NCBI GenBank assembly: GCA_020632255.1
Contig: JACKFX010000001.1
Span: 184,216 to 248,215, forward strand
Direction of reading: 5' to 3'
Length of the DNA: 64,000 nt
Source: Pseudomonadales bacterium
GTDB lineage: Bacteria > Patescibacteriota > Microgenomatia > UBA1400 > PJMF01
In this document: positions 1 through 64,000 of the stretch, one piece after another
Numbering within the stretch: the stretch's first letter is position 1
How the letters are laid out: the number at the start of each line of letters is the position of its first letter
Made by a program: the position numbers and the translations under genes
The notes under the pieces: model-generated
Seen by the model: the letters and a program-made list of their open reading frames with translations, nothing else
Databases searched by the model: none
Told to the model about the DNA's origin: nothing

Positions 1-1133
1 TCAACACCACGTTCTCCCCAACCGATAGGAACAATAATACCATCTGCTGCTTTAAGGTCGTCTTGGGCAGTAGAATTTTTCTTCTCAAGATCTTCTGCTT
101 TAATAAATTTGATTTCAAGCTCGGTATCACTGTGTACGGCAGCAAATTCAAGTGATTCGAGCAACGAAACATAGGAATCCTTGAGTTCAAAATTTCCGGT
201 TGAGAGATACTTGGCAATGATGGCGATAGTAACTTTGTGTTTCTTTTCGCTGTTGAGTTTTTTGACAAAGTCTTCCCATTCCTGAAGATTGCTTTTTCCT
301 TCTGGGAGGTGTAGTTTTGCCAGAACTTTGGTGTCAAAGTTTTGGGCGGCGAGTACTGGAGGTACTTCATAAATACTGCCGAGATCTGGATTAGAAATGA
401 CGTCTTCTCTACTCATGTTTGAGTAGAAAGCAACCTTTTCCTTACGTTTTTCGTCAATCATGTACTCTCCTCGACCGACGATAAAGTCGGGTTGGATCCC
501 CATTGACTGGAGAGCACTGACAGAGAGCTGAGTTGGTTTTGATTTGAGTTCATTAATGTGTGAAGGATTTGGGAAGTAGGTTACGTGTACGTGGACTGTA
601 TCTTCTGGTGCCTGGAGATTCATGATACGGTAGGCTTCGTAGTAGATTTGGTTTTGGTACTCTCCTGCGGTTCCACCGAGTTCGACTAAACAAATGTCAA
701 AATCTTCACCGGCAGCTTTAATCCGGCGAATAGCTTCTTGTGGCACGTAGAGCCAGGCATCAACTGTGGCTCCACCATAGGCAAGATTCTTAGTATTTTC
801 AATGACAGAAGAATAAATCTGACCCAAAGTGGTGAAATTTTTCTTGCCAACTTCTTGATCTAAAAAACGCTCGTAAGAACCGAGGTCGAGGTCGGCTTCA
901 AGTCCATCTTCACAGAGGAAGACGTCACCGTGTTCGATCGGGTTAATGTTTCCAGAATCAATATTGAGATAGTTTTCGCATTTAATGTTGGTCACTTTGT
1001 AGCCGCGGTTTTTGAGGAGCAACCCAAGGGATGCGGCTGTAATGCCTTTCCCAAGACCTGACAGAACACCGCCAGAGACGAAAACATATTTAGTAGTTGA
1101 TGTTGATGTGGGGGTTTTTCCATGAGTGCTCAT
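1..1133 (-). CDS. pyrG: CTP synthase, N-terminal ~377 aa; the 3' end runs off the window start
   Basis: Manual minus-strand translation from the ATG at 1133-1131 gives MSTHGKTP...KYVFVSGGVLSGLGKGITAASLGLLLKNRGYKVT..DSGNINPIEHGDVFLCEDGLEADLDLGSYERF, the classic PyrG N-terminal synthetase motif. Not in the ORF track because it is incomplete. Confidence 0.85.
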   Translation of the reverse strand, partial: MSTHGKTPTSTSTTKYVFVSGGVLSGLGKGITAASLGLLLKNRGYKVTNIKCENYLNIDSGNINPIEHGDVFLCEDGLEADLDLGSYERFLDQEVGKKNFTTLGQIYSSVIENTKNLAYGGATVDAWLYVPQEAIRRIKAAGEDFDICLVELGGTAGEYQNQIYYEAYRIMNLQAPEDTVHVHVTYFPNPSHINELKSKPTQLSVSALQSMGIQPDFIVGRGEYMIDEKRKEKVAFYSNMSREDVISNPDLGSIYEVPPVLAAQNFDTKVLAKLHLPEGKSNLQEWEDFVKKLNSEKKHKVTIAIIAKYLSTGNFELKDSYVSLLESLEFAAVHSDTELEIKFIKAEDLEKKNSTAQDDLKAADGIIVPIGWGERGV

Positions 1134-1269
1134 GGAAGTATATTGTAGCGTAATTGGAAGCAAAGTCAAAGGGGAAAAATGATATAGTAAAAACTATCAG
1201 GCTTAATTTATCTAGAAGTTGTGGATTTGAGATAGTTAGACCACAAAATTTGGTATAGTTTTATACATT

Positions 1270-3015
1270 TCATAATATAGTATAGATAGATTTATCAGAT
1301 TGCATCTCCTGAGGAAGTTGTTCAACAATTGAAAAAATTGGCATCATGTCAGGTCCATAAATTGTTTTAAGAGGTTGCACGACTGTACTGAGTTGATCAT
1401 CATTTAGACATCCATACTTGAAAATATAGAGTATATTGGGTTTTATTTCTTGATGGTCCGGACATTCTCCAGGATTAAAGGTATATTCATTGAGTTGAAC
1501 AACAGGTTTATTGGGTTGGAATAGATCTCGCTTCATTGCTGTAGGAATCTTTTGATAATCTTCTGGAGGATAGCTGGTATATAAGAGATAGTATGTGTGT
1601 GGAGTATCTCCAGCTTCAAAAAAAATGATAGAATCATATTTTTCTTTGATAGATTCAGAATAGGTATATACTTCTTTATACCCAAATGATCTGTGTCGTG
1701 TTGTCTCAAATGGTGTGTGAGCAATGTATTGTTTTACAAAAAATCCAAAGTTAAAAATATAGAGTAATCCAAGTATAGAAAATGCAGTATGTGCTAGCAC
1801 TGAATGCTTATTCTTAAGGTAAGTGAAGAGATAGTCTACCCCACTTGCTGCAAAGATAAGAAGCACAATAAATAGATATAATGCTCTTTTCACATTTGGA
1901 GCATCTGTTACAGTAACTGCTCCTCCAAGCGGGGCTATTAGGAGCCAGAGTAGTAAAAATTGCTTTTCCTTTGTTGATAATTTTCCGTTGAATAGTCCAA
2001 GAATAATAAATGGAACTAAAATCAACAAGATAGGACCAACCTGAGGAACAAGATATCGTTTATGAAATCCCCCGTCATTAAACAAGAAACTTACGTCAAA
2101 ATAGTCGAGATATAAATGAGCTAGATCAAATCCAAGGTTTATAATTTTATTAGTGTACATTCGGGTATAAAAAATTGGAAGTTCAGCAATTCCTTCTCTT
2201 GTAAAAATTACTTCAAGTTGTTGTGGAGTTCTGCCATGGGTAAAGACTGAAGTATTTTGGAAACTCATTTGGTTCCCTGATGTAGCAAAAATACTCAACG
2301 CTGAAATAATAAAAAGTGAAACAGCAAAAATGATTTGAGATAGACGGTTTTTTACTGAAATGCTGTTCCACAAAAAGTACATCACAGCTACATGAAGTAA
2401 AGGCAATACGACACGGGTTGCGTTATAGGTGAATAGGGCCATAAGGTAAGAGAGCACCACCAGCACCAAGTATTTTGTATGTTTTTTTCTTGTCCATGCA
2501 TGGAAGAAGAGAAAGCCGATCAATGAGAAGAAAAGAGCTGTGAGAGCTTCACTGCCAGCTCTTGATTGGACTACCATCCATGGAGAAAATGTGACCAGCA
2601 CTGTCGTAAGTTGCGCGAGTCTCTCCTTTTTGAAAAAAGTTTTGATAAATACATAGGTTATTGGAATGAGAATTGTTCCAATTAGAATGGCAGGGAATCT
2701 TTCGGCAAGCTCTGTAAGCCCAAGAAAGGGAATTGTGAGGGTAACTAAGTAATTATATCCTCCTGGTGGATAGTCGCCCAAAGCTTTAAAATGGAGGGGT
2801 AATAATCTTCCCCACTCATCTTTACCTGTTTTGAGGATACTATATGCACTATAGGCGATGCCCGCTTCGTCACGATGAAACCCATATGGGAGTTCTGGCT
2901 GGCGATAGAAGCGAATAATAAAACCAATGATAGTTAGAAAAACGAGAAAAAGAACTGTCTTATTTGAAAAGGTATTCTTAATTATTGAAAGAAGTGATGA
3001 ACGTTTTTTTTCCAT
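1270..3015 (-). CDS. GT-C fold integral-membrane glycosyltransferase (GT39/GT83-like, PMT/ArnT family)
   Basis: 581 aa with many predicted TM helices. First-loop motif FHRDEAGIAYSAYSILKTGKDEWG is a GT-C DE motif. Paralogous to the ORF at 7306-9135. Confidence 0.55.
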   Translation of the reverse strand: MEKKRSSLLSIIKNTFSNKTVLFLVFLTIIGFIIRFYRQPELPYGFHRDEAGIAYSAYSILKTGKDEWGRLLPLHFKALGDYPPGGYNYLVTLTIPFLGLTELAERFPAILIGTILIPITYVFIKTFFKKERLAQLTTVLVTFSPWMVVQSRAGSEALTALFFSLIGFLFFHAWTRKKHTKYLVLVVLSYLMALFTYNATRVVLPLLHVAVMYFLWNSISVKNRLSQIIFAVSLFIISALSIFATSGNQMSFQNTSVFTHGRTPQQLEVIFTREGIAELPIFYTRMYTNKIINLGFDLAHLYLDYFDVSFLFNDGGFHKRYLVPQVGPILLILVPFIILGLFNGKLSTKEKQFLLLWLLIAPLGGAVTVTDAPNVKRALYLFIVLLIFAASGVDYLFTYLKNKHSVLAHTAFSILGLLYIFNFGFFVKQYIAHTPFETTRHRSFGYKEVYTYSESIKEKYDSIIFFEAGDTPHTYYLLYTSYPPEDYQKIPTAMKRDLFQPNKPVVQLNEYTFNPGECPDHQEIKPNILYIFKYGCLNDDQLSTVVQPLKTIYGPDMMPIFSIVEQLPQEMQSDKSIYTIL

Positions 3016-3042
3016 TAGATAGTTTCTAGAGTATTATGAGCA

Positions 3043-6000
3043 TTATCTTAGCAAAGCGGCGACTTTCTTTTCTAGTTTTTCTGACCATTTAACGCCGTAT
3101 GGCAAGAGTAATTTTTGCGGTTCACCGCCGTTTGGAATCAAAATTAAGACACTGTTATCTCCTGGGTATTGTTTGAGTAGTGTGCCTAAGGCTTTGAGTG
3201 TGTCCTTGCTTGTTTTTCGTGGAATGAAAATTTCTTTGTGCACGCCGTTGGTTTCGTGTGTTATTTCTCCTGTGCTGGGTTTGCTGACTTTTTCGGCGAT
3301 TAGCTGCATTTCTTCATCTCGATAGTCGACTTTGGCTTTGATGAGCAGAACTGCATCATCTTGGATGGCATCTTTGTATTCATCATAGGTACGAGGAAAA
3401 AAGACTACATCGATGCTGCCGGTTGAATCCTCTAGTCGGCCAAAAGCCATATCTTTGCCTGATTTTCTGGTTTGAACAATGCGAAGGCGAGAAAGTACTC
3501 CACCAAACATGAAAGTATTGTTAGCGTGTAAGTTTGCGTCAAGATCGCCAATATCTTTAGAGATTCGATTAGAGATTGCTCGCAGTTGTGCTGCGAGTGG
3601 ATGATCGGTTAAATACATGCCCAACAACTCTTTTTCAAAGGATAAGAGCTCTTGCTGTGGGTACTCTGGTAGCTGAGGGAAGTCGTCTTTGAGTTCGTTA
3701 GCATTAGTTTCGACATTTGCGAATAAGCTGTCTTGACCATCAATATTAGATTCAAGTTTTGCTGCTGATTTGCGAATGTTCTCCAGGTTTTCAAGCATAC
3801 TGGCGCGTGTGCCAAATGAATCCATTGCCCCAACTTTTATAAGGCACTCGAGGGTTGTTTTGTTGACTTTCCGGCCATCAGTTTCGTTAATAAATTGAGT
3901 CAGCGAAGTAAATTCTCCTATCTCATTTTTTGTTTCGACAATATTTTCAATCGCTTTGCTACCAACATGTTTTATAGCATTGAATCCAAAGCGGATAGCC
4001 AAACCTTCAAGTGAGTTTTTATTCTTTTCAATGATAAACTCAGCATCAGATTTATTAATGTCAGGAGGCAAAATCACGATACCCATTTTTTTACTCCCTT
4101 CGACAGCAGCAGAAATTTTCTCATCGGCGTTCATGGAGTGCGATGCAGCCTCGACACTCATCAAAGCAGTCATGTACTCGACTGGGAAGTTGGCTTTCAG
4201 GTAGGCAGTTTGGTAGGAAATCATCGCATAACTGGCAGCGTGCGCTTTGTTGAACCCGTAGTTTGCGAATGCCATGATGTACTGCCAGACTTTTTCGGCC
4301 ACCTCTTTTGAGTAGCCTCGTTTGCCAGATTCTAATATGAAGCGTTTTTTATTTTCTTCCAGAATTTTGATTTTCTTTTTACCCATGGCGCGGCGGATCA
4401 TGTCTGCTTCACCTAGTGAATAGCCGGCCATGAGTGAGAAAATTTGCATCACTTGCTCTTGGTAGACCATGACTCCGTAGGTTTCCTCAAAGACTTCCTT
4501 GAGTTTTGGGTGCAGATATTCAATCTTATCGGGGTTGTGTTTTCCTTCAATAAATTGTGGAATAAGTTCCATCGGTCCCGGACGGTACAATGCAAGTAAA
4601 GCTGAAACATCTGAAAACTGGCTTGGTTGAAGGCTGCGCGCAACCCGGCGCATGCCTGCCGACTCAAGTTGAAAGACGCCCATGGTTTCGCCACGAGAAA
4701 GCAGTTCGTAGGTTTTTTTATCATCGAGAGCAAGGTTATCAAGATCAAGATCAATATTTTTATATTTTTTAATAAGCTCAAGACAAAACTGTATGGTGGA
4801 AAGATTCCGCAGTCCAAGAAAGTCAAACTTGAGTAGTCCAATGGCATTATCGTCGACGTTACAGTCGAGTGCATACATGTCGTACTGGGTAATCATTTTC
4901 CCTGATTTTGAATCTTGTTGAATTGGCGTGTAGTTGTGCAGTGGTTGGTCAGCAATAATTACGGCGGCAGCATGCATACTGGAGTGACGTACTACACCTT
5001 CAACACGTTTGGCCATATCGATAAGTTTGCGATACTTGGGTAGTTGGTAGTATTCTGAAAGTTCTGGAACTTGCTGGATTGCTTGGTCAAGTGAAGTTTT
5101 TTTACCTGGATCTGCTGGAATAAGTTTGGCGATCATGTCTGGTTCTTCGTAGGGCATTCCCAGCACACGACCAATGTCTCGAATCGAGACGCGAGCTTCC
5201 ATACGACCAAAAGTAATCACATGAGCGACTTGTTCTACTCCATATTTTTCAGAACAGTACTGAATGACTTCATCACGGCGGACATCAGCAAAATCAAGAT
5301 CGATATCAGGAGGAGTTGGACGTTCGGGATTGAGGAAACGCTCGAACGGTAAGTTGTGTTCGAGGGGATTGATGGTGGTAATGCCTAAACAGTATGAAAC
5401 TAGTGACCCGGCGGCGCTGCCTCTTCCTGGGCCCACAGCAATCCCCTGCTCTTTGGCCCAGTTCACAAAATCTTGGGTGATGAGAAAGTACGCAGAGTAG
5501 CCTTTGGTTTGAATGATGTCGATCTCGTATTCAAGCCGTTCAATCATTTCTTTAGTTGGTTTTCCAAACTTTTCATAGAGTTTTTCGTGGGAGTATTTAT
5601 CAAAGAATGAGTCGATGGTTTCACCTTCCGGAATCTCGTAGTTAGGGAAAATCAGCTGACCAGTTTTGATAAAAAGGTTGCATTTTTCGGCTATTTCGAC
5701 GGTGTTGGAGATTGCTTCCGGAAGGTCATGGAAGAGCTCAATCATTTCCTCTTGTGTTTTGAGGTAATAGTCGGGGCTGCTCATTTTCATACGTTTGGTG
5801 TCTGAAATGAGTTTGCGAGTGCCCACACAAATTAATGCATCTTGGGCAGGAGCATCTTCTTTAGTAAGGTAATGAACGTCGGCGGTAGCTACTAGTTTAA
5901 TGTCGAGGTCACGACTTATCTTGATGAGTTTGGTATTCAGGTCTTCGAGGAAGTCGATTTCAGGATGGCGCTGAATTTCCACATAGAAGTCATCGCCAAA

Positions 6001-6555
6001 GTGATGTTTAAATTCTCTAAAGAGTGTGGTAGCTTCATCGTCACGGCCTTCTCGCAGCATGCGATTGAAGTAGCTGGATGGACAACCACTGAGCACAATA
6101 ACTCCCTCGGAGTGTTCAAATAAGAGATCTTTATCGATGCGGGGTTTATACGAAAAACCTTCCAGATTTGCTATGGAAGTAAGTTTCATGAGGTTACGAT
6201 ACCCAACCTCATTTTTGGCTAGTAAGGTGAGGTGAGTTTGATCGGTGCCCATTTTGGTTTGCTTATCGAATCGGGAGTTTTTGGCAACATACGCTTCGAC
6301 CCCAATAATTGGTTTGATGCCCTCTTTTTTACAGGCATTGTAGAAGTGCAAGCACCCATACATCCCACCATGATCGGTGATGGCTAAAGCATCCATGCCC
6401 AGTTTTTTTGCTTGATCGATGAGTTTGTGATGTTTGTGGTGAGGATTAATGATGTTTAAACCATCGAGCATCGAGTACTCTGTGTGCAAGTGGAGGTGCA
6501 CAAACTGAGTGGTACGTGTAGCTGGTGCTGATTGTTGTTCTGTTGTGTCTGACAT
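3043..6555 (-). CDS. dnaE: DNA polymerase III alpha subunit
   Basis: 1170 aa. N-terminal PHP domain (HLHLHTEYSMLDGL, ITDHGGMYG), polymerase core, C-terminal OB region. Confidence 0.9.
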   Translation of the reverse strand: MSDTTEQQSAPATRTTQFVHLHLHTEYSMLDGLNIINPHHKHHKLIDQAKKLGMDALAITDHGGMYGCLHFYNACKKEGIKPIIGVEAYVAKNSRFDKQTKMGTDQTHLTLLAKNEVGYRNLMKLTSIANLEGFSYKPRIDKDLLFEHSEGVIVLSGCPSSYFNRMLREGRDDEATTLFREFKHHFGDDFYVEIQRHPEIDFLEDLNTKLIKISRDLDIKLVATADVHYLTKEDAPAQDALICVGTRKLISDTKRMKMSSPDYYLKTQEEMIELFHDLPEAISNTVEIAEKCNLFIKTGQLIFPNYEIPEGETIDSFFDKYSHEKLYEKFGKPTKEMIERLEYEIDIIQTKGYSAYFLITQDFVNWAKEQGIAVGPGRGSAAGSLVSYCLGITTINPLEHNLPFERFLNPERPTPPDIDLDFADVRRDEVIQYCSEKYGVEQVAHVITFGRMEARVSIRDIGRVLGMPYEEPDMIAKLIPADPGKKTSLDQAIQQVPELSEYYQLPKYRKLIDMAKRVEGVVRHSSMHAAAVIIADQPLHNYTPIQQDSKSGKMITQYDMYALDCNVDDNAIGLLKFDFLGLRNLSTIQFCLELIKKYKNIDLDLDNLALDDKKTYELLSRGETMGVFQLESAGMRRVARSLQPSQFSDVSALLALYRPGPMELIPQFIEGKHNPDKIEYLHPKLKEVFEETYGVMVYQEQVMQIFSLMAGYSLGEADMIRRAMGKKKIKILEENKKRFILESGKRGYSKEVAEKVWQYIMAFANYGFNKAHAASYAMISYQTAYLKANFPVEYMTALMSVEAASHSMNADEKISAAVEGSKKMGIVILPPDINKSDAEFIIEKNKNSLEGLAIRFGFNAIKHVGSKAIENIVETKNEIGEFTSLTQFINETDGRKVNKTTLECLIKVGAMDSFGTRASMLENLENIRKSAAKLESNIDGQDSLFANVETNANELKDDFPQLPEYPQQELLSFEKELLGMYLTDHPLAAQLRAISNRISKDIGDLDANLHANNTFMFGGVLSRLRIVQTRKSGKDMAFGRLEDSTGSIDVVFFPRTYDEYKDAIQDDAVLLIKAKVDYRDEEMQLIAEKVSKPSTGEITHETNGVHKEIFIPRKTSKDTLKALGTLLKQYPGDNSVLILIPNGGEPQKLLLPYGVKWSEKLEKKVAALLR

Positions 6556-6674
6556 GGATAGCGTAAGAGTATCATACAGTATCTTATGCTTGTTATAAGC
6601 GTTGAATTTTTGAGTAACTTATCAGTAATACAATAAATGCTTGTTGAATCAGTTTTTTTTCAGTATATCATATC

Positions 6675-7181
6675 ATGTTCAAATTTTTTCCATCAATTCA
6701 TAAAAAAAATTTCTCCCAGAAAGGGTTCACATTAATTGAACTATTAATTGTGGTAGCAATCTTAGCAATTTTGTTAATTGTTACTTTGGTAGCGCTACGA
6801 CCAGCTGAACGTTTGGCTGATGCTCGCGATGCACGTAGAGGTGTCGATGTCAATCAGTTTTTAACAGGAATTCATGAGTGTGTGATTGATGGCGATACTG
6901 ACTTAACTACTTGTTTAGTAACACATACGGTTGGTGATGTGTATGAGATTGTCGCGTCTGGAACTACCACAGGCTGTGATGATGTGTGTACTTCTGTTAC
7001 CTCTGACACTCATTGTTTAGCGCTCGATAACACACTTTCTGATTACTTCATTGAGTTACCAGCTGATCCCGGCGGTGTGGCTACTGGTCACACGGAGTAC
7101 ACCGTTCAGGTGTACAGTAACGGTATGACAGTGATTGAGGCTTGTTCTGCCGAAAACAACACCATTAAAGTTTCACGATAA
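6675..7181 (+). CDS. type IV pilin / pseudopilin with prepilin N-terminal cleavage-methylation motif
   Basis: N-terminus MFKFFPSIHKKNFSQKG|FTLIELLIVVAILAIL is a class III signal peptide (G/FTLIE with a hydrophobic stretch). 168 aa. Confidence 0.75.
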   Translation: MFKFFPSIHKKNFSQKGFTLIELLIVVAILAILLIVTLVALRPAERLADARDARRGVDVNQFLTGIHECVIDGDTDLTTCLVTHTVGDVYEIVASGTTTGCDDVCTSVTSDTHCLALDNTLSDYFIELPADPGGVATGHTEYTVQVYSNGMTVIEACSAENNTIKVSR

Positions 7182-7305
7182 CTACGCATTTTATATCACT
7201 TTGATATATTTATATATAGAAAAACATGACTTTTTTGCTCGATTTAGCCTGGTGGAGGGCTAAAAATGGGTTTGCTCAATTTTTAGCAGAAGATGCCTTC
7301 TTTTG

Positions 7306-9135
7306 CTAATTAGGGATTTCAGCCGATGTTTCCATCTTTGATGTACCACAGTTTTGTGAAACTAAGTTTTTGATGTCATCGGGGATGGTATTTGTAGTAT
7401 AGATATATCCAATTGGTGGGTTTAGATGATATCTGTTTGTATCCATGATGGTGTTGTCCTCAAGGTGGAGTTCAGGATTAGTTGAGTAAGCATCGGAGTA
7501 TGAGCTTGGTAACAAGCTGAGAAGGTCAAAGTCGCTGACAATGAGTGCATTTTCTGTAGTAATCATGCAGATGTCTATTTTATGTACAGAGACTGAGCCA
7601 TAGTCGAAGACTTCGACATCGGTATGAGCATGTTGTGTTTGAATGCGGGTTGGGTCCATTTGGGTGTAGAACGGATAAAACAGGTAGTTTTCTATTAGCT
7701 CAGGTGACAAATAGACGTGTGAATAATCTGAGAGGGTGTAGTCTTTGGTGAGTTGGTGGAGAGTAGTTTGAGCGTCTCCTTGCCAAGACAAGTAGGAATC
7801 TTCTGGAAAGTAGCGATACAAATCCACAAAATAGAGTGAGGTGTTGTAGACAATTGTTAACGTTAGACCAAGCAAAGCAATTTCTGTTAGTTGAAGTTGC
7901 TGTGAGATCTTCCATGATGAAAGTTTTTTGGAAAGATACTCGACCCCCACAGTAGCAAAATAAATGTACGCTGGCAACTGAATAAGAGTTCTACCTGAGT
8001 GTGGTACATCATCGCTGAGTGTCGATGGTAAAACACCAAGTAGTAGCCAAAGAAGGAAGAACGTATCAACCTTTTTTCGTTTTGAAAAATAGATTCCTAC
8101 TCCAATAAGTGGAAGGGTTACTAATAATAAATTGCCATGTCTGTTAAAACCATGCCGTGCGCTGAGGGTATTGTCAAACCATACGAATGATGGATCAAAA
8201 TGAACCATATAGTTTTTAGCTAATACATAGGTGCCGGTAATCATTTTGTTTGCAAAGAGGCGAACTTCGGGGAGATTCAGGACTACACTCCGGAAGAGTG
8301 ATTCGTTGGTATCATTTTGAATCATTGGTTTGTTGAGTATGAAAACGGCTTCTGCGCGTGCTCCTGCTCCACTAAAGACCGAAGCTACAAAGATGACTAC
8401 GGTAAAGAGTGCTACAAGCACATAACTACCGAACAATGCTTTTGATGTACTGAAATTCTTCCACACAGTTTTTAAATCAAAGAGCATGAAGTATGAAAAA
8501 AGTAGTAAAGGAACAAATAGCCGAGCTGAGTTATAGGTATACATTGCTAGGAGCAGAACGACGGCGCCACTATATTTGAACAGATTCTTTTTTGAGATAA
8601 ACAATGCTATGCCAGCTACTAAGAAAAAGAAGGACACAATTGGATCCATTGCGGCTCGGCTGTAATGAACAAGCCAGGGTGCGGTTGCGAAAAGAACAAG
8701 ACTCAGTAATTGCAAAAAAGTTTTGTATTTTGATGTCTCAAAGAGTGCAAGTTGTCGAAGCATGAGCCACCAAAAAAAGGTACTGAGTGCACCCATCACT
8801 GCCACTGGCAGACGTGAGGCAAAGGAATTCAGACCAAACAGTGCAATAAATGGAACTTGGAGATAGCTGAGTAGTGCAGGTTTAAAATCACCAAAGGATC
8901 TTAGAAAGATTGGAAAGCTTGTTCCCCACTCATCTTTTCCTGTCTTGAGTAAGCTGAAGGCATTATAAGAGTAGGCAACTTCATCCCAGTTTAATCCTGA
9001 GGGAAAAACATCTAGTTTCCAAAATTTGAACAGCGTGGCACTAATCAGGACTAGTGCAAGAAGTCCAATAGCAACCCACAAAATAACAGTCGATACTTGT
9101 TTAGAATACTTCATTCTCAAAAAAGTATAGCACAC
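7306..9135 (-). CDS. GT-C fold integral-membrane glycosyltransferase (GT39/GT83-like), paralog of 1270-3015
   Basis: 609 aa, multi-TM. Motif NWDEVAYSYNAFSLLKTGKDEWG matches the paralog's DE-loop. Confidence 0.55.
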   Translation of the reverse strand: MCYTFLRMKYSKQVSTVILWVAIGLLALVLISATLFKFWKLDVFPSGLNWDEVAYSYNAFSLLKTGKDEWGTSFPIFLRSFGDFKPALLSYLQVPFIALFGLNSFASRLPVAVMGALSTFFWWLMLRQLALFETSKYKTFLQLLSLVLFATAPWLVHYSRAAMDPIVSFFFLVAGIALFISKKNLFKYSGAVVLLLAMYTYNSARLFVPLLLFSYFMLFDLKTVWKNFSTSKALFGSYVLVALFTVVIFVASVFSGAGARAEAVFILNKPMIQNDTNESLFRSVVLNLPEVRLFANKMITGTYVLAKNYMVHFDPSFVWFDNTLSARHGFNRHGNLLLVTLPLIGVGIYFSKRKKVDTFFLLWLLLGVLPSTLSDDVPHSGRTLIQLPAYIYFATVGVEYLSKKLSSWKISQQLQLTEIALLGLTLTIVYNTSLYFVDLYRYFPEDSYLSWQGDAQTTLHQLTKDYTLSDYSHVYLSPELIENYLFYPFYTQMDPTRIQTQHAHTDVEVFDYGSVSVHKIDICMITTENALIVSDFDLLSLLPSSYSDAYSTNPELHLEDNTIMDTNRYHLNPPIGYIYTTNTIPDDIKNLVSQNCGTSKMETSAEIPN

Positions 9136-9164
9136 TTACCCAGAGAACATTTGGTGTGTGTTTG

Positions 9165-10499
9165 CTATTTTTTGAGTTCTTTCATGAGGGTAGTTCGCAG
9201 TACGTTTGGATCAACCTTTTTGCCAAGCACACGCATCACTTGGCCAATAAAGAATCCAACGACTTTTGTATCTCCATTTTGGTATTTCTCTACTGCGTCG
9301 GCATTTGCTTCTTTGATTTTGGTAATTGCTGCAACAAGTTCGCTGGTGTCAACGTCATCTGTTTTGCTCAGGTCGGCTACTTTTTTTGCTACAGCAGTTG
9401 GATCTTCACCTTCACTAACAGTAACCTTTTTGTTGACAATTGCATTAGCCACGGCGTTAGGTTTTTCTGCGATTGCAAAGACGGTTTCGAGCCATTCGGC
9501 GTAGGGGCGCTCGGCAGTTAGTTGCTCTGCATACTTACTTTCGATTCCGAACTCTTTTTCCCAACGTGCTGCTTTAGCTTTTGGCAGTTCAGGAATTTCT
9601 GCAGCTAACTCATCGATCCGCTTCTGAGTGAAGCGAATTGGTGGCAAGTCAGGATCTGGGAAGTAGCGGTAGTCTTCGGTGTCTTCTTTGGTGCGCTGTG
9701 AGAAAGTCTCACTCTTGTTTGGATTCCAGCCTCGGGTTTCTTGGGCTGGGGTTTCACCGGCCTCTAAGAGTTCATCATGGCGTTCCATTTCGTAGGCAAT
9801 GGCCTGTTCGACAAAGCGGAAGGAGTTGATGTTTTTAACTTCAACTTTATAGTCAGGAAGTTCTTCTTGGCCTTCAGGACGAATTGATATGTTGGCTTCC
9901 AGACGCATGCCCCCCTGCTCCATATCGCAGTCGGCAATATCGAGGTAGCGCATAACCTGACGCAAGGCCTTTCCGTACTCTTTGGCTTGCTTGGCTGACT
10001 TGATGTCTGGCTCGGTGACGATTTCAATCAAAGGCACGCTACTGCGGTTGTAGTCAATCAAACTGACTTTTTTGCCATCAACGGTTTTGTGCTGAAGCTT
10101 TCCAGTGTCTTCTTCGAGGTGAATGCGGGTGATGCGCACCGGTCCTTCAGAAGTTTCGACCACACCCTCATAACAGAAGGGAATGTCATACTGGCTAATC
10201 TGATAGGCCTTTGGCAAGTCAGGGTAGAAGTAGTTTTTACGATCAAACTTAGAAAAGAGATTAATCTTACAGCCAAGCGCGAGCCCAAGTTTAATGGTCC
10301 ACTCAATTGCAGTTTTATTGGCCACTGGCAAACCACCTGGCATACCTAAACAGGTTGGACAGGTATAGATGTTTGGTTTTTCTGCTCCGAATGGATCATT
10401 CTTACAGCCACAGAACATCTTGGATTTGGTTTTGAGTTCGGCATGGACTTCCATTCCACACACAAGCTCGTACTTGGTTTTTGGTGTTGAATCTGTCAT
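9165..10499 (-). CDS. gatB: Asp-tRNA(Asn)/Glu-tRNA(Gln) amidotransferase subunit B
   Basis: YELVCGMEVHAEL...CGC motifs typical of GatB. The likely true start is MTDSTPK, the 12th residue of the track ORF, avoiding overlap with gatA. Confidence 0.85.
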   Translation of the reverse strand: MTDSTPKTKYELVCGMEVHAELKTKSKMFCGCKNDPFGAEKPNIYTCPTCLGMPGGLPVANKTAIEWTIKLGLALGCKINLFSKFDRKNYFYPDLPKAYQISQYDIPFCYEGVVETSEGPVRITRIHLEEDTGKLQHKTVDGKKVSLIDYNRSSVPLIEIVTEPDIKSAKQAKEYGKALRQVMRYLDIADCDMEQGGMRLEANISIRPEGQEELPDYKVEVKNINSFRFVEQAIAYEMERHDELLEAGETPAQETRGWNPNKSETFSQRTKEDTEDYRYFPDPDLPPIRFTQKRIDELAAEIPELPKAKAARWEKEFGIESKYAEQLTAERPYAEWLETVFAIAEKPNAVANAIVNKKVTVSEGEDPTAVAKKVADLSKTDDVDTSELVAAITKIKEANADAVEKYQNGDTKVVGFFIGQVMRVLGKKVDPNVLRTTLMKELKK

Positions 10500-10504
10500 A
10501 GGTC

Positions 10505-11875
10505 CTACTTTCTGTTTCTCCAGGTATTCCACGGGGTAGCTTTTTCGAATGCGTCAGCTACTTGGATCATTTTTTCTTCTTGCCACATTGGGGCGACGAT
10601 GTTCATACCGAGGAAGAGATTGGTTTCTTCATCTCGGTAGCATGGGACGTTAATTCCTGGTAAGCCGCTGAGGGAGCTTGGCTCCAAGAGCATATCTTCG
10701 AGCTCACCAAACATGGCTGCGCCATCGGTGGCGCCAACTTTTTTGGCATACCCTGGTGATGTTAACGACACTAGGACGTCAAATTTTTTAAAGAGTTCTT
10801 CGTAGTCTTTGATGTAGAGTGATCGGACTTTCTGTGCCGTGTTGTAGTACTGATCGGCATAGCCTTTGCTGAGTGTATACGTTCCAAGCATAATTCGTCG
10901 TTTGGCTTCATCGCCAAAGTGACTGCGGTCATTGCCGTAGCGGATGCCGTCAAAACGACCAAGATTGCTACTCACTTCTCCGCGCTGAACCACGGTGTAT
11001 ACGCTAATAGCATAGTGAGGATCGAGGGCGTCTACTTTTTCGACTGTGGCGCCAAGTTTTTCGAAGGTTTTGAGTTGTTCTGCTAGGATTTTGTTGCCAT
11101 CTTCGAGGCCTTCAATATCGTGGTAGACATAGCCAATTTTCATGCCTTTGATTGGTTTGTCGATAGCTTTGGTAAAGTCAGGAACTGGCTGGTCACCAGT
11201 GGTGCCATCGTATTTGTCATGGCCGGCGATGTGAGTTAAGAGAATGGCCGCGTCTTCGACTGTCTTGGTCATTGGTCCTGGACTGTCGGTTGAGGATGCC
11301 ATTGGCACGACGCCATAGCGGCTGCAGCGGCCATACGTTGGCTTTAAGCCAACAATGCCACACCAGGCAGCTGGTTGGCGGATCGATCCCGCAGTTTCAG
11401 TTCCGAGTGCAGCAATTGCCATATCTGCGGCCACAGCTGCAGCGCTTCCACCGCTCGATCCGCCAGGCAAATGCTCTGGATTTCGAGGGTTGAGGGTTCG
11501 CCCGTACTGTGAAGTTTCAGTTGAAGATCCGTGTGCCCAAGCATCAAGGTTGGTTTTTCCCAAAACTGAACCACCTGCTGCTTTTAATTTCGCTATAACT
11601 GTGGAGTCATACTGTGGGATAAACGTATCTAGCACTGTGGAAGAAGCAGTGGTTCGTATTCCTTTGGTACAGTAGTTGTCTTTGACAGCGATAGGAATGC
11701 CTTTGAGCGCAGCTGTACTTGGTGAAGCTTCTGCGTTGTTTACCGTCAAATAAACATTGAGAGAGTCATTTTTTTCTGAAATGGCTGTGTGTAGGTCCTT
11801 GTGTACTTCAGCCAGGGTTATCTCTCCTGACTCAAGCAGGTCGAGCACTTCTTTGAGAGTTTTTGTTTCTAACAT
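10505..11875 (-). CDS. gatA: Glu-tRNA(Gln) amidotransferase subunit A (amidase signature family)
   Basis: Amidase signature GGSSGGSAAAVAA...GTETAGSIRQPAA. Lies in a gatC-gatA-gatB operon. Confidence 0.88.
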   Translation of the reverse strand: MLETKTLKEVLDLLESGEITLAEVHKDLHTAISEKNDSLNVYLTVNNAEASPSTAALKGIPIAVKDNYCTKGIRTTASSTVLDTFIPQYDSTVIAKLKAAGGSVLGKTNLDAWAHGSSTETSQYGRTLNPRNPEHLPGGSSGGSAAAVAADMAIAALGTETAGSIRQPAAWCGIVGLKPTYGRCSRYGVVPMASSTDSPGPMTKTVEDAAILLTHIAGHDKYDGTTGDQPVPDFTKAIDKPIKGMKIGYVYHDIEGLEDGNKILAEQLKTFEKLGATVEKVDALDPHYAISVYTVVQRGEVSSNLGRFDGIRYGNDRSHFGDEAKRRIMLGTYTLSKGYADQYYNTAQKVRSLYIKDYEELFKKFDVLVSLTSPGYAKKVGATDGAAMFGELEDMLLEPSSLSGLPGINVPCYRDEETNLFLGMNIVAPMWQEEKMIQVADAFEKATPWNTWRNRK

Positions 11876-11877
11876 GG

Positions 11878-12180
11878 TTACTCCTGGTCGATGATTATTG
11901 GTACAACGATAAACCCCTCATGGGTTTCTTTGGCATTTGCGAGGGCCTCTGCTTGAGTGAACATGTGTGCTTCATCAACAACATCTTCGCGTAGCACATT
12001 TTCAAGGCCTGTGACTTGGTGTGTTGGTTCAACTTTGCTGGTGTCGACAGATTGTAAATTGGCAACGACATCCAGTGTTTCTTCAAATGCGTCAGCAAGA
12101 TCAGTGACTTCGCCCTCGGTCACCGGAATGTTTGCAAGGTTAGCAATGTGTTTCACCTGTTGTGGTGTGATCGTGCTCAT
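11878..12180 (-). CDS. gatC: Glu-tRNA(Gln) amidotransferase subunit C
   Basis: 100 aa, MSTITPQQVKHIANLANIPVTEGEV, immediately upstream of gatA in the operon. Confidence 0.75.
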   Translation of the reverse strand: MSTITPQQVKHIANLANIPVTEGEVTDLADAFEETLDVVANLQSVDTSKVEPTHQVTGLENVLREDVVDEAHMFTQAEALANAKETHEGFIVVPIIIDQE

Positions 12181-12214
12181 AGGTCCTTTCCATTATTCAC
12201 AAAAAACTCAATGT

Positions 12215-12243
12215 AAATAAAAACGAGTCTCTGGGGACTCGTT
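12215..12243 (-). terminator. intrinsic terminator between htpX and gatC
   Basis: On the minus strand, hairpin AACGAGTC-ccCAGA-GACTCGTT followed by TTTTT. It could also act as an attenuator ahead of gatCAB. Confidence 0.5.
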
Positions 12244-12339
12244 ACACATACAAGCAACCGCCCCCTCTTGGGATTAGCTTTGTTGCTCGTCTTGTTGATT
12301 ACTAGATTTCATTTCTAGTTCGTATGATACCACAGAGTT

Positions 12340-13254
12340 TTAGAGTTGTGATCCACCTGTTCCCATGTTCCTAAGAATCTGAATTCTCTCTTGAATTGGC
12401 GGATGTGTCATAAAGAATTTTGCGAACGAAACGTTGGTATTTTTGAGTGGATTGGTAATATACAGGTGAGCCGTGGCTTTATTGGCAGCTTCAAGTGGCT
12501 CAGTATCCATGCTAAGCTTTTCAAGTGCGCGAGCCAAGCCTTCTGGATTTTTGGTAATTGCTACTCCATTTGCGTCTGCAAGGTATTCACGCTTACGTGA
12601 AATAGCTAACTGAATGAGTTTGGCGATTAACGGAGAAAGAGCTGCCATCAATACTGCAGCAATCATCAAGAGAACTCTAACTTGTCCTTCTCCACTCGAG
12701 TCTCGGTCTTTTCTGCCATATAATCGAGATCGCAACAACATGTCAGAAAATAATGCCAGAAAACCGACCAAAACTGTAACAACTGCCATTAATCTGATGT
12801 CGTAGTTTTCAATGTGAGATAACTCGTGAGCGATTACACCCTCAAGTTCGGGCCGTTCAAGTCTGGCAAGAATGCCAGTTGTACAGCAAATAACTGCATG
12901 CTCGGGATCTCGACCTGTGGCAAAGGCATTCATGGCCGTGTCATCAATTACATACAGTTTGGGAACAGGCAAGTGACGACTGTGGGCGAGATTTTCTGCA
13001 ATAGTATAAAAATCAAAGTACTCTTCTCTCGTGACCTCACGAGCACCGGAAATACTTAAGATGAGTTTATCGGACCACCAGTACGAGCTAAATGAAGTGA
13101 TTCCCGAGAAAATGAGTACAAGACCTACAATACTCAAATCATAGCCAAAGCCTTCTGCCATGACCCAACTAGCAGCTCCCACAAAGAGCACGAACAGTAT
13201 CATGATAATGAGGGATCGTTGCTTATTTTGCGAAATTAACTGGTAGTGAGTCAT
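12340..13254 (-). CDS. htpX: HtpX-like M48 zinc metalloprotease
   Basis: HEXXH motif (HELSHIENYD), N-terminal TM helices, 304 aa. Confidence 0.8.
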   Translation of the reverse strand: MTHYQLISQNKQRSLIIMILFVLFVGAASWVMAEGFGYDLSIVGLVLIFSGITSFSSYWWSDKLILSISGAREVTREEYFDFYTIAENLAHSRHLPVPKLYVIDDTAMNAFATGRDPEHAVICCTTGILARLERPELEGVIAHELSHIENYDIRLMAVVTVLVGFLALFSDMLLRSRLYGRKDRDSSGEGQVRVLLMIAAVLMAALSPLIAKLIQLAISRKREYLADANGVAITKNPEGLARALEKLSMDTEPLEAANKATAHLYITNPLKNTNVSFAKFFMTHPPIQERIQILRNMGTGGSQL

Positions 13255-13285
13255 AGCGTCTCGTTACTTAGTCAATGCGGTATCT

Positions 13286-13876
13286 TTATTCTAAGTTGAC
13301 CTTAGGATCTTGCATCTCTGCAGAAGAAACCTCAACATGAGAACCACTCATTGGAGTCTCAAGTCCTTTTTCTGGCTTGAAGCCAAAGAGGCCGGCTACA
13401 ATACTAGAAGGGATTGTGACTAATTTCTGGTTATAATTTTGGCTTAAGTCGATGACAGTTCGGCGTGCATACATGAGTTTATCTGCAGTGTCGGTGAGTT
13501 CCATCATGAACTTACTGATAGTTTGGTCAGATTTTAGTTCAGGATTGCTCTCAACCAAAATTTGCATTTTTGGCACGATGTTGGCAATTTCTGTGGCTGC
13601 ATTTTCGATGTCAGCTGCTTTTCCACTTTCTTGAGCAGTTTCAACAGATTTTCGAGCATCTGTGAGCATCTTGTAGACGTCCTTTTCTTGCTTGAGGTGT
13701 CCTTTGACAGCTGTTTGCAAGTTGGGAATCAGAGAGGCTTGACGTTTGAGTTGATTTCCAATTTCTTGAATGCTGGCCGTAATTTGAGTTTTGAGAATTT
13801 GAAGTCCGTTATAGACAGAGATAACATAGAAGCCCACAATAAGTGCGATGACTCCGAGTGCGATTAAGATTTCCAT
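13286..13876 (-). CDS. lemA: LemA family protein
   Basis: N-terminal TM (MEILIALGVIALIVGFYVISVYNGLQ) then coiled-coil, as in LemA. LemA is commonly paired with HtpX/TPM genes. Confidence 0.7.
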   Translation of the reverse strand: MEILIALGVIALIVGFYVISVYNGLQILKTQITASIQEIGNQLKRQASLIPNLQTAVKGHLKQEKDVYKMLTDARKSVETAQESGKAADIENAATEIANIVPKMQILVESNPELKSDQTISKFMMELTDTADKLMYARRTVIDLSQNYNQKLVTIPSSIVAGLFGFKPEKGLETPMSGSHVEVSSAEMQDPKVNLE

Positions 13877-13969
13877 AGGTACCTTTCTGACGATATGTCT
13901 TGTTCATCCCTATTCTACACTATTTTTTGTTTGTCGAAAGGTTTATCAAGAAATGTGGCTCATTTGGCC

Positions 13970-13998
13970 TTGGCAACTGAAAATAAATACAGTATAAT
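13970..13998 (+). promoter_or_regulatory. sigma70-like promoter for tRNA-Asp
   Basis: TTGGCA (13970-13975), 17 bp spacer, TATAAT (13993-13998). The tRNA starts about 25 nt downstream. Confidence 0.5.
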
Positions 13999-14023
13999 TA
14001 GCTCTCGTTAACAGACGTTACGT

Positions 14024-14099
14024 GGACCCGTGGTGTAGTGGTTAACATGCTTCCCTGTCACGGAAGAGATCGCCGGTTCGACTCCGGTCGGGTTCGCCA
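14024..14099 (+). tRNA. tRNA-Asp (anticodon GTC)
   Basis: Cloverleaf by eye: acceptor GGACCCG/CGGGTTC, anticodon loop CTGTCAC, T-arm GGTTCGACTCC, encoded CCA. Confidence 0.85.
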
Positions 14100-14106
14100 T
14101 AGTATG

Positions 14107-14132
14107 AAAAAAGACCGTTAGGTCTTTTTTTT
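14107..14132 (+). terminator. intrinsic terminator after tRNA-Asp
   Basis: AAGACC-gtta-GGTCTT followed by TTTTTTTT. Confidence 0.7.
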
Positions 14133-14164
14133 ATACTATGCTGATCTCAGTCCTGAATTGAGCC

Positions 14165-14283
14165 CCACGTTCTGCCACATGGTGAGTGACACCTGTCACG
14201 AACCAGGTTAATGCATGCGAGCTTCACAAAGTAGAAGTAAATAGTAGCGAGTCGTAGATCCCGGTCGGGTTCGCAAGTTTTAT
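14165..14283 (+). pseudogene. decayed tRNA-Asp-like duplicate (pseudo-tRNA)
   Basis: Three patches colinear with tRNA-Asp: catggtgagtga (D-arm-like), CCTGTCACG (anticodon arm, exact 9-mer) and CCGGTCGGGTTCGC (T-arm/acceptor, exact 14-mer). About 60 nt of unrelated sequence sits between the last two. Confidence 0.4.
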
Positions 14284-14294
14284 TTTATATTGAT

Positions 14295-14866
14295 ATATAA
14301 CTTGATTTCCCCGCGGCTCTGCCGCGCGGAACCTTGTAGGAAGGTGCGGAAACCCTCGGTTTCTGCGACAATTGAGGGATGAGTCCAGTCAAGACCTTCC
14401 ACAACGCGTACGATACGCACTACCACATCGTCTTTCCTGTTAAGTATCGAAAAAGTTTGCTAACCAATGAAATTCTGCTCGCGATAGTGGAAATCGCGCA
14501 AGAAATCAGTGAACGGTACGACATCGAATTTGAAAAGATTGGTACCGATCAAGATCATATCCATATACTCGCCTCATTTGCCCCAAAATACTCAGGAAGC
14601 GATGTCGTACGAATCTTTAAAAGCATCACTGCCAAGCAACTGTTTGCGCGATTTCCTCACCTTCGAAAAGAATTATGGGGAGGGGAATTTTGGAGTGATG
14701 GATTTTATCTGGCTACGGTTGGCGAGAGGGGGAACTGGAAAGCAGTTGAACGATATGTCGCCAACCAAGGAAAGACGATGAATTTACCCCAACAACTCCA
14801 ATTACTCACCTAACTGACTGGACTCATCCCTCGTGATACCCCGCTGGCTCTGCCGCGGGGAAATTC
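14295..14866 (+). mobile_element. IS200/IS605-family insertion sequence, tnpA only (IS200-like)
   Basis: Single Y1 HUH transposase ORF flanked by imperfect subterminal hairpins with a shared core: left ccccGCGGCtctGCCGCGcgg (14309-14329), right ccccgctGGCtctGCCgcgggg (14839-14860). The right end is fused in-frame into a truncated MFS gene. Boundaries are approximate. Confidence 0.7.
14379..14813 (+). CDS. tnpA: IS200/IS605 family Y1 (HUH) transposase TnpA
   Basis: 144 aa. HxH motif (DHIHIL), catalytic Y region (GFYLATVG), N-terminal YHIVFPVKYRK, typical of IS200 TnpA. Confidence 0.85.
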   Translation: MSPVKTFHNAYDTHYHIVFPVKYRKSLLTNEILLAIVEIAQEISERYDIEFEKIGTDQDHIHILASFAPKYSGSDVVRIFKSITAKQLFARFPHLRKELWGGEFWSDGFYLATVGERGNWKAVERYVANQGKTMNLPQQLQLLT

Positions 14867-15496
14867 ATTAGTTTTGAATAATTCTCTTATTCCCTCTTTT
14901 GTTTGTTTTATGTAGTTTTGCCATGAAAAAACATAACTATCTATTGGTGGTTCTGAAAGCCAAAAGCTAACAATCAGTGCAAGTAACTTCATAATGGCTA
15001 AGGCAATAAAAGGTAAACCAGGATTCATTTTGTACATGAATCCACCTATAATGCTAGCAATAGCCAATGTCAGCATTTTTATTGATGAAATATTACCAAG
15101 AACTTTTTCATATTTAGATTCTTCTTTGTTGGTCAGGAGTGAATCATAGATCAAAGCTTCATTTGTTCCTGAACTTAAAACTCCTCCAATTGTTGCAACC
15201 ATCACTCCTGAAGCAAGGATAAAAAATGAGTTTGCTAAACCCATTAACATATTTCCTAAGAACCCAAACAGAAATGAAAGCATTAGTGTTTTCTTTTTTC
15301 CAAGTAGATCAGCAATTGCTCCTGTAGGTATTTCTCCTACTACTGAAGTAATGATCATTACAGATTCTAGTAATCCTATGCCTGCATAATTTGTATATCT
15401 TAAATAAAAAAGTACCCAGATTGCAGCCCAAAACCAGCTATAGTCAAAAGCTGTAATTAAGTACATCAAAGTAATATTTTGTTTTTGTTTTTTCAC
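14810..15496 (-). pseudogene. MFS transporter, N-terminal half only (about 6 TM), truncated by IS insertion
   Basis: The 228-aa ORF has MFS-like TM helices. Its last ~20 codons (…EFPRGRASGVSRGMSPVS*) are translated from the IS right-end hairpin and the tnpA stop region. No C-terminal half is present downstream. Confidence 0.6.
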
Positions 15497-15732
15497 AATA
15501 GTAATTTTACCATGTAATTAGGTGATAAGATTTATACTAGTTCCATTAAAAGCTAGGTATATAACTAGGAAAAACTTGGTGTATACCCTATCTCATTAAT
15601 ACTAACCCAGTTAGGCATCACGTTTAAAATTTTCTCAAGTGAGTTGTATAGTGGTTCTACACAATTCCGTTCTAGTTCGCAAAACATATATTACATTGAT
15701 AAATCAATCTATATCTTATCATTTCATTTTTT

Positions 15733-15764
15733 GTAAAAAAACCCAGTCGCGTAGGACTGGGTTT
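15733..15764 (-). terminator. intrinsic terminator of the 15789-16319 gene, possibly bidirectional
   Basis: A-run, then ACCCAGTC-gcgtagg-ACTGGGT, then TTT. On the minus strand the hairpin is followed by TTTTTTT. Confidence 0.6.
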
Positions 15765-15788
15765 GATAGTAAATTCCGATAAAACTTG

Positions 15789-16319
15789 TTACTGGTTGTC
15801 ACCCTGTACAATCCATCGTGAGATGAAGTTAGCACAAATGTGACTAAATACAGCGGAAACTAATCCACCGTACCAGCCCAATGTGAGCCAAATAAAAGAA
15901 TACAGCATGTGAAAGACGCTTCGTTTGTCATGAATGGCTAAAAACCAGACCATTTGGACTAACGCAATCACTAAGATGAACAACCCTTTTTCTGCTGTCT
16001 GAATTTCCATATTAACGACTGCTTTGATTGTGATAATCGCAGCTAACCGAATAATATGTTCTTCAAACACAGCCATCTTCAACAAGTGAAGATGGTCAGA
16101 TTCACCTACTTGCATTCCCTTTTTGGTGGTCACTACAGCAATTAAGGCTGGAATAATGAATCCAGCGATAAGTGCTAAACCAGTAACAACAGGAGGAGTT
16201 TTGACCCAGATGTCTAAAACATTCTCCCCCAGATAGTAATTATATACTGCCGCAATGGCAGAAATAATTACTGCGTATACAAGAAATCTATTCGACTTCC
16301 AAGCAAGAAACTTTAACAT
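15789..16319 (-). CDS. hypothetical small integral membrane protein
   Basis: 176 aa, 4-5 hydrophobic helices, no recognisable motif. Confidence 0.4.
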   Translation of the reverse strand: MLKFLAWKSNRFLVYAVIISAIAAVYNYYLGENVLDIWVKTPPVVTGLALIAGFIIPALIAVVTTKKGMQVGESDHLHLLKMAVFEEHIIRLAAIITIKAVVNMEIQTAEKGLFILVIALVQMVWFLAIHDKRSVFHMLYSFIWLTLGWYGGLVSAVFSHICANFISRWIVQGDNQ

Positions 16320-16674
16320 GATCTTTTGCTCCTCATGTTTTTATTCGAAATTTTAATTTGCTTGATCTGAACCACTGTTTTATTAGTAATTCAAATCATT
16401 TATATTATGGGATATAATTGTTGTTTTGTCAATCAGGCCTACTCGATGAAAACTAGGCAAAATGCCAGGCGCGAGGCCTGGCATTTCTTAATTTCACCAC
16501 TTCAGTGAGTTGAATCTGGCACGGAAGTGCCAGAAAAACAGAAAACCACCCGCTATGCGGGTGGAAATAAGAGTGCTTTAGCACGAAGAAATCTTTAGAT
16601 AAGAGAAACCACCTTTCTATTTGATAGGATTAGTTTTGGTACAAACAATCCGTAGAAAGGCGGTTTAATTTAGT

Positions 16675-17124
16675 ATGGCAGAAAGTCTAGCACACACCAA
16701 GTGGATGTGTAAATATCACATAGTATTTACACCAAAGTATCGGAGAAAAGCAATATACTGCAGGTTAAGAAAAGATCTACAAGAAATAATAGTAGATCTA
16801 TGCAAATGGAAAGGGATAAAAATAGTGGAGGGACACATGATGCCAGATCATGTGCATGTACTCTTATCAATACCACCAAAATATAGTGTGTCTAGCATAA
16901 TGGGGTATTTGAAAGGCAAAAGTGCCATGATGATATTTGATCGGCATACAAACTTAAAATATAAGTACGGAAGAAGGAACTTTTGGGCAACAGGATATTA
17001 TGTATCAACAGTGGGATTGAATGAAAAAACAATCAGAAAATACATCCGTGAACAAGAGAAAGCAGATTTGATAACAGACAAGTTAACAACAAAAGAATAT
17101 GAAGACCCTTTTAAGGGTAGCTAA
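16675..17124 (+). CDS. tnpA: IS200/IS605 family Y1 transposase TnpA, second divergent copy
   Basis: 149 aa. YHIVFTPKYRR, HVHVLLSIPPKYS (HuH) and GYYVSTVG (catalytic Tyr) motifs. Only moderately similar to the first tnpA, so a different IS. Confidence 0.85.
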   Translation: MAESLAHTKWMCKYHIVFTPKYRRKAIYCRLRKDLQEIIVDLCKWKGIKIVEGHMMPDHVHVLLSIPPKYSVSSIMGYLKGKSAMMIFDRHTNLKYKYGRRNFWATGYYVSTVGLNEKTIRKYIREQEKADLITDKLTTKEYEDPFKGS

Positions 17125-17367
17125 GAAATCAGTCCACAGAGATAGCATCATTTAGGTGCTGGAAGTAACAAGCCCTTATAGGGCTCAGTCAAGCCACGTC
17201 CTATGGGCGTGGTCCTGACTTCCTTTGCAGAAAACTCTGCACAGCTATGAACGAGGGTTAGCCGCGGAGCGGATAAGCCTGAGCTGTGCGGAGAGAATGG
17301 CATATCACTCGGAGAGTGATATGCTGTTAGCATGAAAACTTGTTTTCATGAGTTGCGGAGCCGAGGA

Positions 17368-17412
17368 AACTCCGTAGTCAGCGTAGCGTACTGCGGAGAG
17401 GACGTCATTAAC
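17368..17412. repeat. ~45-bp repeat 'R', copy 1 (ggaaacTCCGTAGtCAGCGTAGCGTACTGCGGaGAGGACGTCaTTAA)
   Basis: Near-identical copy at 48961-49005. Both copies abut the 3' end of a minus-strand small gene. Confidence 0.7.
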
Positions 17413-17423
17413 AAATTCTGTCA

Positions 17424-17825
17424 TTAATGCTGGTCGAAGTGAACTTGATACACAGCATAGCAAGCAGCTCTTTCTTTTGGTTGTTCGGGATTAAAGCCCT
17501 TGAAAGTGATGTGTACATCATATACAGCATGGTTCCATCTAGCAGTCCCGATTACAAAAGATTGCCCGATAGTTCCAGGAAGGTGCAGGTTGCAGTTTTT
17601 TGTAAACAGCGGCGTAAGCAGTTCGCGCAGCTGATAGGCCATCACTGCATTAACCAGAAAAATCGGTTGGCAGTAGCGACGGCAGAACACAACTTCCTTG
17701 GTAATATATTTCTTCCAAAATGGGAAAGGCCGAGAGGTGCTTGTAAACTCAACCGGAACCGCTGAGTAAATCAGATCGGGGCCAATTTCTAGAAATACTT
17801 GATTTTCACCATTTTTCAATTCCAT
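17424..17825 (-). CDS. hypothetical protein (133 aa)
   Basis: Good expression signals upstream: AAGGAGG 9 nt before the ATG and an extended -10 (TGTATAAT). No recognisable domain. Confidence 0.45.
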   Translation of the reverse strand: MELKNGENQVFLEIGPDLIYSAVPVEFTSTSRPFPFWKKYITKEVVFCRRYCQPIFLVNAVMAYQLRELLTPLFTKNCNLHLPGTIGQSFVIGTARWNHAVYDVHITFKGFNPEQPKERAACYAVYQVHFDQH

Positions 17826-17981
17826 ATGCGAGATCCTCCTTGGACTGTATTTGGAATATTTGAATTTCGACAGCTGTTAAAGATACTTGAATTATACACT
17901 ATAGGATTATCTGTGGCAAGCCAAGACCTGAAGTCAGCTTTTTTTTTCTGCAATTCCATTTATAATAAGTCTGTTCCAAGT

Positions 17982-18054
17982 GCCGGGATAGCTCAGCTGG
18001 TAGAGCGGCGGTATCGTAAACCGTAGGTCAGGGGTTCGAATCCCCTTCTCGGCT
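17982..18054 (+). tRNA. tRNA-Thr (anticodon CGT); CCA not encoded
   Basis: Acceptor GCCGGGA/TCTCGGC, D-arm GCTCAGCTGGTAGAGC, anticodon loop ATCGTAA, T-arm GGGGTTCGAATCCCC. TATAAT at 17961-17966 upstream. Confidence 0.8.
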
Positions 18055-18122
18055 CACTAATTATTAGCACCCGAGGTAAGCTCTACTTGGCTACTCAGTC
18101 AGCTTTGCTATAATGGAGTCAT

Positions 18123-18842
18123 ATGACACCTCGAAAGCCAATTCCCTCAAGAAAAGTTCGTAAGGAAAAGCAGAAGGCGGTTCGGCAGACAGTAGCATTA
18201 TTGGGCTTTGCTGTGGTAACGTTGCTTGTTTTTGTGTTTATCATTATTCCTATCTTTATTAATGGTTTCAACTCATTTTTAGATTCGAGTAATCCCTTCG
18301 AGCAAGAGGACAAGATTCCGCCACAGGTGCCAATTATTTCTGCCCCAGTTGAGGCAACTTTTAGCGCACAAATTGCGGTTTCTGGGTTTGGAGAACCAGA
18401 AAGCAAACTCATTTTCGTTTTGAATGGTGAAAAATTCGACGAGCTCACCATCGCCGAAGATGGCACGTTTGAAGCTGAACTTGATTTGATTGAGGGTGAA
18501 AACACTATCGCTGCCTATTCTGTGGACGAAGCAGGCAATGAGTCAGAAGTAAGCAGAACATTTACTACCATTCAGGATGCTACCGATCCTTTGTTGGACG
18601 TTTCAAACATTGAGGATGGTATGACCGTCGAAACTAGAAAGAATCAAAACTTTTCAGTTGAAGGTACCACCGATCCTGGTGCTAAAGTCTACATCAATGG
18701 CCGGGTAGTCTTCCCAAATAGTGAGGGTGGTTTTAGACAATCAGTGCTCCTAGCCGAGGGTGAAAATATCCTTCTGATTGAAGCTGTCGATAAAGCCGGC
18801 AATCGCACGAGTGTCGAAAAAAAGGTTACCTATATTCCTTAG
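18123..18842 (+). CDS. membrane-anchored protein with tandem bacterial Ig-like domains
   Basis: N-terminal TM, then two ~80-aa segments with a GENTI/GENIL...D(E/K)AGN...S/T pattern typical of Big/invasin-like beta-sandwich domains. Confidence 0.45.
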   Translation: MTPRKPIPSRKVRKEKQKAVRQTVALLGFAVVTLLVFVFIIIPIFINGFNSFLDSSNPFEQEDKIPPQVPIISAPVEATFSAQIAVSGFGEPESKLIFVLNGEKFDELTIAEDGTFEAELDLIEGENTIAAYSVDEAGNESEVSRTFTTIQDATDPLLDVSNIEDGMTVETRKNQNFSVEGTTDPGAKVYINGRVVFPNSEGGFRQSVLLAEGENILLIEAVDKAGNRTSVEKKVTYIP

Positions 18843-20016
18843 AGAGTCCTAAAAATACCAATAAGCTACTCACCAAGACAAATGGTTGGAGGAGTGTGTT
18901 GTTGAATTGGGTAATTACAAACAGTATGCCCAGGAGCAAGAGAGTGAGACGAGCGTGTTTTTTGTTTAGTTGTTTAACTGTCACAACCAGTGCGTGGCCG
19001 AACGCAATCAGACCCCACAGACCTGTTCCTGTTAAGATGAAAAGTACAAGAGAGTCATCTACTCTGGCTTGATTTGGCACAACTGTAACTCTTAACTGCG
19101 TTTCAGAGTCATTGATTGCAGAGGTATAGAGTCCAGTGCCAATCAAGAGTTCTTGCTCAGATTGCGGAAGTGAGTGTGAGACCGTCGCAGCTCGGGCAGC
19201 AATACTACTGGTTCGTAAGAGTTTGGTACCCTCACCTCCTATGTGTGAAACTGAAAGAACCCCATAGGTAGCTAAGATGGCTACGGTTACGGAAATTCCG
19301 AGGTAGATAGTTTTTTGAAGTTTTAGCGACGTTAGCCAATATATCCAGAAGATGATAAGGCCAAGATAACTTGCTCGAGAAAAAGTGAGTAGAACCCCTA
19401 GGGTGAAAAGGAGTAACAACCCTCCTGAAAGCAGTCGATGTTTGATAATGGGGCGCGCAGCAATGATGGTCACTAAGCCAAGGAGAAAGAGTGCTCCCAT
19501 AAACGCGGGATCAAGTTGGGTGCCAATCATTCGGTAGTAATGATCATCAAAACCGAGCACAGAGAGAAAGCGAGTGTCTGGTATGAAGACAAGCTGAAGG
19601 AATCCGATGAGTGCTGTAATTGAAACGAGACCTAATCCGCCGACCAAATAATGGTTGGGTGTCAGTTTTGAAAACCGAGCCAGCGCCCAGGCAAAGGTAA
19701 GATGCACGCTAACTCGAGCAAGATATAAGAGCGGTACGAGCGAAAAAGTAGTTGTCAGTGCAAGTGCTGTGGTAAGTGCAGCAATGAGAATGAATGGGTG
19801 CCAGTGCTTGGTGGCAGTGTATGTTTTGAAAGCAGCAGCTGAAAGCGTGGAGTTGTTGAGTGCCAAGAGCCAGCCAGTCCAAAATACGATCAAGATATCA
19901 TGAGGATAGAGAGTTACACCAGAAGAAAGTGAAAATCTTCCAAGTTGTCCAAGTGACAAAGCTCCGACCAAAATCCAGAGTAGCAGTCGCTCGCTATTTT
20001 TTTGTTGCAGTTTCAT
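18826..20016 (-). CDS. O-antigen ligase/polymerase-like (Wzy_C/WaaL family) polytopic membrane protein
   Basis: 396 aa, ~10-12 TM helices with a large loop. Sits with GT2 and flippase genes. Confidence 0.4.
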   Translation of the reverse strand: MKLQQKNSERLLLWILVGALSLGQLGRFSLSSGVTLYPHDILIVFWTGWLLALNNSTLSAAAFKTYTATKHWHPFILIAALTTALALTTTFSLVPLLYLARVSVHLTFAWALARFSKLTPNHYLVGGLGLVSITALIGFLQLVFIPDTRFLSVLGFDDHYYRMIGTQLDPAFMGALFLLGLVTIIAARPIIKHRLLSGGLLLLFTLGVLLTFSRASYLGLIIFWIYWLTSLKLQKTIYLGISVTVAILATYGVLSVSHIGGEGTKLLRTSSIAARAATVSHSLPQSEQELLIGTGLYTSAINDSETQLRVTVVPNQARVDDSLVLFILTGTGLWGLIAFGHALVVTVKQLNKKHARLTLLLLGILFVITQFNNTLLQPFVLVSSLLVFLGLSKEYR

Positions 20017-20740
20017 AGGTTGATATTCTTACAATGAGTGAATGAAGGCTCATAAGCACCGAGTACACGAATCCGCGTATACCATCTCGAAAGCCTTGTT
20101 TGATGATAAAAGTAAAAATAAATTTTGCTGGTGGATAGGTTACAAGTTCTATGAGAGTACGGTGCTGAGGTTGGTTCTTGTGAGTGCCAATTTCTGTGGC
20201 ATATTTGGTGACATCTGCAAGAAAGGTGCTAACGTTTTTATGCGCAAAGTGGAGTACATGGAGTTCTGAGGCGGAAATGCTTCCTTGGGTTGTGGCTGTT
20301 TCGTGAATACTGCCGGTAAATTGACTGAATTTTTTGTGAACGAGTCTGACGATTTGTTGGTTGCCAGCTTCGCCATATTTGAGTTTTTTACCCAGAAAGA
20401 CATCCTGTCGAGTGATGGTGTATGCAGTTGCCTGGGAGTTGGAGATGCGGTGCATGAGGGTGTTTGCATCAAACGGTTGAAGTTCTTCATCACTATCTAA
20501 AAAGAAAACCCAGTCATTTGATGCATTCTTGAGTGCTGCGTTTCTTACTGCCGAAAAATCGGTGATGGGCCTGTGTGGGCCAGGAATGATTTTGGCACGA
20601 GGATGTGGCAGATTTTTTTTCTGGATAGAAACAGAGTTGGTGACGATAATGAGTTCATTAAAATGAGAGAGCGTACGAACAGCTTCTTCAAGATGATCAG
20701 TTGTATTTGTCAGAATAATTGCAGTGATGGGAAGCATCAT
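19994..20740 (-). CDS. family 2 glycosyltransferase
   Basis: GT-A fold features: VFFLDSDEE (DXD) and an N-terminal Rossmann-like region. 248 aa. Confidence 0.65.
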   Translation of the reverse strand: MMLPITAIILTNTTDHLEEAVRTLSHFNELIIVTNSVSIQKKNLPHPRAKIIPGPHRPITDFSAVRNAALKNASNDWVFFLDSDEELQPFDANTLMHRISNSQATAYTITRQDVFLGKKLKYGEAGNQQIVRLVHKKFSQFTGSIHETATTQGSISASELHVLHFAHKNVSTFLADVTKYATEIGTHKNQPQHRTLIELVTYPPAKFIFTFIIKQGFRDGIRGFVYSVLMSLHSLIVRISTYETATKK

Positions 20741-21999
20741 GACTTCTTAAAAAGGCTTTGATATAAACCGTATACGATAATAGGTAATGAAATAATTCTT
20801 GAGGTAATCAGAGCTGCAGCAGCACCAGCTATGCCGTTTTCGATGCTCCAGAAGTAAATAAGTGGAATCATGATGATGACTGCAACTCCAAGTTGCAGAT
20901 TTACGTATGTGAATCGTTTTGCTGCCATGAGGACCGAGGTGCCTTGCATTGTGACAGCTTGTAAGAGTCCGGCTATTCCGAGTAAAGGTAAGTAGCTTGC
21001 TACTTCACTCCACTCTGCTCCTAATAAGATTGAAACGACAAGATGAGGAAAGATGATGAGCGGCAAGGTGCCAAGAGTTGCAATGCCGAGTGTGACTAGA
21101 CTTGAGCGGAGGAAGGCGCGGCGCAGCCGCGCCTGATCATCGACAATTTTGGTGAAAATTGGCAGTGTGCCATGGTAAGCAGATTTGGTAATGTCGAAGT
21201 TTACCTTGTGACCAATGCTATAGCCATTGTGGTACAAACCAAGATTATAGGTACCTAACGTTTTTCCGAGTACCAAGTTATCGGCATTTTCATGGGCATA
21301 TGACAGCAGTGCTGAGAGGCTCAGCCACTTAGCATTGCCATAAATTGCTTTAGCTCTGCTGGCAAAGTACTTAAACTTTGGTTTAATTTCAAAAAAGATG
21401 AAGGAAATTAGAACTTCAAAAACTGCTGCACCAATCATGGCAAGCACTAGGGCAAAGAATGATCTCATCCATAATCCTAAGAGAATAGCTAATATGACAT
21501 CTACGACGGTCAGAGAGAGTCGATAGCCACTGTCCTTGAAGAATTCTAAGTTTTTGTGGAGAGAGATAATACTTGGGTTAATAAAGCCTTTGATAATAGG
21601 AACCAGTGCTGCTATGGCAATGTAGAAAGGTAAATCTGGCATAGTGTAAAAGACTCCCATGCCTAACCCAAGCAGAACCATAAAAATACCAATGATGAAG
21701 CCCCGAATGATGGCAATGACCCAGGCAGTGTCAACAAAGTACGTAATCGATCGTTTTGATTGTAAAATAGTGAAGTTAACGCCAGTTTGGGTAAAGGCTT
21801 CAACGATGCCAAGGGCGATAGTGATAAGTGAGAAGGTTCCGAAGTCAGTGGGAGAAAGTAAGCGCGCTAAGATGGAAATTTTCAACACAACCAAAGCACT
21901 TTGTAGTACTTTGAGAATTGTTTGCCAACTAAAACCAGAGATTGCGTTTTTTGTATATCCCACAACTTCCATTATACCGATTTCTTTCGGAAAAGACAC
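20737..21999 (-). CDS. Wzx-type oligosaccharide flippase (MOP superfamily)
   Basis: 420 aa, ~12-14 TM helices. Gene context is GT2 plus ligase-like. Confidence 0.55.
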   Translation of the reverse strand: MSFPKEIGIMEVVGYTKNAISGFSWQTILKVLQSALVVLKISILARLLSPTDFGTFSLITIALGIVEAFTQTGVNFTILQSKRSITYFVDTAWVIAIIRGFIIGIFMVLLGLGMGVFYTMPDLPFYIAIAALVPIIKGFINPSIISLHKNLEFFKDSGYRLSLTVVDVILAILLGLWMRSFFALVLAMIGAAVFEVLISFIFFEIKPKFKYFASRAKAIYGNAKWLSLSALLSYAHENADNLVLGKTLGTYNLGLYHNGYSIGHKVNFDITKSAYHGTLPIFTKIVDDQARLRRAFLRSSLVTLGIATLGTLPLIIFPHLVVSILLGAEWSEVASYLPLLGIAGLLQAVTMQGTSVLMAAKRFTYVNLQLGVAVIIMIPLIYFWSIENGIAGAAAALITSRIISLPIIVYGLYQSLFKKS

Positions 22000-22044
22000 T
22001 TTGTCCTTGAAATATACTTTGATTGAGGTAATAATTAAATCGTT

Positions 22045-22617
22045 ATGAATCCTCTTAAATCACTTTCCAGTTTTTTTCTTGACATGGTCGAAACTGTTGT
22101 CATCGGGTTATCAATATTTTTGGTTGTGTACCTCTTTTTCATGCAGCCTCACCAGGTCAATGGTCAGTCAATGGTACCAAACTTTCAAAGTGGTGAGTAT
22201 GTTTTAACCGACAAGGTGAGTTACAAGATGGGTGATCCAGAGCGTGGAGATGTGGTGGTTTTTCATGCCCCAGAAGCTGCGCACTGTCCCGAAGGCACTG
22301 GATGTGACTTTATTAAGCGAGTTCTTGGTGTCCCTGGTGATAGTATTGAAGTTAAAGAAAATGCAATTTGGGTTAACGGAAGTATGCTTGACGAGCCATA
22401 CATCCCAGCAGATTTCGAAATTCTTCCCGGTATGTTTACTAAGGATCGTGTGGTAACGCTCGGTCCGGACGAATACTTTGTCTCTGGTGATAATCGTCCT
22501 TACTCTTCAGACTCAAGAGCTTGGGGTCCTATTAGTAAGAGTGATATTGTTGGAAAAGCTTTTTTCCGCTATTGGCCACTCGAAAAAGCAGGCACTATTG
22601 AAACCTATCGCCACTAA
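22045..22617 (+). CDS. lepB: signal peptidase I
   Basis: GQSMVPNF (catalytic Ser box), RGDVVVF, KRVLGVPGD (Lys box), VSGDNRPYSSDSRAWG box E. N-terminal TM. Confidence 0.85.
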   Translation: MNPLKSLSSFFLDMVETVVIGLSIFLVVYLFFMQPHQVNGQSMVPNFQSGEYVLTDKVSYKMGDPERGDVVVFHAPEAAHCPEGTGCDFIKRVLGVPGDSIEVKENAIWVNGSMLDEPYIPADFEILPGMFTKDRVVTLGPDEYFVSGDNRPYSSDSRAWGPISKSDIVGKAFFRYWPLEKAGTIETYRH

Positions 22618-22642
22618 TTTTTTCTTTGAAAAATGTGAAGGG

Positions 22643-23506
22643 CTACTCGTCTTGCTTGCCGGTAGTGAGTTCCATGATGCGAGCAAGATCTTTTTCAGTC
22701 TTTTGGGCATCACCTTTGAGTGTAATGGTAATTTTGGTTTGGCGTAGAGATCGTTGAAGTTTGACTGTTGATTTTGATTTGAGTACCCGTTTGAGTCGCT
22801 TTTCCCAAACTTTCATTTCTTCAAGCATTTGTGACACAGATTTTGCGGAACGGTGCAGGTTGGTGCTTCTTTGCCCAATCTCTTCTTTAGCTAACCTAGC
22901 CAACTGCTCTGCCTGGCGAACTGATGCATTGGTCTTAAGAATTTTTTTATAGACTTGCACCATTTTATGCGGATCCTTAATGCCACTGATTGCTCGAGCA
23001 TGTCCCTCGTCAATCAACCCACCTAAAAGTCCATCTTTAATAGCGTCAGGAAGTTTTAAAAGCTTAAGTGAGTTAACTACGTATGCAAGTGATTTAGAGA
23101 CTTTTTCAGCAACTTGTGTATCAGTATAATTAAAATTACGTTTTAGTTGTTGAAATGCCTGTGCACGTTCGATCGGACCTAAATCGATGCGTTGGACATT
23201 CTCGACAATAGCCATTTCTAGCATCTGTTTAGGAGTGACCTTTTTGGTAATCACTGGGACAGTTTTGAGTCCTGCTTGCTGTGAAGCCCGCCATCGACGC
23301 TCTCCTGCAATGATTTGGTAGCCAGCTGGTGTCTGAGTAACAACGAGTGGCTCGAGCACACCGTGCTCTTTGATAGAGGCAGTCAACTCATCAAGATCTT
23401 CAGTTTTGATCAGGTTGAGATCTCTGGGTTGGAAGGGATTGGGTTGTAATAATTCGATAGAAAGTTCTTTAATTAGTTGATCTGTCATGTGAGCAAAGTA
23501 TAGCAA
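22643..23506 (-). CDS. parB: chromosome partitioning protein ParB/Spo0J
   Basis: ParB N-terminal box ([10 protein letters not shown] ... GERRWRA) plus HTH region. Confidence 0.8.
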
Positions 23507-23591
23507 TTGATCCGGGTTTTTTCCAGAGGAAAAGCATCAAAAAGGCTGGCGCGTTGCGCCAGCCTCCTGAATTCAATTCTTTTGGTGTTAC

Positions 23592-23849
23592 TTATTTTGA
23601 AACAACATTAACAACAGTTTTACCAAAGCGCTTGCTAAATGCAACTGCTCCGTCGATCATAGCAAAGATGGTGTGGTCTTTCCCCATTCCAACGCCTTTA
23701 CCAGCTTTATATTTAGCACCACGTTGGCGGAGAATGATGTTTCCAGAAATGACGGACTCTCCACCAAATTTCTTAACACCAAGACGCTTTCCGTGACGCT
23801 TACCTTGTTTGTGTTGATTAACTTTACCAGATGCTTTAACGTGTGACAT
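23592..23849 (-). CDS. rpmA: 50S ribosomal protein L27
   Basis: 85 aa, [14 protein letters not shown]...RQRG.K...G..VG.GKDHT, classic L27. Confidence 0.9.
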
Positions 23850-23872
23850 ACGGGCCTTTATTTAGTTTTTGA

Positions 23873-25039
23873 TTAACTTCGCTTGTTATATTCTAATTTA
23901 TAGATTGTTCTTCGAACAATAGCTTGTGAACGACTGTATTCAATCGGTTCAGAACTGGTAGTGTACCCCAAATTCCCCAAGCTGTCAATGAATTTTTTCA
24001 TTGAGAAGGTGTGTTTTTTACCACTTTTATCTTCGATAGTAACTGTTGGCATGACAATCACAATGGTAGCTTTGTCTGCTAAAACTTGTGTCCAGTGTTT
24101 GAATGCCCCTTTATAGAGTCGTTCAAGCCCTTTAAAAATGTATGGGACTTTGGCGGGATTTGGTCGAGGCTTTCCGAGGAATGGCTCGGTTACAATAAGA
24201 TCAATTTTTTTTGTTGGAGTAACTTTGCTGACCTCGCCAGTCATAACTTCAGGAGTTACTGACATAGTAAGCACATCAGAATACCAGGCTATATTAGTTT
24301 TCGTACCTTTTGTAGCAACTGGATCAAGATCAGAACCGACCAGATTTGTTTTACCAACAGCAAGAGCTTCGAGTAACACGGTTCCAGATCCACAGAACGG
24401 ATCATAGATCACTGGTTGTGAATCGATGTCGAATGACTCAAGCCCCCAATTGAGCATCATTCGTGCAACTTTTGGTGGAAGCATACCTTTTATTCGGTCT
24501 GCGTAGGGTTTTTCGCGGTCAACTTCTGTCCAGGCATCAATGTTTTGGACAGCTACTGTTTTACCAATAATCGTGCCAGAGTTAGTACCAATTAAACAAA
24601 TTTCTTGTACAAATGATTTATGAAGTAAGAGCGCAGAAGGAACACCTCCACGAGGACCGTCTTTCAACTGAACTTTGTATCCAAGGTTTTTGAGGTGATT
24701 TTTAATACTGATTGCATCAAAAACAGGCAGGTGATCTCGGCCAATTTCGGCAAGACCATACACAACTTTGTCTTTTTCTGTCTCACGAATGAGTGCTTTG
24801 GTAGCTATTTCAATGATGTCTTCGTTGCTTGGTTTTTCGAGAAGGTCAAGTTCGCGAATAACTTTGACTGTGCCACCAAGCTGATTAAGGAGTGCAATGG
24901 CCTGATCGTCTGAAGCAAGTTCAGCAGTTCCGATCAACTCATGGGTATGAATAATGCGAATAGTACTACGCGCAACAGCCCTGAGTTCAGCGAGAGAAAA
25001 TTCTGGAGTGTTACCAAAAAGAAAATGATAGATATTCAT
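23873..25039 (-). CDS. class I SAM-dependent RNA methyltransferase (THUMP/Trm11/RlmL-like, UPF0020 type)
   Basis: Motif I DPFCGSGTVLLEA, motif IV-like TEPFLG, long N-terminal ferredoxin/THUMP-like region. Located between rplU and rpmA. Confidence 0.5.
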   Translation of the reverse strand: MNIYHFLFGNTPEFSLAELRAVARSTIRIIHTHELIGTAELASDDQAIALLNQLGGTVKVIRELDLLEKPSNEDIIEIATKALIRETEKDKVVYGLAEIGRDHLPVFDAISIKNHLKNLGYKVQLKDGPRGGVPSALLLHKSFVQEICLIGTNSGTIIGKTVAVQNIDAWTEVDREKPYADRIKGMLPPKVARMMLNWGLESFDIDSQPVIYDPFCGSGTVLLEALAVGKTNLVGSDLDPVATKGTKTNIAWYSDVLTMSVTPEVMTGEVSKVTPTKKIDLIVTEPFLGKPRPNPAKVPYIFKGLERLYKGAFKHWTQVLADKATIVIVMPTVTIEDKSGKKHTFSMKKFIDSLGNLGYTTSSEPIEYSRSQAIVRRTIYKLEYNKRS

Positions 25040-25116
25040 AGTTTGTTAGACAACCGATAGTGGGTTCGTCCCCTTGCGACCTGGTGAGGTCATAACGTCT
25101 ACAAACCAAATGCGAA

Positions 25117-25431
25117 TTACGCTTTGATTTTTGTGACCTCGACTAAAGTCTGAGGTTGCTTGTGTCCTTGGACCTTGCGGTATTTAGATTTTGACTTGTA
25201 TTTTGCCACACGAATCTTAGGTGCACGGTTGTGCTCTGTTACCTTAAGAGTAACTTCAGCACCTGCAACTAAAGGTTCGCCAATTTTGACTTCTTTGCCA
25301 TCTGATGCAAGAAGAACGTCGGTAACTTTAAGGGTTTTACCTTCTTCAGTATCCAGGCGAGCTATGGTGATCTTGTCTCCTTCGCTAACCTTGTATTGTT
25401 TACCACCGATTTGAATGATTGCGTATGACAT
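25117..25431 (-). CDS. rplU: 50S ribosomal protein L21
   Basis: MSYAIIQIGGKQYKVSEGD, 104 aa, upstream of rpmA as usual. Confidence 0.9.
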   Translation of the reverse strand: MSYAIIQIGGKQYKVSEGDKITIARLDTEEGKTLKVTDVLLASDGKEVKIGEPLVAGAEVTLKVTEHNRAPKIRVAKYKSKSKYRKVQGHKQPQTLVEVTKIKA

Positions 25432-25492
25432 ACTTGATGAACTTTCTTAGTTTATATATTTTGCTCTTAGAACATAGAATTATAGCACAAAG

Positions 25493-26560
25493 TTATGAAA
25501 CGTGCAGTGTCAATTCTTTTCTCTGGGTCCTTATATCCGCCTGTAGAAGTCCTAGAGTAGCAGAAACAGTGATAACCGAGCTGCCTCCATATGACAGTAG
25601 TGGTAACGTAATGCCTGTGATTGGTAGCAATCCCATATTCATACCCATGTTCACAAAAGATTGCAACAAAATTTGTGCGGTGACCACATACACGAAATAC
25701 ACTACAGTTTTTTCTTTTGTTGTTCGAGCAGTGTGAAGTAAAAATAATACCAAGCCTAAGTATAAAGAGATGACGAGCATAGAACCTACAAAGCCGAATT
25801 CTTCAGCTATTGAGGAAAAAATGAAGTCAGTTTGACGCTCTGGTAAAAAACGCAGATGAGATTGCACGCCTTGTCCGAGTCCCCTACCCCAAAATTGCCC
25901 TGATCCTACTGCAATCATTGATTGGTTAGCGTTATAACTTGCTCCAGTAAGATCTGCAGTTGGGTCGATAAAACTAGTAATTCGCTGTTTTTGGTAAGGT
26001 TGAAACACAAAAACCCAGGCAATCGCCACAGTTGCCAGCCCTATTCCAAGCATTGAGAGAATTTGTTTACCAGAAATGGGTAAAAATAACGCAAGTGGGG
26101 CCAAGCTTGCTAGGTATACAATTGTTGTTCCGAGATCTGGTTCAATCAAAATAAGCCCTGCAGGTACTGCTATCAAGAATGCCCAATACACCATGTTTTT
26201 GACAGTAATGTACTTAGTTTTACCTATAAGTGAACTAATGTAGAGGCCGACAAGCGGGATTGCTAACTGAGAAGCCTGTAGAGCAAAGAGTCCTCCAACA
26301 TCAATCCATCTGGCAGTATTTCTGGTTTGGAGAGAGATTGCTAGTGTGAGTATGAGGAGTGCGATCGTAATACCATACCCAAAGACACTCAGTTGTAAAA
26401 TTCGTTTCCAGGATAGCCGGGAAAGGGTGATAAAACTTACCCCTCCAACTACAAAAAAGAGCAGCTGTCTTGAGGCTAGCGCCGGAGCAATACTACTGAG
26501 TGTTAAGACGCTCAAGAGCCCAAGCAAAATTAGTAGTGCTGGAAGAAACCAATATCGCAT
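25493..26560 (-). CDS. SEDS family peptidoglycan polymerase (RodA/FtsW family; probably RodA, since an ftsW sits in the dcw cluster)
   Basis: 355 aa, ~10 TM. SEDS motifs (PDLGT, large loop with W...G). Paralog of 35947-37029. Confidence 0.7.
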   Translation of the reverse strand: MRYWFLPALLILLGLLSVLTLSSIAPALASRQLLFFVVGGVSFITLSRLSWKRILQLSVFGYGITIALLILTLAISLQTRNTARWIDVGGLFALQASQLAIPLVGLYISSLIGKTKYITVKNMVYWAFLIAVPAGLILIEPDLGTTIVYLASLAPLALFLPISGKQILSMLGIGLATVAIAWVFVFQPYQKQRITSFIDPTADLTGASYNANQSMIAVGSGQFWGRGLGQGVQSHLRFLPERQTDFIFSSIAEEFGFVGSMLVISLYLGLVLFLLHTARTTKEKTVVYFVYVVTAQILLQSFVNMGMNMGLLPITGITLPLLSYGGSSVITVSATLGLLQADIRTQRKELTLHVS

Positions 26561-26613
26561 TGTCCCTGTTGTACCATTTTGTCTTGCTGGTAATCAAGCT
26601 AGAACAAGATGTT

Positions 26614-29418
26614 TTACTCTTTGAGAGCAAGTTCTCCACCTTTTTCTAAGGTAACGTTTGTTTTTTCTTCGATTTCGCTTTGCCAGTTAGTTGGCCACTC
26701 TGGAGCAGTCACAACAGCAGCAGTATCGAATGAAAGATTGGCTTTCTTACGAAGACGCTGGATTGAGCGCATCAGTTCACGGGCTTCACCTTCTGCTTTG
26801 AGTTGATCGGTTAACTCGGTTTCGAGTTTAACTGTAAGCGATTCTGTGCTGTGATTCCAAGTAATGTCTTTGACATTAACTTCATCAAGCAAGACCTGGA
26901 GAACATCATCCGCTGGTTTGGGGAGTTGTACGAATGCAGTCACCATAGGCAATGGCTGACGCACTTTAATGCCAGCTTCGCGGCGCTGTGCATGGGTTTC
27001 GGCAACCACCTTGCGGACTGCTTCCATGCTTTCTTCAAGCTCAGCATCCATGGCACTTTCGTCTGCAGTTGGCCAATCGGTGTGATGTATACTTTCGTCT
27101 TCAGTTACCAAATGCTGATACAGCCACTCACTGAAGAACGGCGTGAACGGAGCAAAGAGCTGGGCTAAGCGAACTAAGACAATTCCAAAGACTTTGACCG
27201 ACTCTTGATTGGTGCGTAAACGGTCGCGGCTTCGGCGAAGGTACCAGGTTGAGACTTCGTCAACAAAGCTCATCAAGGTTCGACTGGCTTTAACAACGTT
27301 GTAGGCATCCATGTACTCGGTAACTTCTTTGGTGACATGTGCCAAGCGGCTCATGATCCAACGGTCCATAATGTCCTCTGGTTTGAGTTTTTCAGAAAGG
27401 TTTACAGTTGCGTCTCCTGCATACAGCTTGAAGAATGAGACCATGTTATACCAGATCACAAAAACTTTTTTGCGGATGTCAGAAACTTCCCGTTCGTTAA
27501 AGTTGAGATTTTCTGACTTCATCACAGTTGAACTCATGAGGTACAAGCGCAGACTATCAACCCCATACTCGTTAATGAGAGTCATTGGATCAGGGTAGTT
27601 TTTCTTTGATTTACTCATTTTGGTACCGTCTTCCGCGAGGATAGTTCCAGTGGTGAGGGTGTTTTCCACGGCATTCTTACCAAAGACACCAACCGACATG
27701 ACATGCATGGTGTAGAACCACGCACGAGTTTGGGCGATGTACTCACTCACAAACTGAGCTGGGTAAGTACTCTCGAACTCTTCTTTGTTTTCGAATGGAT
27801 AGTGTTTTGAAGCAAATGGCATCGAGCCAGATTCCACCCAACAGTCGAAGACTTCAGGGATACGGGTGCCTTTGATGGTTTTGTCGTCATCAACCCAGAC
27901 TTCGATGTCATCGAGGTACTCGCGATGAAGGTTTTCAACTTGAGCAGCGCGGTCGCTGTCAACAGCCCATTCTTTAAGCTCTGCAACAGAGCCAATCACT
28001 CGCTGGTCACCATCTTTGCTACGCCAAACGGGCAGTGGGGTTCCCCAGTAACGTGAGCGTGATATGTTCCAATCTGGAGCAGTTTCAAGACCTTTTCCAA
28101 ATCGTCCGTACTTGAGATGTTCTGGGAACCAGTTGATGTTTTCGTTTTGTGCAATGAGGTCATCTTTAAGTTTTTGAACATTTATAAACCAGGCTGGGAC
28201 GGCGTTGTAGTACAAAGGAGTGTTACAGCGGTAACAGAATGGATATGAGTGAGTGATCTTCTCTGCTCGATGCATTAGGCCACGTTCTTCGAGATCGGCA
28301 TTGATAGTTTTTTCGGCGCCCTTGTAGAATTTTCCGGCGACGATTTCCACAAAATCAAGGAATTTACCTTCATCATTTAGGGTTGGAACCAGTGGCAAGT
28401 CTGCTTCGAGTGCCAATGCATAGTCATCTTCACCAAAAATGGCGGCGGTATGTACAATTCCAGTACCATCTTCCAGACTGACAAAGTCAGCAGCGAGGAC
28501 GCTCCAGGCATTTGGTTTGTCTGATTGGACGTAGTCATACAGTGGCTCGTAGTGAAGGCCGATGAGCTCAGAGCCTTTAACGGTTTTAAGTACTTTGTAG
28601 TCTTCAATAAAAACCTTTTCTGCAAGTGCTTTAGCAGCCCAGAGTTTTTGGCCATGTTGTTCAACTTGAACGTAGTCAGCTTCGGTATCAACGGCTAGAC
28701 CAACGTTCCCTGGTAGAGTCCAGGGAGTGGTTGTCCAAGCGACGAGGTATTCGTCAGTAGCATCAACAACTTTGAATTTCACATAGACTGAGTGATCTGA
28801 AACATCTTCATACGAGTTATCCATGGCAATTTCGAAGTTTGAAAGTGGTGTACTACAGCGAGGACAGTACATAACCACCTTTCGGCCTTCATAAATCAGC
28901 CCTTTATCAAAGAGCTGTTTGAAACCCCACCAGACCGATTCCATAAAGGTAGCGTCCATGGTTTTGTAGTTGTTTTTGAAGTCGACCCAGCGGCCGAGAC
29001 GAGCAATGATTTTTTCCCACTCAGTATCGAGACGAAGCACTTCCATCTCACAAGCTTGATTGAACTTGTCGATACCGAGCTCTTCGATTCCTTTTTTTCC
29101 GCCCTTGATGTCGAGTTTCTTCTCGATCATGTTCTCAATTGGCAGCCCATGGCAGTCCCAGCCCCAAACACGCTCAACCCGGTAGCCCTTCATGGTCCAG
29201 TATCGTGGAATGACGTCTTTTGAAGTTGAACCCAACAAGTGTCCATAGTGAGGGAGACCAGTTGCAAAAGGAGGCCCATCATAAAAAACGTAAGCTTTAT
29301 CATTAGGACGCATCTCAACTGATTTTTCGAATGCTTGAGTGTCTTGCCAGTACGCAAGAACATCCTCTTCCATTTGGGGGAAGTTGGGTTGGGTCGGTAG
29401 AGTGTGTTGTTTTGGCAT
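26614..29418 (-). CDS. ileS: isoleucyl-tRNA synthetase
   Basis: Class I HIGH region PPFATGLPHYGHLL (IleRS-type), KMSKS motif (KMSKSKKN), 934 aa. Confidence 0.85.
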   Translation of the reverse strand: MPKQHTLPTQPNFPQMEEDVLAYWQDTQAFEKSVEMRPNDKAYVFYDGPPFATGLPHYGHLLGSTSKDVIPRYWTMKGYRVERVWGWDCHGLPIENMIEKKLDIKGGKKGIEELGIDKFNQACEMEVLRLDTEWEKIIARLGRWVDFKNNYKTMDATFMESVWWGFKQLFDKGLIYEGRKVVMYCPRCSTPLSNFEIAMDNSYEDVSDHSVYVKFKVVDATDEYLVAWTTTPWTLPGNVGLAVDTEADYVQVEQHGQKLWAAKALAEKVFIEDYKVLKTVKGSELIGLHYEPLYDYVQSDKPNAWSVLAADFVSLEDGTGIVHTAAIFGEDDYALALEADLPLVPTLNDEGKFLDFVEIVAGKFYKGAEKTINADLEERGLMHRAEKITHSYPFCYRCNTPLYYNAVPAWFINVQKLKDDLIAQNENINWFPEHLKYGRFGKGLETAPDWNISRSRYWGTPLPVWRSKDGDQRVIGSVAELKEWAVDSDRAAQVENLHREYLDDIEVWVDDDKTIKGTRIPEVFDCWVESGSMPFASKHYPFENKEEFESTYPAQFVSEYIAQTRAWFYTMHVMSVGVFGKNAVENTLTTGTILAEDGTKMSKSKKNYPDPMTLINEYGVDSLRLYLMSSTVMKSENLNFNEREVSDIRKKVFVIWYNMVSFFKLYAGDATVNLSEKLKPEDIMDRWIMSRLAHVTKEVTEYMDAYNVVKASRTLMSFVDEVSTWYLRRSRDRLRTNQESVKVFGIVLVRLAQLFAPFTPFFSEWLYQHLVTEDESIHHTDWPTADESAMDAELEESMEAVRKVVAETHAQRREAGIKVRQPLPMVTAFVQLPKPADDVLQVLLDEVNVKDITWNHSTESLTVKLETELTDQLKAEGEARELMRSIQRLRKKANLSFDTAAVVTAPEWPTNWQSEIEEKTNVTLEKGGELALKE

Positions 29419-29702
29419 GGTTTTTTCCTTTGCTCTTTCTGTGTTGTAGTTACAAAAAGAACCCTCTCAGGTCCGCGATACTTCGCGAACTTGAGAGGGT
29501 TCTCTACTTTTTCAGTAGTAACGGTACCACCTCTTCTTTTTCTCGGTTCCTGCTGTTACGGGCTTACCCGGACTGGTCTAGTGTGCTTGTGAGCTGCACA
29601 AGCGGTTCTTCAGTCTGCGTTTTTGCTTTTGGTTTGACCCAAGGGGCAAAATTGTTGAGCGATGATCAACATGGGACGCAGGTAGTTATCTCAGTTATTA
29701 TA
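29419..29702 (-). promoter_or_regulatory. ileS leader: putative T-box riboswitch with promoter and intrinsic terminator/attenuator
   Basis: On the minus strand: TATAAT (29697-29702); stem I-like helix (CTGCGT...ACGCAG) enclosing ATC-containing loops; T-box-like AGAGGTGGTACCGT (29521-29534); perfect 12-bp terminator AGAACCCTCTCA...TGAGAGGGTTCT (29458-29503) then TTTTT, immediately before the ileS ATG. Confidence 0.55.
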
Positions 29703-30252
29703 TAGTATAGTGTCAACCTCGATTAGTAGTAATTGATTGAACGCTAGTTTGTCCAGGTTATGCCTTTAACAAAGGCTTTAGTATGTTCTTCTGGAATTTC
29801 AGTTGGAATGATTTGATTGTCAGCTGATTCGAACATGATCATATTTGGAGCAATCATGTCGCCTGCAATTGCATATTTACTCCATCTAAAGACATGGGAA
29901 ACTGGACTTTTTTATTAGTGTCATCAAAAAAAAGTAAAACTTATTTTAGACACATAAGTAGGCTAGCAATGATCTAACTTCTTGCATTTTCTGCAATACA
30001 AATCAATTTGACCCCTGAAGGCTTTCATTGTACCAAGAGTATGTCTGGTACATACATTGAGATCTTTGTCACATAAATTATTTATATTTCTCATCAGGCT
30101 GGTATAGCTTTCTTAAAAGATATGACTCAGTTACCAAAATATCAGAAAAAACAGAAGATCTTTAGTTATTTTGATACATGCTTTGCAAATTATATAGTAA
30201 AAATTCGAGAGTGTGTTGAAACTACCTTAATTAGGATTCACCTAATAACGCT

Positions 30253-31167
30253 CTAGTATCTACCGCAGGAAATCCTAGCACGTGCATCTCTAATGGCGGC
30301 CAGGACTGTATCTTTGGGTAGATCACTAATCATTTTTTCTTGCGTATCGGTTTTGTAACCAAACGTAACGGGAGTAGTCGTTATTGTATGCTGCGAAAAT
30401 GTATTGGTTGTAAAGTTGTATACCTTGGTTGTCTTTGTAATCATAGGTTCTGTATATACCACGTTAGTTCCATTAATATCCTCTGTTAGAGCAATGGCCA
30501 AAATCATACCACTCTTTGAGGTGATCATTTCAAGCATCGAATTTATCCCATTAGTGATTTTTTCTGCTTTATAGAACGTTGCATCTCGAGGCCAGGTTAC
30601 AGCACGAACCTCTCTGATTCCCAAAGATTGTGCCACATCATCCAGTAATGCTCTATTCGACTCCCTTCTTATAAGGGGTGGGTAAATACCAAGTGCGACC
30701 GATTCGATAAATTCTTCACAATCATACTCATTACCAGCTATATCGACTACCGAAACCATTTCCCCATTCCAATTGGGACCAGTACTCTGAGCAGTCTGGA
30801 AATATCCCAAAAAACCATCTGGTCTTGGAGTTACTTTAAGCTCAAAATCTTCTATATCTCTAATAAAAAGTTCAGCTACAATATCCTCATTCTCTGTCAA
30901 GGCTGCACTGATTGCAGCAGTATCAGGAACCCTTGCAGCGATTTCTCTATGTCTTTTTTCTTTTGCCTCATCTATCATTTGTTGGGTCTGCGCTCTATGG
31001 TCAGCAACTTTCCTTAGTGCAACTTCATGTAGGTTGGTCTGCGTTTGAGCCTCTGCTTCTTGAGTCTGTCTTTTTCCGGTAATAATCTTCAGAATTCTTC
31101 TTATCACAATAGATAACCTAGTGTCTTGTGTTTTCTCTCTAGGTGCTTCGCTAATATTTTCATGCAT
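30253..31167 (-). CDS. hypothetical protein (304 aa) in an AT-rich island
   Basis: No recognisable motifs. Flanked by long AT-rich non-coding DNA (29703-30252 and 31168-31415). Confidence 0.45.
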   Translation of the reverse strand: MHENISEAPREKTQDTRLSIVIRRILKIITGKRQTQEAEAQTQTNLHEVALRKVADHRAQTQQMIDEAKEKRHREIAARVPDTAAISAALTENEDIVAELFIRDIEDFELKVTPRPDGFLGYFQTAQSTGPNWNGEMVSVVDIAGNEYDCEEFIESVALGIYPPLIRRESNRALLDDVAQSLGIREVRAVTWPRDATFYKAEKITNGINSMLEMITSKSGMILAIALTEDINGTNVVYTEPMITKTTKVYNFTTNTFSQHTITTTPVTFGYKTDTQEKMISDLPKDTVLAAIRDARARISCGRY

Positions 31168-31415
31168 AGTAGGAACTACTATACTACTTTCTTTGAGTAT
31201 AAAACAAGGTAAAGTTGATTGTTATTCACTATTCAAATTGATGCAGATACTGATAAAATGTGTCGTTTCTAATTTCTTGAAGATTTTGCATTTTGTTTTT
31301 TATGAATCCCTAGATGCTTTCAATCTCATTAATATGATTTTTTCTTGAGTTCTTTTTGCTCCGAAGTAACTCCGATTTACTTTTTTATTTAACACGTTGA
31401 AATTGCTTGAAATAA

Positions 31416-32741
31416 TTATTTTCGACGTCTCAAAAACGCAGGAATCTCGAACTCATCCGAGAGATCATCATCGGTTTGTGGTTCGACTGGTTCGGATTTC
31501 TTTTCTTCCTCATCTTCGGCTGGGGAGTCACCAAATGCATCTGATTGTACGAATGGATTAGTAGTGCTTGAAATTTGGGCGGTAGTCATTGGTTGAGTGT
31601 AACCGTCAGGTGCTCGATCGATTTTAGGTTGGGCTGTTTCACTCTCCTCTTCTTGTTGTGGACGAATGCGACTTCTTGAGTCAGAAGAATAAGCTCCGAA
31701 GATTGGTTTGTTGGAAGCAGCAAAGCCCATTTGTTTGTCATCAAAACCGGTAGCAATCACGCTGATCTTAATTTTGTTGCCCATTTCTTTGTTGATGGTG
31801 GCACCAAAAATGATGTTGGCATCAGGATCAGCCGCGTTAGCAATGATGGTTGAAGCGTCAGAGACTTCGGTCATGGTCATGTCTTCGCCACCAATGATGT
31901 TGTAAAGGATGCCATTGGCACCTTCAATCGAGACTTCAAGGAGTGGTGAGGCAATGGCCATGCGAGCGGCAGTTTGAGCGCGGTTCTCACCGCTGGCTTC
32001 ACCAATACCCATCAGAGCGGAGCCTGATTCGGTCATAATAGTCTTTACGTCAGCAAAGTCGACGTTAATGAGTCCAGGAACCGTAATCAAATCTGAGATA
32101 CCCTGTACACCTTGGCCGAGCACGTTATCAGCCAGCTTGAACGCATCAAGTAGGGTCATTTTCTTATCGACCACGTCCATAAGACGTTGGTTAGGAATAA
32201 CAATGAGGGTGTCGACGGCGTCTTTGAGACCGGCAATACCTTCTTCGGCGGTGTGCATGCGACGGACACCTTCGAAAGCAAACGGCTTTGTAACTACTGC
32301 CACAGTCAAAGCACCCGCTTCTTTAGCAATTTCAGCAATCACTGGTGAAGCGCCGGTACCGGTTCCTCCACCCATACCGGCAGTGATGAACACCATATCG
32401 GTATCGTACAGTAGGTCTTTAATTTTTTCGTAGGATTCTTGGGCTGCAGTTTGACCAACATCGGGGTCTGCACCAGAGCCAAGTCCTTTGGTGAAGTTAT
32501 TGCCAATTTGCAGTTTTGTTTCTGCTTGTGAAGTTAAGAGGGCTTGTGCGTCAGTGTTAACAGCGATAAACTCGACGCCGTTTATCTTTCCAGAAGTGAT
32601 CATTGAGTTGACTGCGTTACCACCGCCACCGCCAACACCAATGACTTTAATTTTTGCGAATGTTGTGTTGTTGGGTTTAACTAATGCCATACTGTCGAAC
32701 CTTCTGACTACTCTTAAATCGTATTGGTGTGAGCCTATCAC
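31416..32741 (-). CDS. ftsZ: cell division GTPase FtsZ
   Basis: Tubulin signature GGGTGTG ([16 protein letters not shown]), NTDAQ, long acidic C-terminal linker. Confidence 0.92.
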
Positions 32742-32795
32742 AGAAAAGCTTGTATATCAAAGTGTACCATTCTACCTAGAAAATGCAATCTGAAA

Positions 32796-34103
32796 TTATG
32801 GTAAGAGTGATTTGATAAGTGAGCCAACTTTGTTGGGCAATTTGCCAATTGAGCCGAAGCTACTAAAGACCGATCCAATTGAGAAACTGGAAACAGTATC
32901 CACTTGACCATGGCGAAGGCCATAGTGAAGCAAACCAATGGCAGTCGCATACAACGGTGAGTTAATATCTTTAACCAAACCATCTAATTTTGTTGGTTCC
33001 CCTACTCTCGCAGGAAGGTTCAGCTCACGCTTGGCAACCTCTGAAATCTGAAGAGTGAGTGCTCCACCACCAGTAATAATGACGCCGGCCGGAATGTCTT
33101 TGAGGAGTCCTTGATCTTTTAAAACATCTCCAACCAGTCCAAAAATCTCTTGCATGCGTGGGAGCATAATGCCTTCGGCAATGGTCTTCTTAGAAAGAAT
33201 TTCGTCACTATCTGAGTTATCATACTCAGATAGTTTGATGGTATCAGCTTTTTTCTTGCGTTTGCTAAAATCTGCTTTTGATTCACCTGCGTGTGGAGTA
33301 AGTGTTTTCATTTTTTCATTCGAAAGATCAACTTTAATTTTTTCGGCGGTGTCTAAACTTACGCGGCAACCAAGCGCAATGTCTTGGGTGATGTGACGGG
33401 CCCCGATCGGAATCGATCCAGAATATTCCAGTGAACCTTCGACGTAGGCACAAATCGAGGTTGAACCAGCGCCTATATCAACCAAAGCAACGCCCAATTC
33501 TTTTTCAGTTTCTGACAGTACAACTCCTGCAGCTGAAATACCTGAGAACACAAACTCATTGACGGTGATACCAAGGTCTTCGATACATTTTTCTAAGTTA
33601 CGAAGTGCTGTCGACATGCCAGTAATGATGTGAGCTTCAGATTCTAGTCGGACCCCAGTCATGCCAACTGGATCTTTGATACCATCCTGAGAGTCAACCT
33701 TATAGTCCTTGGGAATGACATGAATAATTTCACGATCCGATGAGAGTGAAATTGCGCGAGCCGCCTCAATTACTCGTTCAACATCATTATTAGTAATTTC
33801 TTGATTTGGAGTAGCGACTGCCACGACCCCAGTACTATTTTGTGATTTTACATGTGCTCCACTAACAGAGACATACGCCGACTTAACTTCAAGCCCAGCC
33901 ATGCGTTCTGCGCCATCTAGGCTTTCGGTAATAGTTTCGAGTACTTTTTCGAGATCAATTATTTGGCTTTTTCTCATGCCACGTGATGGCACTACAGAAA
34001 CACCAACTACTTGGAGAGATCCTTCGTTATTCACCGAGGCGATGAGGGTGACACATTTGTCGGTACCAACGTCAATTCCAGTTATAATTTTATTATGTGG
34101 CAT
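32796..34103 (-). CDS. ftsA: cell division protein FtsA (actin-like ATPase)
   Basis: ITGIDVGTDK N-terminal phosphate-1 motif, actin fold, position upstream of ftsZ. Confidence 0.88.
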   Translation of the reverse strand: MPHNKIITGIDVGTDKCVTLIASVNNEGSLQVVGVSVVPSRGMRKSQIIDLEKVLETITESLDGAERMAGLEVKSAYVSVSGAHVKSQNSTGVVAVATPNQEITNNDVERVIEAARAISLSSDREIIHVIPKDYKVDSQDGIKDPVGMTGVRLESEAHIITGMSTALRNLEKCIEDLGITVNEFVFSGISAAGVVLSETEKELGVALVDIGAGSTSICAYVEGSLEYSGSIPIGARHITQDIALGCRVSLDTAEKIKVDLSNEKMKTLTPHAGESKADFSKRKKKADTIKLSEYDNSDSDEILSKKTIAEGIMLPRMQEIFGLVGDVLKDQGLLKDIPAGVIITGGGALTLQISEVAKRELNLPARVGEPTKLDGLVKDINSPLYATAIGLLHYGLRHGQVDTVSSFSIGSVFSSFGSIGKLPNKVGSLIKSLLP

Positions 34104-34127
34104 ATATGTGTTACTAGCATACCAAAA

Positions 34128-34829
34128 TTACTCATCTGTGCGTAGTACTGGGTACTTATAACGCAGGTCGATTTCTCGAAGCGGTTTTGGTAGTGTTTGC
34201 GCTTCGTTTGAGTTGAGTACTGCCTCAAGTTCTCGTACGTGTTGCGCGGTGTTTTCGAGAGGCATGAATACATTAATGTCCTCTTTAGTGGTTAGCTCTA
34301 GCGTATTCGCATCTATCCATCTTCTATTTTGCAGTTCAAGAGAGCTTTTGTAAAGAGAAAAGCTGAACTGGGTTAATTCAGAGTGATACTTTGGCAGCAT
34401 GGTGCTGTTTTCGGTTACTGATGCAATTGGGAGTTGGGTTGTAATTAAAAGTGTTTCTGTAGTGTCACCTTGTTCCATTGCAGAAGCTGCTACGATCATA
34501 CCGTTTTCGTAGACTGTCCAGACCGTACTCTCTTCATCTTGTAACAGATAGACAGGTTTCTCTTTCTGAAGAATGATGAAGATGCTTCCAGGAAGTTGTT
34601 TCTTGAGGGAAGTGAAGATGAGCGTTTGGTCAGTAAGTAAAGCTGGTATTTCATTGTCGAAACGAGTAAAAAACAGTGATTTGCCAACCAATGGCACAAA
34701 TTGATTTCTTTCTGACTCAGTGCACTCTCGCTCACCAACAATGCACACAATAGTGGATACTCTCGTTGCATAAGAGGCGACTGCAAACGCAATGAGTACC
34801 AAGACGAGTAGGCTTAGATTTTTTTTCAT
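34128..34829 (-). CDS. ftsQ: FtsQ/DivIB-like bitopic division protein
   Basis: N-terminal TM (LSLLVLVLIAFAVASYA), ~200-aa extracytoplasmic domain, canonical position between murG and ftsA. Confidence 0.5.
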   Translation of the reverse strand: MKKNLSLLVLVLIAFAVASYATRVSTIVCIVGERECTESERNQFVPLVGKSLFFTRFDNEIPALLTDQTLIFTSLKKQLPGSIFIILQKEKPVYLLQDEESTVWTVYENGMIVAASAMEQGDTTETLLITTQLPIASVTENSTMLPKYHSELTQFSFSLYKSSLELQNRRWIDANTLELTTKEDINVFMPLENTAQHVRELEAVLNSNEAQTLPKPLREIDLRYKYPVLRTDE

Positions 34830-35950
34830 GAAGGTAGGATACGAGAAAGTTCCTCAAACAATTTTTGACTGCCAGCAGCTTGCTCAGATTGTTCTCGTTC
34901 AAGAGCGCGCTTGTAGGCTTTATGCTTTTTGTCGAGGTGCTCAACTTCCGCTAGGAGTACTTCGGGAGAAAGATCTTTTTGTGGAATGAGTACAGCTTGT
35001 TTGGTATCGGCAAGCGCTTTGGCATTGAGGTACTGCTCATTTTGGTGTGAGAAGGGTAGTGGTATATAGATAGTGGGAATGTGTCTGAGGCTTAATTCTT
35101 GTAGAGTGTTTGCACCGGCCCGAGAAATTGCTATATGGGCATGTGTGTAGACCCATGCCAAGTCTTCAGCAGAAATCCACTCACGCACGAAATACTTCTC
35201 TTGGGTATTTTGTGAAAGCTTTTTCTTTTCGTACTCAAGTTCTTTTTTGTAGTTACGTAGTGTGGTCTTGTTTCCACATTGATGAATGACAATATACTTG
35301 CGGGTCAGTTGTTGTAAACACTGAGCTATGGTGGTGTTGATAATTTCTGATCCTTGACTACCTCCAACAATAAACAAGATTTGATCTTTTGATTTAGTAG
35401 AAAACCACTCTGGTTTTTGGTCTGATGTTTTTAATATGGATGCTCGAATTGGATTACCAGTCATGGCAACATGTTTGTTTTTGACCATGCGAGCGGTTTC
35501 GGGATACGTGACCGCAACTAAGCGCGCAAATCGACTCACTAACCCATTGGCAAATCCAATACTTCTTGTTTGTTCATGAACAATAATAGGAACTCGCATC
35601 ACCCAAGCGGCGAGTGCAAGTGGAACGCTTAAGTAGCTTCCAAACGAAAGGTAGGCGTCAGGTTTTTCTTTTGCAAAAATACTCACAGACGTAAAAAACG
35701 CTTGAAGTGTTTTAAAAAGTGAGTAGGGAATAGCGAAGAAGGATCCTTCCCCAAGTTTACCAGAATCAAATGCAATAAAGGGGATGTTTCTTTTTTTTAT
35801 CGCTTCTTTTTCTTTGGCTTTTTGTTTGGTAGTTGCTCGTGAATAAATTCTGCCGACAAAAACAAAGGAATACTCAGTTGAGCGTTCGCGAACATAATCA
35901 ATAAATGCGAGAGCTGGTGTAAGGTGCCCTCCCGAAATCAGGATCTTCAT
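34826..35950 (-). CDS. murG: undecaprenyldiphospho-muramoylpentapeptide beta-N-acetylglucosaminyltransferase MurG
   Basis: MKILISGGHLTPALAF (G-rich loop), GT28 C-terminal domain. Start placed at the internal ATG (35950), giving an ATGA overlap with the ftsW stop; the track ORF's N-terminal extension is spurious. Confidence 0.8.
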   Translation of the reverse strand: MKILISGGHLTPALAFIDYVRERSTEYSFVFVGRIYSRATTKQKAKEKEAIKKRNIPFIAFDSGKLGEGSFFAIPYSLFKTLQAFFTSVSIFAKEKPDAYLSFGSYLSVPLALAAWVMRVPIIVHEQTRSIGFANGLVSRFARLVAVTYPETARMVKNKHVAMTGNPIRASILKTSDQKPEWFSTKSKDQILFIVGGSQGSEIINTTIAQCLQQLTRKYIVIHQCGNKTTLRNYKKELEYEKKKLSQNTQEKYFVREWISAEDLAWVYTHAHIAISRAGANTLQELSLRHIPTIYIPLPFSHQNEQYLNAKALADTKQAVLIPQKDLSPEVLLAEVEHLDKKHKAYKRALEREQSEQAAGSQKLFEELSRILPS

Positions 35951-37029
35951 GCAGCTACCTTTCTTCCCAAACGTATTACTATTCCTGAAGCAAACAATAT
36001 CATGACCTGAGCTGATCTTCCATAGGAGAAAAATGGCAGTGGCATACCTGTAAGCGGAATGAGTGCGACAACAGCGCTGAGGTTTAATAAAATCTGCAAC
36101 CCAATCCAAAATAAGATACCCATACCCAAGAGTCTTTCAGAATCAGAAATATCTGCTTGTTGAATAGATCGATAGCCGGTGTACAAAAAGAACAGTAACG
36201 AGGTAATGATTGCTACTGCTCCCACAAAACCAACTTCTTCTGCAATTATGGCAAAAATGGAGTCAGTGCTGGCTTCGGGAATATATGAGTATTTTTGATG
36301 AGAATTACCGATGCCTTGTCCCCAGAGTCCACCTCTTCCTAAAGCGAGAGTAATTTGTCGAATATGAAAACTAGCTCCCAAGGGATCAGATTCTGGATTT
36401 AAAAAAGTTGTGAGACGTTCCATGCGGTAAGGAGAAGTTACAATTGCAACCAGTACTAAAGGTAGCGCAACAGCTCCTAACAATAAGAAATGTTTTATGC
36501 TGCCACCCGCCAAAAAAAACATTGAGATGGCAATGGCCCCTATTAGCAAGAGCGATCCTAGGTCGGGTTGTAGAATGATAAGGAGTGCAGGGATAGCAGT
36601 CAGAAATAAAAAAGGGCCAATCTTTTGGTGTTTTTGCATCCATGCTGCAAAGTACGCGATGAGGCCGAACTTTAAAAACTCAACAGATTGAAATCTGATC
36701 CCTCCAAGAGATATCCATCGTTGAGCACCATTTAAATCAAGTCCTATACCGGGAAGCAAGGTGAGTAGTAAGAGCAGTATCCCACCAGCATAAAGAAGTG
36801 GACCAAATGTAATCCAGAGTTTTGGAGGAACGCAAAAGCCGATGATCAGGGCAAGTGTGCCGAGCCCGAGGCCAATTAGGTGTTGATGCAAAAAGTGGTA
36901 CTGACTTCCAAAGGTCGAAAAACTTTCTGCTGTAGATGCCTCGAAAACAAACAAGGTGCCTAAAAATGATAGTCCCAGTACTATAAGCAACAGCAAGATC
37001 CATTTTGGAAATGGCAGGCGTTTTTTCAT
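35947..37029 (-). CDS. ftsW: SEDS family lipid II flippase/peptidoglycan polymerase FtsW
   Basis: 360 aa, 10 TM, SEDS motifs, in dcw context between mraY and murG. Confidence 0.8.
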   Translation of the reverse strand: MKKRLPFPKWILLLLIVLGLSFLGTLFVFEASTAESFSTFGSQYHFLHQHLIGLGLGTLALIIGFCVPPKLWITFGPLLYAGGILLLLLTLLPGIGLDLNGAQRWISLGGIRFQSVEFLKFGLIAYFAAWMQKHQKIGPFLFLTAIPALLIILQPDLGSLLLIGAIAISMFFLAGGSIKHFLLLGAVALPLVLVAIVTSPYRMERLTTFLNPESDPLGASFHIRQITLALGRGGLWGQGIGNSHQKYSYIPEASTDSIFAIIAEEVGFVGAVAIITSLLFFLYTGYRSIQQADISDSERLLGMGILFWIGLQILLNLSAVVALIPLTGMPLPFFSYGRSAQVMILFASGIVIRLGRKVAA

Positions 37030-37047
37030 AATTATTGGTGTGTCTCT

Positions 37048-38088
37048 TTATAACACGGCTAGCCAAACGCCAAAGATGGTTAACATGATTTGGACGAGCC
37101 ATGCGCGCTGGACAATTTTTGGTTCGGTCCATCCATGACGTTGCAATGTCAAGTGAATTGGTGCAGCGGGGATAAGTTTTCTTTTTAGAAAACGTTTTGA
37201 CATCAATTGGGCAAATGAGCTGAAGATTTCTAATACAAATATGGCACCGATAATTACTAAGGCAATCACTTTTCCAAGTAGTAAGCCAATGACCGCTAAC
37301 GTTGCCCCGAAGGCTAGTGAGCCGACGTCTCCCATAAAAATACGAGCTGGAAAGACATTAAAATACAAGAATGAAATCAACGATCCAATGAGTAAAGCGA
37401 TAAATAGCGATGTTGGGACATCAAGAATTGATGCCGAAAGGTACCACAATCCAAAGAGTGAGATCATCAACACTCCAGATGCCAATCCATCGAGACCGTC
37501 AGTAATGTTAACTGCATTTGCAAACGCCACAATGGTGAACATTGCAAAGGGAATGTACATCATACCTAGTTCGAACGTACCAATAAATGGAATATGCACA
37601 AACGAGATCCCAAGTTGAAAGTACAGCATCAAACTCACAATTAATGCCAAAATAAGTTGGAGCACCAATTTGTGTTTCATTCTTAAACCGAAAAAGCCAC
37701 TCGAAAATTTAAAAAACTTTTTGATGTCATCATACAATCCAAGTATTCCAAAAGACAGAAAAGTAAAGAAAATAATATTGACTTCGGCAACAACCGATCG
37801 GTGATTGCTGGTAATATCCACACCAAAATGTTTGAGAGCTGGCAGTAATAGAGCAAAGAGTGTAGAAACAACGGCTATAACTAAGAGGCCTCCCCCAACA
37901 GGCACACCAGCTTTATCTTTGTGAAATGCGTCAAAGATTGGTGTTAGTTTACCAAACACATCTCGAGTAATCTGCTTAGCTCTTTGAAATTTGAGTTTAT
38001 ACAAGATGTCAATAAAGGGCACAACAAGCACGCTCGTCACGATAAACGAGAGTAGGAGTACGCTTAGTGGTATTGCCATTCCAGACAT
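37048..38088 (-). CDS. mraY: phospho-N-acetylmuramoyl-pentapeptide transferase MraY
   Basis: Polytopic, DD motif (LYDDIKKF), NAVNITDGLDGLA, HH motif region. Confidence 0.85.
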   Translation of the reverse strand: MSGMAIPLSVLLLSFIVTSVLVVPFIDILYKLKFQRAKQITRDVFGKLTPIFDAFHKDKAGVPVGGGLLVIAVVSTLFALLLPALKHFGVDITSNHRSVVAEVNIIFFTFLSFGILGLYDDIKKFFKFSSGFFGLRMKHKLVLQLILALIVSLMLYFQLGISFVHIPFIGTFELGMMYIPFAMFTIVAFANAVNITDGLDGLASGVLMISLFGLWYLSASILDVPTSLFIALLIGSLISFLYFNVFPARIFMGDVGSLAFGATLAVIGLLLGKVIALVIIGAIFVLEIFSSFAQLMSKRFLKRKLIPAAPIHLTLQRHGWTEPKIVQRAWLVQIMLTIFGVWLAVL

Positions 38089-38103
38089 GAATAATCTTTC
38101 TAG

Positions 38104-39420
38104 TTACTTTCGCTCAATTTTTGCTCCCATCGAACGAAGACGTTCATCGAGGGCTTCATACCCTCTGTCGACATGTTCGATGCCAGAAATCTCTGAGGTT
38201 CCTTCTGCTATCATAGCAGCCATGATAAGGGTTGCGCCATGACGTAAATCTTTAATACGAAACTTTCCAGCTTTGAGTTTTGCAGGGCCATGGATTTTGA
38301 TAGCGTGGTTATTTTTTGGGCCATCATTTTCTAGGTCAAAATTGTAGACTTTTTCTGGGTGAGCAACTTCTGGATTATATTTTTCGATGGTAGCTCCCAT
38401 TTGTTTAAGCTCTTCAACATATTGAAAACGATTCGCCATAATTGTTTCGTGAATGACACTCTCGCCTTCACACTGTGTAGCCAGGGTAGCCCAGAGTGGT
38501 TGCCAGTCGGTCATAAAGCCAGGTTCAATTTCGGTGGTGATATCAGCAGCTTTGAGCGGGCCTTTATAGAAAAAACGAATCCCATAATCGCCGACCTCAT
38601 ACCCTGCCCCAATTTCATCCAGTTTCTCAAGAAAAGCTGTTAAGTGTTCATGGCGAGCATTTTCGATAATTACATCACCCTTGGTAGCAATGGCGGCACA
38701 AGCATAGCTGACTGCTTCGTTACGATCTGGCAGAAGTCTATGAATAGCTCCTTCGAGCGAGTCAACTCCTCGAATTTCAATGACTCGATGAGTGCGGCGT
38801 CGAACCTGAGCTCCCATTTTATTGAGGAAAGAAATGAGGTCATCAATTTCTGGTTCCTCTGCTGCATTCTCAAGGATGGTGGTGCCTTCAGCCAGTACTG
38901 CGGCCATGATCAGCGTTTCAGTTCCTGTGTGTGAGTTCTTAGTAAATCGATAGGTAGTTCCCACCAGTTTTTTACAGGTAGCATGGAACATGCCGTTTTT
39001 ATATTCAACTTCTGCACCAAGGGCGCGAAGACCATCCCAGTGTCTATCGAGTGGACGCTTGCCAATCTTGTCTCCTCCTGGAGCTGGAACAACTGCTTTT
39101 CCAAACTTAGCTAAGAGTGGAGGGATAAACATGGTTGAAAATCGACCTTGTTCACCGTGTTCTTTATCGATAACGTGGTTAGTAAGTGTGCTGGGGTCAA
39201 TAAAGATAGCTCGCTCCCCTGCTCGATTTACTTTTCCGCCCAGGTACTGAATGATTTTACTGACTAGTTCAACATCTGAAATTCGGGAAAAATTAAGTAG
39301 ACGGGATTCTGAGGAAGCCAAGAGTGAAGCAATCATCAACTTATATGAGGCATTTTTTGCTCCCCCGATACGTACTGATCCGTGGAGTGGAGTTCCACCA
39401 GTTACAAAAAAACTTGGCAT
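38104..39420 (-). CDS. murA: UDP-N-acetylglucosamine 1-carboxyvinyltransferase MurA
   Basis: GGTPLHGSVRIGGAKNASYKLMIASLLA, EPT fold, catalytic Cys region. Confidence 0.88.
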   Translation of the reverse strand: MPSFFVTGGTPLHGSVRIGGAKNASYKLMIASLLASSESRLLNFSRISDVELVSKIIQYLGGKVNRAGERAIFIDPSTLTNHVIDKEHGEQGRFSTMFIPPLLAKFGKAVVPAPGGDKIGKRPLDRHWDGLRALGAEVEYKNGMFHATCKKLVGTTYRFTKNSHTGTETLIMAAVLAEGTTILENAAEEPEIDDLISFLNKMGAQVRRRTHRVIEIRGVDSLEGAIHRLLPDRNEAVSYACAAIATKGDVIIENARHEHLTAFLEKLDEIGAGYEVGDYGIRFFYKGPLKAADITTEIEPGFMTDWQPLWATLATQCEGESVIHETIMANRFQYVEELKQMGATIEKYNPEVAHPEKVYNFDLENDGPKNNHAIKIHGPAKLKAGKFRIKDLRHGATLIMAAMIAEGTSEISGIEHVDRGYEALDERLRSMGAKIERK

Positions 39421-39440
39421 ACTCTCTTTCTAATTACTTA

Positions 39441-40403
39441 CTATTCTAAGTAAAAAACTTCTTCGTGTAATTCTATTTTATATTTTTCTTTAACAGTACT
39501 TTTGACTAGTTTGATCAATTCTTTTACATCTTGGCTGGTACCAGTGCCATCATTTTCAAACCATGCTGCATGCTTTGAACTGACACGGATGCCACCCACG
39601 CGGGTGTTTTTGAGACCCGCTTGATCAATAATGTAGCCGCCTGGCACAAATTCTTTCTGTGCAAAGTCAGGGAAGGTTTTTCTCAGCGCTTCGGTGTTGG
39701 GAACATTTTGGAAGATACAGCCTGAACTTGGGATGCCGAGAGGTTGGGTGTTGGCTCGGTACTCAGTTGCATGAGTAATTTTTTCTTGTGATTCTTGTGG
39801 ATTGCCAGCTTTGAGACCGAAATTAACTTCTAAGATAATTTCATTTGATTTTTGAAAGCGCGACTGTTCATAGGCAAACTCACACTCTTCCGCTGGAATC
39901 CATCGAGTATCTCCATTAGGAGAAACTGCATGCACCGCAAGTACATGTTCACCAATTAAGTCCTGCAAATAGTGAGCATTATTATATATGGCGCCGCCCA
40001 GTGTTCCAGGAACGCCCAAAAAATATTCTAGCCCTGTCAGGCCCCAGGACACCGTCTTGGCCACGAGCGGCGCCATTTTAGCGCCCGCTCCGGCTCGTAC
40101 CACTGTCACTCCATTTTTAGTCGTTTCTTTTTTTTCAACTACATCAAAAGCCATTCTAACTACAATTCCAGCTACACCTTTGTCAGAGACTATGACGTTG
40201 CTCGCACCGCCTAAGATAGTTAGTGGAATCTCATTTTGATTACAGTATTTTTGAAGCGATCCAAAAATACTCGGATCACTAACAGTGACGAATGCTTCTG
40301 CTGGTCCACCAATTTTCATGTAGGTAAACGGTGCCAACGGCACGTTGTACTGCCACGTAAGCATTGGAAATTCAGCGTCTAGTTTGGCTCGGAGTGTATT
40401 CAT
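39441..40403 (-). CDS. murB: UDP-N-acetylenolpyruvoylglucosamine reductase MurB
   Basis: FAD-binding N-terminus (TYMKIGGPAEAF, ILGGASNV), MurB C-terminal domain. Confidence 0.85.
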   Translation of the reverse strand: MNTLRAKLDAEFPMLTWQYNVPLAPFTYMKIGGPAEAFVTVSDPSIFGSLQKYCNQNEIPLTILGGASNVIVSDKGVAGIVVRMAFDVVEKKETTKNGVTVVRAGAGAKMAPLVAKTVSWGLTGLEYFLGVPGTLGGAIYNNAHYLQDLIGEHVLAVHAVSPNGDTRWIPAEECEFAYEQSRFQKSNEIILEVNFGLKAGNPQESQEKITHATEYRANTQPLGIPSSGCIFQNVPNTEALRKTFPDFAQKEFVPGGYIIDQAGLKNTRVGGIRVSSKHAAWFENDGTGTSQDVKELIKLVKSTVKEKYKIELHEEVFYLE

Positions 40404-41818
40404 ACGCGTTCGAGTGCCTTATAAATATCACCTGCACCTAGGGTCAGCACGACGCTCCCATGGGGAAGCTCTTTTATTTTATTTGCTAGGCTTTGATAAT
40501 CAGGTAACACTGGAATTGTACCAGTAAATCCAGTGGCTGTAATCTCATCAGCCAGTAGTCGGCTTGAGATGCTCTCATCAACTGATTCACGAGCTGAGGC
40601 AAAGATATCAAGTAATATCAAGTTTGGAGCGAGTGATAGTGCTGCAGCAAAATCGCCGAGCAATGCTTTTGTTCTAGAGTATGTGTGTGGCTGAAAAGCT
40701 ACAAAAATTTCTTTATGTGGAAACCAGTTTCTAGTTGCGCGAATTACTGCTTCAATTTCGGATGGATGATGGGCATAGTCATCAAAAACCATCAAGTCGA
40801 GGTTGGTTTCTATGCGTTCAAATCGACGTTTTGTTGATGCAAACGAGCTGAGTGCTTCGACTGATTTTTCCAAATCTATACCGAGCGAGTCACACGCAGC
40901 TAGTGCGGCTACGGCATTTTCGACATTATACCGTCCAGGTACCTGTAAGGTGATTTTATAGCGAGTGTTGTTTGCAAGTAGTGTTGCCCTGGTGACACCA
41001 TTTTTTGAACCTTTTTCATCATAGTCATACAGGTAGTCACAATTGCCTACTGCTCCGAATGTTCGAACTTCACTTGCACTATATGTTGTAACTTCTGCAA
41101 CATCTTTTTCATTGAGAATCAATACTCCGCCAGGTTTGATTTGATTAAAAAAGTTGGCATAGGCTTTTTTTGTTTCTGCAAAATTTTTATATACGTCCGG
41201 GTGGTCATACTCGAGGTTTGTACAGATGGTACAGAAAGGTTTGAGATATGAAAACCGAGGCGTAGGTTGAGCTCCATGTGCAACTTCTTCGGGATTAGTT
41301 ACGTATTCATCAGCTTCAGCAACGAAGTATTCGCTGTCTTGTTCCCATACGCCAGTTCGAGTCAGGTTAACAATTTCTCCAACACCAACTGAATAACTTG
41401 GATGAAGATCTAGTTTTGATAAAATCCATGTAAGCATAGCAGATGTGGTAGATTTCCCGCCAACACCACACACAGCAATGCCCTTCTTTGTGTTATAGAT
41501 ATGGCCCAATGCTTCTGCTTGAGAGTAGGTTGGAATGCCTAACTTTGTAGCCTGTTGAACAAGAGGATTTTTGGCTCCCTTATGTGCTGCGGTGTACACT
41601 ACGCAATCAACATTTTTGGGAATGTGGTGTTCGAACCCAGGAAGACAGGTAATGTTGAGAGCATCTAACTGAGGCTGGGTGACAAACTCATCGACCACGT
41701 CACAACCTGATACTGTTTTACCAAGATCAACCAAAATTTGTGCTAAAGAGGTCATAGCCACCCCTTTGATTCCAACGAGGAAAAAGGATTGATAGACCGG
41801 AAAAGGTTGTTCTGTCAT
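40400..41818 (-). CDS. murC: UDP-N-acetylmuramate--L-alanine ligase MurC
   Basis: FFLVGIKGVAMTSLAQIL Rossmann N-domain, Mur ligase central P-loop (GVGGKSTTSAM), C-terminal domain. Confidence 0.85.
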   Translation of the reverse strand: MTEQPFPVYQSFFLVGIKGVAMTSLAQILVDLGKTVSGCDVVDEFVTQPQLDALNITCLPGFEHHIPKNVDCVVYTAAHKGAKNPLVQQATKLGIPTYSQAEALGHIYNTKKGIAVCGVGGKSTTSAMLTWILSKLDLHPSYSVGVGEIVNLTRTGVWEQDSEYFVAEADEYVTNPEEVAHGAQPTPRFSYLKPFCTICTNLEYDHPDVYKNFAETKKAYANFFNQIKPGGVLILNEKDVAEVTTYSASEVRTFGAVGNCDYLYDYDEKGSKNGVTRATLLANNTRYKITLQVPGRYNVENAVAALAACDSLGIDLEKSVEALSSFASTKRRFERIETNLDLMVFDDYAHHPSEIEAVIRATRNWFPHKEIFVAFQPHTYSRTKALLGDFAAALSLAPNLILLDIFASARESVDESISSRLLADEITATGFTGTIPVLPDYQSLANKIKELPHGSVVLTLGAGDIYKALERV

Positions 41819-41823
41819 ATCTG

Positions 41824-42801
41824 TTATTCCATGATCTGTTTGAGCACCGCTGCCAGTTTCTTATAGTCGTGGCGAAGTAGTGATCTATATGCTCTATCAT
41901 GTTTCTTTTTGTGATGGACTTTGGTATTGATGAGTGGTGCGCGAAGAACTTTGTTGTTTTCTCCCATATCATCTTCAACAGGATATTCTTTCACCGAAGC
42001 ATATAACTGCAGTGCATCTGCAGGAATTTCATCACTATTAATGACAATGTGGGTAACATCTGTACCGAGTGCGGCCTCAATCTTTTTTAGATGATCCGAG
42101 GTTGTCATACCGTTCGTTTGGGTAAACCGAGTCATCAAATTGGCAATGTAGACTTTTTTGGCTGTAGAATTTCTGAACAGATCTGGGATCTCAGGTAGAA
42201 CCAGGGTAGCCATGATGCTGGCATAAAAATCACCAGGTCCGATAATGATAATATCTGCCTCCGTAAGTGCTTGTACAGCTTTTGGATTGAGTGAACACTG
42301 TGGTGTAAGCGCAACGTGATCAATGGCAACGGGTTCTTCAGGATTTTCATCAAGGATATGTTCGCCAACAACAACATTTCCATTCGAGTAGTGAATTTCG
42401 AGATCAACAGTATTTTCGGTTACAGGGATGACGGTTCCTGTGAGGTTGAAAACTTTTTCTGCAATTTCGAGAGATTTGGTGGTACTGCCAGTCATGTCTT
42501 GAAGGGCTGTTAAGATCAGGTTTCCAAGGTTATGCCCCTTTAAGCCCGTACCCTTTTCAAATCGGTACAGCAGTATGTTTTGAATCCACTCTTGTCCATC
42601 GATGTCGGCGAGTGCTGCTAGAGATTGGCGCAAGTCCCCAACTGGCTGAAAGCCAAACTCATCACGAATACGACCAGTAGATCCACCAGAATCAGAAACA
42701 GCGATAATAGTTGTAATATCCCAGTTAAGATATTTTAAGGCAGAAACAACAGTAAACGTGCCAGTTCCTCCGCCCATGACAACGGCTTTAGGTTTGTTCA
42801 T
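41824..42801 (-). CDS. YvcK/CofD-like gluconeogenesis-factor family protein (UPF0052)
   Basis: MGGGTGTFTVVSALK...AVSDSGGSTGRIRDEFGFQPVGDLRQ is the hallmark YvcK motif. Confidence 0.75.
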   Translation of the reverse strand: MNKPKAVVMGGGTGTFTVVSALKYLNWDITTIIAVSDSGGSTGRIRDEFGFQPVGDLRQSLAALADIDGQEWIQNILLYRFEKGTGLKGHNLGNLILTALQDMTGSTTKSLEIAEKVFNLTGTVIPVTENTVDLEIHYSNGNVVVGEHILDENPEEPVAIDHVALTPQCSLNPKAVQALTEADIIIIGPGDFYASIMATLVLPEIPDLFRNSTAKKVYIANLMTRFTQTNGMTTSDHLKKIEAALGTDVTHIVINSDEIPADALQLYASVKEYPVEDDMGENNKVLRAPLINTKVHHKKKHDRAYRSLLRHDYKKLAAVLKQIME

Positions 42802-42802
42802 A

Positions 42803-44038
42803 TTATCGTAGGCTTTCTAAGGCTGCTTCTTGATCGCTCCATGGATACTCTGTTGTTCCGAAACACATACTTTTTTCATGTCCTTTTCCCAAAATAGCAA
42901 CAACATCACCAGTTTTTGCCAGCTCTTTGATTGCGTAGGCAATGGCTTTTCCTCTGTCAGGTATAGAAATGATTTTATCGTGTCCCTCTTGGAGATTTTC
43001 TTTCATTTGCCGGATGATACTCCAGACGTTTTCGGTACGAGGATCTTCAGCAGTAAAAATGACAATGTCTGCGAGTTCTACACCAATGGTCCCCATGATA
43101 GGTCGTTTACTTCGATCTCGAAGACCAGCAGCTCCGTAGACGGCAATCAAGCGGCCTTTCTTCTTATTTTTTTTCATATGATCGCGCAGCGCAGAAAGTG
43201 TTGCTTCGAGTCCTTGTGGTGTGTGGGCAAAGTCAACGACAACTTCAAATCGTTTGTTCGTTGGTACAAACTGCATTCTGCCTGCTATGCCAGGAAAATC
43301 TGTAATTCCTTCGCAGTAGTGGTTATCATTTACACCTGCTTCTTTTGCCATGACAAATGCCAAGCGGGCATTTTGTTGATTATATTTTTCTGGGAAGCGC
43401 TCTTTGATGGCTGTAGCAACTTTACCGGGGAGTTTCATATCTTCACTGTACTGCTTCACAGTTGTTTCAATTGAAAGGTATTTTTTGACGCGGTGAAAAG
43501 ACACGTCATCGGCATTGATTACTACAACCTCACCTTTACGCAGGAGTTCTGCTTTTGCAGCTAGGTACTCTTCATAGGTCACATGATAATCAAGGTGCTC
43601 GGCTGAAATGTTGGTGAGACCAACGATTGTTGGGGTTACTCCCCAAGTTCGATATTGATACATACCATGTGAAGTTACTTCTAACACCAAATGAGTGTAG
43701 CCTTTTTTGACCATCATGTGCATAAATCGTTGTAAGTCTTGAGGTTGTGGTGAGGTGACATGGAAGCCTGTATCAATTTCTTCATCCCCAAGATAGGCAG
43801 CGACAGTGGTGAGCAGTGCAACTTTGTACCCCTGAGCTTTCAAAACGTGATACAAAATGGTGGAAGAAGTTGTTTTTCCGTCGGTACCGGTAATGGTAAA
43901 GATAGTTAGTTTTCTAGCTGGGAAACCATACTTAATTTGTCCAGGTAACCCTTTAAGGAGTCCTGTCTTAAGAAAGTGATATGGACGTTTGATTTTGTAC
44001 AGTGCTAAAGGTATGACTGTGTTCATCATATGTTTCAT
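42803..44038 (-). CDS. murE: Mur ligase, MurE-like (short form lacking the usual N-terminal domain)
   Basis: ITGTDGKTTSS P-loop, LEVTSHGM, DFAHTPQGL and LGKGHE motifs matching MurE. Only 411 aa. Confidence 0.65.
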   Translation of the reverse strand: MKHMMNTVIPLALYKIKRPYHFLKTGLLKGLPGQIKYGFPARKLTIFTITGTDGKTTSSTILYHVLKAQGYKVALLTTVAAYLGDEEIDTGFHVTSPQPQDLQRFMHMMVKKGYTHLVLEVTSHGMYQYRTWGVTPTIVGLTNISAEHLDYHVTYEEYLAAKAELLRKGEVVVINADDVSFHRVKKYLSIETTVKQYSEDMKLPGKVATAIKERFPEKYNQQNARLAFVMAKEAGVNDNHYCEGITDFPGIAGRMQFVPTNKRFEVVVDFAHTPQGLEATLSALRDHMKKNKKKGRLIAVYGAAGLRDRSKRPIMGTIGVELADIVIFTAEDPRTENVWSIIRQMKENLQEGHDKIISIPDRGKAIAYAIKELAKTGDVVAILGKGHEKSMCFGTTEYPWSDQEAALESLR

Positions 44039-44080
44039 TATATAGTTTTTACCTTACATCGCCAGAGCTGATTGTGTTTG

Positions 44081-45922
44081 TTATGGTACTATCGCTTCTG
44101 TTTCCGATGTTTCATTTTCATCTTCCGCGTTTCGACTTTCATAGAGATTAGGTGGTACATCAAGCATTAGCAGAAGATCATCAGCTATGCTGTACCACAA
44201 GGGGGCAGCAGTTTCAGCAGCCCATGGAGAGGATTTTGGTTCAACTAATTTTACCAGCATAATAAAAGCTGGCTCGTGTGCAGGTGCAAACCCAATGAAA
44301 CTGGCGATGGTTTTGTCTTCTTCATATCCACCGTCTGGAGAAGGTATCTGGGAGGTTCCTGTTTTTGCTGCGACGCTGTAGGCATCCCGAGCTGTCCATT
44401 GAGCTTCACCACTATGGGCTGAGGTAATCATCATGTCTACCACCTGTCGTGCGGCATCTTCTGAGACGACACGACCTTCAGATTTTGGTTCTACTAGTGT
44501 TTCCTGTCCAGATTCATCCTCAACTTTCTCAATGATGTAGGGGCGCATCATCTCACCCTTATTTGCGATTGAGCCAATAGCACGAATGAGTTGCATGCTA
44601 GTGGTGCTAATTCCTTGGCCAAATGAGATAGTAGCTAACTCGACAGGGCCGAATTTAGCAGGAAATGGTGTCTTAGTATCTTCGTGTACATCCATATGAA
44701 GTTCTTCACCAATCTTGAATTTTCGCAGGTAGTCCTCGAACGTATCTGCCCCAAGTAATTCGGAAATGAAAATCATAGCAGTGTTATCTGATTTGGCGAG
44801 TACATCTTCTATGGTGATGTTGGGGTTATAGACATCGTTCCAGGTACGAATAGTGTATTTTCCAAAGACTCTGGGTTTATCACAAACGGGACATATGGTT
44901 TCTGCAGTAATTTTGCCTGCATCAACACCAGCAGCTACAGTTAAGACTTTAAGTGTCGAACCAGGTTCATAGGTTGATACAACACTTGGGTTTTTGTATA
45001 GCTCAGCTGGGTAATCTGAAAAGTGTTTAGGATCATAGGCTGGCAATGTAGCCATACCCAGAATTTTGCCGGTATGTGGATCCATAACAATAATTTCGCC
45101 AGATTTTGCGCCATACTTTTTTAGAGCGTTTTCAAGGGAAGTATAAAGTAAGTACTGTACATCTCTGCGAATTGTTGTTGTCACCGAGCGACCATTAATT
45201 ACTCCAGTCTCGCTGTCATTGCTTCCGAACAACTTTCGACCTAAAGCATCAGTAATGACAGTGGATAATGACTTGCGCGCAGAAAGTTCTTTATTCAGTG
45301 CCCCCTCAATTCCAAAATACCCCGTGTCTTCACCATCTTCATTTTTGCCCACAAACCCGGTGACTGTTGCAGCTATAGATGCCTCAGGGTACCAGCGCTG
45401 TTCGTACTCATCAAAGCCGATTGCAAAAAGCTCGAGTTTTTCAATGGTATCTTTGGTTTCTTGGCTGACAGGCTGAAACAGTGAGATCCAGTTGCGATCT
45501 TTTTGACTGAGTTTCTCTGCCAGATGAGTTTTGAGGGCATCGGTTTGTTCGGAAAGCTCAGCCGCAGTACTAGCAGTTAGCTCAGGTTGTAAGAGTGATG
45601 CTAGTGTTGTAGCCAGTTCTTCAGGAGGAGTGGTAATGATTTTGGGTTGAGCGAAAAGGCGGTAGACGGTTTCGTTCGCAACAAGCGGGAAGTTGTCGGC
45701 AGAAAAAATTAATCCTCTGCTGCCAACCACGGAGGTAGATCGTGAGTATTGATTGTCTGCAGCAGCCTGGAGCTTTGGTGCTTCAAGTACCTGCCAGTAA
45801 AAAAGACGAACTACTACTGCCAAAAAGCCGAGAGACATGCAGATAAATACTATGCGAGCGCGAAATGCTTGAGTAGTTGGTTGGTGTTCTTTGACCATAC
45901 GTTTCTTAGGCAGTTGTATCAC
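44081..45922 (-). CDS. ftsI: penicillin-binding protein 2/3 (FtsI-type transpeptidase)
   Basis: N-terminal TM, dimerisation domain, transpeptidase motifs STLK (EPGSTLKV), SDN (AKSDN), KTG (AKTGTS). Confidence 0.85.
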   Translation of the reverse strand: MIQLPKKRMVKEHQPTTQAFRARIVFICMSLGFLAVVVRLFYWQVLEAPKLQAAADNQYSRSTSVVGSRGLIFSADNFPLVANETVYRLFAQPKIITTPPEELATTLASLLQPELTASTAAELSEQTDALKTHLAEKLSQKDRNWISLFQPVSQETKDTIEKLELFAIGFDEYEQRWYPEASIAATVTGFVGKNEDGEDTGYFGIEGALNKELSARKSLSTVITDALGRKLFGSNDSETGVINGRSVTTTIRRDVQYLLYTSLENALKKYGAKSGEIIVMDPHTGKILGMATLPAYDPKHFSDYPAELYKNPSVVSTYEPGSTLKVLTVAAGVDAGKITAETICPVCDKPRVFGKYTIRTWNDVYNPNITIEDVLAKSDNTAMIFISELLGADTFEDYLRKFKIGEELHMDVHEDTKTPFPAKFGPVELATISFGQGISTTSMQLIRAIGSIANKGEMMRPYIIEKVEDESGQETLVEPKSEGRVVSEDAARQVVDMMITSAHSGEAQWTARDAYSVAAKTGTSQIPSPDGGYEEDKTIASFIGFAPAHEPAFIMLVKLVEPKSSPWAAETAAPLWYSIADDLLLMLDVPPNLYESRNAEDENETSETEAIVP

Positions 45923-45964
45923 ACCCTACGTGCCCGGTGAAGCAGTGAGCTCAAAACGTGATAG

Positions 45965-46255
45965 TTACAGTGCTGTGTACGCAACTGCAGAGCTGGCAGA
46001 AATGACGAGTGGATGTGCAATTGGTTGGTAGCCATCAAGTGAGTATGATGAAGTGACCGAAACAAGTGCATTTTCTCGAGCAATGGTGCTGGCAAGTTGA
46101 TTTTTTTCTTGGCGGAGTTCCTGAATTTGAGATTCAACTTGGGCAACCTTTTTGCCGTGGTTTACAACTAAGCTTCCCTGAACGATGGTTATCACAGCCT
46201 GGAGTGCCACGAGTGTGACGAGCGCTGCGTAATAGATGGTTACCTTCTTGTTCAT
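45965..46255 (-). CDS. ftsL: FtsL-like small bitopic division protein
   Basis: 96 aa, one TM (IYYAALVTLVALQAVITIV) then a coiled coil, between rsmH and ftsI. Confidence 0.5.
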   Translation of the reverse strand: MNKKVTIYYAALVTLVALQAVITIVQGSLVVNHGKKVAQVESQIQELRQEKNQLASTIARENALVSVTSSYSLDGYQPIAHPLVISASSAVAYTAL

Positions 46256-47148
46256 TATAGCTTTCTAAGTGCTCGGAGTTTGGCACTGCGCGACCGGTAA
46301 TTTTCGGTTATTTCTTTTTCAGTTGGTTGTAGTGGTTTTGGTGTTAAGACTTCAGCAAGTTTGTTTTTTTCGAATGCTTTGAACTGTTGTTTAACAAGTC
46401 TATCTTCCCCATCGTGGAAAGATATGCAGACGAGTGTTCCTGCTGGATTTAAAACACTGAATGCACTGGGAAGTGCATCGCTAATCTCATCGAGTTCGCT
46501 ATTTACGGCTATGCGCAACGCTTGAAATACTTTCGTTGCGGGGTTAATTCCAGGACGTGTATGTCGTTTAACTTTGGCAACAATGTCAGCAAGTTGTTTG
46601 GTTGTAGAAACAGGAGTCTTAGCTTGTTTGACGGCTTTAGCGATTGCTTTTGATTCTTCTTCTCCACCAAAATCTTTAAAGAGATCTGCTAATTGGTTTT
46701 CTGGAATAAGTGCCAAAATGTCTTTTGCCATGACTCCAAGTCGAGTGTCCATGCGCATATCAAGTTCGCCATCTCCTTCAAAACTAAAACCTCTGTTTGC
46801 AGAAGTGAGTTGTTCTGTGCTGGTTCCGAAATCAAAAAGTGCCCCCGATATTTCGAGGTCTTTTTCTGTCTCAATCCGTAGCGCTCGAACAGACTGTTCA
46901 ATTTTGCTGAAACTTTCGTGGACGAGGATAAGCCGACCATCGATTATTTCGTGAGCAAACGTTTCCCTGCCATAGGCGATAGCCTCATGGTCCCAGTCGA
47001 AGGCAATGACATTGCCACCAGCTTTTAGGATTGCTTTAGTGTGCCCACCTCGGCCAAAGGTTCCGTCGATATACCAGCTTCCTGATTGGACATTCAGGAA
47101 TTCGATGGCTTCGTGGAGTAATACTGAAATATGCATATTAGTTTTCAA
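46255..47148 (-). CDS. rsmH: 16S rRNA (cytosine1402-N4)-methyltransferase RsmH (MraW)
   Basis: HISVLLHEAIEFL...YIDGTFGRGGHTKAIL, canonical MraW N-terminus. Confidence 0.88.
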   Translation of the reverse strand: MKTNMHISVLLHEAIEFLNVQSGSWYIDGTFGRGGHTKAILKAGGNVIAFDWDHEAIAYGRETFAHEIIDGRLILVHESFSKIEQSVRALRIETEKDLEISGALFDFGTSTEQLTSANRGFSFEGDGELDMRMDTRLGVMAKDILALIPENQLADLFKDFGGEEESKAIAKAVKQAKTPVSTTKQLADIVAKVKRHTRPGINPATKVFQALRIAVNSELDEISDALPSAFSVLNPAGTLVCISFHDGEDRLVKQQFKAFEKNKLAEVLTPKPLQPTEKEITENYRSRSAKLRALRKL

Positions 47149-47596
47149 TTTCTTCGGCTATTTGAGATGCACGTGATTCAATTTCATCTAGGTAGGTGTG
47201 GTAGGTATTGCGATCCCACATTTCTATGTACGAATAACTTCCTACTACCACAACATCTTTTTGAATCTTGGCAAAATCAGTCAAGTACTCGGGCAGTTGT
47301 ACTCGACCATTTCCATCCGGAGTCACTTCTTGCGCTTCATTTGTCATTAAACGAATAAAGTCACGATGAGTTTTTTTTGTAAACGAGCGGGCTTCTAGTT
47401 TCTCGAGTTCTGCAGTGAATTTTTCTGCTTCAAAGAGGAATAATCCTCCATCAAGACCTCGAGTTATGATCCAGGCTGATGCTTTCGATCGAAAAGCCTT
47501 TGGTAGTGATACTCTGCCTTTGTCTTCAACTCTGTGATAATATTTACCTATATACATTTTCTTATCAGACAGTTTACCACTTTTTACCACTATCAA
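47138..47596 (-). CDS. mraZ: transcriptional regulator MraZ
   Basis: MYIGKYYHRVEDKGRVSLPKAFR, duplicated MraZ/SpoVT-AbrB domains, first gene of the dcw cluster. Confidence 0.85.
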   Translation of the reverse strand: MIVVKSGKLSDKKMYIGKYYHRVEDKGRVSLPKAFRSKASAWIITRGLDGGLFLFEAEKFTAELEKLEARSFTKKTHRDFIRLMTNEAQEVTPDGNGRVQLPEYLTDFAKIQKDVVVVGSYSYIEMWDRNTYHTYLDEIESRASQIAEEIEN

Positions 47597-47686
47597 GAAT
47601 AAGTATGCTACACCCCAAGCATTTTGTAAACACTAAGATGACCCGAAAACATAGGCCAAATAGCTAATATGATATAATAAATAGCT

Positions 47687-48697
47687 ATGAGACGTTTGGA
47701 GCAAATATCACAGCAGTCGTCGTCTGAGCGTTTTCAATTGGGAAACGCAGAAATTTTTATTGGACCTTCATTTACTTGTGGAACTTCGCACATAAATATT
47801 GAAGAATCTGGACTTTCTACTTTATTAGATAAAAACAGTTTTTCACTCTCACCAGTGATGCATAAGTTTATCCAGAATGAAGGTGAACCACTTGTAAACT
47901 ATCTGGGAGCTATTATATTGTTTTTTACTAGGATTGAAAGAAAATATGTTCAAAAATCAGAAACTTGTGGTAGGTGTGATGTATTTGGCGTACCAAGAAT
48001 TTGTATTTGCAGTAAAGATACCTTTTATAGGATTCGTGGAAATCCACCTCCACCAGAATGGGCGGGAATATATGTCTGGTTTGATGGAACAGTAGTATGT
48101 CAAGCCGATTACTTAGTCGCCGCACTGTCAGGCACTGAGTTTGTTGGAAAACAAGTAGATGGGAGATCATTTATTCGTGAAATAGGACATGAACTACGAC
48201 ATTCGTATCAAGACATACTTTTCTATTATGAAAATGAAAGTTTATGCAAACATGCACAGAAATATGATTTATGGTTCTTTGAAGGTTTAGTTGAAGCAAT
48301 GGATACCACAAGTGTAGGTATGTCATTTAGTACTTTTTCGGAGCGATTTAGACCATTTTTACTAAAACATCCAAATTTTTCGTTTATGGATATTAGATCT
48401 TCGTTTTGGAATTACGATACCTCTCCGGTAATTGATAACCTGATGTATCAGTATTCTCGATTTTTTGTACAGTATTTGCTTCCTTTTTTTGATAGAGCTC
48501 TGCTTTCAACGTTGCGGGGTCATCATATTTCAGCGGAGTTCTCAAGCATATATATCATGATTGAACAATTCTCTGATGCTTATTCTGATGGTTATCGGGG
48601 GACATTCTTGGAGTTCATATCCGAAAAAATTGGGTTAACTGTTGAATTACTTCAGCAAATAGAGGCAGATTTTCAGAAGAGTATACTTGCCTGCTAA
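47687..48697 (+). CDS. hypothetical protein with HEXXH zinc-metallopeptidase-like motif
   Basis: 336 aa, GHELRHSYQD (HEXXH) in the middle of the protein. Otherwise unrecognised. Confidence 0.4.
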   Translation: MRRLEQISQQSSSERFQLGNAEIFIGPSFTCGTSHINIEESGLSTLLDKNSFSLSPVMHKFIQNEGEPLVNYLGAIILFFTRIERKYVQKSETCGRCDVFGVPRICICSKDTFYRIRGNPPPPEWAGIYVWFDGTVVCQADYLVAALSGTEFVGKQVDGRSFIREIGHELRHSYQDILFYYENESLCKHAQKYDLWFFEGLVEAMDTTSVGMSFSTFSERFRPFLLKHPNFSFMDIRSSFWNYDTSPVIDNLMYQYSRFFVQYLLPFFDRALLSTLRGHHISAEFSSIYIMIEQFSDAYSDGYRGTFLEFISEKIGLTVELLQQIEADFQKSILAC

Positions 48698-48840
48698 CAG
48701 TGATTCATAGCATTTCATAAAAAATATGGTTATCTGGTGTATGCTCATAGATTGTGAATGTGGTCTATCATAAAAAGCTCTTCAGGCAGGAAGAGCTTTT
48801 TTAAATGTATTATGTATTTTGATTAATTGGATACAACCAC

Positions 48841-48935
48841 ATATGCGTCCATCAACTCAACAGTTGTGCTGGTAGTTTTGCCATCCATTGCGGTCTCGAA
48901 GCTTGTCCACTCGGTTCCATTCCAGCCTGCAATGA
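48841..48935 (-). pseudogene. orphan duplicate of the 3' (C-terminal) ~95 nt of the 264-aa gene at 54511-55305
   Basis: Near-identical, same orientation as 54519-54613 (ccatcaactcaacagttg(t/c)gctggtagttttgccatcca(t/c)tgcggtctcgaagcttgtccactcggttccattccagcc), then diverges. No ORF context. Confidence 0.65.
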
Positions 48936-48960
48936 AGATTGTTCTTCACGAATGGTGGCT

Positions 48961-49005
48961 GCCAAGGAAACACCGTAGCTAGCGTAGCGTACTGCGGGGA
49001 GGACG
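48961..49005. repeat. ~45-bp repeat 'R', copy 2
   Basis: ggaaacaCCGTAGcTAGCGTAGCGTACTGCGGgGAGGACGTCgTTAA, matching 17368-17412 at the right end of IS200-like element 2. Confidence 0.7.
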
Positions 49006-49052
49006 TCGTTAAGTACTTGAAAATCTTCTTTAATTAAATGAAATAAGGATAT

Positions 49053-49343
49053 TTATAAGGATAATTGCTTTTCTATATCAAGAATTTCATTTTTTGAGAA
49101 AAGACTAAGTAGCATAGAAATATATGAGTTTCTTTCTTTCAAATCAAGAATTTCTTCCCAAGGATTAAATTTGAGATGAAGTTCTAGTGGATGTGGTTCG
49201 TTTATTACTCTTTTAGTAGTGTCAATTTTTATGGCTGTAACTTTGGCTTGTTCCTCAGTACCGAGTTTGGGAACGTCATGTTTATTGATAACTAAAACTT
49301 GATCGGCTAACTTTGCAATTGGGTATATTTCAGCTTGGGTCAT
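49053..49343 (-). CDS. small (~96 aa) partner protein of the giant repeat protein; candidate immunity/antidote-type protein (inference)
   Basis: Start set at the ATG at 49343 (MTQAEIYPIAKLAD...), not the TTG used by the track. AGGAGA Shine-Dalgarno overlaps the giant gene's TAG stop. 60-70% identical paralog at 54062-54355. Confidence 0.6.
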   Translation of the reverse strand: MTQAEIYPIAKLADQVLVINKHDVPKLGTEEQAKVTAIKIDTTKRVINEPHPLELHLKFNPWEEILDLKERNSYISMLLSLFSKNEILDIEKQLSL

Positions 49344-49350
49344 TATTCTC

Positions 49351-52300
49351 CTAGTACACAACTAATTCTACTGTATGATCTGGGTTTTCTCTATTATATC
49401 TATCAACCGCTGTTCTCATTTCAGAAATTTCATACTCAGCTATACCATTACCTAGTGATAAGTGAATTGAGGTAATGTCAGTCATATCTAAGCTTCCATG
49501 AATTTGAATTTCTGAATACGAACTATCGAGTGCAGGTACCAGTGATGGAACTGAGAAGTCAGTCTTGGTTGCCTCCCAAAATCTGATCACATTGTATTTT
49601 TTAAGTGCAGACAAGTAATGAGGTTTTTGAACTGGAGAAGGCGGTCGGTCGTTATTTAAACTATCACCAAAAAGGAAAGTAGACTTCTTTTTGGCCTCAT
49701 TAGCAATTCTACAGCCGGCACGACCATATTGTACGACTGTATTTTCGGGAGGATTTTTTCCCACAGAGTTTAAAACGCCATTATTATCTGGGGTAAAGTA
49801 GCCATAAATAGTTCTTGATTGAGGTTTGTAACTTGTTTCATCTGGAAAACCAAAAGTTCTTAGTTCAAAAGCAGCTCTGTAAGAATTAGAAAGACACCCT
49901 CCTGAAGTTTGGGTTTCAAACTGGCTCTTCCATCTTTTGTCTCTTGGAAGAATATGATTCAGGAGAACGCTTACATCTGTGGCTCTAAAGAGTTGTGATT
50001 GGTCCATAGAAACTTCAGTATAGCGTTGAATCTCATCTAAGAATTCTATCAGTGATAGCCCTTCTTTTCTAAGAATTGTTCTTATGTCTCCATGCTCTTC
50101 GATAGATTCTAAGAATCTTTGCTCGTAAATGAGGATATTCTTAAGCAGAGTGATCTCAAGATCAGGATTTGCTTCGACGTTCATTTTTACACTATCCCAA
50201 TCAGCCATATATTCGATGGTGACATCGGATAATTTATTAATATCGAGTTTGTTTACTTTCTCATCATCGGGGAATTTACGTTTTATTTCAATAAGTTGAA
50301 AGAGAGCCTTTTCTTTAACTTTTTCAAAGGCTTCGGCTTGTTCTGCATTTCTTTCTCTTCTGAGAGAAAACATTCTTTTTCGCTTTTCAATTCTTTCTTT
50401 CGAAAAATACGTTATATCAAAAGTCGTACCAAGATATTGTGCAGCCGAAAGGAACATATGAATTTTTTGATGTTCTTGTGCATATGTGATTAGTTCTTTG
50501 GTTTTTACATCCCTGTCATATCCGGAAAGGCTGTCATAATCTATTCCCAAGTAGGAAGCAACAATCTTATTTTCAACCACGCTAAAGGCAAAAGTCATCA
50601 TTTGTCGAAGATCTGTTAGATCACTTTCGTTTAAGTCTGTGGGCAAATCTTCAATTAGTTTAATGTTGTTAACACGTTCTTCGATTGATTTTTGTCTTTC
50701 AGTAACTTGCTCATTTGTAAAGTACGACAGATTAATATCATCATGAGTGTACTTCATACTTGCAAGCAACTTATCGATGATGGATCTTTTTCCAGCAAGC
50801 TCTATTACTTTGCTAATAGTTGAATTAAGGTAGTGACCAGAAACATCCGAGTATTTGATTCCAATCAGGCCGCAAATTTTTTTTATCTGCTGATTTTCCT
50901 TAACAACACTATAAATAGTTTCAATCAGTACTTCAGTATCCGATGAATTTAAGTTTTCAGGAAATTGGGTGCTTAGTTGTTCTATTTTTCTTTTTCTTTC
51001 TTCACCAGCACTACTCGTGAATTCAGTGATATCAATTTCCTCTTTGATATATTTGATAGCAGAAACAAATTTTTGCATCGCATTGTTATTCTGACTTGAA
51101 TCAAGCATTATATGAACTTTATTGTGTAAATCTCCATCAAGAGATGCATATTCGATGTTTAAGTAGTGTGAGAGTAGTTTGACTTCGACAGAAGCAAACG
51201 ATTCATTTGAGATAATTTGCTTTAAGCAAACAAAACTGTAGTCGTCAAATGTATTCGGGATACTTTCGTTGATTTGAATTTGTTCAGCCATTTCAACGAT
51301 TATTTGATTTCTTCTCTCAATTTCTGCAATTGAGAAAGAATCAAGACCATCATCGTTTAAGACGAATTTTGCAGCTGCGATAAACTTGTTAAGTTGTAAC
51401 CTCTTTTTTGCAATAACAAGCAGGTGCTCAACCATATCACTCTCATAGTAATCATCAATTTCAAAGTAATCTACACCGACAAAAGCGCTGATCAAGACAA
51501 TCTGACTTTTAGAGAGAGCATTTTTGGTTTTTTTCTTCAATTCTTCAAATAATTCTGGGTCAAGATCTTCTGGGAAGTCGTTAACGGATTCCAGCATCTT
51601 TTGTTGACGTTTCTCAATATTGCTTTCGGTAAATTGGGAACAATCAAGATCAGGATTAAGAGAACTAAAAGCGGAAAGGAATTTATTGGTAAGAAAGTGC
51701 TCTTGTGAGTATTTTAGAAGTTTACCTGCTTTTTTGATGGCGCTAACATCACTGAACTCATCAGGACCTATATTCATATATGCTAGTATGACCCTGATAT
51801 CATCCTCAGAAATGTTTTCAAGAACAAGAGGGTATAAGATGTGGTATGTTAATTCATCCAGTTTCTGAGGAAAATCCTCATTAAATACAATTTTATCAGC
51901 TTTTTCTTGGACAATCCTTTTTGCTGCTTCTATGCTTTCTATTGTAAATTCTGATAAAGAAATATGATCAATTGTCACCTCAACAGCTGACAAAAATTTA
52001 TTAACCTGTGCTTTTTCTTTGACTAATCGAAGTGTATTCTGCACTTTATCACTTATATAATAGCCTTCGACATCTTCCATACTAAGACCTAATGCATCTA
52101 AAATTTGCATAAGTTCAGCTGCAGTTATTTCAAACTGGATTTCTTCAAGAAGTCTAGTTTCATAGTAAGCGTCAATAGTAGTTGGATATTTATTAGCTGT
52201 TGCCTCCATCTCCTTTTGTTTGTTATCGATATATTCTTGGGTGAATCGCGTGAGATCGAGGTCTTTTTCGAGGTACACTACGGCTGAAAGAAGTTTATCT

Positions 52301-53952
52301 AGTAGTGAGTGTTCATTTGCATACTCAATAAGACTAGTGATTTTTTGATGGGTAAAATCGCCCTCTAGACTGTCGTAGTCAGCGCCAATATAGGCAGCGA
52401 TAACTTTTGAGTCCTCTTTCTCAATTTTCCAAGAGAGCTCACTAACTAAGTTATTAAGATACAATTGGCTCACTGATTTTGGATACTCACTACGCAATGT
52501 AATTGCTATTACGGATTCTTCAATATATCTACGTCTTTTATCAATATCTTCTTTTGTATAGTATGTCAAGTCAAGTCCATCAAAGAGAATGCTAATTGCT
52601 GAGAGAAATTTGTGTGTCACTTTTTTTTCTTGGACTTGATTGAAAATATTTGCAATTTCTCTGGAATAAGTTCGATCTTCAATACTTACGTATGGAATAT
52701 CAAGAAAGGTGCATAATGAGTTGATTATGTCATCATCAAGAAATGCATCCTTAATCTCTTCAAGAAGAATGTTAAAACTAGTTTGATCTAGTGTAGGATA
52801 AAAAACATCTTGAGATGCTTCTAAAGCAGCAGCTCTCTTTTTTAAAGATTCTTTTGTAAAAATCTTAAAGTCACCTGGGATATATTCTTTTCGGTAACTT
52901 GCGAAATAGATTACAGCTGACAGAAGCTTATGCATCACTGCATGATCTTGTGCATATCTAATTATGTTTTTTGCTTCAGTAGAGTAGTGTGACGCTTCCA
53001 CCTCTTCGTAGTCTGCTCCAATAAATGCAACGATTCTTTTGGCTTCATATTCAGAATGTATATTTCTTGAAATGACTCTCGTTAGTTTTGTTATACTTAA
53101 AACATCAAGTGATTCTGGGTAATCTTCTTCTTTGGCAGCAAGCTTTTCATTCAGTTTGAAAATTTCGTGGTAAAATTCTAAATCGACCTCATCTTTTTTG
53201 ATGTATTGCACTGCTGATAAAAACCTATCAAAAAGAGAATTGCCTTCTGCAAATTCAATCAGCGATGCAAATTCAATCTGCGATGAGATGCTTGTCGTGT
53301 GTGTTTCAGAAACAATCAACTCAGGATCTGCCCCGATATATTGAGCAATTACCTTTAATTCTGACTTTGTAAGTTTGTGTTGTAATTGTTCTGTCAGTGT
53401 ACGAATGTCATGTCCACTTAATGATTTTGGAAATTCATCAATGTAGGGAATTTTATCAGCTTCTTCTACTAGTTCCTCTTTTTCTCTCCTAGTTCTTGCT
53501 ATATCAAGCGCCATCAGTCTTGCGGGGGAGTCCGCATATAAACCAGGTGTTGAAATAGAACTATATGGTTCGCGTCTAGTCAATATATCTCTTATATCGT
53601 AGGAATCAAAAGGAGCATATAAATCGGATTTTTTCTCTTCTGATGTAGGGAATTTAATATCTGGGAAATCTTCTCCAATTCTAATTTTAAGGTCATCAGT
53701 TTCAAACCTAATACCTGGGAAATCTTCTCTAATTTCAAGGCCCTCGGTAGTAGCGGGTGTCATTATATCTACATCACCTAAAGGCTCTGAAATAGTTTCT
53801 TCTGGGTGAGTTTTTTTCATTGCGCGTCGAAGCATTCTAGCGAGTATACTTTTGCCAAATGAATACGGTGTATCGTCATCACCTATTTTGTAGTCAGGTT
53901 TATCTGGGTGTGACTCAATTAGCTTCTTGAATTCGTGAAATTCTGTTGTCAT
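49351..53952 (-). CDS. giant (1533 aa) repeat protein: unique N-terminal region, ~10 tandem ~105-aa novel repeats, distinct ~250-aa C-terminal domain
   Basis: Repeats share (I/V)xx(Y/F)(I/L)G(A/I)DY(D/E), then ~30 aa later (K/R)(F/L)LSA(V/I)xY(I/L/F), then D(L/I)(T/D)x(F/Y)(T/S)xE. No signal peptide, no known motif seen. TATAAT 7 nt upstream of the ATG suggests a leaderless transcript. Confidence 0.7.
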   Translation of the reverse strand: MTTEFHEFKKLIESHPDKPDYKIGDDDTPYSFGKSILARMLRRAMKKTHPEETISEPLGDVDIMTPATTEGLEIREDFPGIRFETDDLKIRIGEDFPDIKFPTSEEKKSDLYAPFDSYDIRDILTRREPYSSISTPGLYADSPARLMALDIARTRREKEELVEEADKIPYIDEFPKSLSGHDIRTLTEQLQHKLTKSELKVIAQYIGADPELIVSETHTTSISSQIEFASLIEFAEGNSLFDRFLSAVQYIKKDEVDLEFYHEIFKLNEKLAAKEEDYPESLDVLSITKLTRVISRNIHSEYEAKRIVAFIGADYEEVEASHYSTEAKNIIRYAQDHAVMHKLLSAVIYFASYRKEYIPGDFKIFTKESLKKRAAALEASQDVFYPTLDQTSFNILLEEIKDAFLDDDIINSLCTFLDIPYVSIEDRTYSREIANIFNQVQEKKVTHKFLSAISILFDGLDLTYYTKEDIDKRRRYIEESVIAITLRSEYPKSVSQLYLNNLVSELSWKIEKEDSKVIAAYIGADYDSLEGDFTHQKITSLIEYANEHSLLDKLLSAVVYLEKDLDLTRFTQEYIDNKQKEMEATANKYPTTIDAYYETRLLEEIQFEITAAELMQILDALGLSMEDVEGYYISDKVQNTLRLVKEKAQVNKFLSAVEVTIDHISLSEFTIESIEAAKRIVQEKADKIVFNEDFPQKLDELTYHILYPLVLENISEDDIRVILAYMNIGPDEFSDVSAIKKAGKLLKYSQEHFLTNKFLSAFSSLNPDLDCSQFTESNIEKRQQKMLESVNDFPEDLDPELFEELKKKTKNALSKSQIVLISAFVGVDYFEIDDYYESDMVEHLLVIAKKRLQLNKFIAAAKFVLNDDGLDSFSIAEIERRNQIIVEMAEQIQINESIPNTFDDYSFVCLKQIISNESFASVEVKLLSHYLNIEYASLDGDLHNKVHIMLDSSQNNNAMQKFVSAIKYIKEEIDITEFTSSAGEERKRKIEQLSTQFPENLNSSDTEVLIETIYSVVKENQQIKKICGLIGIKYSDVSGHYLNSTISKVIELAGKRSIIDKLLASMKYTHDDINLSYFTNEQVTERQKSIEERVNNIKLIEDLPTDLNESDLTDLRQMMTFAFSVVENKIVASYLGIDYDSLSGYDRDVKTKELITYAQEHQKIHMFLSAAQYLGTTFDITYFSKERIEKRKRMFSLRRERNAEQAEAFEKVKEKALFQLIEIKRKFPDDEKVNKLDINKLSDVTIEYMADWDSVKMNVEANPDLEITLLKNILIYEQRFLESIEEHGDIRTILRKEGLSLIEFLDEIQRYTEVSMDQSQLFRATDVSVLLNHILPRDKRWKSQFETQTSGGCLSNSYRAAFELRTFGFPDETSYKPQSRTIYGYFTPDNNGVLNSVGKNPPENTVVQYGRAGCRIANEAKKKSTFLFGDSLNNDRPPSPVQKPHYLSALKKYNVIRFWEATKTDFSVPSLVPALDSSYSEIQIHGSLDMTDITSIHLSLGNGIAEYEISEMRTAVDRYNRENPDHTVELVVY

Positions 53953-53959
53953 AGAAAAA

Positions 53960-53965
53960 ATTATA
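53960..53965 (-). promoter_or_regulatory. -10 box (TATAAT) 7 nt upstream of the giant gene's ATG; possible leaderless transcript
   Basis: Minus strand reads taggTATAATtttttctATGACA. No Shine-Dalgarno is present. Confidence 0.35.
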
Positions 53966-54061
53966 CCTATTTTTTATTGGCTATGTAATAACAAAAAAAG
54001 GAATTTTTTATAGTAAAATATTTTGACCAAGTACTGAATTAAAACAAGCTTAACTGTAACT

Positions 54062-54355
54062 TTATTTTTTCAGTTGTGATTCGATATTACTCATTGTTTC
54101 TTTGGAGAAAAGTCTTAAAAGCATAGACATATAGGCATTTCTCTCATTTTGATCAACAATTTCTTCCCAAGGATTAAATTTGAGATGAAGTTCTAGTGGA
54201 TGTGGTTCGTTTATTACTCTTTTAGTAGTGTCAATTTTTATAGCCTTAACAGTAGCTTGTTTTCTAGGATTTCCAAGTTTAGTTACGTCACTTTTATTAA
54301 TTACTAACAGTAAGTCGGCAAGTTTAGCTATTGGGTAAATTTCGGGTTTTTTCAT
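54062..54355 (-). CDS. small partner-protein paralog (97 aa) of 49053-49343
   Basis: MKKPEIYPIAKLADLLLVINKSDV...KIDTTKRVINEPHPLELHLKFNPWEEI is colinear with the partner protein. Confidence 0.6.
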   Translation of the reverse strand: MKKPEIYPIAKLADLLLVINKSDVTKLGNPRKQATVKAIKIDTTKRVINEPHPLELHLKFNPWEEIVDQNERNAYMSMLLRLFSKETMSNIESQLKK

Positions 54356-54369
54356 ATTAAGTATATAAC

Positions 54370-54500
54370 CATCTCAACGGGATAATCTGGATATAGTTGA
54401 TTATACTCTAAGACTGCTTGTTTCATCTGACCAATTTATTTTCGGGTGATATTATTATTCTTTGATAGATGAATTGAGGTAATATCATTCATGGTAACTT
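54370..54500 (-). pseudogene. degenerate remnant of a giant-protein C-terminal coding end (orphan C-terminal cassette)
   Basis: 54380-54500 aligns by eye at ~65-70% identity with the last ~45 codons of the giant gene (49365-49500), e.g. gata(g/a)(a/g)tgaattgaggtaat(a/g)tca, with indels and frameshifts. No ORF remains. Confidence 0.55.
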
Positions 54501-54510
54501 CACCATTGAA

Positions 54511-55305
54511 TTAGTTGCCCACCACAACATACGCTTCCATCAACTCAACAGTTGCGCTGGTAGTTTTGCCATCCACTGCGGTCTCGAAGCTTGTCCACTC
54601 GGTTCCATTCCAGCCCATGATGGTGAGTGCACCTTCATGTTTTGCACGGATGCTGAGTTCTGCTTCACCTGAAAGAATTGTATTACTGGTCAAAGAATAA
54701 ACTTCTGAAGCTAACTTACCTTCAAGTTCGCCTGGGTATCCTGGAGAGTTGTAGATAATCAGCAAGCTGTTTCGAGCCAAATCTTCAGAATCAATCTGAA
54801 AAAAGGCATCTTTGGAAGCAAAGGCTGTTTCGCCGTTGTTTTCAATGTATTTCCAGTCAGACTTAAGGTCATAGTTGTTGTCTCCTGTGTAGAAAGCTCG
54901 GAGTTCTCCCCCCTTCACATCTTCGTGATAGGTACATGATCCACCTGCACTACAGCTGCCAAGCAAGATTTTATCTTCTGCAGGCAGGCTCATCAGGTCA
55001 ATCTCACCAAAGGCACCCTGGAGGAGTGAACCCGTTTGGTACTCAAGTTCGTACTCTGCAGCATCTGCAGCCAGTTTAACTTCTTCAACTTCAATGACAA
55101 CATTTCGGCTATCAACAGGGACGATGCGCATGTATGGGCGTTCTGCGACGTCGATGACATTGTAGTTACGTATAGTGGTTTTCTTTTTTGTTGGCTCCTC
55201 TGTAGCTGTTTCTGCAGGTTTGCGGGTCATCATGTAGGCACCGACACCGATACCGAGTAACACCAAGACAGCTACGACACCTGCAATAACTTTTTTATTC
55301 TTCAT
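54511..55305 (-). CDS. hypothetical membrane-anchored/secreted protein (264 aa)
   Basis: N-terminal TM/signal anchor (VIAGVVAVLVLLGIGVGAYMM), then a mostly beta-type domain. Its 3' end is duplicated at 48841-48935. Confidence 0.5.
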   Translation of the reverse strand: MKNKKVIAGVVAVLVLLGIGVGAYMMTRKPAETATEEPTKKKTTIRNYNVIDVAERPYMRIVPVDSRNVVIEVEEVKLAADAAEYELEYQTGSLLQGAFGEIDLMSLPAEDKILLGSCSAGGSCTYHEDVKGGELRAFYTGDNNYDLKSDWKYIENNGETAFASKDAFFQIDSEDLARNSLLIIYNSPGYPGELEGKLASEVYSLTSNTILSGEAELSIRAKHEGALTIMGWNGTEWTSFETAVDGKTTSATVELMEAYVVVGN

Positions 55306-55350
55306 AATACTCTTTCGTACTTAGTACTTTCCTTTTTTGAAGGATAACTT

Positions 55351-56760
55351 CTACTCTAGCATGGAGGCAATGTATGCTTCAAGATCGGCGATCTTGATTC
55401 GGACTTGATCTGTTGTGTCACGGTCACGTACAGTGACACTCTCATCTTCGAGAGATTCAAAGTCAACGGTAATACACATTGGGGTTCCAATTTCATCCTG
55501 ATACAGGTAGCGTTTACCAATATTTCCCCGCTCGTCCCAAGTTATAGTAAACTTGGCTGAGAGTTGGTTGTAGATTTCTTTTGCCTTGTGTACGAGTTCG
55601 GGTTTGTTCTTGAGTAGTGGGAACACAGCAGCCTTGTAGGGAGCCAAGGATGGTTTGAGTTTAAGCACCGTACGGTTTCGCTCTGCATCTTCTTCATATG
55701 CATCGGTTAAGACCATCAAGAAAGCACGGTTAATACCCAGCGCAGGCTCGATCACATGAGGAATAAAAACTTCGTTCGTATGTGGATCTCTGTACTCAAG
55801 TGATTGGCCTGAGTGTTCCATGTGTTGCTTGAGGTCATAGTCAGTTCGGTAGGCAATGCCCCAGAGTTCCTTCCAACCAAAACTAAAGTTGTAGTCGAGG
55901 TCGTAAGTGTCTTTACTGTAGAAGCTGCGTTCGGCATCAGAGTGACGGCGCCATCGCAGGTTCTCTTCTCGGACACCAAGTACAGCAGTCACAAAAGTGT
56001 GCATGTCGAACTTCCACTCTTCAAGGAGCTCTTCCCACTTGGTTTGGTTTGGGTTGAAGAAGTACTCGATTTCTGCTTGTTCGAACTCGAGGGTTCGGAA
56101 GACAAACTGACCGGTAGTAATTTCATTGCGGAAGCTTTTACCCATCTGACCCACACCAAACGGCAACTGCACTCGAGTAGAGTCTAAAATATTGCGGAAG
56201 TTAGTAAAGATTCCTTGGGCGGTTTCTCCGCGCATGTAGATCTTAGATTTGTCGTCGGCAACAGTACCGATGGCGGTTTCAAACAGGAGGTTAAAGGCTT
56301 TTGGCTCGGTGACGGCGTTACCATCAGGGCTCAAGATCTTGTTTTCGGTAATGAAAGCTCCCATTTCCTCTACGGAAAGGTCTTCGACTACCATACTTTC
56401 AAACTCAGTTTTGCCATTTTTAACCTGGCGTGCTATCCAGTCTTCAATTAAGTGATCAGCGCGGTAGCGTTTTTTGGTGACTACATCATCTACTAGAGGA
56501 TCACTGAATGATCCCACATGGCCAGACGCAACCCAGGTGTCAGGATGCAGTAAGATTTGTGAATCAAGACCGACCATATCTGCACGGCGAGAAATAAAGG
56601 TATCCCACCAGGCATTCTTAATGTTGCGGAGCAACTCAGAACCTAATGGACCGTAGTCGTATGAGTTGGCGAGACCACCATAAATGTTTGATGTGGGATA
56701 GACGAACCCGCGGCGTTTGGCGAGAGCTACAATAGTGTCGAGTGATGGTTGCTTTGGCAT
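55351..56760 (-). CDS. glyQS: glycyl-tRNA synthetase, alpha2 (GlyQS) type
   Basis: MPKQPSLDTIVALAKRRGFVYPTSNIYGGLANSYDYGPLGSELLRNIKNAWW, class II motifs. Start moved to the internal ATG (56760) because the upstream in-frame extension overlaps the leader RNA. Confidence 0.85.
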   Translation of the reverse strand: MPKQPSLDTIVALAKRRGFVYPTSNIYGGLANSYDYGPLGSELLRNIKNAWWDTFISRRADMVGLDSQILLHPDTWVASGHVGSFSDPLVDDVVTKKRYRADHLIEDWIARQVKNGKTEFESMVVEDLSVEEMGAFITENKILSPDGNAVTEPKAFNLLFETAIGTVADDKSKIYMRGETAQGIFTNFRNILDSTRVQLPFGVGQMGKSFRNEITTGQFVFRTLEFEQAEIEYFFNPNQTKWEELLEEWKFDMHTFVTAVLGVREENLRWRRHSDAERSFYSKDTYDLDYNFSFGWKELWGIAYRTDYDLKQHMEHSGQSLEYRDPHTNEVFIPHVIEPALGINRAFLMVLTDAYEEDAERNRTVLKLKPSLAPYKAAVFPLLKNKPELVHKAKEIYNQLSAKFTITWDERGNIGKRYLYQDEIGTPMCITVDFESLEDESVTVRDRDTTDQVRIKIADLEAYIASMLE

Positions 56761-56966
56761 AGAACCCTTTCTGGTTTTACCCCTTGGGATATAAATAATC
56801 CCTACAGTACTAATCATACGTGTAGGGACCCTGCCGGGCGGTTCCACCCTCGTTCCACGCGGTTGCATTTGCAGGTGCGTGACACTTTTTTGTGAGAATA
56901 CTTACTTCCTTACTTGAGAGAAAGGTCACTTGCCAAGGGTGAAAGCTATCTGGCCAAATTATAGCA
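56761..56966 (-). promoter_or_regulatory. glyQS leader: putative glycine T-box riboswitch with extended -10 promoter and terminator
   Basis: On the minus strand: TGCTATAAT (56958-56966); specifier-like CTTGGCAAG with GGC followed by A; T-box-like AGGGTGGAACCGCC (56836-56849); terminator TCCCTACA...TGTAGGGA (56799-56828) then ATTATTTAT. Confidence 0.55.
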
Positions 56967-57212
56967 CATATCCAACCACTTTTGCACTGACTATGTTGTC
57001 AGTCACTCTCCTGACTATACGTTAGCAAGAGTGGCCACAACAAACTGATCTTTAACAGGGTTATTAGGTTTCTCCATATAAGAGATGAACGTTTGGCTTG
57101 TTGGCTACATAAAAAGCAACACAGAGCTTATATATCTGTAGGTTGTGTGTTGTTTTTTACTGTCGTCCAGCAGTAAGCTGGACTTTTTGAATTTACTTTA
57201 AGGAGAATTGAA

Positions 57213-57794
57213 ATGAACTTTTACGGTTTTGATCGCACAGGAAAGTTGGTTTTTGGATTTGAAGTCAAAGAAGAAAAAAATGAACGCAGCAGCCATCCGC
57301 AACGCAAAGTTGTAGTTGGCAAGCGTTTCTTAAATGTTCGTTGGCCTGTACAAGCCAACAAGGACGGCCGAATCTTGGCCGGCTCCTTCGATTTATCCAA
57401 CCGGTTCCCCACCATCGTCAATAAAGGCGATGATGGGGGAAATAATACTGCCATCATCTTCGATGCTTCTGGCTTGCCGATGTGCAAGCTGGAAGTTAAG
57501 ATTTATCGTGAAAACGAAGAAGTCGAGCCAGAAGTGTATTTGGCTGACTTTGGGGAAGGAGTTGGGACGAAATTTGTTACAGCTCTTGTAACACTTCATG
57601 AGGGTGATGAGGTTGAAGTAACTTCATCCTATCGCGGCGACGAGTACGTCGTTGCAAAAATCACCTGGGAAGATGGAAAGCCGGTTCGCTGGCAAGCCTC
57701 TTCTCAAGAACTGGCGAAGATGAAAACTGCCCAGTCCCACAAAACGGCTGACCGCACGCGGCGGCGCCTGAATTGGGAACAAAAACATAAATAA
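57213..57794 (+). CDS. hypothetical protein (193 aa)
   Basis: Strong Shine-Dalgarno (AAGGAGaattgaaATG). Terminator follows directly. No recognisable motif. Confidence 0.5.
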   Translation: MNFYGFDRTGKLVFGFEVKEEKNERSSHPQRKVVVGKRFLNVRWPVQANKDGRILAGSFDLSNRFPTIVNKGDDGGNNTAIIFDASGLPMCKLEVKIYRENEEVEPEVYLADFGEGVGTKFVTALVTLHEGDEVEVTSSYRGDEYVVAKITWEDGKPVRWQASSQELAKMKTAQSHKTADRTRRRLNWEQKHK

Positions 57795-57810
57795 TGCCTA
57801 GCACCCCTTA

Positions 57811-57842
57811 AAGAAAAGCCCCACTCGAGAGTGGGGCTTTTT
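57811..57842. terminator. bidirectional intrinsic terminator between the 193-aa gene and murF
   Basis: A-run, then AGCCCCAC-tcgaga-GTGGGGCT, then TTTTT. Confidence 0.7.
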
Positions 57843-57846
57843 GCGT

Positions 57847-59178
57847 CTACATGAGTTTTTTTCGGCGCATATTCCAGTACTCGCCTCTTCTGCATAATAA
57901 CTCTTCAGCTAGCTCTGGATGTGACATGAGTTGCTCAACTGCAATTTCCAAGAGTAACGTATTCTGTGAAGACTTCACCAGTAAAATATCACCCTGTTGT
58001 AAAAACGTTTCCAAGAAGTCCGCAGCTTCAACTGCAGTCGCAAACCACTGGGTTTGGATATTTTTCCGTTCTAATACTGGTAAGCCATATTGTTTCATTT
58101 GTGGTCCCACCAAAAACACGGCTTGGCAGTGTCTAGCGGCTGCCTCTGCCACCGTTGTGTGTTCGATTTCTGCCATACTTCCTATTTCCCTGATATCTCC
58201 TAGGAGTGCTATGCAGCGTTTAGCACCAAGCTTGGGGAGCATCTCGAGCATTTCAACAGTTGGTTTGGTTGAAGAATTATAGCTACTGTCCAAGATGGTT
58301 ACGCCGTTTTTTCCTTCGATGAGCGTTGATCGGCCTGGTTCAACCGTAAAATGCGTCTCGATATTGCGAATAGCTTTCTTAATCGGAACATCAAATGCCA
58401 CAGCAGTTGCCAGCGCAGCGGCAAAGGTATATCCGTAATGCTCAGCCAGGGCATAGTCCTTGATAAAGAGTGGGTGTTCTTTTTCAGAAACCTCGAATAC
58501 AAACTCCGTTCCTTTTAAGCTAGGTATTGAGCTAATAATTCTGATGGCAGCATCTTTATTTTCGCCAAAAGATACCACCTGTGCAGAAACGTTTGGCAGC
58601 AAATCAGCCAGCTCTTTTTGATCCGTATTAACAACTGCAGTGGCAGTTGACGGGATCTCAGTAACAATTCGTCCCTTTTCCTCAGCGATAAGCCTGGTAA
58701 GTTGGGCACGACGTTTGACAGGATCTGTTTCAGTCACCAAAAAGTCAAATGGTTCTGAGTGCATGGGCGCGGCATTGAGCATAATGCCAATATTTGGCTT
58801 CAAAATAGTTAGTAGATATGCCATGTTTTTTGGAGGCAGTGGGCTGTCGATACCCATTTCGGCTACTAAGACATTATAGCGTTCCCAGTTAGTCAACAGT
58901 TTCCAGATAGTCAAAACTGCAATTCTAAGCCAATCTTTGATTGAAAAATCGTGTGGTTTGATGCCGAGTATTGATAACGGCAGTCCTGTTTCAGAGTTAG
59001 CATTAAAGGAATACTTCAGCTTAAACTCTGGCAGTAAGGCAGCAACGACTGCGTGTTGGGTCGACGTTTTCCCAGCACTGCCGGTGAGGCCCACGATGGT
59101 GGGACGATTTTTGAGGAGCTGCAGTTTTGCAGCCAGCCGAATATAGGTCAAAAAGATCCAGGTAATTTTTTGTTTCAT
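57847..59178 (-). CDS. murF: Mur ligase family, MurF-like (UDP-MurNAc-tripeptide--D-Ala-D-Ala ligase)
   Basis: P-loop GLTGSAGKTST, NANSETGLPLSILG (MurF N.NN.IG.PLT motif), LDSSYNSSTKP and LLGDIREIGS (MurF DxYNANP/LGDMxELG equivalents). Confidence 0.6.
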   Translation of the reverse strand: MKQKITWIFLTYIRLAAKLQLLKNRPTIVGLTGSAGKTSTQHAVVAALLPEFKLKYSFNANSETGLPLSILGIKPHDFSIKDWLRIAVLTIWKLLTNWERYNVLVAEMGIDSPLPPKNMAYLLTILKPNIGIMLNAAPMHSEPFDFLVTETDPVKRRAQLTRLIAEEKGRIVTEIPSTATAVVNTDQKELADLLPNVSAQVVSFGENKDAAIRIISSIPSLKGTEFVFEVSEKEHPLFIKDYALAEHYGYTFAAALATAVAFDVPIKKAIRNIETHFTVEPGRSTLIEGKNGVTILDSSYNSSTKPTVEMLEMLPKLGAKRCIALLGDIREIGSMAEIEHTTVAEAAARHCQAVFLVGPQMKQYGLPVLERKNIQTQWFATAVEAADFLETFLQQGDILLVKSSQNTLLLEIAVEQLMSHPELAEELLCRRGEYWNMRRKKLM

Positions 59179-59186
59179 AGAACCTA

Positions 59187-59732
59187 TTACTTCTCTACTC
59201 GTAAAAATTCATAACTTCGCAGCGGTTTGCCAATCAATGACTGCAAATAGTCGGTGATGGTCTCATGCGCTGACTGAGTTGGGTCTTGGAACCCAAGTTT
59301 AGTGATCAGTTCTGAGAGCTGTTCACGAATAACTCGAGCTGAGCTTTGGTTGTATACAATTTGGTTGCGCAATTTAATGGCGCGGATGAAGACCTCCGGT
59401 TCAATTTCTTCTTCAACAAAGAGTTTATCCAAAATTTCTAAAATCTGAGATAGCTGGCGAAATGAGGTTAAGTTTTGCACCATCTTGCTGGTATCGTCGA
59501 CTAAAGTAGTTTGGGTCAAAATAGGCAAAGATTTAGTGACCACAAAATGTGCGGTTACCAGTGCCCCTGGTTCAAGATAGGCTCGGTTACTCGATTTAAT
59601 TTTCCGAACGCCTTTGGCTACACAGGCAAATCTACCCATTTCTTGAGAAAGTAAGGTGATAATTCTATCAGTTTCACCCACATTAGTTCGGCGAAGAACC
59701 AAACATTTGTGGGTGAAGCTTTTTATTTTCAT
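59187..59732 (-). CDS. recO: RecO-like recombination mediator (short; N-terminal OB-fold domain only)
   Basis: LVLRRTNVGETDRIITLLSQEMGRFACVAKGVRKIKSS...LEPGALV matches the RecO N-terminal pattern. Only 181 aa. Confidence 0.5.
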   Translation of the reverse strand: MKIKSFTHKCLVLRRTNVGETDRIITLLSQEMGRFACVAKGVRKIKSSNRAYLEPGALVTAHFVVTKSLPILTQTTLVDDTSKMVQNLTSFRQLSQILEILDKLFVEEEIEPEVFIRAIKLRNQIVYNQSSARVIREQLSELITKLGFQDPTQSAHETITDYLQSLIGKPLRSYEFLRVEK

Positions 59733-59747
59733 GCTGTTTTCTGGTGT

Positions 59748-61844
59748 TTAGAACGGTGTGGTGTAAGTGATGTCTTTATCGACAGTGACGAGTTCTTGAC
59801 CACCAGTAACATCAAAGAGGACATCAAAGGTTTCGAGGCCACCTTGCTTCCAAACCTTTCCAACATATTCTTCTTCATTCTCATACGGAACTGTGTAGGT
59901 AAAGCTTAACTTAGCGGTACCAAGTGGTTCCAGGATAAAGAATCCATCGATAACGGTAAAGCCGTTTTCATCATAGACACGTGCTTCCTCATTAAATCCA
60001 GTGGCTTCAACAAGCTCAGCTCCTTGAGGGATATATAACCGTGTCCAGTCGCGAAGGGTTGAGTTAAGGCACAAGAGTCCAGCTTCGAGACTACAGTTGT
60101 CTGCACGGCGAGGATTCTTGTAGGTAATCTCAACAGTTTTTTCGATTCGACCATTCACAGGTGCGCTGACAACTTGTTCGACATCATACGTCACAAACAA
60201 GTTTGATTTAGCACCTCCAAGGTTAGCGTTAACAATTGCCAAAAAGTCTTCTCCATTTTTTGGAGGAGTCATTCGTCCAGCAGCCTGAGCTAACTCTGCG
60301 GCTGCTTGATGGTCTTCATCTAAGAAATAGAACTGCACGTTACGACCAGCGATGGAAGCAAAACCTTCTGCAAAGAGTTCTGGCCACAGTTGTTTTGGCG
60401 CAGCATAGGCTTTGCTAAGCAGTGCACGCATGAGTGGGCCCAAGATACCCTTGCGGTCGTCACGAAGATATGGAGTTGGTTTGGTAATAATCTCGGACAG
60501 CACATAGATAATTTCTGGACAGTCACAACGAGGATCATTCTCTGCAGAGAAGGTGCCATATCCGGGTACCTCAACTGGACCAAGGACTTTCATGAGACTA
60601 GTTAAGAAATGTGTGTCGACTGCAATGATACCATCAATGTTGTCTGGCTCACCTTTAATACCTGTGTAGCTCTCGTAAAACTTATCCATAGACTCTTTGA
60701 AGTCGGGGGAAATGTTCATGTCTCGGAGGTTCCAGTAGCGCTCAGTGGTTAAGTAGCGTCCAAGCTCTTCAGGAATTGGTTCAGTTTTAGTAAATTTTTG
60801 GTCGAGCTCATAAATATCATCAGATTTTTCGGCTTCGACTTTTCCATCAGTAATGTTAATGATGGCGTATGCGGTTAAGAACCCACCTGTGGGGCGAAGT
60901 TCATTGTCATTTTGGAATAAGACTAAGTATTTCTTAGTTTCACCATTGGCACCGGCGACTGAAGGAAGTTGCTGGAGCACAGGTCGGTACTCAGTCAGTG
61001 AAGTGCTGGCGCCGGCGGCAAGTTCTTGAGCTTGCTCAATCATGGCTCGAACCTCAATATCGCCAACTTTTTCTGGATAGTGATTGGGATCAATTTGTGC
61101 CAGTTCAGATCCAACAATACGTAAGTCTTCACCAATGGAGTCAAGTTCTGGTGAAATTTTTTCAAGTGTTTCCAAAATAATTTTGACGCGATCTTCGGTG
61201 GTGCCACCTTGGAAAGGTTGGTCACCGCTAAAACCGAGGACATCAGCATAGGGACTCACAGCGTTCAATGCTTTTGTGGCGGCAGTGAGACCAGCATCTG
61301 CGGCTGCTAACCCATGCAAGCCATCAGAGTAATATCGATTTGCGAATGGAATATAGCTCATGAACGAAAGTTTTTGATACGTTGTGGTGATGTCATCAAG
61401 TCTCGTGTTAATTTCGGCTACTTTTTCTTGAGTAGCAGGAAGGTTTTGGGTTTTGAATAAGTCGTATGCCTCTTTTCCTACTTGAGTAGACTCGAGTGCT
61501 TGTTGCTTCATTTGGGAGGCAACCCCGTATGCATAGACACTAAGGGTGCCAAGAATACTAAGTAGTACCAGTGTAAGAATTGCAACACCAGCAATGATTT
61601 TGTGTTTGCGGGTAAGATTTTTAAGGTCAAACCCCGATAATTTCATTTCTTTAGTATCCATAGATGTGGTTTCTTCTTGAGTAATGGTATCTTTTTTTTC
61701 TGAGATAGAACTGAGTACTTTTTTTGTGGATGGGTCTAGTTCTGGTTCTGCTGTTTCAGGAAAATCCGGTGAGTTTGGATCAATAAATTCAGAATCTTGA
61801 GCAGTGAGATTTTTTTTCGACATAGCGTAAGTATAGCAAATCAA
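59748..61844 (-). CDS. large hypothetical protein (698 aa) with one TM after a ~90-aa acidic N-terminus
   Basis: TM IIAGVAILTLVLLSILGTLSVYAYGV, long extracytoplasmic region. Next to polysaccharide genes. No motif recognised. Confidence 0.4.
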   Translation of the reverse strand: MICYTYAMSKKNLTAQDSEFIDPNSPDFPETAEPELDPSTKKVLSSISEKKDTITQEETTSMDTKEMKLSGFDLKNLTRKHKIIAGVAILTLVLLSILGTLSVYAYGVASQMKQQALESTQVGKEAYDLFKTQNLPATQEKVAEINTRLDDITTTYQKLSFMSYIPFANRYYSDGLHGLAAADAGLTAATKALNAVSPYADVLGFSGDQPFQGGTTEDRVKIILETLEKISPELDSIGEDLRIVGSELAQIDPNHYPEKVGDIEVRAMIEQAQELAAGASTSLTEYRPVLQQLPSVAGANGETKKYLVLFQNDNELRPTGGFLTAYAIINITDGKVEAEKSDDIYELDQKFTKTEPIPEELGRYLTTERYWNLRDMNISPDFKESMDKFYESYTGIKGEPDNIDGIIAVDTHFLTSLMKVLGPVEVPGYGTFSAENDPRCDCPEIIYVLSEIITKPTPYLRDDRKGILGPLMRALLSKAYAAPKQLWPELFAEGFASIAGRNVQFYFLDEDHQAAAELAQAAGRMTPPKNGEDFLAIVNANLGGAKSNLFVTYDVEQVVSAPVNGRIEKTVEITYKNPRRADNCSLEAGLLCLNSTLRDWTRLYIPQGAELVEATGFNEEARVYDENGFTVIDGFFILEPLGTAKLSFTYTVPYENEEEYVGKVWKQGGLETFDVLFDVTGGQELVTVDKDITYTTPF

Positions 61845-61851
61845 GAAGAGT

Positions 61852-62517
61852 TTACCACTTGGAGATCATTGCCTGTGGGGTCTTGAACAAAATTGAGATA
61901 TCCTCAAGTATAGATTGTCTCTGGGCATACTCGGCATCCATTTTAGCACGGACTTTGAAGGGAACTTCATTGCGTCCGCTCGTTTGCCAGGGTCCGGTAA
62001 TGCCAGGTTTTACAGAAAGGATTAGCGGTTTGTACTCTTTTGTGCTTGGATATTTTTGAGTTTGCTCATCGAGTTCTTTCATTACGTACGCTCGAGGCCC
62101 AACCATGCTCATTTCTCCTCTAAGCACGTTGAGCAATTGAGGAAACTCATCGATAGTGAGTGATCGGAGCACTTTACCTAGTTTGGTAATACGAGGATCA
62201 TTTTCAATTTTCCAGTCACCCTCTTTGAATTGCTTGAGAAGCTTTTTATTTTTCTTATGTAAAATTTCATCTGCATTTGGAATCATCGAGCGGAATTTGT
62301 AAAGGAAAAACTCTTCTCCATTTTGACCAACACGTTTGTGTTTGAAGAATATTGGGAACCCAGAATCAAGGTAAATCAAGATTGGGACAACAATCCAAAA
62401 AGGTAAAAATGCCAAAATAAGTCCAAGTGATACTACAATATCGAGTATGCGTTTTTGTTGTTGATAATTCATAGGTACTAGCTTACTAAATCTTAAATCA
62501 GAGGGCAATTCTAACAT
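61852..62517 (-). CDS. polyprenyl-phosphate sugar phosphotransferase (bacterial sugar transferase, WbaP/WcaJ C-terminal domain family)
   Basis: Single N-terminal TM plus the conserved FLYKFRSM and PGITGPWQTSGRN motifs. Confidence 0.75.
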   Translation of the reverse strand: MLELPSDLRFSKLVPMNYQQQKRILDIVVSLGLILAFLPFWIVVPILIYLDSGFPIFFKHKRVGQNGEEFFLYKFRSMIPNADEILHKKNKKLLKQFKEGDWKIENDPRITKLGKVLRSLTIDEFPQLLNVLRGEMSMVGPRAYVMKELDEQTQKYPSTKEYKPLILSVKPGITGPWQTSGRNEVPFKVRAKMDAEYAQRQSILEDISILFKTPQAMISKW

Positions 62518-62550
62518 GGAATTGCTCAGAATAAAAACTACCTGAGGTGA

Positions 62551-63654
62551 CTAGAGATATTCGTCCTTTTTCTCTTCTTTAAGTCTTTCTACAATTTTCT
62601 TAACATCTTGAGAACGATCTTTGGGAATAATCATTAAAATCTCTTCAGTATCAATGACCACCATATTATCAACGCCAACCAAGGCCACCAGACGACCATC
62701 AGCGTGAATTAAGTTGTTGTGAGAAGAGATTGCTAATGTATGGTTTTCTTTATGATCAGAGATAATCACGTTTCCGGAGATATCTTTTGTTTCAAGATCA
62801 TAGACAACTTTCCAGTCGCCAACATCGTCCCAGCCAAAATCACCTGGAATAAGCACGAGGTTGTTGGCTTTTTCACTAATGGCATAATCTACCGAGATAG
62901 CTTCTGCCTTCTCATACACATCAGGTAGCGCTTGATGGAATGCTCCAGAATCTAGCTTATCAAGATGTTTAGTTTGTTCATACATATCGGGCATGTGTTC
63001 TCTGAAGGCTTCAGAAAGTGTTTCAGCAGCCCAGACGTACATGTTGGCATTCCAGAAGTACTTGCCAGTTGCAATAAAGCCGCGTGCGGTGGACTCATTT
63101 GGTTTTTCGGTGAAGCTATCTACCTTGAAAAGTGAGAGGCCTTTTGCAAGTTTTTCTAGATCTTCTCCAATTTTAATGTAACCAAAACCAGTTGCTGGTC
63201 GGTTTGGAGAGATACCAACAGTGACCAGACTCTTTTTTCTATAGGCAACCATGGCAGCTGCCTTCATTACTCTGACAAACTCTGCTTTGTTGGTAACAAT
63301 ATGATCGGACGCCATATTAATGACAACTGCATCAGGATCAAGTGATTTGGCAAATAATGCACCTGTCAACATTGCGAGCGCTGTATCGCGTTTAGCTGGC
63401 TCAGCGATAATATTTTGAGTCGGAACATTGGGGAGTTGTTCAATGATTTCTTCTTTATAGAGAGCATTAGTTACTACAATAATGCGATCCCAAGGGATGA
63501 ATGCAGAAATACGATTGGCAGCAATCTGCATCATAGTTTCAGTACCTACAAGTTTTAAAAACTGCTTAGGGGTCTTTTTTCGAGACTTTGGCCACAAGCG
63601 TGTTCCACCTCCGCCGGCTAAAATAACCGCGTATGTGTGATCTAGATGTGACAT
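62551..63654 (-). CDS. mannose-1-phosphate guanylyltransferase-type sugar nucleotidyltransferase
   Basis: AVILAGGGGTRLWP (G-rich NTP loop), KQFL, GT-A nucleotidyltransferase fold. 367 aa, so no cupin/isomerase C-terminal domain. Confidence 0.7.
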   Translation of the reverse strand: MSHLDHTYAVILAGGGGTRLWPKSRKKTPKQFLKLVGTETMMQIAANRISAFIPWDRIIVVTNALYKEEIIEQLPNVPTQNIIAEPAKRDTALAMLTGALFAKSLDPDAVVINMASDHIVTNKAEFVRVMKAAAMVAYRKKSLVTVGISPNRPATGFGYIKIGEDLEKLAKGLSLFKVDSFTEKPNESTARGFIATGKYFWNANMYVWAAETLSEAFREHMPDMYEQTKHLDKLDSGAFHQALPDVYEKAEAISVDYAISEKANNLVLIPGDFGWDDVGDWKVVYDLETKDISGNVIISDHKENHTLAISSHNNLIHADGRLVALVGVDNMVVIDTEEILMIIPKDRSQDVKKIVERLKEEKKDEYL

Positions 63655-63683
63655 AAGGTCCTTTCATACTCTGATCCTGTGGA

Positions 63684-64000
63684 TCAGATGTTGCTGTCAT
63701 TTTTTAAACGTATGATACTATCATACACATAATCGTTCATTTTACTAGTGAATACCTTAGTACTACAGCTTGTGGCCTGCGCTTGCAAAGTACTGGAACG
63801 CCAGTTGATTGTTGTAAGTTGAGAAAGTGCTGTTTGTACCGCTAACACTGATTCTTCGTGAATGTGGATGGCAGATTCTTGGTTTTTGAGTACTTCACTC
63901 ACACCACTTTCAGCATGTAGAATACTCGGAGTTCCAAGAGTTGCTGCTTCGAGAGCAGTGATGCCAAAATCTTCAAGTCCTGGCATGATAAGGCTTTGGG
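63684..64000 (-). CDS. GT4/GT1-type glycosyltransferase, C-terminal part; the 5' end runs off the window
   Basis: EDFGITALEAATLGTPSIL is the GT-B C-terminal E..FG...EA motif. The reading frame stays open past position 64000. Confidence 0.6.
   Translation of the reverse strand, partial: QSLIMPGLEDFGITALEAATLGTPSILHAESGVSEVLKNQESAIHIHEESVLAVQTALSQLTTINWRSSTLQAQATSCSTKVFTSKMNDYVYDSIIRLKNDSNI

What the first reader, a model, noticed from the sequence alone, without database searches (positions are those of the whole stretch)
49053..53952. Giant 1533-aa protein built from ~10 novel tandem repeats, translationally coupled to a ~96-aa partner
The giant ORF has a unique N-terminal ~190 aa, then ten ~105-aa repeats, then a distinct ~250-aa C-terminal domain. 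Each repeat carries three shared sub-motifs: (I/V)xx(Y/F)(I/L)G(A/I)DY(D/E); (K/R)(F/L)LSA(V/I)xY; and D(L/I)(T/D)x(F/Y)(T/S)xE. I recognise no enzymatic, secretion or adhesin signature. The gene's TAG stop is embedded in the AGGAGA Shine-Dalgarno of the downstream small gene (ATG at 49343), which indicates tight translational coupling. It also appears to be transcribed leaderless (TATAAT 7 nt before the ATG). A large protein with a variable C-terminal domain followed by a coupled small ORF is the architecture of polymorphic toxin/immunity pairs, and also of some two-gene defence systems. The repeat family itself looks undescribed.
Basis: partly seen in the sequence, partly recalled or inferred. 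Interest (0 to 1): 0.85.

Follow-up and report, generated by a model that had tools for sequence, protein, structure and literature searches.

The report
Repeat-rich ADP-ribosyltransferase with small partner
A candidate-phyla-radiation bacterium carries a strain-variable 1,533-residue protein with ten adaptor-like helical repeats and a SopF-type ADP-ribosylating enzyme domain at its end, always followed by a tiny conserved partner gene; it is most likely a toxin-and-antidote style conflict module built largely from known parts, not a wholly new protein family.

Summary
An intact 1533-aa ORF (49351-53952, -) has a 180-aa head, ten divergent 99-106-aa repeats and a 325-aa tail. Its TAG stop overlaps the Shine-Dalgarno of a 96-aa gene.

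The interpretation needs correcting in three places:
- The tail is enzymatic. It is a DUF3626/SopF-family ADP-ribosyltransferase (ART) domain. The AF2 model (pLDDT 95) matches SopF best, and the three SopF NAD-binding residues are conserved.
- The repeats are not an undescribed family. They are divergent copies of Pfam EAD7, an adaptor domain of bacterial conflict systems.
- The ART plus small partner is the conserved unit, seen in about 20 loci. The N-terminus is the variable part: short, NUDIX, Topo-I, phage MuF/portal, or here EAD7 x10.

A second small-gene paralogue lies upstream (54062-54355), next to a decayed ART remnant. A natural haplotype (L016/L017) has lost the giant by one crossover between the two small genes. 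The only relative with the same architecture (L018/L019) carries an in-frame TAG.

My best reading is an intracellular ART toxin/effector with a co-translated neutralising partner (confidence about 0.5). The partner family has no known relative in sequence or fold. I class this as a new variant of a known kind.

The parts
49351..53952 (-). Giant gene, 1533 aa, intact ORF (stop TAG at 49351-49353)
   Evidence: An identical protein, P0001, is on a Logan contig.
53413..53952 (-). N-terminal unique region, aa 1-180. Acidic, with no TM segment or signal peptide. Contains short EDFP motifs like those at the repeat boundaries.
   Evidence: maximum Kyte-Doolittle 19-mer 1.23; no Pfam hit
50329..53412 (-). 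Array of ten divergent EAD7-like repeats (aa 181-1208) with alternating ~99/~105-aa units
   Evidence: EAD7: whole protein 46.2 bits against a cutoff of 32. R10 scores 27.8 bits over model positions 1-55 of 62 and R4 scores 22.3 bits. 6 of 19 repeats hit EAD7.
49354..50328 (-). C-terminal DUF3626/SopF-family ADP-ribosyltransferase domain (aa 1209-1533): a helical N-subdomain plus the ART core
49804..49809 (-). I1382-Y1383 of the RTIYGYF motif, equivalent to SopF Y224 (nicotinamide contact)
49726..49728 (-). Y1409 of the QYGRAG motif, equivalent to SopF Y240
49510..49512 (-). E1481 of the YSEIQIHG motif, equivalent to the SopF catalytic residue E325
49053..49343 (-). Small partner gene B (96 aa, pI 5.6) with the invariant family motif HLKFNPWEEI. 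Its Shine-Dalgarno AGGAG (49348-49352) overlaps the giant's TAG.
54062..54355 (-). Small partner gene A (97 aa, pI 9.6). It is a paralogue of gene B (74% aa identity; dN/dS 0.2) lying upstream of the giant.
54356..54510 (-). Pseudogene remnant of the last ~50 codons of an ART gene, with an in-frame stop, directly upstream of small gene A
54158..54241 (-). 84-nt stretch identical to 49149-49232 in small gene B. The crossover that removed the giant gene in haplotype L016/L017 lies in this interval.
54510..54615 (.). 106-nt direct repeat (3' end of the 264-aa membrane-protein gene). Its second copy is at 48822-48927 (90.6% identity). The two copies bracket the whole ART/small-gene island.
53960..53989 (-). 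Promoter-like site ATTACA-18-TATAAT ending 7 nt before the ATG (consensus match only)

Best explanation
The locus is a chromosomal, strain-variable conflict module of a Patescibacterium (Woesebacteria-like). The conserved core is a two-gene unit. The first gene encodes a SopF/DUF3626-family ADP-ribosyltransferase. The second, translationally coupled to it, encodes a ~100-aa partner carrying an invariant HLKFNPWEE motif.

Shown:
- the fold and family of the enzyme domain
- the intact NAD-binding Tyr/Tyr/Glu residues
- the obligate adjacency of the two genes across about 20 loci
- their patchy distribution, duplication and decay
- loss of the giant gene by recombination between two flanking partner genes.

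Inferred:
- The enzyme uses NAD+ to ADP-ribosylate a cellular macromolecule and is harmful when free.
- The partner is made stoichiometrically from the same mRNA and binds and neutralises it, as an antitoxin or immunity protein would.
- In this lineage the enzyme has acquired an N-terminal array of ten EAD7-like helical adaptor modules.
- By analogy with the EAD/Death-like coupling principle, the array is a multivalent protein-protein interaction platform. It would tether, oligomerise or gate the effector in response to a trigger such as phage infection.
- The protein has no signal peptide or membrane segment, so it probably acts inside the producing cell.
For: Enzyme domain:
- 705 representatives match the tail at E<=1e-3.
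- 36 of 52 long homologues hit PF12294 DUF3626, the best at 1.6e-61.
- The family profile hits the SopF structure 7dn8 (E 3.4e-4) with motifs aligned.
- The AF2 model has pLDDT 95.1 and pTM 0.92. Its best PDB matches are SopF 7dn9/7dn8 (E 1e-6), then the DarT toxins, CopC/OspC3 and Tpt1.
- SopF Y224, Y240 and E325 are needed for activity (PMC11937434). They align to Y1383, Y1409 and E1481.

Pairing:
- The small-gene homologue lies directly downstream of the ART gene in L002-L015. The reading frames are 4 nt apart or overlap by 3-7 nt in most of them.
- The same holds in L018 and in L102 and L103, where the ART proteins are 815 and 607 aa.
- Distant versions follow Topo-I and NUDIX fusion proteins.

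Conflict-module behaviour:
- Only 11 GTDB species genomes carry the module.
- L011 has two pairs. L013 has a frameshifted ART with an intact partner. L004 has extra ART fragments.
- The window itself has an ART remnant beside an intact small gene A, which is under purifying selection (dN/dS 0.2).
- L018 and L019 share a nonsense codon in the giant, with the partner intact.
- Haplotype L016/L017 lacks the giant.
- The island is low in GC: 34-37% against 40-46% in the flanks.

Effector character of the domain: in viral contigs it is the C-terminal cargo of MuF, portal, NUDIX and second-ART fusion proteins.

Repeats: EAD7 match. EADs are described as homotypic coupling adaptors fused to effectors (PMC7159879).

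Location: no TM segment or signal peptide.
Against: - No toxicity, binding or ADP-ribosylation has been shown.
- The partner is more conserved than the enzyme (54% against 47% mean identity; more conserved in 85% of 66 comparisons). It also has a 10-residue invariant motif. This is unusual for antitoxins and immunity proteins and would fit a cofactor or substrate equally well.
- SopF itself needs an activating protein cofactor (ARF; PMC10333799).
- No EAD7-bearing NTPase or other core sensor is present in the 64-kb window.
- The EAD7 match is marginal per repeat (best 27.8 bits against a cutoff of 32).
- Preferential decay of the ART gene may only reflect that it is a 3-15 times larger mutational target.
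Confidence: 0.5

Rival explanations
1. Enzyme plus obligate cofactor, chaperone or substrate. The small protein does not neutralise the ART. It activates, stabilises or targets it, as ARF GTPases activate SopF, or it is itself the ADP-ribosylation target. The pair would then be a regulatory NAD+-dependent modification system, not a toxin/antidote pair.
For: - The partner is more conserved than the enzyme and carries an invariant decapeptide.
- The pairing persists even in phage-type Topo-I and NUDIX fusion proteins. An injected effector would need a helper there as much as an immunity protein.
- SopF requires a protein cofactor.
- The partner has no antitoxin-like DNA-binding or hydrolase domain.
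Against: - The patchy distribution, tandem or divergent duplicates, pseudogenised ARTs beside intact partners, and recombinational loss are typical of selfish or conflict modules, not of regulatory enzymes.
- Small gene A stays under purifying selection next to a dead ART.
- The closest structural relatives after SopF are the DarT toxins.
Confidence: 0.22
2. Exported or contact-delivered polymorphic-toxin-like effector. The episymbiotic bacterium delivers the giant protein into its host or into competitors. The repeats form an extended stalk or delivery scaffold. The small protein is the immunity protein, and small gene A is an orphan immunity gene.
For: - The layout is a C-terminal toxin-type domain followed by a small downstream gene, with an extra orphan partner gene and a toxin-gene remnant in the same locus.
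- The same domain is cargo of phage MuF and portal fusions, the architecture of MuF polymorphic toxins (PMC5576092 and PMC3482391, listed).
- SopF is a translocated effector.
Against: - There is no signal peptide, TM segment or known trafficking domain (PAAR, Rhs, LXG, WXG, TPS, MuF) in the giant or in the short cellular homologues.
- The two proteins sharing the repeats have the same tail, so no C-terminal polymorphism is seen.
- The scans that could have detected relatives with these repeats and a different tail found none. A profile search with the repeats alone was uninformative.
- The repeats match an intracellular adaptor family.
- The partner is slowly evolving.
Confidence: 0.18
3. Decaying remnant of a phage or mobile-element polyvalent protein. 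It would have no current cellular function and simply be in the process of being lost.
For: - The island is low in GC and bracketed by 106-nt direct repeats.
- The giant is absent from a near-identical haplotype.
- The only relative with the same architecture carries a nonsense codon.
- The domain is common in viral contigs.
Against: - The 4.6-kb ORF is fully intact in the window and its catalytic residues are conserved.
- All ten repeats are still recognisable by a profile built from a relative only 30-35% identical, which implies long-term constraint.
- No phage structural, integrase or MuF genes are nearby.
- The neighbours are core genes: glyS and the mraZ-dcw cluster.
Confidence: 0.08

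Closest known systems
SopF (Salmonella T3SS effector; Pfam PF12294 DUF3626; PDB 7DN8/7DN9)
   Same: It has the same ART fold and is the best structural match. The Y-Y-E NAD+-contacting residues are conserved. The I-Y-E type triad makes it diphtheria-toxin-like rather than R-S-E.
   Different: Identity is only ~15%. SopF is a 374-aa secreted effector that targets the eukaryotic V-ATPase and is activated by host ARF. The protein here is bacterial-intrinsic, has a 1200-aa N-terminal extension, and is tied to a dedicated small partner gene that SopF lacks.
ART-type toxin-antitoxin modules such as DarT-DarG (ParT-ParS named from my own knowledge)
   Same: Two-gene operon logic, with an ART-fold toxin and an adjacent neutraliser. 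DarT is the next-best structural neighbour. The genomic distribution is sporadic and decay-prone.
   Different: The partner is not a macrodomain or an Xre/HTH antitoxin and has no recognisable fold relative. It is more conserved than the enzyme. No toxicity data exist.
Effector-associated domain 7 (EAD7, PF19960) of NTP-dependent conflict systems (Kaur et al. 2020, PMC7159879; Kaur et al. 2021, PMC8195603)
   Same: A small non-enzymatic adaptor domain (described as all-alpha for EAD7) fused to the terminus of an enzymatic effector. The sequence matches the Pfam model.
   Different: There are ten tandem copies, each extended by a ~40-aa linker, instead of one copy. No second EAD7 copy on a VMAP, STAND or GAP1 core protein is present in the window. 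The host is a reduced-genome CPR bacterium, whereas those systems are described as preponderant in multicellular prokaryotes (PMC7159879 abstract).
Phage MuF/portal-fused and polyvalent proteins with C-terminal effector domains (Jamet et al. 2017, PMC5576092; Iyer et al. 2017, PMC5512222; Iyer et al. 2022, PMC9503650)
   Same: The same DUF3626 ART domain sits at the C-terminus of large multidomain proteins containing NUDIX, Topo-I, a second ART, MuF or portal domains. In at least some of them a small homologous ORF follows.
   Different: The window protein has no virion or packaging domain and lies among core chromosomal genes. Its N-terminal module is an adaptor repeat array not seen in any of the 149 representatives or 79 viral loci examined.

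Membership tests
DUF3626 / SopF-family ADP-ribosyltransferase | Sequence match to PF12294 | tested here: met
   The window protein alone is below threshold (16.1 bits against 27). Its homologues link it firmly: 36 of 52 hit PF12294, the best at 1.6e-61. The family profile hits SopF chain 7dn8_C at E 3.4e-4.
DUF3626 / SopF-family ADP-ribosyltransferase | ART fold closest to SopF | tested here: met
   AF2 model with pLDDT 95.1. Foldseek PDB ranks 1-2 are SopF 7dn9/7dn8 (E ~1e-6, TM 0.49-0.54), followed by DarT, CopC/OspC3 and Tpt1.
DUF3626 / SopF-family ADP-ribosyltransferase | Conservation of the NAD+-contacting residues (SopF Y224, Y240, E325) | tested here: met
   Y1383, Y1409 and E1481 align to them. 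They are invariant or nearly invariant in the family alignment.
DUF3626 / SopF-family ADP-ribosyltransferase | NAD+-dependent ADP-ribosyl transfer | not testable with these tools
   Needs biochemistry.
EAD7 adaptor (PF19960) / EAD-coupled conflict systems | Match to the EAD7 model | tested here: met
   The whole protein scores 46.2 bits against a gathering score of 32. The best single repeat scores 27.8 bits over model positions 1-55 of 62. 6 of 19 repeats (window plus L018) hit EAD7, and no other family is hit by more than one repeat. The per-domain evidence is marginal.
EAD7 adaptor (PF19960) / EAD-coupled conflict systems | Fused terminally to an enzymatic effector | tested here: met
   The repeats are N-terminal to the ART domain.
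EAD7 adaptor (PF19960) / EAD-coupled conflict systems | [quoted passage not shown] | tested here: not met
   There is no other hit of the repeat profile and no NTPase core in the 64-kb window. The rest of the genome could not be searched.
Polymorphic toxin system | N-terminal secretion or trafficking domain | tested here: not met
   No Pfam trafficking domain, signal peptide or TM segment.
Polymorphic toxin system | Conserved N-terminal region with varying C-terminal toxin domains among relatives | tested here: not met
   Only two proteins carry the repeats (window; L018/L019), and both end in the same ART (59% identity). The whole-protein search and the metagenome scan found no further member. 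The profile search with the repeats alone was uninformative.
Polymorphic toxin system | Small gene immediately downstream, plus orphan cassettes | tested here: met
   There is a conserved downstream partner. An orphan small gene A and an ART remnant lie in the same locus. An immunity function has not been tested.
Toxin-antitoxin module (ART type) | Adjacent co-oriented, tightly spaced gene pair with patchy, duplicated and decaying distribution | tested here: met
Toxin-antitoxin module (ART type) | Toxin activity neutralised by direct action of the partner | not testable with these tools
Known defence systems (PADLOC) | Match to a catalogued defence protein model | tested here: not met
   Only chance-level hits (BrxB E 0.01, HORMA E 0.26) for the giant, and none for the partner.

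The most novel reading that the evidence does not exclude
The ten-fold EAD7 array is a self-contained, NTPase-independent, Death-fold-like assembly platform. On a trigger such as a phage protein, the repeats nucleate a higher-order oligomer that displaces the small FNPW-motif protein, itself a new class of ART inhibitor, and releases a SopF-type ADP-ribosyltransferase. This would be a new type of abortive-infection system in reduced-genome CPR bacteria. It would also be the first cellular, non-virulence role for the DUF3626 ART family.
Probability: 0.15. Interest if true: 0.75.

Novelty: new variant of a known kind. Interest (0 to 1): 0.55.

Why it matters
Four points would matter if the reading holds.
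- DUF3626 is known functionally only through SopF, a virulence effector that acts on a eukaryotic target. These data show that the family is mostly a bacterial and phage conflict domain. In Patescibacteria it is locked to a dedicated ~100-aa partner with an invariant motif and no known fold relative. That partner is a candidate new ART inhibitor or cofactor that is easy to test.
- A tandem array of ten EAD7-like adaptors on one effector is an architecture not described for EADs. It occurs in a lineage with a minimal genome, where such 'apoptosis-like' adaptors are not expected.
- The natural with/without-giant haplotypes give a ready-made comparison for function.
- The parts are mostly known families and no activity has been shown, so this is a good lead, not a surprise of the first rank.

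Tried and rejected
- Whole-protein search of the 5.8-billion-protein set returned only the protein itself.
- A profile of the ten repeats searched against the same set returned nothing, not even the parent protein, so that result is uninformative.
The scan with the whole protein found one ART-only relative.
The second AF2 job then went to the partner alone, so no structure of a repeat unit was obtained.
- I tested whether the repeats derive from the ART domain's own helical N-subdomain, because of the similar 'A..LG.S.EE' motif. hhalign gave probability 2%, so I rejected the idea.
- PADLOC, NCBIfam and PHROGs gave nothing significant for the giant, either small gene or the 336-aa neighbour. 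The 264-aa neighbour had only far-sub-threshold hits.
- A direct PDB sequence search with the single tail sequence gave nothing. Only the family profile reached SopF.
- I considered an R-S-E type ART on the basis of the SRTIYGY / STFLF / SEIQ motifs. I dropped it in favour of the SopF I-Y-E type after the alignment and fold match.
- I considered stop-codon recoding for the TAG in L018. A CAG-to-TAG change at a conserved Gln is a simpler explanation.
Full report
**1. What is in the sequence**

The minus strand between 49053 and 53952 holds an uninterrupted 1533-codon ORF (ATG 53952, TAG 49351-49353). A 96-codon ORF follows, starting at ATG 49343. The junction reads GTGTAC-TAG-GAGAATA-ATG, so the giant's stop lies inside an AGGAG Shine-Dalgarno four bases from the small gene's ATG. 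Alignment with 29 homologues supports that ATG as the start, rather than the TTG at 49361.

A TATAAT hexamer ends 7 nt before the giant's ATG. However, sigma-70-like matches in this AT-rich stretch are no more frequent than in shuffled sequence, so the leaderless idea stays untested.

The region from 48 to 54 kb has 34-37% G+C, against 40-46% around it. The neighbours are core genes: glyS (55351-56868) on one side and mraZ-rsmH-PBP-murE on the other. The rest of the window holds DnaE, IleRS, GatAB, FtsAZ and a DUF4012 protein. Near-identical contigs are labelled Candidatus Woesebacteria. All this points to the chromosome of a Patescibacterium.

**2. The repeats**

Anchoring on the LSA motif gives ten units (aa 181-1208) of 99-106 residues and 16-35% pairwise identity. 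A profile built only from the nine repeats of an independent relative (L018) recovers all ten units (E 2e-8 to 5e-23 for a database of 1e6) and nothing in 200 shuffles. The repeat count is therefore confirmed without circularity.

Short and long units alternate in both proteins. Long units end in a '..I.I.EDFP' linker. In L018 two double units are much more alike than the rest, so the array grows by duplicating a ~204-aa pair.

The repeats are not an unknown family:
- The protein passes the gathering score of Pfam PF19960, Effector-associated domain 7 (46.2 against 32 bits).
- Repeat 10 matches model positions 1-55 of 62 (27.8 bits) and repeat 4 scores 22.3 bits.
- Among the 19 repeats of the two proteins, six hit EAD7 and no other family is hit more than once.

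EAD7 is one of the small non-enzymatic adaptor domains that Kaur et al. defined; they describe it as all-alpha. They proposed that these adaptors couple effectors to NTPase cores by homotypic contacts, by analogy with Death-fold domains (PMC7159879, PMC8195603). Each unit here is an EAD7-like core of about 60 residues plus a linker of about 40 residues.

**3. The C-terminal domain is an ADP-ribosyltransferase**

An exhaustive HMMER search with aa 1209-1533 found 705 cluster representatives at E<=1e-3. Of 52 long ones, 36 hit Pfam DUF3626, the best at 1.6e-61. DUF3626 is the domain of the Salmonella effector SopF (PMC6682159), an ADP-ribosyltransferase with an I-Y-E triad (PMC10333799).

A profile of 44 family members hits the SopF chain of PDB 7DN8 (E 3.4e-4). 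The motifs RPIYGY/RPIYAA, YG/YGK and YtEvQyHG/YIEAHIHG line up. The AlphaFold model built on that alignment is very confident (pLDDT 95.1, pTM 0.92). Its best PDB matches are SopF 7DN9/7DN8 (E about 1e-6), then the DarT DNA-ADP-ribosylating toxins, CopC/OspC3 and tRNA 2'-phosphotransferase.

The SopF residues whose mutation largely blocks its ADP-ribosylation activity are Y224, Y240 and E325. I placed them in the sequence from the published mutagenesis primers (PMC11937434). They correspond to Y1383, Y1409 and E1481. These are invariant or nearly so across the family. The statement that there is no enzymatic signature is therefore wrong.

**4. The conserved unit is ART plus small partner; the N-terminus varies**

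The 96-aa protein has about 30 homologue clusters. All are about 100 aa, all come from Patescibacteria-type assemblies, and all share an invariant HLKFNPWEEI block.

The partner lies directly downstream of a DUF3626 protein in these loci:
- In all eleven GTDB genomes that carry it and in three metagenome contigs, the upstream DUF3626 reading frame is 300-480 codons. The two reading frames are 4 nt apart or overlap by 3-7 nt in most of them.
- It also follows larger relatives: a 607-aa protein in L103, and an 815-aa protein in L102, where the partner carries a C-terminal extension.
- Diverged versions that keep only an F-N-x-W/F core follow a Topo-I/DUF5661/ART protein (L023/L024, E 9e-8), a NUDIX/ART protein (L022, weak) and, judged by eye, a NUDIX/Topo-I/ART protein (L101).

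Across the family, the part in front of the ART is short and low in complexity, or NUDIX, Topo-I, a second ART, a kinase-like domain, or, in viral contigs, MuF and portal domains. None of the 149 representatives or 79 viral loci has the EAD7-like repeats, apart from one close relative.

That relative (L018/L019, from two independent samples) has the same architecture: a head, nine repeats, an ART 59% identical to this one, and then a 96-aa partner. Its ORF is broken by one in-frame TAG at a conserved Gln codon.

The data show the reverse: a conserved tip and partner, with a variable front.

**5.

- The 97-aa ORF upstream of the giant (54062-54355) is a paralogue of the partner (74% identity, pI 9.6 against 5.6). 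It has evolved under purifying selection (dN/dS 0.2, dS 0.93).
- Immediately upstream of it (54356-54510) lies the decayed last ~50 codons of another ART gene, with an in-frame stop.
- The two small genes share an 84-nt stretch with no differences (54158-54241 and 49149-49232), while their flanks are about 70% identical.
- Contigs L016/L017 (Woesebacteria MAG GCA_020429005.1 and another sample) match the window's flanks almost perfectly but lack the giant. They carry one hybrid small gene in which 106 consecutive informative sites are A-like and the next ~70 are B-like. The switch falls inside the identical stretch. The giant is therefore a presence/absence polymorphism produced by a single homologous crossover between its flanking partner genes.
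- A 106-nt copy of the 3' end of the upstream 264-aa membrane-protein gene recurs downstream of small gene B (90.6% identity). The two copies bracket the whole island.

**6. Mechanism**

Shown:
- an intact SopF-type ART domain
- obligate adjacency and translational coupling to a conserved partner
- sporadic occurrence (11 species genomes)
- two pairs in one locus (L011), a frameshifted ART with an intact partner (L013), and ART fragments (L004, window)
- a nonsense allele in the only relative with the same architecture (L018/L019)
- recombinational loss of the giant
- no signal peptide or TM segment.

Inferred: the ART is a harmful NAD+-dependent modifier, and the partner, made from the same mRNA, keeps it in check. 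The EAD7 array would be a multivalent interaction platform that tethers or oligomerises the effector or senses a trigger. I put about 0.5 on this toxin/neutraliser conflict-module reading.

The main counter-evidence is that the partner is more conserved than the enzyme (54% against 47% identity; 85% of 66 comparisons). It also resembles no antitoxin, immunity protein or any solved or viral predicted structure. That keeps a cofactor, chaperone or substrate role alive (about 0.22), especially since SopF itself needs a protein activator. An exported polymorphic-toxin-like effector (about 0.18) fits the orphan cassettes and the phage MuF parallels, but it lacks any trafficking domain and any C-terminal polymorphism. 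A dying mobile-element remnant (about 0.08) is hard to reconcile with a perfectly intact 4.6-kb ORF whose repeats remain profile-detectable at 30-35% identity.

**7. Comparison with known systems, and novelty**

- The catalytic domain is a new, distant member of a known family (DUF3626/SopF).
- The two-gene logic works like ART toxin-antitoxin pairs such as DarTG, but the partner is of a different, undescribed kind.
- The repeats are EAD7-like. They meet the sequence and 'fused to an effector' criteria for EADs. They do not meet the 'second copy on a core NTPase' criterion within the window. Ten tandem copies is also an architecture I did not find described.
- No PADLOC model matches.

Overall this is a new variant of a known kind. 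I score interest at 0.55: the partner family and the EAD7 array in a minimal-genome bacterium are good, testable leads, but no activity has been demonstrated and most of the parts have names.

Noticed in passing
window 54062-54355 (-) and 54356-54510 (-): A second, intact copy of the small partner gene lies upstream of the giant (97 aa, pI 9.6, dN/dS 0.2 against the downstream copy). It is preceded by a ~50-codon pseudogene remnant of an ART C-terminus with an in-frame stop.
   Followed up: yes
L016 and L017 against window 47551-54930: These near-identical contigs from other samples lack the giant gene. They carry one hybrid small gene (5' part like copy A, 3' part like copy B), produced by a clean single crossover inside an 84-nt identical stretch. 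This is a natural deletion or insertion haplotype.
   Followed up: yes
window 54510-54615 and 48822-48927: A 106-nt direct repeat (90.6% identity). The 3' end of the 264-aa membrane-protein gene is duplicated downstream of small gene B, so the two copies bracket the low-GC island. This may be the footprint of how the island arrived.
   Followed up: partly
L018 nt 2910-2912; same codon in L019: The only relative with the same architecture (~1375 aa, nine repeats) has a single in-frame TAG at a conserved Gln codon, shared by two independent samples. It is either a fixed nonsense allele or read through. I did not resolve which.
   Followed up: partly
window 54158-54241 against 49149-49232: The two small-gene paralogues are 100% identical over 84 nt (encoding IKIDTTKRVINEPHPLELHLKFNPWEEI), while their flanks are about 70% identical (dS about 0.9). 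This suggests recent gene conversion between the copies.
   Followed up: partly
Alignment A1 (long DUF3626 homologues, e.g. P0140 N-terminus): Many 600-1200-aa relatives share an N-terminal domain with the consensus LGGSS...KGFVLDCLL.NWDV.G...DNI....DG.V.RIDNGG.L..RARG..K. It looks like a kinase-like catalytic core but is not captured by Pfam, apart from one Kinase-PolyVal hit. It is often combined with NUDIX.
   Followed up: no
L011 4094-7297; L013 6070-7279; L004 3777-4137: Other Patescibacteria show two divergently arranged ART+partner pairs (L011), an ART split into three frames beside an intact partner (L013), and extra ART fragments downstream of the partner (L004). The module turns over quickly.
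   Followed up: partly
L102 6524-7141: Here the partner domain is the N-terminal half of a 205-aa protein that has an extra ~100-aa C-terminal region of unknown nature.
   Followed up: no
window 47687-48697 (+), 54511-55305 (-), 7306-9135 (-), 57213-57794 (+): These ORFs (336, 264, 609 and 193 aa) have no significant family match. The 264-aa ORF gave only far-sub-threshold hits and may have an N-terminal membrane segment (weak Insulin_TMD and FliL hits over residues 2-74). The 336-aa ORF converges on small gene B and is conserved next to it in L016.
   Followed up: no
(tool behaviour): The profile search with the ten repeats returned no hit at all, not even the parent protein that is present in the database. 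Absence of hits from that search should not be read as absence of relatives.
   Followed up: no

What the first reader, a model, noticed from the sequence alone, without database searches (positions are those of the whole stretch)
49354..50150. C-terminal ~250-aa domain of the giant protein: candidate effector domain with R ... S-T-x ... E-x-E order (speculative ART-like)
After the last repeat the sequence changes character. It is rich in G/P/S/N, has a Cys pair (QTSGGCLSNSY, YGRAGCRIANE), and contains in order an Arg in LRTFGFP, an S-T-F in KKKSTFLFGDS and an E-Y-E in NGIAEYEISE. Order and rough spacing resemble the R / S-T-S / E-x-E triad of R-S-E ADP-ribosyltransferase toxins. This is weak pattern matching, but the domain is clearly distinct from the repeats and is the part duplicated in the degenerate cassette. 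That makes it the likely business end.
Basis: inference. Interest (0 to 1): 0.5.

Follow-up and report, generated by a model that had tools for sequence, protein, structure and literature searches.

The report
SopF-type ADP-ribosyltransferase toxin with immunity gene

Summary
The last ~215-260 residues of the 1533-aa ORF (window 49351-53952, minus strand) form a distinct globular domain.

- **Homology:** a family profile hits SopF in the PDB by sequence (E 2e-9). Relatives match Pfam DUF3626, which is SopF's domain.
- **Catalytic residues:** the NAD-binding residues proven in SopF (Y224, Y240, E325) correspond to Y1383, Y1409 and E1481, each 97-99% conserved.
R1365 and the E-Y-E are 10-26% conserved and lie in helices. 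Only T1425 is invariant. The enzyme belongs to the diphtheria-like H-Y-E branch ([R/I/V]-Y-E), not R-S-E.
- **Partner gene:** a 96-aa gene starts 7 nt after the stop codon. A homologue follows the ART gene in 11 of 11 cellular gene pairs (10 loci), and in none of 20 viral loci.
- **Second copy:** an intact second copy of the small gene sits beside a 49-codon ART remnant upstream.
- **Strain variation:** near-identical strains have lost the giant gene by recombination between the two small genes, and keep a chimeric copy.

Best reading: a toxin-immunity module, here fused to ten EAD7-like (Death-like) repeats. The target and the delivery route are unknown.

The parts
49351..53952 (-). Giant ORF, 1533 aa. 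GenBank MCB9800776.1, annotated 'hypothetical protein'.
53461..53952 (-). N-terminal region, residues 1-164. Acidic, no signal peptide recognised, no family match.
   Evidence: The leader HMM built from the short homologues does not score it.
50341..53460 (-). Ten tandem helical repeats of 99-106 aa (residues 165-1204), EAD7-like (Death-like adaptor).
   Evidence: Own-repeat HMM finds 10 units. Pfam EAD7 scores 46.2 bits for the whole protein (cut-off 32). Taken singly, only repeats 4 and 10 hit, at 22 and 27.7 bits.
50134..50340 (-). Linker, residues 1205-1273. Includes the conserved 'Y..W[DE] ... [GA]NP' start of the ART prelude.
49999..50133 (-). Three-helix prelude of the ART domain, residues 1274-1318.
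   Evidence: model secondary structure; covered by the family HMM
49354..49998 (-). ADP-ribosyltransferase core, residues 1319-1533, of the SopF/DUF3626 type.
49978..49989 (-). Beta-1 F-R1323-A-T. This is the H/I position of the H-Y-E / I-Y-E triad (family: R 36%, I 24%, V 19%).
   Evidence: the assignment to this triad position is inferred from the ART-fold topology of the model
49912..49938 (-). Family signature K-R1340-W-K-S-Q-F-E-T (consensus G-R-x-K-S-Q-F-E-T). Role unknown.
   Evidence: 92-98% conserved
49798..49815 (-). R-T-I-Y1383-G-Y on beta-2. Equivalent to SopF R-P-I-Y224 (nicotinamide contact).
49723..49728 (-). Y1409-G1410. Equivalent to SopF Y240-G.
49660..49680 (-). T1425-F-L-F-G-D1430-S1431. 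T and D are invariant and also present in SopF (N-C-T-F-S-P-F-D).
49495..49518 (-). Y-S-E1481-I-Q-I-H-G on beta-5. E1481 is equivalent to the SopF catalytic E325 (Y-I-E-A-H-I-H-G).
49053..49343 (-). Small gene 'imm1', 96 aa. Its ATG lies 7 nt after the giant ORF's stop, and an AGGAG overlaps that stop. Candidate immunity protein.
54062..54355 (-). Intact paralogue 'imm2', 97 aa, 73% identical to imm1.
54361..54507 (-). Degenerate remnant of an ART C-terminus. Matches residues 1485-1533 at 49% identity and has an in-frame stop.
54510..54615 (.). 106-bp direct repeat, copy 1 (3' end of the 264-aa membrane-protein gene).
48822..48927 (.). 106-bp direct repeat, copy 2 (91% identical). Together the two copies bracket remnant-imm2-giant gene-imm1.

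Best explanation
Residues ~1274-1533 form a SopF/DUF3626-family NAD+-dependent ADP-ribosyltransferase. It belongs to the diphtheria-toxin-like H-Y-E branch, with R/I/V in place of His.

By analogy with SopF, Y1383 and Y1409 would stack on the nicotinamide, and E1481 in Y-x-E-x-Q-x-H would hold the N-ribose and catalyse transfer.

This domain is the toxic or effector module of a 1533-aa protein from a Patescibacteria (CPR) genome. Upstream of it are an N-terminal region and ten EAD7-like helical repeats, which probably act as a spacer or an oligomerising, partner-binding scaffold.

The 96-aa protein that is translationally coupled just downstream most likely binds and neutralises the enzyme in the producer cell, acting as an immunity protein or antitoxin.

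**Shown:** the fold, homology to SopF, conservation of the SopF-proven catalytic residues, the strict ART-small gene pairing, the orphan or remnant copy, and strain-level loss of the toxin with retention of the small gene.

**Inferred:** NAD+ use, toxicity, the neutralising role of the small protein, and what the repeats do.

**Unknown:** the substrate (protein or nucleic acid) and the delivery route.
For: **Fold**
- AF2 model has pLDDT 93.9.
- Foldseek against PDB: SopF 7dn9/7dn8 at E 1e-8, DarT at 3e-5.

**Homology**
- 733 homologues at E <= 1e-3.
- 24 of 32 and 35 of 47 relatives match Pfam DUF3626, best 1.6e-61.
- SopF carries DUF3626 (PMC6682159).
- The family profile hits SopF chains at E 2.1e-9, with RPIY, YG, T..D and Y.E.H.HG aligned.

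**Catalytic residues**
- SopF Y224 and Y240 (nicotinamide) and E325 (N-ribose) are needed for activity (PMC11937434).
- Their equivalents here are 97-99% conserved.

**Effector role**
- The domain is C-terminal in 112 of 150 homologues.
- It is fused to Phage_Mu_F, NUDIX and a Kinase-PolyVal-like domain in phage and other long homologous proteins.
- Mycobacterium phage Tierra gp9 is annotated 'capsid maturation protease and ADP-ribosyltransferase'.

**Partner gene**
- A homologue follows the ART gene directly in 11 of 11 cellular ART genes across 10 loci.
- It is absent from all 20 viral loci.
- Orphan copies without an ART occur in two other genomes, L014 and L015/L016.
- In the window, a second intact copy follows an ART remnant.
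- Strains L012 and L013 (95-98% nt identity) lack the giant gene and carry a chimeric small gene. The crossover lies in an 88-bp tract that is identical in the two window copies.
Against: - The window's own sequence is below the Pfam DUF3626 threshold (20.3-20.9 bits against 27).
- No biochemical data exist for any member other than SopF.
- No signal peptide or known trafficking domain was found, and no secretion-system genes lie in the 64 kb.
- Across the same loci the small protein is more conserved (63% mean column identity) than the ART (~35-40% identity to the window's domain). That is unusual for an immunity protein.
- P1381 (93% Pro in the family) is Thr here.
Confidence: 0.65

Rival explanations
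1. Intracellular abortive-infection or toxin-antitoxin module, with DarTG-like logic. The ART stays in the producer cell and is held in check by the small antitoxin. The EAD7-like repeats couple it, through homotypic contacts, to an EAD7-bearing NTPase sensor encoded elsewhere. Infection releases the ART to kill or arrest the cell.
For: - EAD7 is described as an adaptor that recruits effectors to NTPase-centred conflict systems (PMC7159879).
- The whole-protein EAD7 score is above the Pfam cut-off.
- DarT is the second-best structural match.
- There is no signal peptide.
- The gene pair is tightly coupled, with the small gene downstream.
Against: - No other EAD7-like ORF exists in the 64-kb window.
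- Nine of the ten homologous cellular loci lack the repeats yet keep the ART-small gene pair.
- The small protein is not a macrodomain or any other recognisable hydrolase.
- Orphan small genes occur in unrelated genomes. That fits acquired immunity better than an antitoxin.
Confidence: 0.2
2. The small downstream protein is not an inhibitor. It is instead a dedicated chaperone or export adaptor, or an activating cofactor of the ART, in the way that ARF activates SopF and calmodulin activates OspC3/CopC.
For: - The sequence is very highly conserved, with invariant L-E-x-H-L-K-F-N-P-W-E-E.
- It is small and, for imm1, acidic (pI 5.6).
- It is always adjacent to the ART gene.
- SopF and CopC need host cofactors (PMC10333799; PDB titles).
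Against: - It is retained as a chimeric but intact gene when the ART gene is deleted.
- It is duplicated next to a dead ART remnant.
- Orphan copies exist without any ART.
- It is absent from all 20 phage-borne ARTs.
- imm2 is basic (pI 9.6).
Confidence: 0.12
3. One reading: an R-S-E class toxin with R1365, S1424-T1425 and E1506-x-E1508 as the catalytic triad.
For: - The three strings occur in the right order.
- T1425 is invariant.
Against: - R1365 is 10% conserved, and E1506 and E1508 are 10% and 26% conserved.
- Both motifs lie in helices.
- The pattern is found in 32% of shuffles.
- The strongest matches are SopF and DarT, both of the H-Y-E branch.
Confidence: 0.02
4. The domain is a catalytically dead ART fold that serves only as a binding or decoy module.
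For: - The window's copy departs from the family consensus at a few positions (P1381T; the 86%-conserved Lys is Ala at 1417).
- Decoy effectors are discussed for EAD systems.
Against: - All residues proven necessary in SopF are present and near-invariant across the family.
- A tightly linked neutraliser-like gene is maintained.
Confidence: 0.05

Closest known systems
SopF (Salmonella T3SS-1 effector; Pfam DUF3626; PDB 7DN8/7DN9)
   Same: - Significant profile-sequence match (E 2e-9).
- The same motifs are present: R-P-I-Y, Y-G, T..D and Y-x-E-x-[HQ]-x-H-G.
- The His of H-Y-E is replaced by I/V/R.
   Different: - About 17% identity, and the window's copy is below the Pfam threshold.
- SopF is a stand-alone effector injected into eukaryotic cells, is activated by ARF GTPases, and modifies Gln124 of ATP6V0C.
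- Here the domain ends a 1533-aa repeat protein in a CPR bacterium and has a dedicated small partner gene.
- The substrate and any activator are unknown.
DarT of DarTG toxin-antitoxin systems
   Same: - An ART toxin is encoded next to its neutraliser.
   Different: - No sequence-level match was found.
- The DarG antitoxin is a macrodomain hydrolase. The partner here is a 96-aa protein with no fold match.
- The DarT target, thymidine in ssDNA, was not tested here.
Phage MuF polymorphic toxins / polyvalent proteins with a C-terminal ART (e.g. Mycobacterium phage Tierra gp9)
   Same: The same DUF3626-type domain sits at the C-terminus of Phage_Mu_F fusions and of NUDIX- or kinase-containing long proteins.
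   Different: - Those are virion-associated phage proteins and have no small partner gene.
- The window's gene lies among chromosomal housekeeping genes: mraZ, rsmH, glycyl-tRNA ligase.
Polymorphic toxin systems (Zhang et al. 2012, PMC3482391)
   Same: - C-terminal toxin domain.
- Immunity-like gene immediately downstream.
- A remnant toxin tip with an extra immunity gene.
- Strain-to-strain presence or absence.
   Different: - No recognised N-terminal trafficking domain, Rhs/filamentous repeats or pre-toxin domain.
- The extra cassette lies upstream, not downstream, of the main gene.
EAD-coupled effector proteins of NTPase conflict systems (Kaur et al. 2020, PMC7159879)
   Same: An EAD7-like helical adaptor is fused to an enzymatic effector.
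   Different: - There are ten tandem copies rather than one.
- Single repeats fall below the Pfam cut-off.
- No EAD7-bearing core NTPase lies in the 64 kb.

Membership tests
SopF / DUF3626 ADP-ribosyltransferases | Match to Pfam PF12294 at or above the gathering score (27 bits) | tested here: not met
   The window domain scores 20.3-20.9 bits, E 2e-4 to 3e-4. However, 24 of 32 and 35 of 47 of its HMMER-significant relatives pass, best 1.6e-61.
SopF / DUF3626 ADP-ribosyltransferases | Significant sequence relationship to SopF itself | tested here: met
   A profile of the window, CPR and viral members hits SopF chains 7dn8_C at E 2.1e-9 and 7dn9_A at E 4e-8. These were the only PDB hits.
SopF / DUF3626 ADP-ribosyltransferases | ART fold closest to SopF | tested here: met
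   [not shown]
SopF / DUF3626 ADP-ribosyltransferases | NAD-contact residues equivalent to SopF Y224, Y240 and E325 | tested here: met
   Y1383, Y1409 and E1481 are present and 98%, 97% and 99% conserved.
SopF / DUF3626 ADP-ribosyltransferases | NAD+-dependent ADP-ribosylation activity; Gln specificity; ARF activation | not testable with these tools
   Needs biochemistry.
R-S-E class ART toxins (cholera/pertussis/C3-like) | Conserved Arg on beta-1 | tested here: not met
The beta-1 residue is R1323, which is R in only 36% of the family and I/V in 43%.
R-S-E class ART toxins (cholera/pertussis/C3-like) | S-T-S motif on beta-2 | tested here: not met
   In the model, beta-2 carries R-T-I-Y-G-Y. 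S1424 is 12% conserved. T1425 is invariant, but it lies on a later strand, after the Y-G motif.
R-S-E class ART toxins (cholera/pertussis/C3-like) | [QE]-x-E on beta-5 | tested here: not met
DarTG toxin-antitoxin | Neighbouring macrodomain antitoxin (DarG) | tested here: not met
   [not shown]
Polymorphic toxin systems | Immunity gene immediately downstream of the toxin-encoding end | tested here: met
   There is a 7-nt gap in the window, and a homologue directly follows the ART gene in 11 of 11 cellular ART genes. The neutralising function itself was not tested.
Polymorphic toxin systems | Recognised N-terminal trafficking or secretion domain | tested here: not met
   Pfam, NCBIfam and PHROGs give no hit on residues 1-164. 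The leader HMM from the short homologues does not score it.
Polymorphic toxin systems | Orphan or displaced toxin-tip plus immunity cassettes | tested here: met
   A remnant at 54361-54507 is followed by the intact imm2 at 54062-54355. L006 also carries a degenerate ART copy after its small gene.
EAD-coupled conflict systems (EAD7) | EAD7 domain on the effector protein | tested here: inconclusive
   The whole protein scores 46.2 bits against a cut-off of 32. Single repeats reach only 22 and 27.7 bits, and 8 of 10 repeats give no hit.
EAD-coupled conflict systems (EAD7) | Cognate EAD on a core NTPase or other component in the neighbourhood | tested here: not met
   An HMM of the repeats finds nothing else in the six-frame translation of the 64 kb. 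The rest of the genome was not available.

The most novel reading that the evidence does not exclude
This is a weapon of an episymbiotic CPR bacterium. A SopF-type ART is delivered to, or unleashed against, another cell. It is carried on a chain of ten Death-like (EAD7) domains that self-assemble or dock onto a partner. A previously unrecognised family of ~100-aa immunity proteins protects the producer.

Orphan copies of that small-protein family in non-CPR genomes (a 5.9-Mb genome and a Poribacteria MAG) would then be acquired defences of potential victims.

If correct, this would be the first defined toxin-immunity pair of Patescibacteria, and it would show that the SopF family is mainly a prokaryote-against-prokaryote toxin.
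Probability: 0.3. Interest if true: 0.75.

Novelty: new variant of a known kind. Interest (0 to 1): 0.6.

Why it matters
**SopF family.** SopF is the only characterised member of DUF3626, and it is known as a eukaryote-directed effector. This locus shows the same catalytic machinery used widely as a C-terminal conflict domain in three settings:
- in CPR and DPANN genomes;
- in phage MuF fusion proteins;
- in long multidomain proteins.

**The small partner protein.** The locus also links the enzyme to a new, strongly conserved small-protein family that behaves genetically like an immunity factor.

**CPR biology.** Very little is known about the molecules CPR bacteria use on their hosts or rivals. 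This gene pair is compact and can be tested directly.

**The repeats.** Ten Death-like adaptor repeats fused to an enzyme is an unusual architecture. It may help explain how such adaptors work in bacteria.

Tried and rejected
**PDB sequence searches that failed before one succeeded**
- Single-sequence phmmer of the domain against PDB gave 0 hits.
- A profile that included the helical N-terminal flanks gave only coiled-coil noise.
- P0152 alone gave 0 hits.
- Only a core-only profile that included viral members reached SopF.

**Searches limited by the tools**
- The word-indexed homologue search found only 1-4 relatives. The exhaustive search was needed.
- The search for related loci with the 32-sequence alignment failed for lack of a conserved stretch. 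It worked with 8 sequences.
- The exact giant protein was not on record for contig look-up.

**Family libraries with no useful hit**
- NCBIfam, PADLOC and PHROGs gave nothing for the ART, the small protein or the neighbours.

**Ideas tested and rejected**
- That the giant protein shares the N-terminal leader (M-F-E-R-F-T-E-P-K ... L-A-R-E-M-L-E-R-F-R) of the short CPR homologues. Rejected: the leader HMM does not score it.
- That an EAD7-bearing partner lies nearby. Rejected for this window.
- That the 336-aa convergent ORF (47687-48697) belongs to the third family seen next to the ART elsewhere. Rejected: BLASTP E 0.57.
- That the two Cys form a conserved pair. Rejected: 7% and 10% conservation.

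**Uninformative scans**
- Promoter and terminator scans were no better than shuffles.
- Rfam found only two distant tRNAs.
- The literature library has 2 papers that mention DUF3626 and none that mention a SopF-like family.
Full report
**Anatomy**

The finding lies at the 3' end of a 1533-aa ORF on the minus strand, 49351..53952. The protein has these parts:
- An acidic N-terminal region, residues 1-164.
- Ten tandem helical repeats of 99-106 aa, residues 165-1204. They average 24% pairwise identity. An HMM built from them finds exactly ten units here and nothing else in the window.
- A 69-residue linker.
- A final block, residues 1274-1533.

**Checking the observation**

What holds up:
- All the quoted strings are present.
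- The composition does shift: G/P/S/N make up 28% of the core against 17% of the repeats, p = 2.5e-4.
- The block folds as a single confident domain, with pLDDT 93.9 and pTM 0.91.

What does not hold up is the proposed R / S-T-x / E-x-E triad:
- A loose version of the pattern occurs in 32% of shuffles of the same residues.
- In an alignment of 121 homologous domains, R1365 is 10% conserved, S1424 12%, E1506 10%, E1508 26%, and the two Cys 7% and 10%. Only T1425 is invariant.
- In the model, R1365 lies in a helix and E-Y-E opens the C-terminal helix. Neither lies on the strands that carry ART catalytic residues.

The "degenerate cassette" is real but small. It is the last 49 codons, 49% identical, with an in-frame stop, at 54361-54507.

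**What the domain is**

Direct evidence from the window's own sequence was weak:
- Pfam gave a sub-threshold hit to DUF3626: 20 bits, E 3e-4, against a cut-off of 27.
- DUF3626 is the domain of the Salmonella effector SopF (PMC6682159). SopF is an ADP-ribosyltransferase with an 'I-Y-E' triad resembling diphtheria-toxin-like enzymes (PMC10333799).

Evidence from relatives and structure is strong:
- An exhaustive HMMER search found 733 homologues at E <= 1e-3 and 151 at E <= 1e-10.
- 24 of 32 short relatives and 35 of 47 long relatives match DUF3626, best 1.6e-61.
- Foldseek's best matches to the model are SopF (7dn9/7dn8, E 1e-8, TM 0.56-0.59), followed by DarT, CteC, CopC and Tpt1.
- A profile restricted to the catalytic core, built from the window plus CPR and viral members, hits the SopF chains by sequence alone at E 2.1e-9 and 4e-8. 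Nothing else in the PDB was hit.

**Catalytic residues**

SopF mutations E325A (N-ribose contact) and Y224A or Y240A (nicotinamide contacts) largely block its ADP-ribosylation activity. The mutagenesis primers printed in PMC11937434 reveal the local SopF sequence:
- S-R-P-I-Y224-A-A-L
- A-S-A-Y240-G-K
- N-Y-I-E325-A-H-I-H-G

The HMMER alignment and the family conservation place these residues on the window's protein as follows:

| SopF residue | Window motif | Conservation in family |
|---|---|---|
| Y224 | S-R-T-I-Y1383-G-Y | 98% |
| Y240 | Q-Y1409-G1410 | 97% (Y), 100% (G) |
| E325 | Y-S-E1481-I-Q-I-H-G | 99% (E), 98% (Q), 97% (H) |

- The strand-1 position that holds His in H-Y-E enzymes, and Ile in SopF, is R1323. 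Across the family it is R 36%, I 24% and V 19%.
- The invariant T1425 and D1430 also align with T and D in SopF (N-C-T-F-S-P-F-D).
- The class is the diphtheria-like H-Y-E branch, not R-S-E.

**Where the family occurs**

- The domain ends within 40 residues of the C-terminus in 112 of the 150 best homologues. A few proteins of 1000-2700 aa carry 2-5 copies.
- Partner domains in the long homologues include NUDIX (14 of 47), ADPrib_exo_Tox, Topoisom_I and Kinase-PolyVal.
- In IMG/VR, 20 viral loci carry the domain. It is fused to Phage_Mu_F in L025 and L032, and to NUDIX plus DUF5661 in L019. One 327-kb phage contig has five copies.
- GenBank phage and plasmid hits include Mycobacterium phage Tierra gp9, annotated 'capsid maturation protease and ADP-ribosyltransferase', and a Hymenobacter plasmid 'DUF3626 domain-containing protein'.
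- In the genome collection, the closest relatives come from Saccharibacteria, Vogelbacteria, Collierbacteria, Parcubacteria and other Patescibacteria MAGs. There is also one Nanoarchaeota MAG and one MAG labelled Gammaproteobacteria.
- The window itself is from an NCBI MAG labelled 'Pseudomonadales bacterium' (giant protein MCB9800776.1, 'hypothetical protein'). Proteins at 90% identity or more are labelled Dojkabacteria, Woesebacteria and Pacebacteria, so the organism is almost certainly a CPR bacterium.

**The partner gene**

- A 96-aa ORF (49053-49343) starts 7 nt after the giant ORF's stop codon, and an AGGAG overlaps that stop.
- A homologue lies directly after the ART gene in every cellular locus examined: L001, L003-L010 and both pairs in L017. 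With the window this makes 11 of 11 ART genes. This was the only neighbour conserved in all of them.
- It is absent from all 20 viral loci.
- Orphan copies without any ART occur in a 5.9-Mb genome and in a Poribacteria MAG.
- In the window, a second intact copy (54062-54355, 73% identical) follows the ART remnant.

Two contigs from near-identical strains are especially informative. These are L012, labelled Ca. Woesebacteria, and L013, both 95-98% identical in nucleotide sequence to the window.
- They run from the membrane-protein gene through the remnant into a single small gene, and then into the 336-aa ORF.
- The single small gene has the 5' part of imm2 and the 3' part of imm1.
- The switch lies in an 88-bp tract that is identical between the window's two copies.
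- The giant gene is therefore strain-variable. It was lost (or gained) by recombination between the two small genes, and a functional-looking small gene was kept.

This pattern is what is expected of an immunity gene: always beside a cell-encoded toxin, absent from phage versions, duplicated beside dead toxin tips, and retained when the toxin is lost. One caveat is that across the same loci the small protein is more conserved (63% mean column identity) than the ART (about 35-40% identity to the window's domain).

**The repeats**

- The whole protein passes the Pfam EAD7 threshold (46.2 bits against 32). Taken one at a time, only repeats 4 and 10 match, at 22 and 27.7 bits.
- EAD7 is one of the alpha-helical 'effector-associated domains' proposed to couple effectors to NTPase-centred conflict systems by homotypic contacts, by analogy with Death-fold domains (PMC7159879).
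- No second EAD7-like protein lies in this window.
- Only one other locus (L001/L002, ART 59% identical) has the repeats. There an in-frame TAG splits the gene, and the same split is seen in two independent samples.
- The short CPR homologues have an E/P/K-rich linker in place of the repeats. The repeats are therefore an accessory spacer or scaffold and are not needed for the ART-small gene module.

**Surroundings**

- The module lies in an AT-rich stretch (33-39% GC against 43-47% in the flanks) from about 47.6 to 54.5 kb.
- Its neighbours are mraZ and rsmH on one side, and a membrane-protein gene and glycyl-tRNA ligase on the other.
- The rest of the window is housekeeping: DnaE, IleRS, a Mur ligase, RecO and sugar transferases.
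- A 106-bp direct repeat, which is the 3' end of the membrane-protein gene, brackets remnant-imm2-giant gene-imm1.

**Mechanism and rivals**

- **Preferred reading (about 0.65):** an NAD+-dependent ART toxin or effector neutralised by a cognate small immunity protein.
- **Main rival (about 0.2):** the same enzyme used inside the cell as an abortive-infection or TA effector, wired through its EAD7 repeats to a sensor encoded elsewhere.
- **Second rival (about 0.12):** the small protein is a chaperone or activator rather than an inhibitor. Its retention after toxin loss, and its absence from phage versions, argue against this.

The substrate cannot be inferred. The two closest structures modify a protein glutamine (SopF) and a DNA base (DarT).

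**Novelty**

The enzyme family is known through a single characterised member. I found no description of the following in the searchable literature:
- the family's wide use in CPR genomes;
- its obligatory small partner family;
- its fusion to tandem EAD7-like repeats.

I rate this a new variant of a known kind.

Noticed in passing
L012:1-2316 and L013:1-1894 compared with window 47549-54930: Near-identical strains (95-98% nt identity) lack the whole 4.6-kb giant gene. They carry one chimeric small gene, with the 5' part of imm2 and the 3' part of imm1. The crossover lies in an 88-bp tract that is identical in the window's two copies.
   Followed up: yes
window 48822-48927 and 54510-54615: A 106-bp direct repeat (91% identical) matches the 3' end of the 264-aa membrane-protein gene. 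It brackets remnant-imm2-giant gene-imm1, like the scar of an insertion into that gene's end. No integrase was seen.
   Followed up: partly
window ~47600-54500: An AT-rich island (33-39% GC against 43-47% in the flanks). It also covers the convergent 336-aa ORF at 47687-48697, which has no hit in any family library and is kept in the strains that lost the giant gene.
   Followed up: partly
whole window (GenBank locus tags H6773_01210-01230): The source MAG is labelled 'Pseudomonadales bacterium'. Proteins at 90% identity or more come from Ca. Dojkabacteria, Woesebacteria and Pacebacteria, so the taxonomic label is probably wrong.
   Followed up: partly
L001:2910-2912 and L002:777-779 (junction of ORFs 3-776 and 780-2213): The closest homologue of the giant gene is split by an in-frame TAG inside its second-to-last repeat. 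The same split occurs in two independent samples. It is either a real split gene or a pseudogene.
   Followed up: partly
L003:6367-7521, L004:6394-7551, L005:6257-7387, L007:9143-10327(-), L017:8485-10395: A third protein family (~385 aa, beta-rich C-terminus ending S-Y-[VL]-M-G-[WFY]-[RK], no Pfam hit) lies next to the ART pair in 5 of the 11 loci compared. In L007 it carries the same N-terminal leader as the ART proteins. In L017 it is fused to a Kinase-PolyVal-like domain.
   Followed up: partly
L006:3777-4137 and 4185-4258: After its small gene, this Vogelbacteria locus has a degenerate ART copy. The prelude and the last ~60 residues remain, and the catalytic core is deleted. A tRNA-Gln follows directly.
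   Followed up: partly
L022 and L023 (IMGVR_UViG_3300028800_000001, 327 kb): A jumbo-phage-sized viral contig carries five separate ORFs with this ART domain within about 12 kb. None has the small partner gene.
   Followed up: no
window 50341-53460 (-): The spacing between repeat anchors alternates between about 99-100 and 105-106 residues (99, 106, 105, 99, 105, 99, 105, 100, 105). This hints at a two-repeat super-unit.
   Followed up: no
window 53620-53730 (-), residues ~75-110: A short internal repeat, E-D-F-P-x-I-x-F, occurs twice in the N-terminal region. Most EAD7-like repeats, and the ART prelude, also begin with a similar acidic-F/Y-P motif.
   Followed up: no
L014:8001-8360; L015 and L016:8001-8312: Orphan homologues of the small protein, with no ART nearby, occur in a 5.9-Mb genome and in a Poribacteria MAG. 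In one Poribacteria-type contig the gene lies beside a CRISPR-Cas/RT locus.
   Followed up: partly

Follow-up and report, generated by a model that had tools for sequence, protein, structure and literature searches.

Toxin–antitoxin pairs built on an enzyme of the ADP-ribosyltransferase (ART) fold include DarT-DarG, RES-Xre/MbcTA and ParST, and an enzyme gene followed by a downstream, translationally coupled partner gene is typical of toxin-then-neutraliser pairs such as DarT-DarG. The domain DUF3626 has been characterised, in the literature searched, only through the Salmonella host-targeting effector SopF (PMC6682159). This effector transfers ADP-ribose from NAD+, has an I-Y-E triad and depends on ARF GTPases for its activation (PMC10333799). 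The effectors of intracellular, rapidly diversifying conflict systems are fused to EADs, adaptor domains without enzymatic activity (Kaur, Burroughs, Iyer and Aravind 2020; PMC7159879). In the stretch of DNA analysed here (64,000 nt, hereafter the window), a giant gene combines a DUF3626/SopF-type ART with EAD7-like repeats. An earlier note had described the segment immediately upstream of this gene, at 54062–54510, as a degenerate second cassette of toxin/immunity type. Our results suggest, with reasonable but not high confidence, that the segment is best read overall as a decayed tandem toxin/neutraliser-like module, with repeats driving its loss and amplification. The host genome resembles that of a CPR bacterium near Ca. 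Woesebacteria. Its nearest relative is a Ca. Woesebacteria MAG (98%–100% identity), as against the NCBI label ‘Pseudomonadales bacterium’; its genes, DUF4012 among them, fit CPR, and the label is probably wrong.

Locus layout and the giant ART gene

The genes of the locus all lie on the minus strand and follow one another, in transcription order, as geneX, a relic ART gene, small2, an intergenic region, the giant gene, small1, an element F, a repeat D′ and a hairpin. GeneX (54511..55305) encodes 264 amino acids with an N-terminal transmembrane segment; it gave only weak TM-type matches and belongs to no known family in Pfam, PHROGs, PADLOC or NCBIfam. Its functional 3′ end is D (54510..54615, minus strand), the upstream copy of a 106-bp direct repeat that is 90.6% identical to the downstream copy D′ (48822..48927, minus strand; 47% GC). 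Between the two copies lie the relic (54361..54507), small2 (54062..54355), a 109-nt AT-rich intergenic region (53953..54061; 21% GC), the giant gene (49351..53952; 1533 aa) and the 96-aa partner gene small1 (49053..49343), whose ATG, preceded by AGGAG, is located 7 nt past the TAG of the giant gene. About 120 nt separate small1 from D′, including the 81-nt element F (48932..49012) at the right border, and a terminator-like hairpin (ca. 48772..48800) follows D′. The best promoter-like match in the region was found just before the ATG of the giant gene (53989..53960, 10 of 12), in a scan that overall did not exceed shuffled sequences; neither promoter nor terminator scans of the region rose above shuffles.

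The block between D and D′ has a GC content of 34.6%, compared with 42%–44% in the flanks, and the change is a sharp step at the geneX stop codon (geneX: 46%; the block: 30%–35%). This contrast suggests a foreign island of 5.7 kb. The island seems to have entered geneX 106 nt ahead of its original end and to have brought a substitute for that end, so that D′ is the displaced original. No recombinase or replication gene was recognised in the block using Pfam, NCBIfam, PHROGs and PADLOC. A neighbouring 336-aa gene had no family match in the same four collections and was dismissed as a candidate integrase, not being recognisable as one in Pfam/PHROGs-type profile searches. A search of JGI metagenomes for an exact 30-mer of the geneX repeat had 0 matches and thus revealed no empty-site allele. 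Neither the giant gene nor geneX was on record as an exact sequence; the giant protein recurs with two amino acid changes in another dataset (P0019).

Element F is 82% identical to a sequence at 17332..17411, which follows, at a distance of 0.2 kb, an IS200-type Y1 transposase gene (16675–17124, plus strand; Pfam Y1_Tnp, E = 1.5e-39). This gene is followed by a GC-rich, hairpin-rich tail of ca. 300 nt (17125–17420), of which the 81-nt piece is the part that recurs as F and in which Rfam detected nothing. Two tRNA genes were identified with Rfam (14024–14096 and 17982–18054), the second ca. 0.6 kb downstream of the IS200-like region. An IS200-type mechanism for the island was considered and rejected: the likeness is restricted to 81 nt without a left-end counterpart, and the hairpins were not significant.

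The giant protein comprises an N-terminal part of 158 aa, ten tandem EAD7-like repeats of ca. 105 aa (residues 159–1215, nt 50308..53478; delimited using jackhmmer), a helical linker and a C-terminal ART domain (residues about 1281–1533, nt 49354..50112). One repeat (residues 1115–1168) passed the Pfam EAD7 model with 46.2 bits against a cut-off of 32. The ART domain itself scored 16.1 bits against Pfam DUF3626, below the cut-off of 27, and homologues at 35%–41% identity passed it. An AF2 model of the C-terminus, built from 11 sequences, reached a pLDDT of 79.6, and its top Foldseek hits were the SopF structures 7dn9 and 7dn8 (E = 1e-8, TM 0.52–0.58), followed by DarT. At the sequence level, ART profiles built from a single sequence or from 11 sequences had no match among PDB sequences; only a 19-sequence profile reached the SopF chains (E = 1.3e-4 for 7dn8, and 2.3e-3). 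In the alignment, SopF YIEAHIHG corresponds to YSE1481IQIHG of the giant protein, which places the catalytic glutamate at E1481, the position that carries a substitution in the NAD complex 7dn9; the SopF motifs RPIY and YG correspond to RTIY1383 and QY1409G. All residues invariant in the ART family are present. Judged by these alignments and the structural model, the C-terminus of the giant protein is a DUF3626/SopF-family ADP-ribosyltransferase, a predicted NAD+-consuming enzyme in which the catalytic glutamate and the NAD-site motifs are kept. The ART family to which it belongs is a large bacterial radiation (1821 cluster representatives at E < 1e-3), some members of which are fused to NUDIX, topoisomerase I or phage minor-capsid/MuF-type modules.

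The relic ART tail and the two partner genes

The earlier note had proposed that the DNA preceding small2 aligns with the end of the giant gene, and a tblastn comparison confirmed this: residues 1485–1533 of the giant protein match window positions 54507..54361 over 49 aa with 49% identity, ungapped (E = 4.7e-8). The indels and frameshifts ascribed to this remnant were not found. It keeps to one frame throughout, and its only lesions are a 5′ truncation and a single in-frame TAA (54438..54436). The translation aligns end to end with the final 48 positions (353–400) of the HMM built for the ART family, with 45.8 bits (E = 2.5e-16), and the similarity is therefore not a product of AT-rich low-complexity sequence. 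The relic begins 3 nt past the stop codon of geneX and closes as YLI-TGA, the TGA overlapping the ATG of small2 (ATGA). Its first codon aligns to H1485 of the giant protein, four residues past the catalytic glutamate, so that the relic lacks the enzyme motif and has no enzymatic potential.

The substitution pattern (Nei–Gojobori, NG86) between the relic and the end of the giant gene (pS 0.64, pN 0.35, omega about 0.33), together with the equal distance (49%) of the relic from the giant protein and from the ART of another organism (P0008), suggests an old, separate gene. On this sequence evidence, the relic is the tail of a long-diverged ART gene that evolved as coding sequence, rather than a recent duplicate in decay. 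The earlier notion of a duplicated unit of giant C-terminus and small gene thus holds as far as a second cassette with an intact small gene is concerned, whereas the description of its remnant as frameshifted does not. The relic also contains a mini-ORF of 24 codons (54424–54352, minus strand; MKQAVLEYNQLYPDYPVEMVIYLI, then a stop), which starts downstream of the TAA and whose stop lies in the ATGA shared with small2. Small2 has no obvious ribosome-binding site, and this mini-ORF could preserve its translational coupling.

Small2 is an intact 97-aa ORF, and its product is 74% identical to that of small1 (70/95, E = 7e-49), slightly above the ca. 60%–70% that had been estimated by eye when it was first recognised as a paralogue. 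The two genes share a core of 84 nt with perfect identity (54241..54158 in small2, 49232..49149 in small1). Outside this core, synonymous sites are saturated (pS 0.70–0.82, pN 0.19–0.29; Nei–Gojobori), and the two cassettes are therefore long-separated paralogues, both of which evolved as functional coding sequence. The core is a recent gene-conversion or crossover tract. An AF2 model of the small protein had a pLDDT of 91 and matched no solved structure. The small proteins belong to no Pfam, NCBIfam, PHROGs or PADLOC family, and no match was obtained in phage genomes.

Distribution and possible role of the small protein

A word-indexed search with the small protein returned only seven close relatives; pattern scans for the family extended this to 11 genome loci and 37 metagenome loci. 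Among the 65 small-gene occurrences in all fetched loci, 46 had an ART gene ending 2–77 nt upstream on the same strand, which bears out the association of the small gene with giant-type C-termini that the earlier note had proposed looking for in related genomes. Six occurrences were at a contig edge, and the remainder were relic cases, edge fragments and six loci without ART. The named genomes among these loci belonged mostly to CPR (Saccharibacteria, Parcubacteria, Vogelbacteria, Collierbacteria and ‘Patescibacteria group’), with one Nanoarchaeota MAG. Most relatives were plain two-gene pairs with an ART of 300–460 aa, that is, a toxin–antitoxin-like layout of two co-directional, tightly spaced genes kept together in different genomes. 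The literature searched, in which DUF3626 is mentioned in two papers only, does not describe a module of DUF3626 with such a partner, and PADLOC contains none either.

The arrangement of the pair varied. One small gene served two tandem ARTs in L001, and two modules were placed head to head in L019. In Parcubacteria GW2011_GWA2_40_23 (L020, the same as L043/L044; 9070–10279), the ART was split over three frames and the small gene after it was intact. A Vogelbacteria locus (L016, 3777–4137) carried an internally deleted ART fragment after a complete module, without a second small gene, and L010 and L063 contained ART arrays without any small gene. A further candidate ART paralogue (L001:4316–5392) was rejected at 17% identity. 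An unannotated family of ca. 380 aa adjoined the ART–small pair in at least 20 loci (L015 7533–8666, L021 7620–8780, L022 7605–8762, L064 6049–7194, L019 10491–12404, L001 8098–10230 and others), with varying position and orientation; it had no Pfam or PDB sequence match and was absent from the window. In L001, it formed part of a 710-aa protein with a PARP catalytic-domain match.

The earlier note had read the segment as an orphan toxin/immunity cassette of the kind left in polymorphic toxin loci. In such a scenario, the giant protein would be an exported toxin with a swappable C-terminus, and the relic with small2 an orphan C-terminus/immunity cassette, retained because it confers immunity and allows the toxin to be switched. 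The C-terminal ART is indeed an effector-type domain with an adjacent small gene, a relic C-terminus lies beside an intact small gene, other broken ARTs occur near small genes, and the many N-terminal modules fused to members of the ART family include a phage minor-capsid/MuF-type domain. The architecture, however, is not that of a polymorphic toxin. The giant protein has no known secretion or trafficking domain, signal peptide or TM segment (only EAD7 was found using Pfam, NCBIfam, PHROGs and PADLOC), its N-terminus read by eye contains no hydrophobic segment, and EAD7-like repeats are typical of intracellular conflict systems; it would more plausibly act inside the cell than be exported. Orphan cassettes are normally found downstream of the full gene, but the relic precedes it, and the recombination described below removes the whole giant gene instead of swapping its tip. 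The sole other repeat-bearing homologue (L008/L009) has the same ART at 59% identity, with no C-terminal swapping seen in this small sample, and most relatives are short standalone ARTs in two-gene pairs. The classical polymorphic-toxin reading therefore fails on three tested features, namely secretion domain, variable C-termini and downstream orphan cassettes, and we regard it as quite unlikely. The homologue L008 (and identically L009) has a single in-frame stop at ca. 2910 in its repeat region, giving an 896-aa repeat ORF and a 370-aa ART ORF followed by the small gene; a 21-aa ORF upstream of it was rejected as the end of a small gene.

The small domain was also found away from ARTs. In L051 and L052, the order was McrB-McrC-SIR2-small (4757–6339 in L051). 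In L039 (McrB-McrC-fusion, 5983–7158) and L059 (UvrD-SIR2-fusion-REase, 5974–7143), the domain was N-terminal in a fusion with a PAD_porph-type (guanidino-modifying) enzyme. Considered beside the ART loci, these SIR2- and PAD-linked loci indicate, from gene context, that the small domain partners with NAD+-consuming effectors in defence-type neighbourhoods.

The small protein may act as a neutraliser: its gene is placed after the ART gene and coupled to it, is conserved along with it, and is kept even where the ART gene is broken; neutralisation of the enzyme would also explain why the small gene persists after enzyme loss. The main rival to this role is an accessory or regulatory one, in which the small protein is a subunit (activator, adaptor or sensor) common to NAD+-consuming effectors, and small2 persists because it serves the giant or other enzymes. 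The SIR2 and PAD_porph contexts, in McrBC or UvrD neighbourhoods, mean that the protein could be a regulator or adaptor instead of an inhibitor. They weaken the neutraliser role, as do the ART arrays without a small gene and the motif HLKFNPWEE, which is invariant in the family and would be unusual in a fast-evolving immunity protein. The single small gene for two tandem ARTs in L001 and the dependence of SopF on a protein cofactor, the ARF GTPase (PMC10333799), likewise suit a subunit. However, an activator would have no role beside the frameshifted ART of L020 or the deleted ARTs of the window relic and L011, and in these cases the small gene is kept. Its downstream, translationally coupled position, moreover, is the one typical of pairs such as DarT-DarG. 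We therefore consider the accessory role a genuine but doubtful alternative, and a neutralising partner remains our preferred reading.

Recombination at the repeats and comparison with known systems

Further contigs carry rearranged versions of the locus. A Ca. Woesebacteria contig (GCA_020429005.1; L011, identical to L012) has the order geneX-D-relic-one small gene-F-D′-terminator-336-aa gene, without the giant gene. In a three-way alignment, it matched the upstream copy of the window with 100% identity as far as the core and, past the core, the downstream copy with 100% identity; its small protein (P0002) is the chimera of small1 and small2 to be expected from this. The window genome and the L011 genome accordingly differ by one homologous crossover inside the 84-nt core. 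In another sample, a contig (L025; ENA ERZ27309081, k141_19758, positions 1–942) runs from the end of the giant gene through small1, F, D and the relic into small2 and ends inside the core. Its crossover lies within the first 39 shared nt of the repeat, and it has two SNPs in small1. Excision of a 5.7-kb circle would produce such a joint, and so would a tandem duplication.

These variant contigs are short (2.3, 1.9 and 0.9 kb). Being identical, L011 and L012 do not count as independent observations, and in both a mis-join across the 84-nt core is conceivable. Repeat-caused assembly artefacts could then account for all of them, leaving the arrangement of the window as the only real one. It fits this explanation that L025 ends inside the core, and that the sole outcome of a look-up of the 336-aa neighbour gene was two Logan contigs (L067 and L068) breaking inside the repeat. 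Yet L025 comes from a k = 141 assembly and its joint shares only 39 nt, which requires real reads spanning it; the two SNPs in small1 indicate that it is from another strain; and L011 crosses the core into unique sequence on both sides. We regard an artefact as quite unlikely.

The direction of the event is a separate matter, and sequence alone proves neither deletion nor insertion. An L011-like state might be ancestral, the giant gene with a small gene having entered as a circle of ca. 5.0 kb via a single crossover in the core. The configuration a-core-b′/a′-core-b in the window against a-core-b in L011 fits such a Campbell-type integration as well as a deletion, L025 shows that circular or tandem forms of the block arise, and the composition of the block is foreign. 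This history, however, needs pre-existing 84-nt identity between otherwise saturated genes in two separate molecules, and for that reason intragenomic conversion followed by deletion is simpler. In addition, the block has no recombinase or replication gene, and D and D′ already flank the L011 version, so that the island was in place before the two genomes came to differ. We consider the reverse history unlikely and favour intragenomic conversion followed by a deletion in the lineage of L011.

Under the preferred reading of a decayed tandem module, 54062–54510 would be the remnant of another module of ART and partner, formerly arranged in tandem with that of the giant gene, the whole block lying inside a 5.7-kb low-GC island inserted in the 3′ end of a membrane-protein gene. 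Each module would have consisted of a DUF3626/SopF-family ART gene followed by a translationally coupled gene of ca. 97 aa whose family had not been annotated before. A deletion in the upstream module would have left only the last 49 ART codons, without the catalytic residue, and the partner gene stayed intact. The small protein is presumed to bind the NAD+-consuming enzyme and to neutralise or control it, much as an antitoxin or immunity protein would. Gene conversion has made 84 nt identical in otherwise old partner paralogues, and this core, together with the 106-bp repeats flanking the island, is the apparent substrate for homologous recombination.

In CPR/Patescibacteria, the ART is accompanied by a small partner that is dedicated to it and unannotated, and in many cases by a third protein of ca. 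380 aa. If the partner is a neutraliser, the pair would represent a new module of toxin/antitoxin type based on an ART, in organisms with little-explored conflict systems, and the partner domain would link this module to SIR2 defence effectors. The locus is also an unusually clean natural case of paralogous partner genes mediating the precise loss, and possibly the amplification, of a 4.6-kb effector gene between near-identical strains. A bolder proposal, which we offer tentatively as possible rather than probable, is that the ca. 97-aa protein founds a new family of partners in CPR and DPANN, promiscuous in that it serves NAD+-consuming effectors of both SopF-type ART and SIR2 kind. The island would then be a recombination-driven gain/loss/amplification cassette, in which the core and the 106-bp repeats switch the giant toxin gene on and off across the population.

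Among described systems, SopF (PDB 7DN8/7DN9) shares enzyme family and fold with the giant ART, and the motifs RPIY, YG and Y-x-E-x-[QH]-I-H-G, including the catalytic glutamate, are conserved between them. [quoted passage not shown] SopF is activated by ARF GTPases and has no adjacent small partner described in the literature searched, whereas the ART of the window has a dedicated one. The EAD-coupled conflict systems (PMC7159879) likewise fuse EAD7 to an enzymatic effector. They differ in carrying one EAD7 unit instead of ten in tandem, in having a core NTPase (VMAP, iSTAND or GAP1) with a matching EAD, for which none was found within the 64-kb window, and in their hosts, which are bacteria of multicellular habit and not CPR.

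Rhs and CDI polymorphic loci resemble the locus in combining a large repeat protein and a C-terminal enzyme with a small gene directly downstream, in having a truncated fragment and an intact small gene nearby, and in the role of repeats in recombination. The position typical of an immunity gene in polymorphic toxin systems is found both in the window (7 nt) and at the 46 loci (2–77 nt), which makes the small gene a candidate immunity gene. In contrast to these loci, the locus in the window has no secretion module, its relic lies upstream and not downstream, its scaffold has no alternative C-termini, and recombination deletes the entire large gene.

The likeness to DarT-DarG and other ART-fold toxin–antitoxin pairs extends to the gene order, in which the gene of an NAD+-using ART-fold enzyme is followed by a co-directional, tightly coupled partner; to the occurrence of modules singly, in tandem or decayed in accessory islands; and to the structure of the enzyme, DarT being the next-best match of the giant ART after SopF. 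Unlike in these pairs, the partner in the window has no macrodomain, Xre/HTH or other recognisable domain and its fold is unmatched, its neutralising role is a putative one, and the fusion of the ART to giant EAD7 repeats has no counterpart among them.
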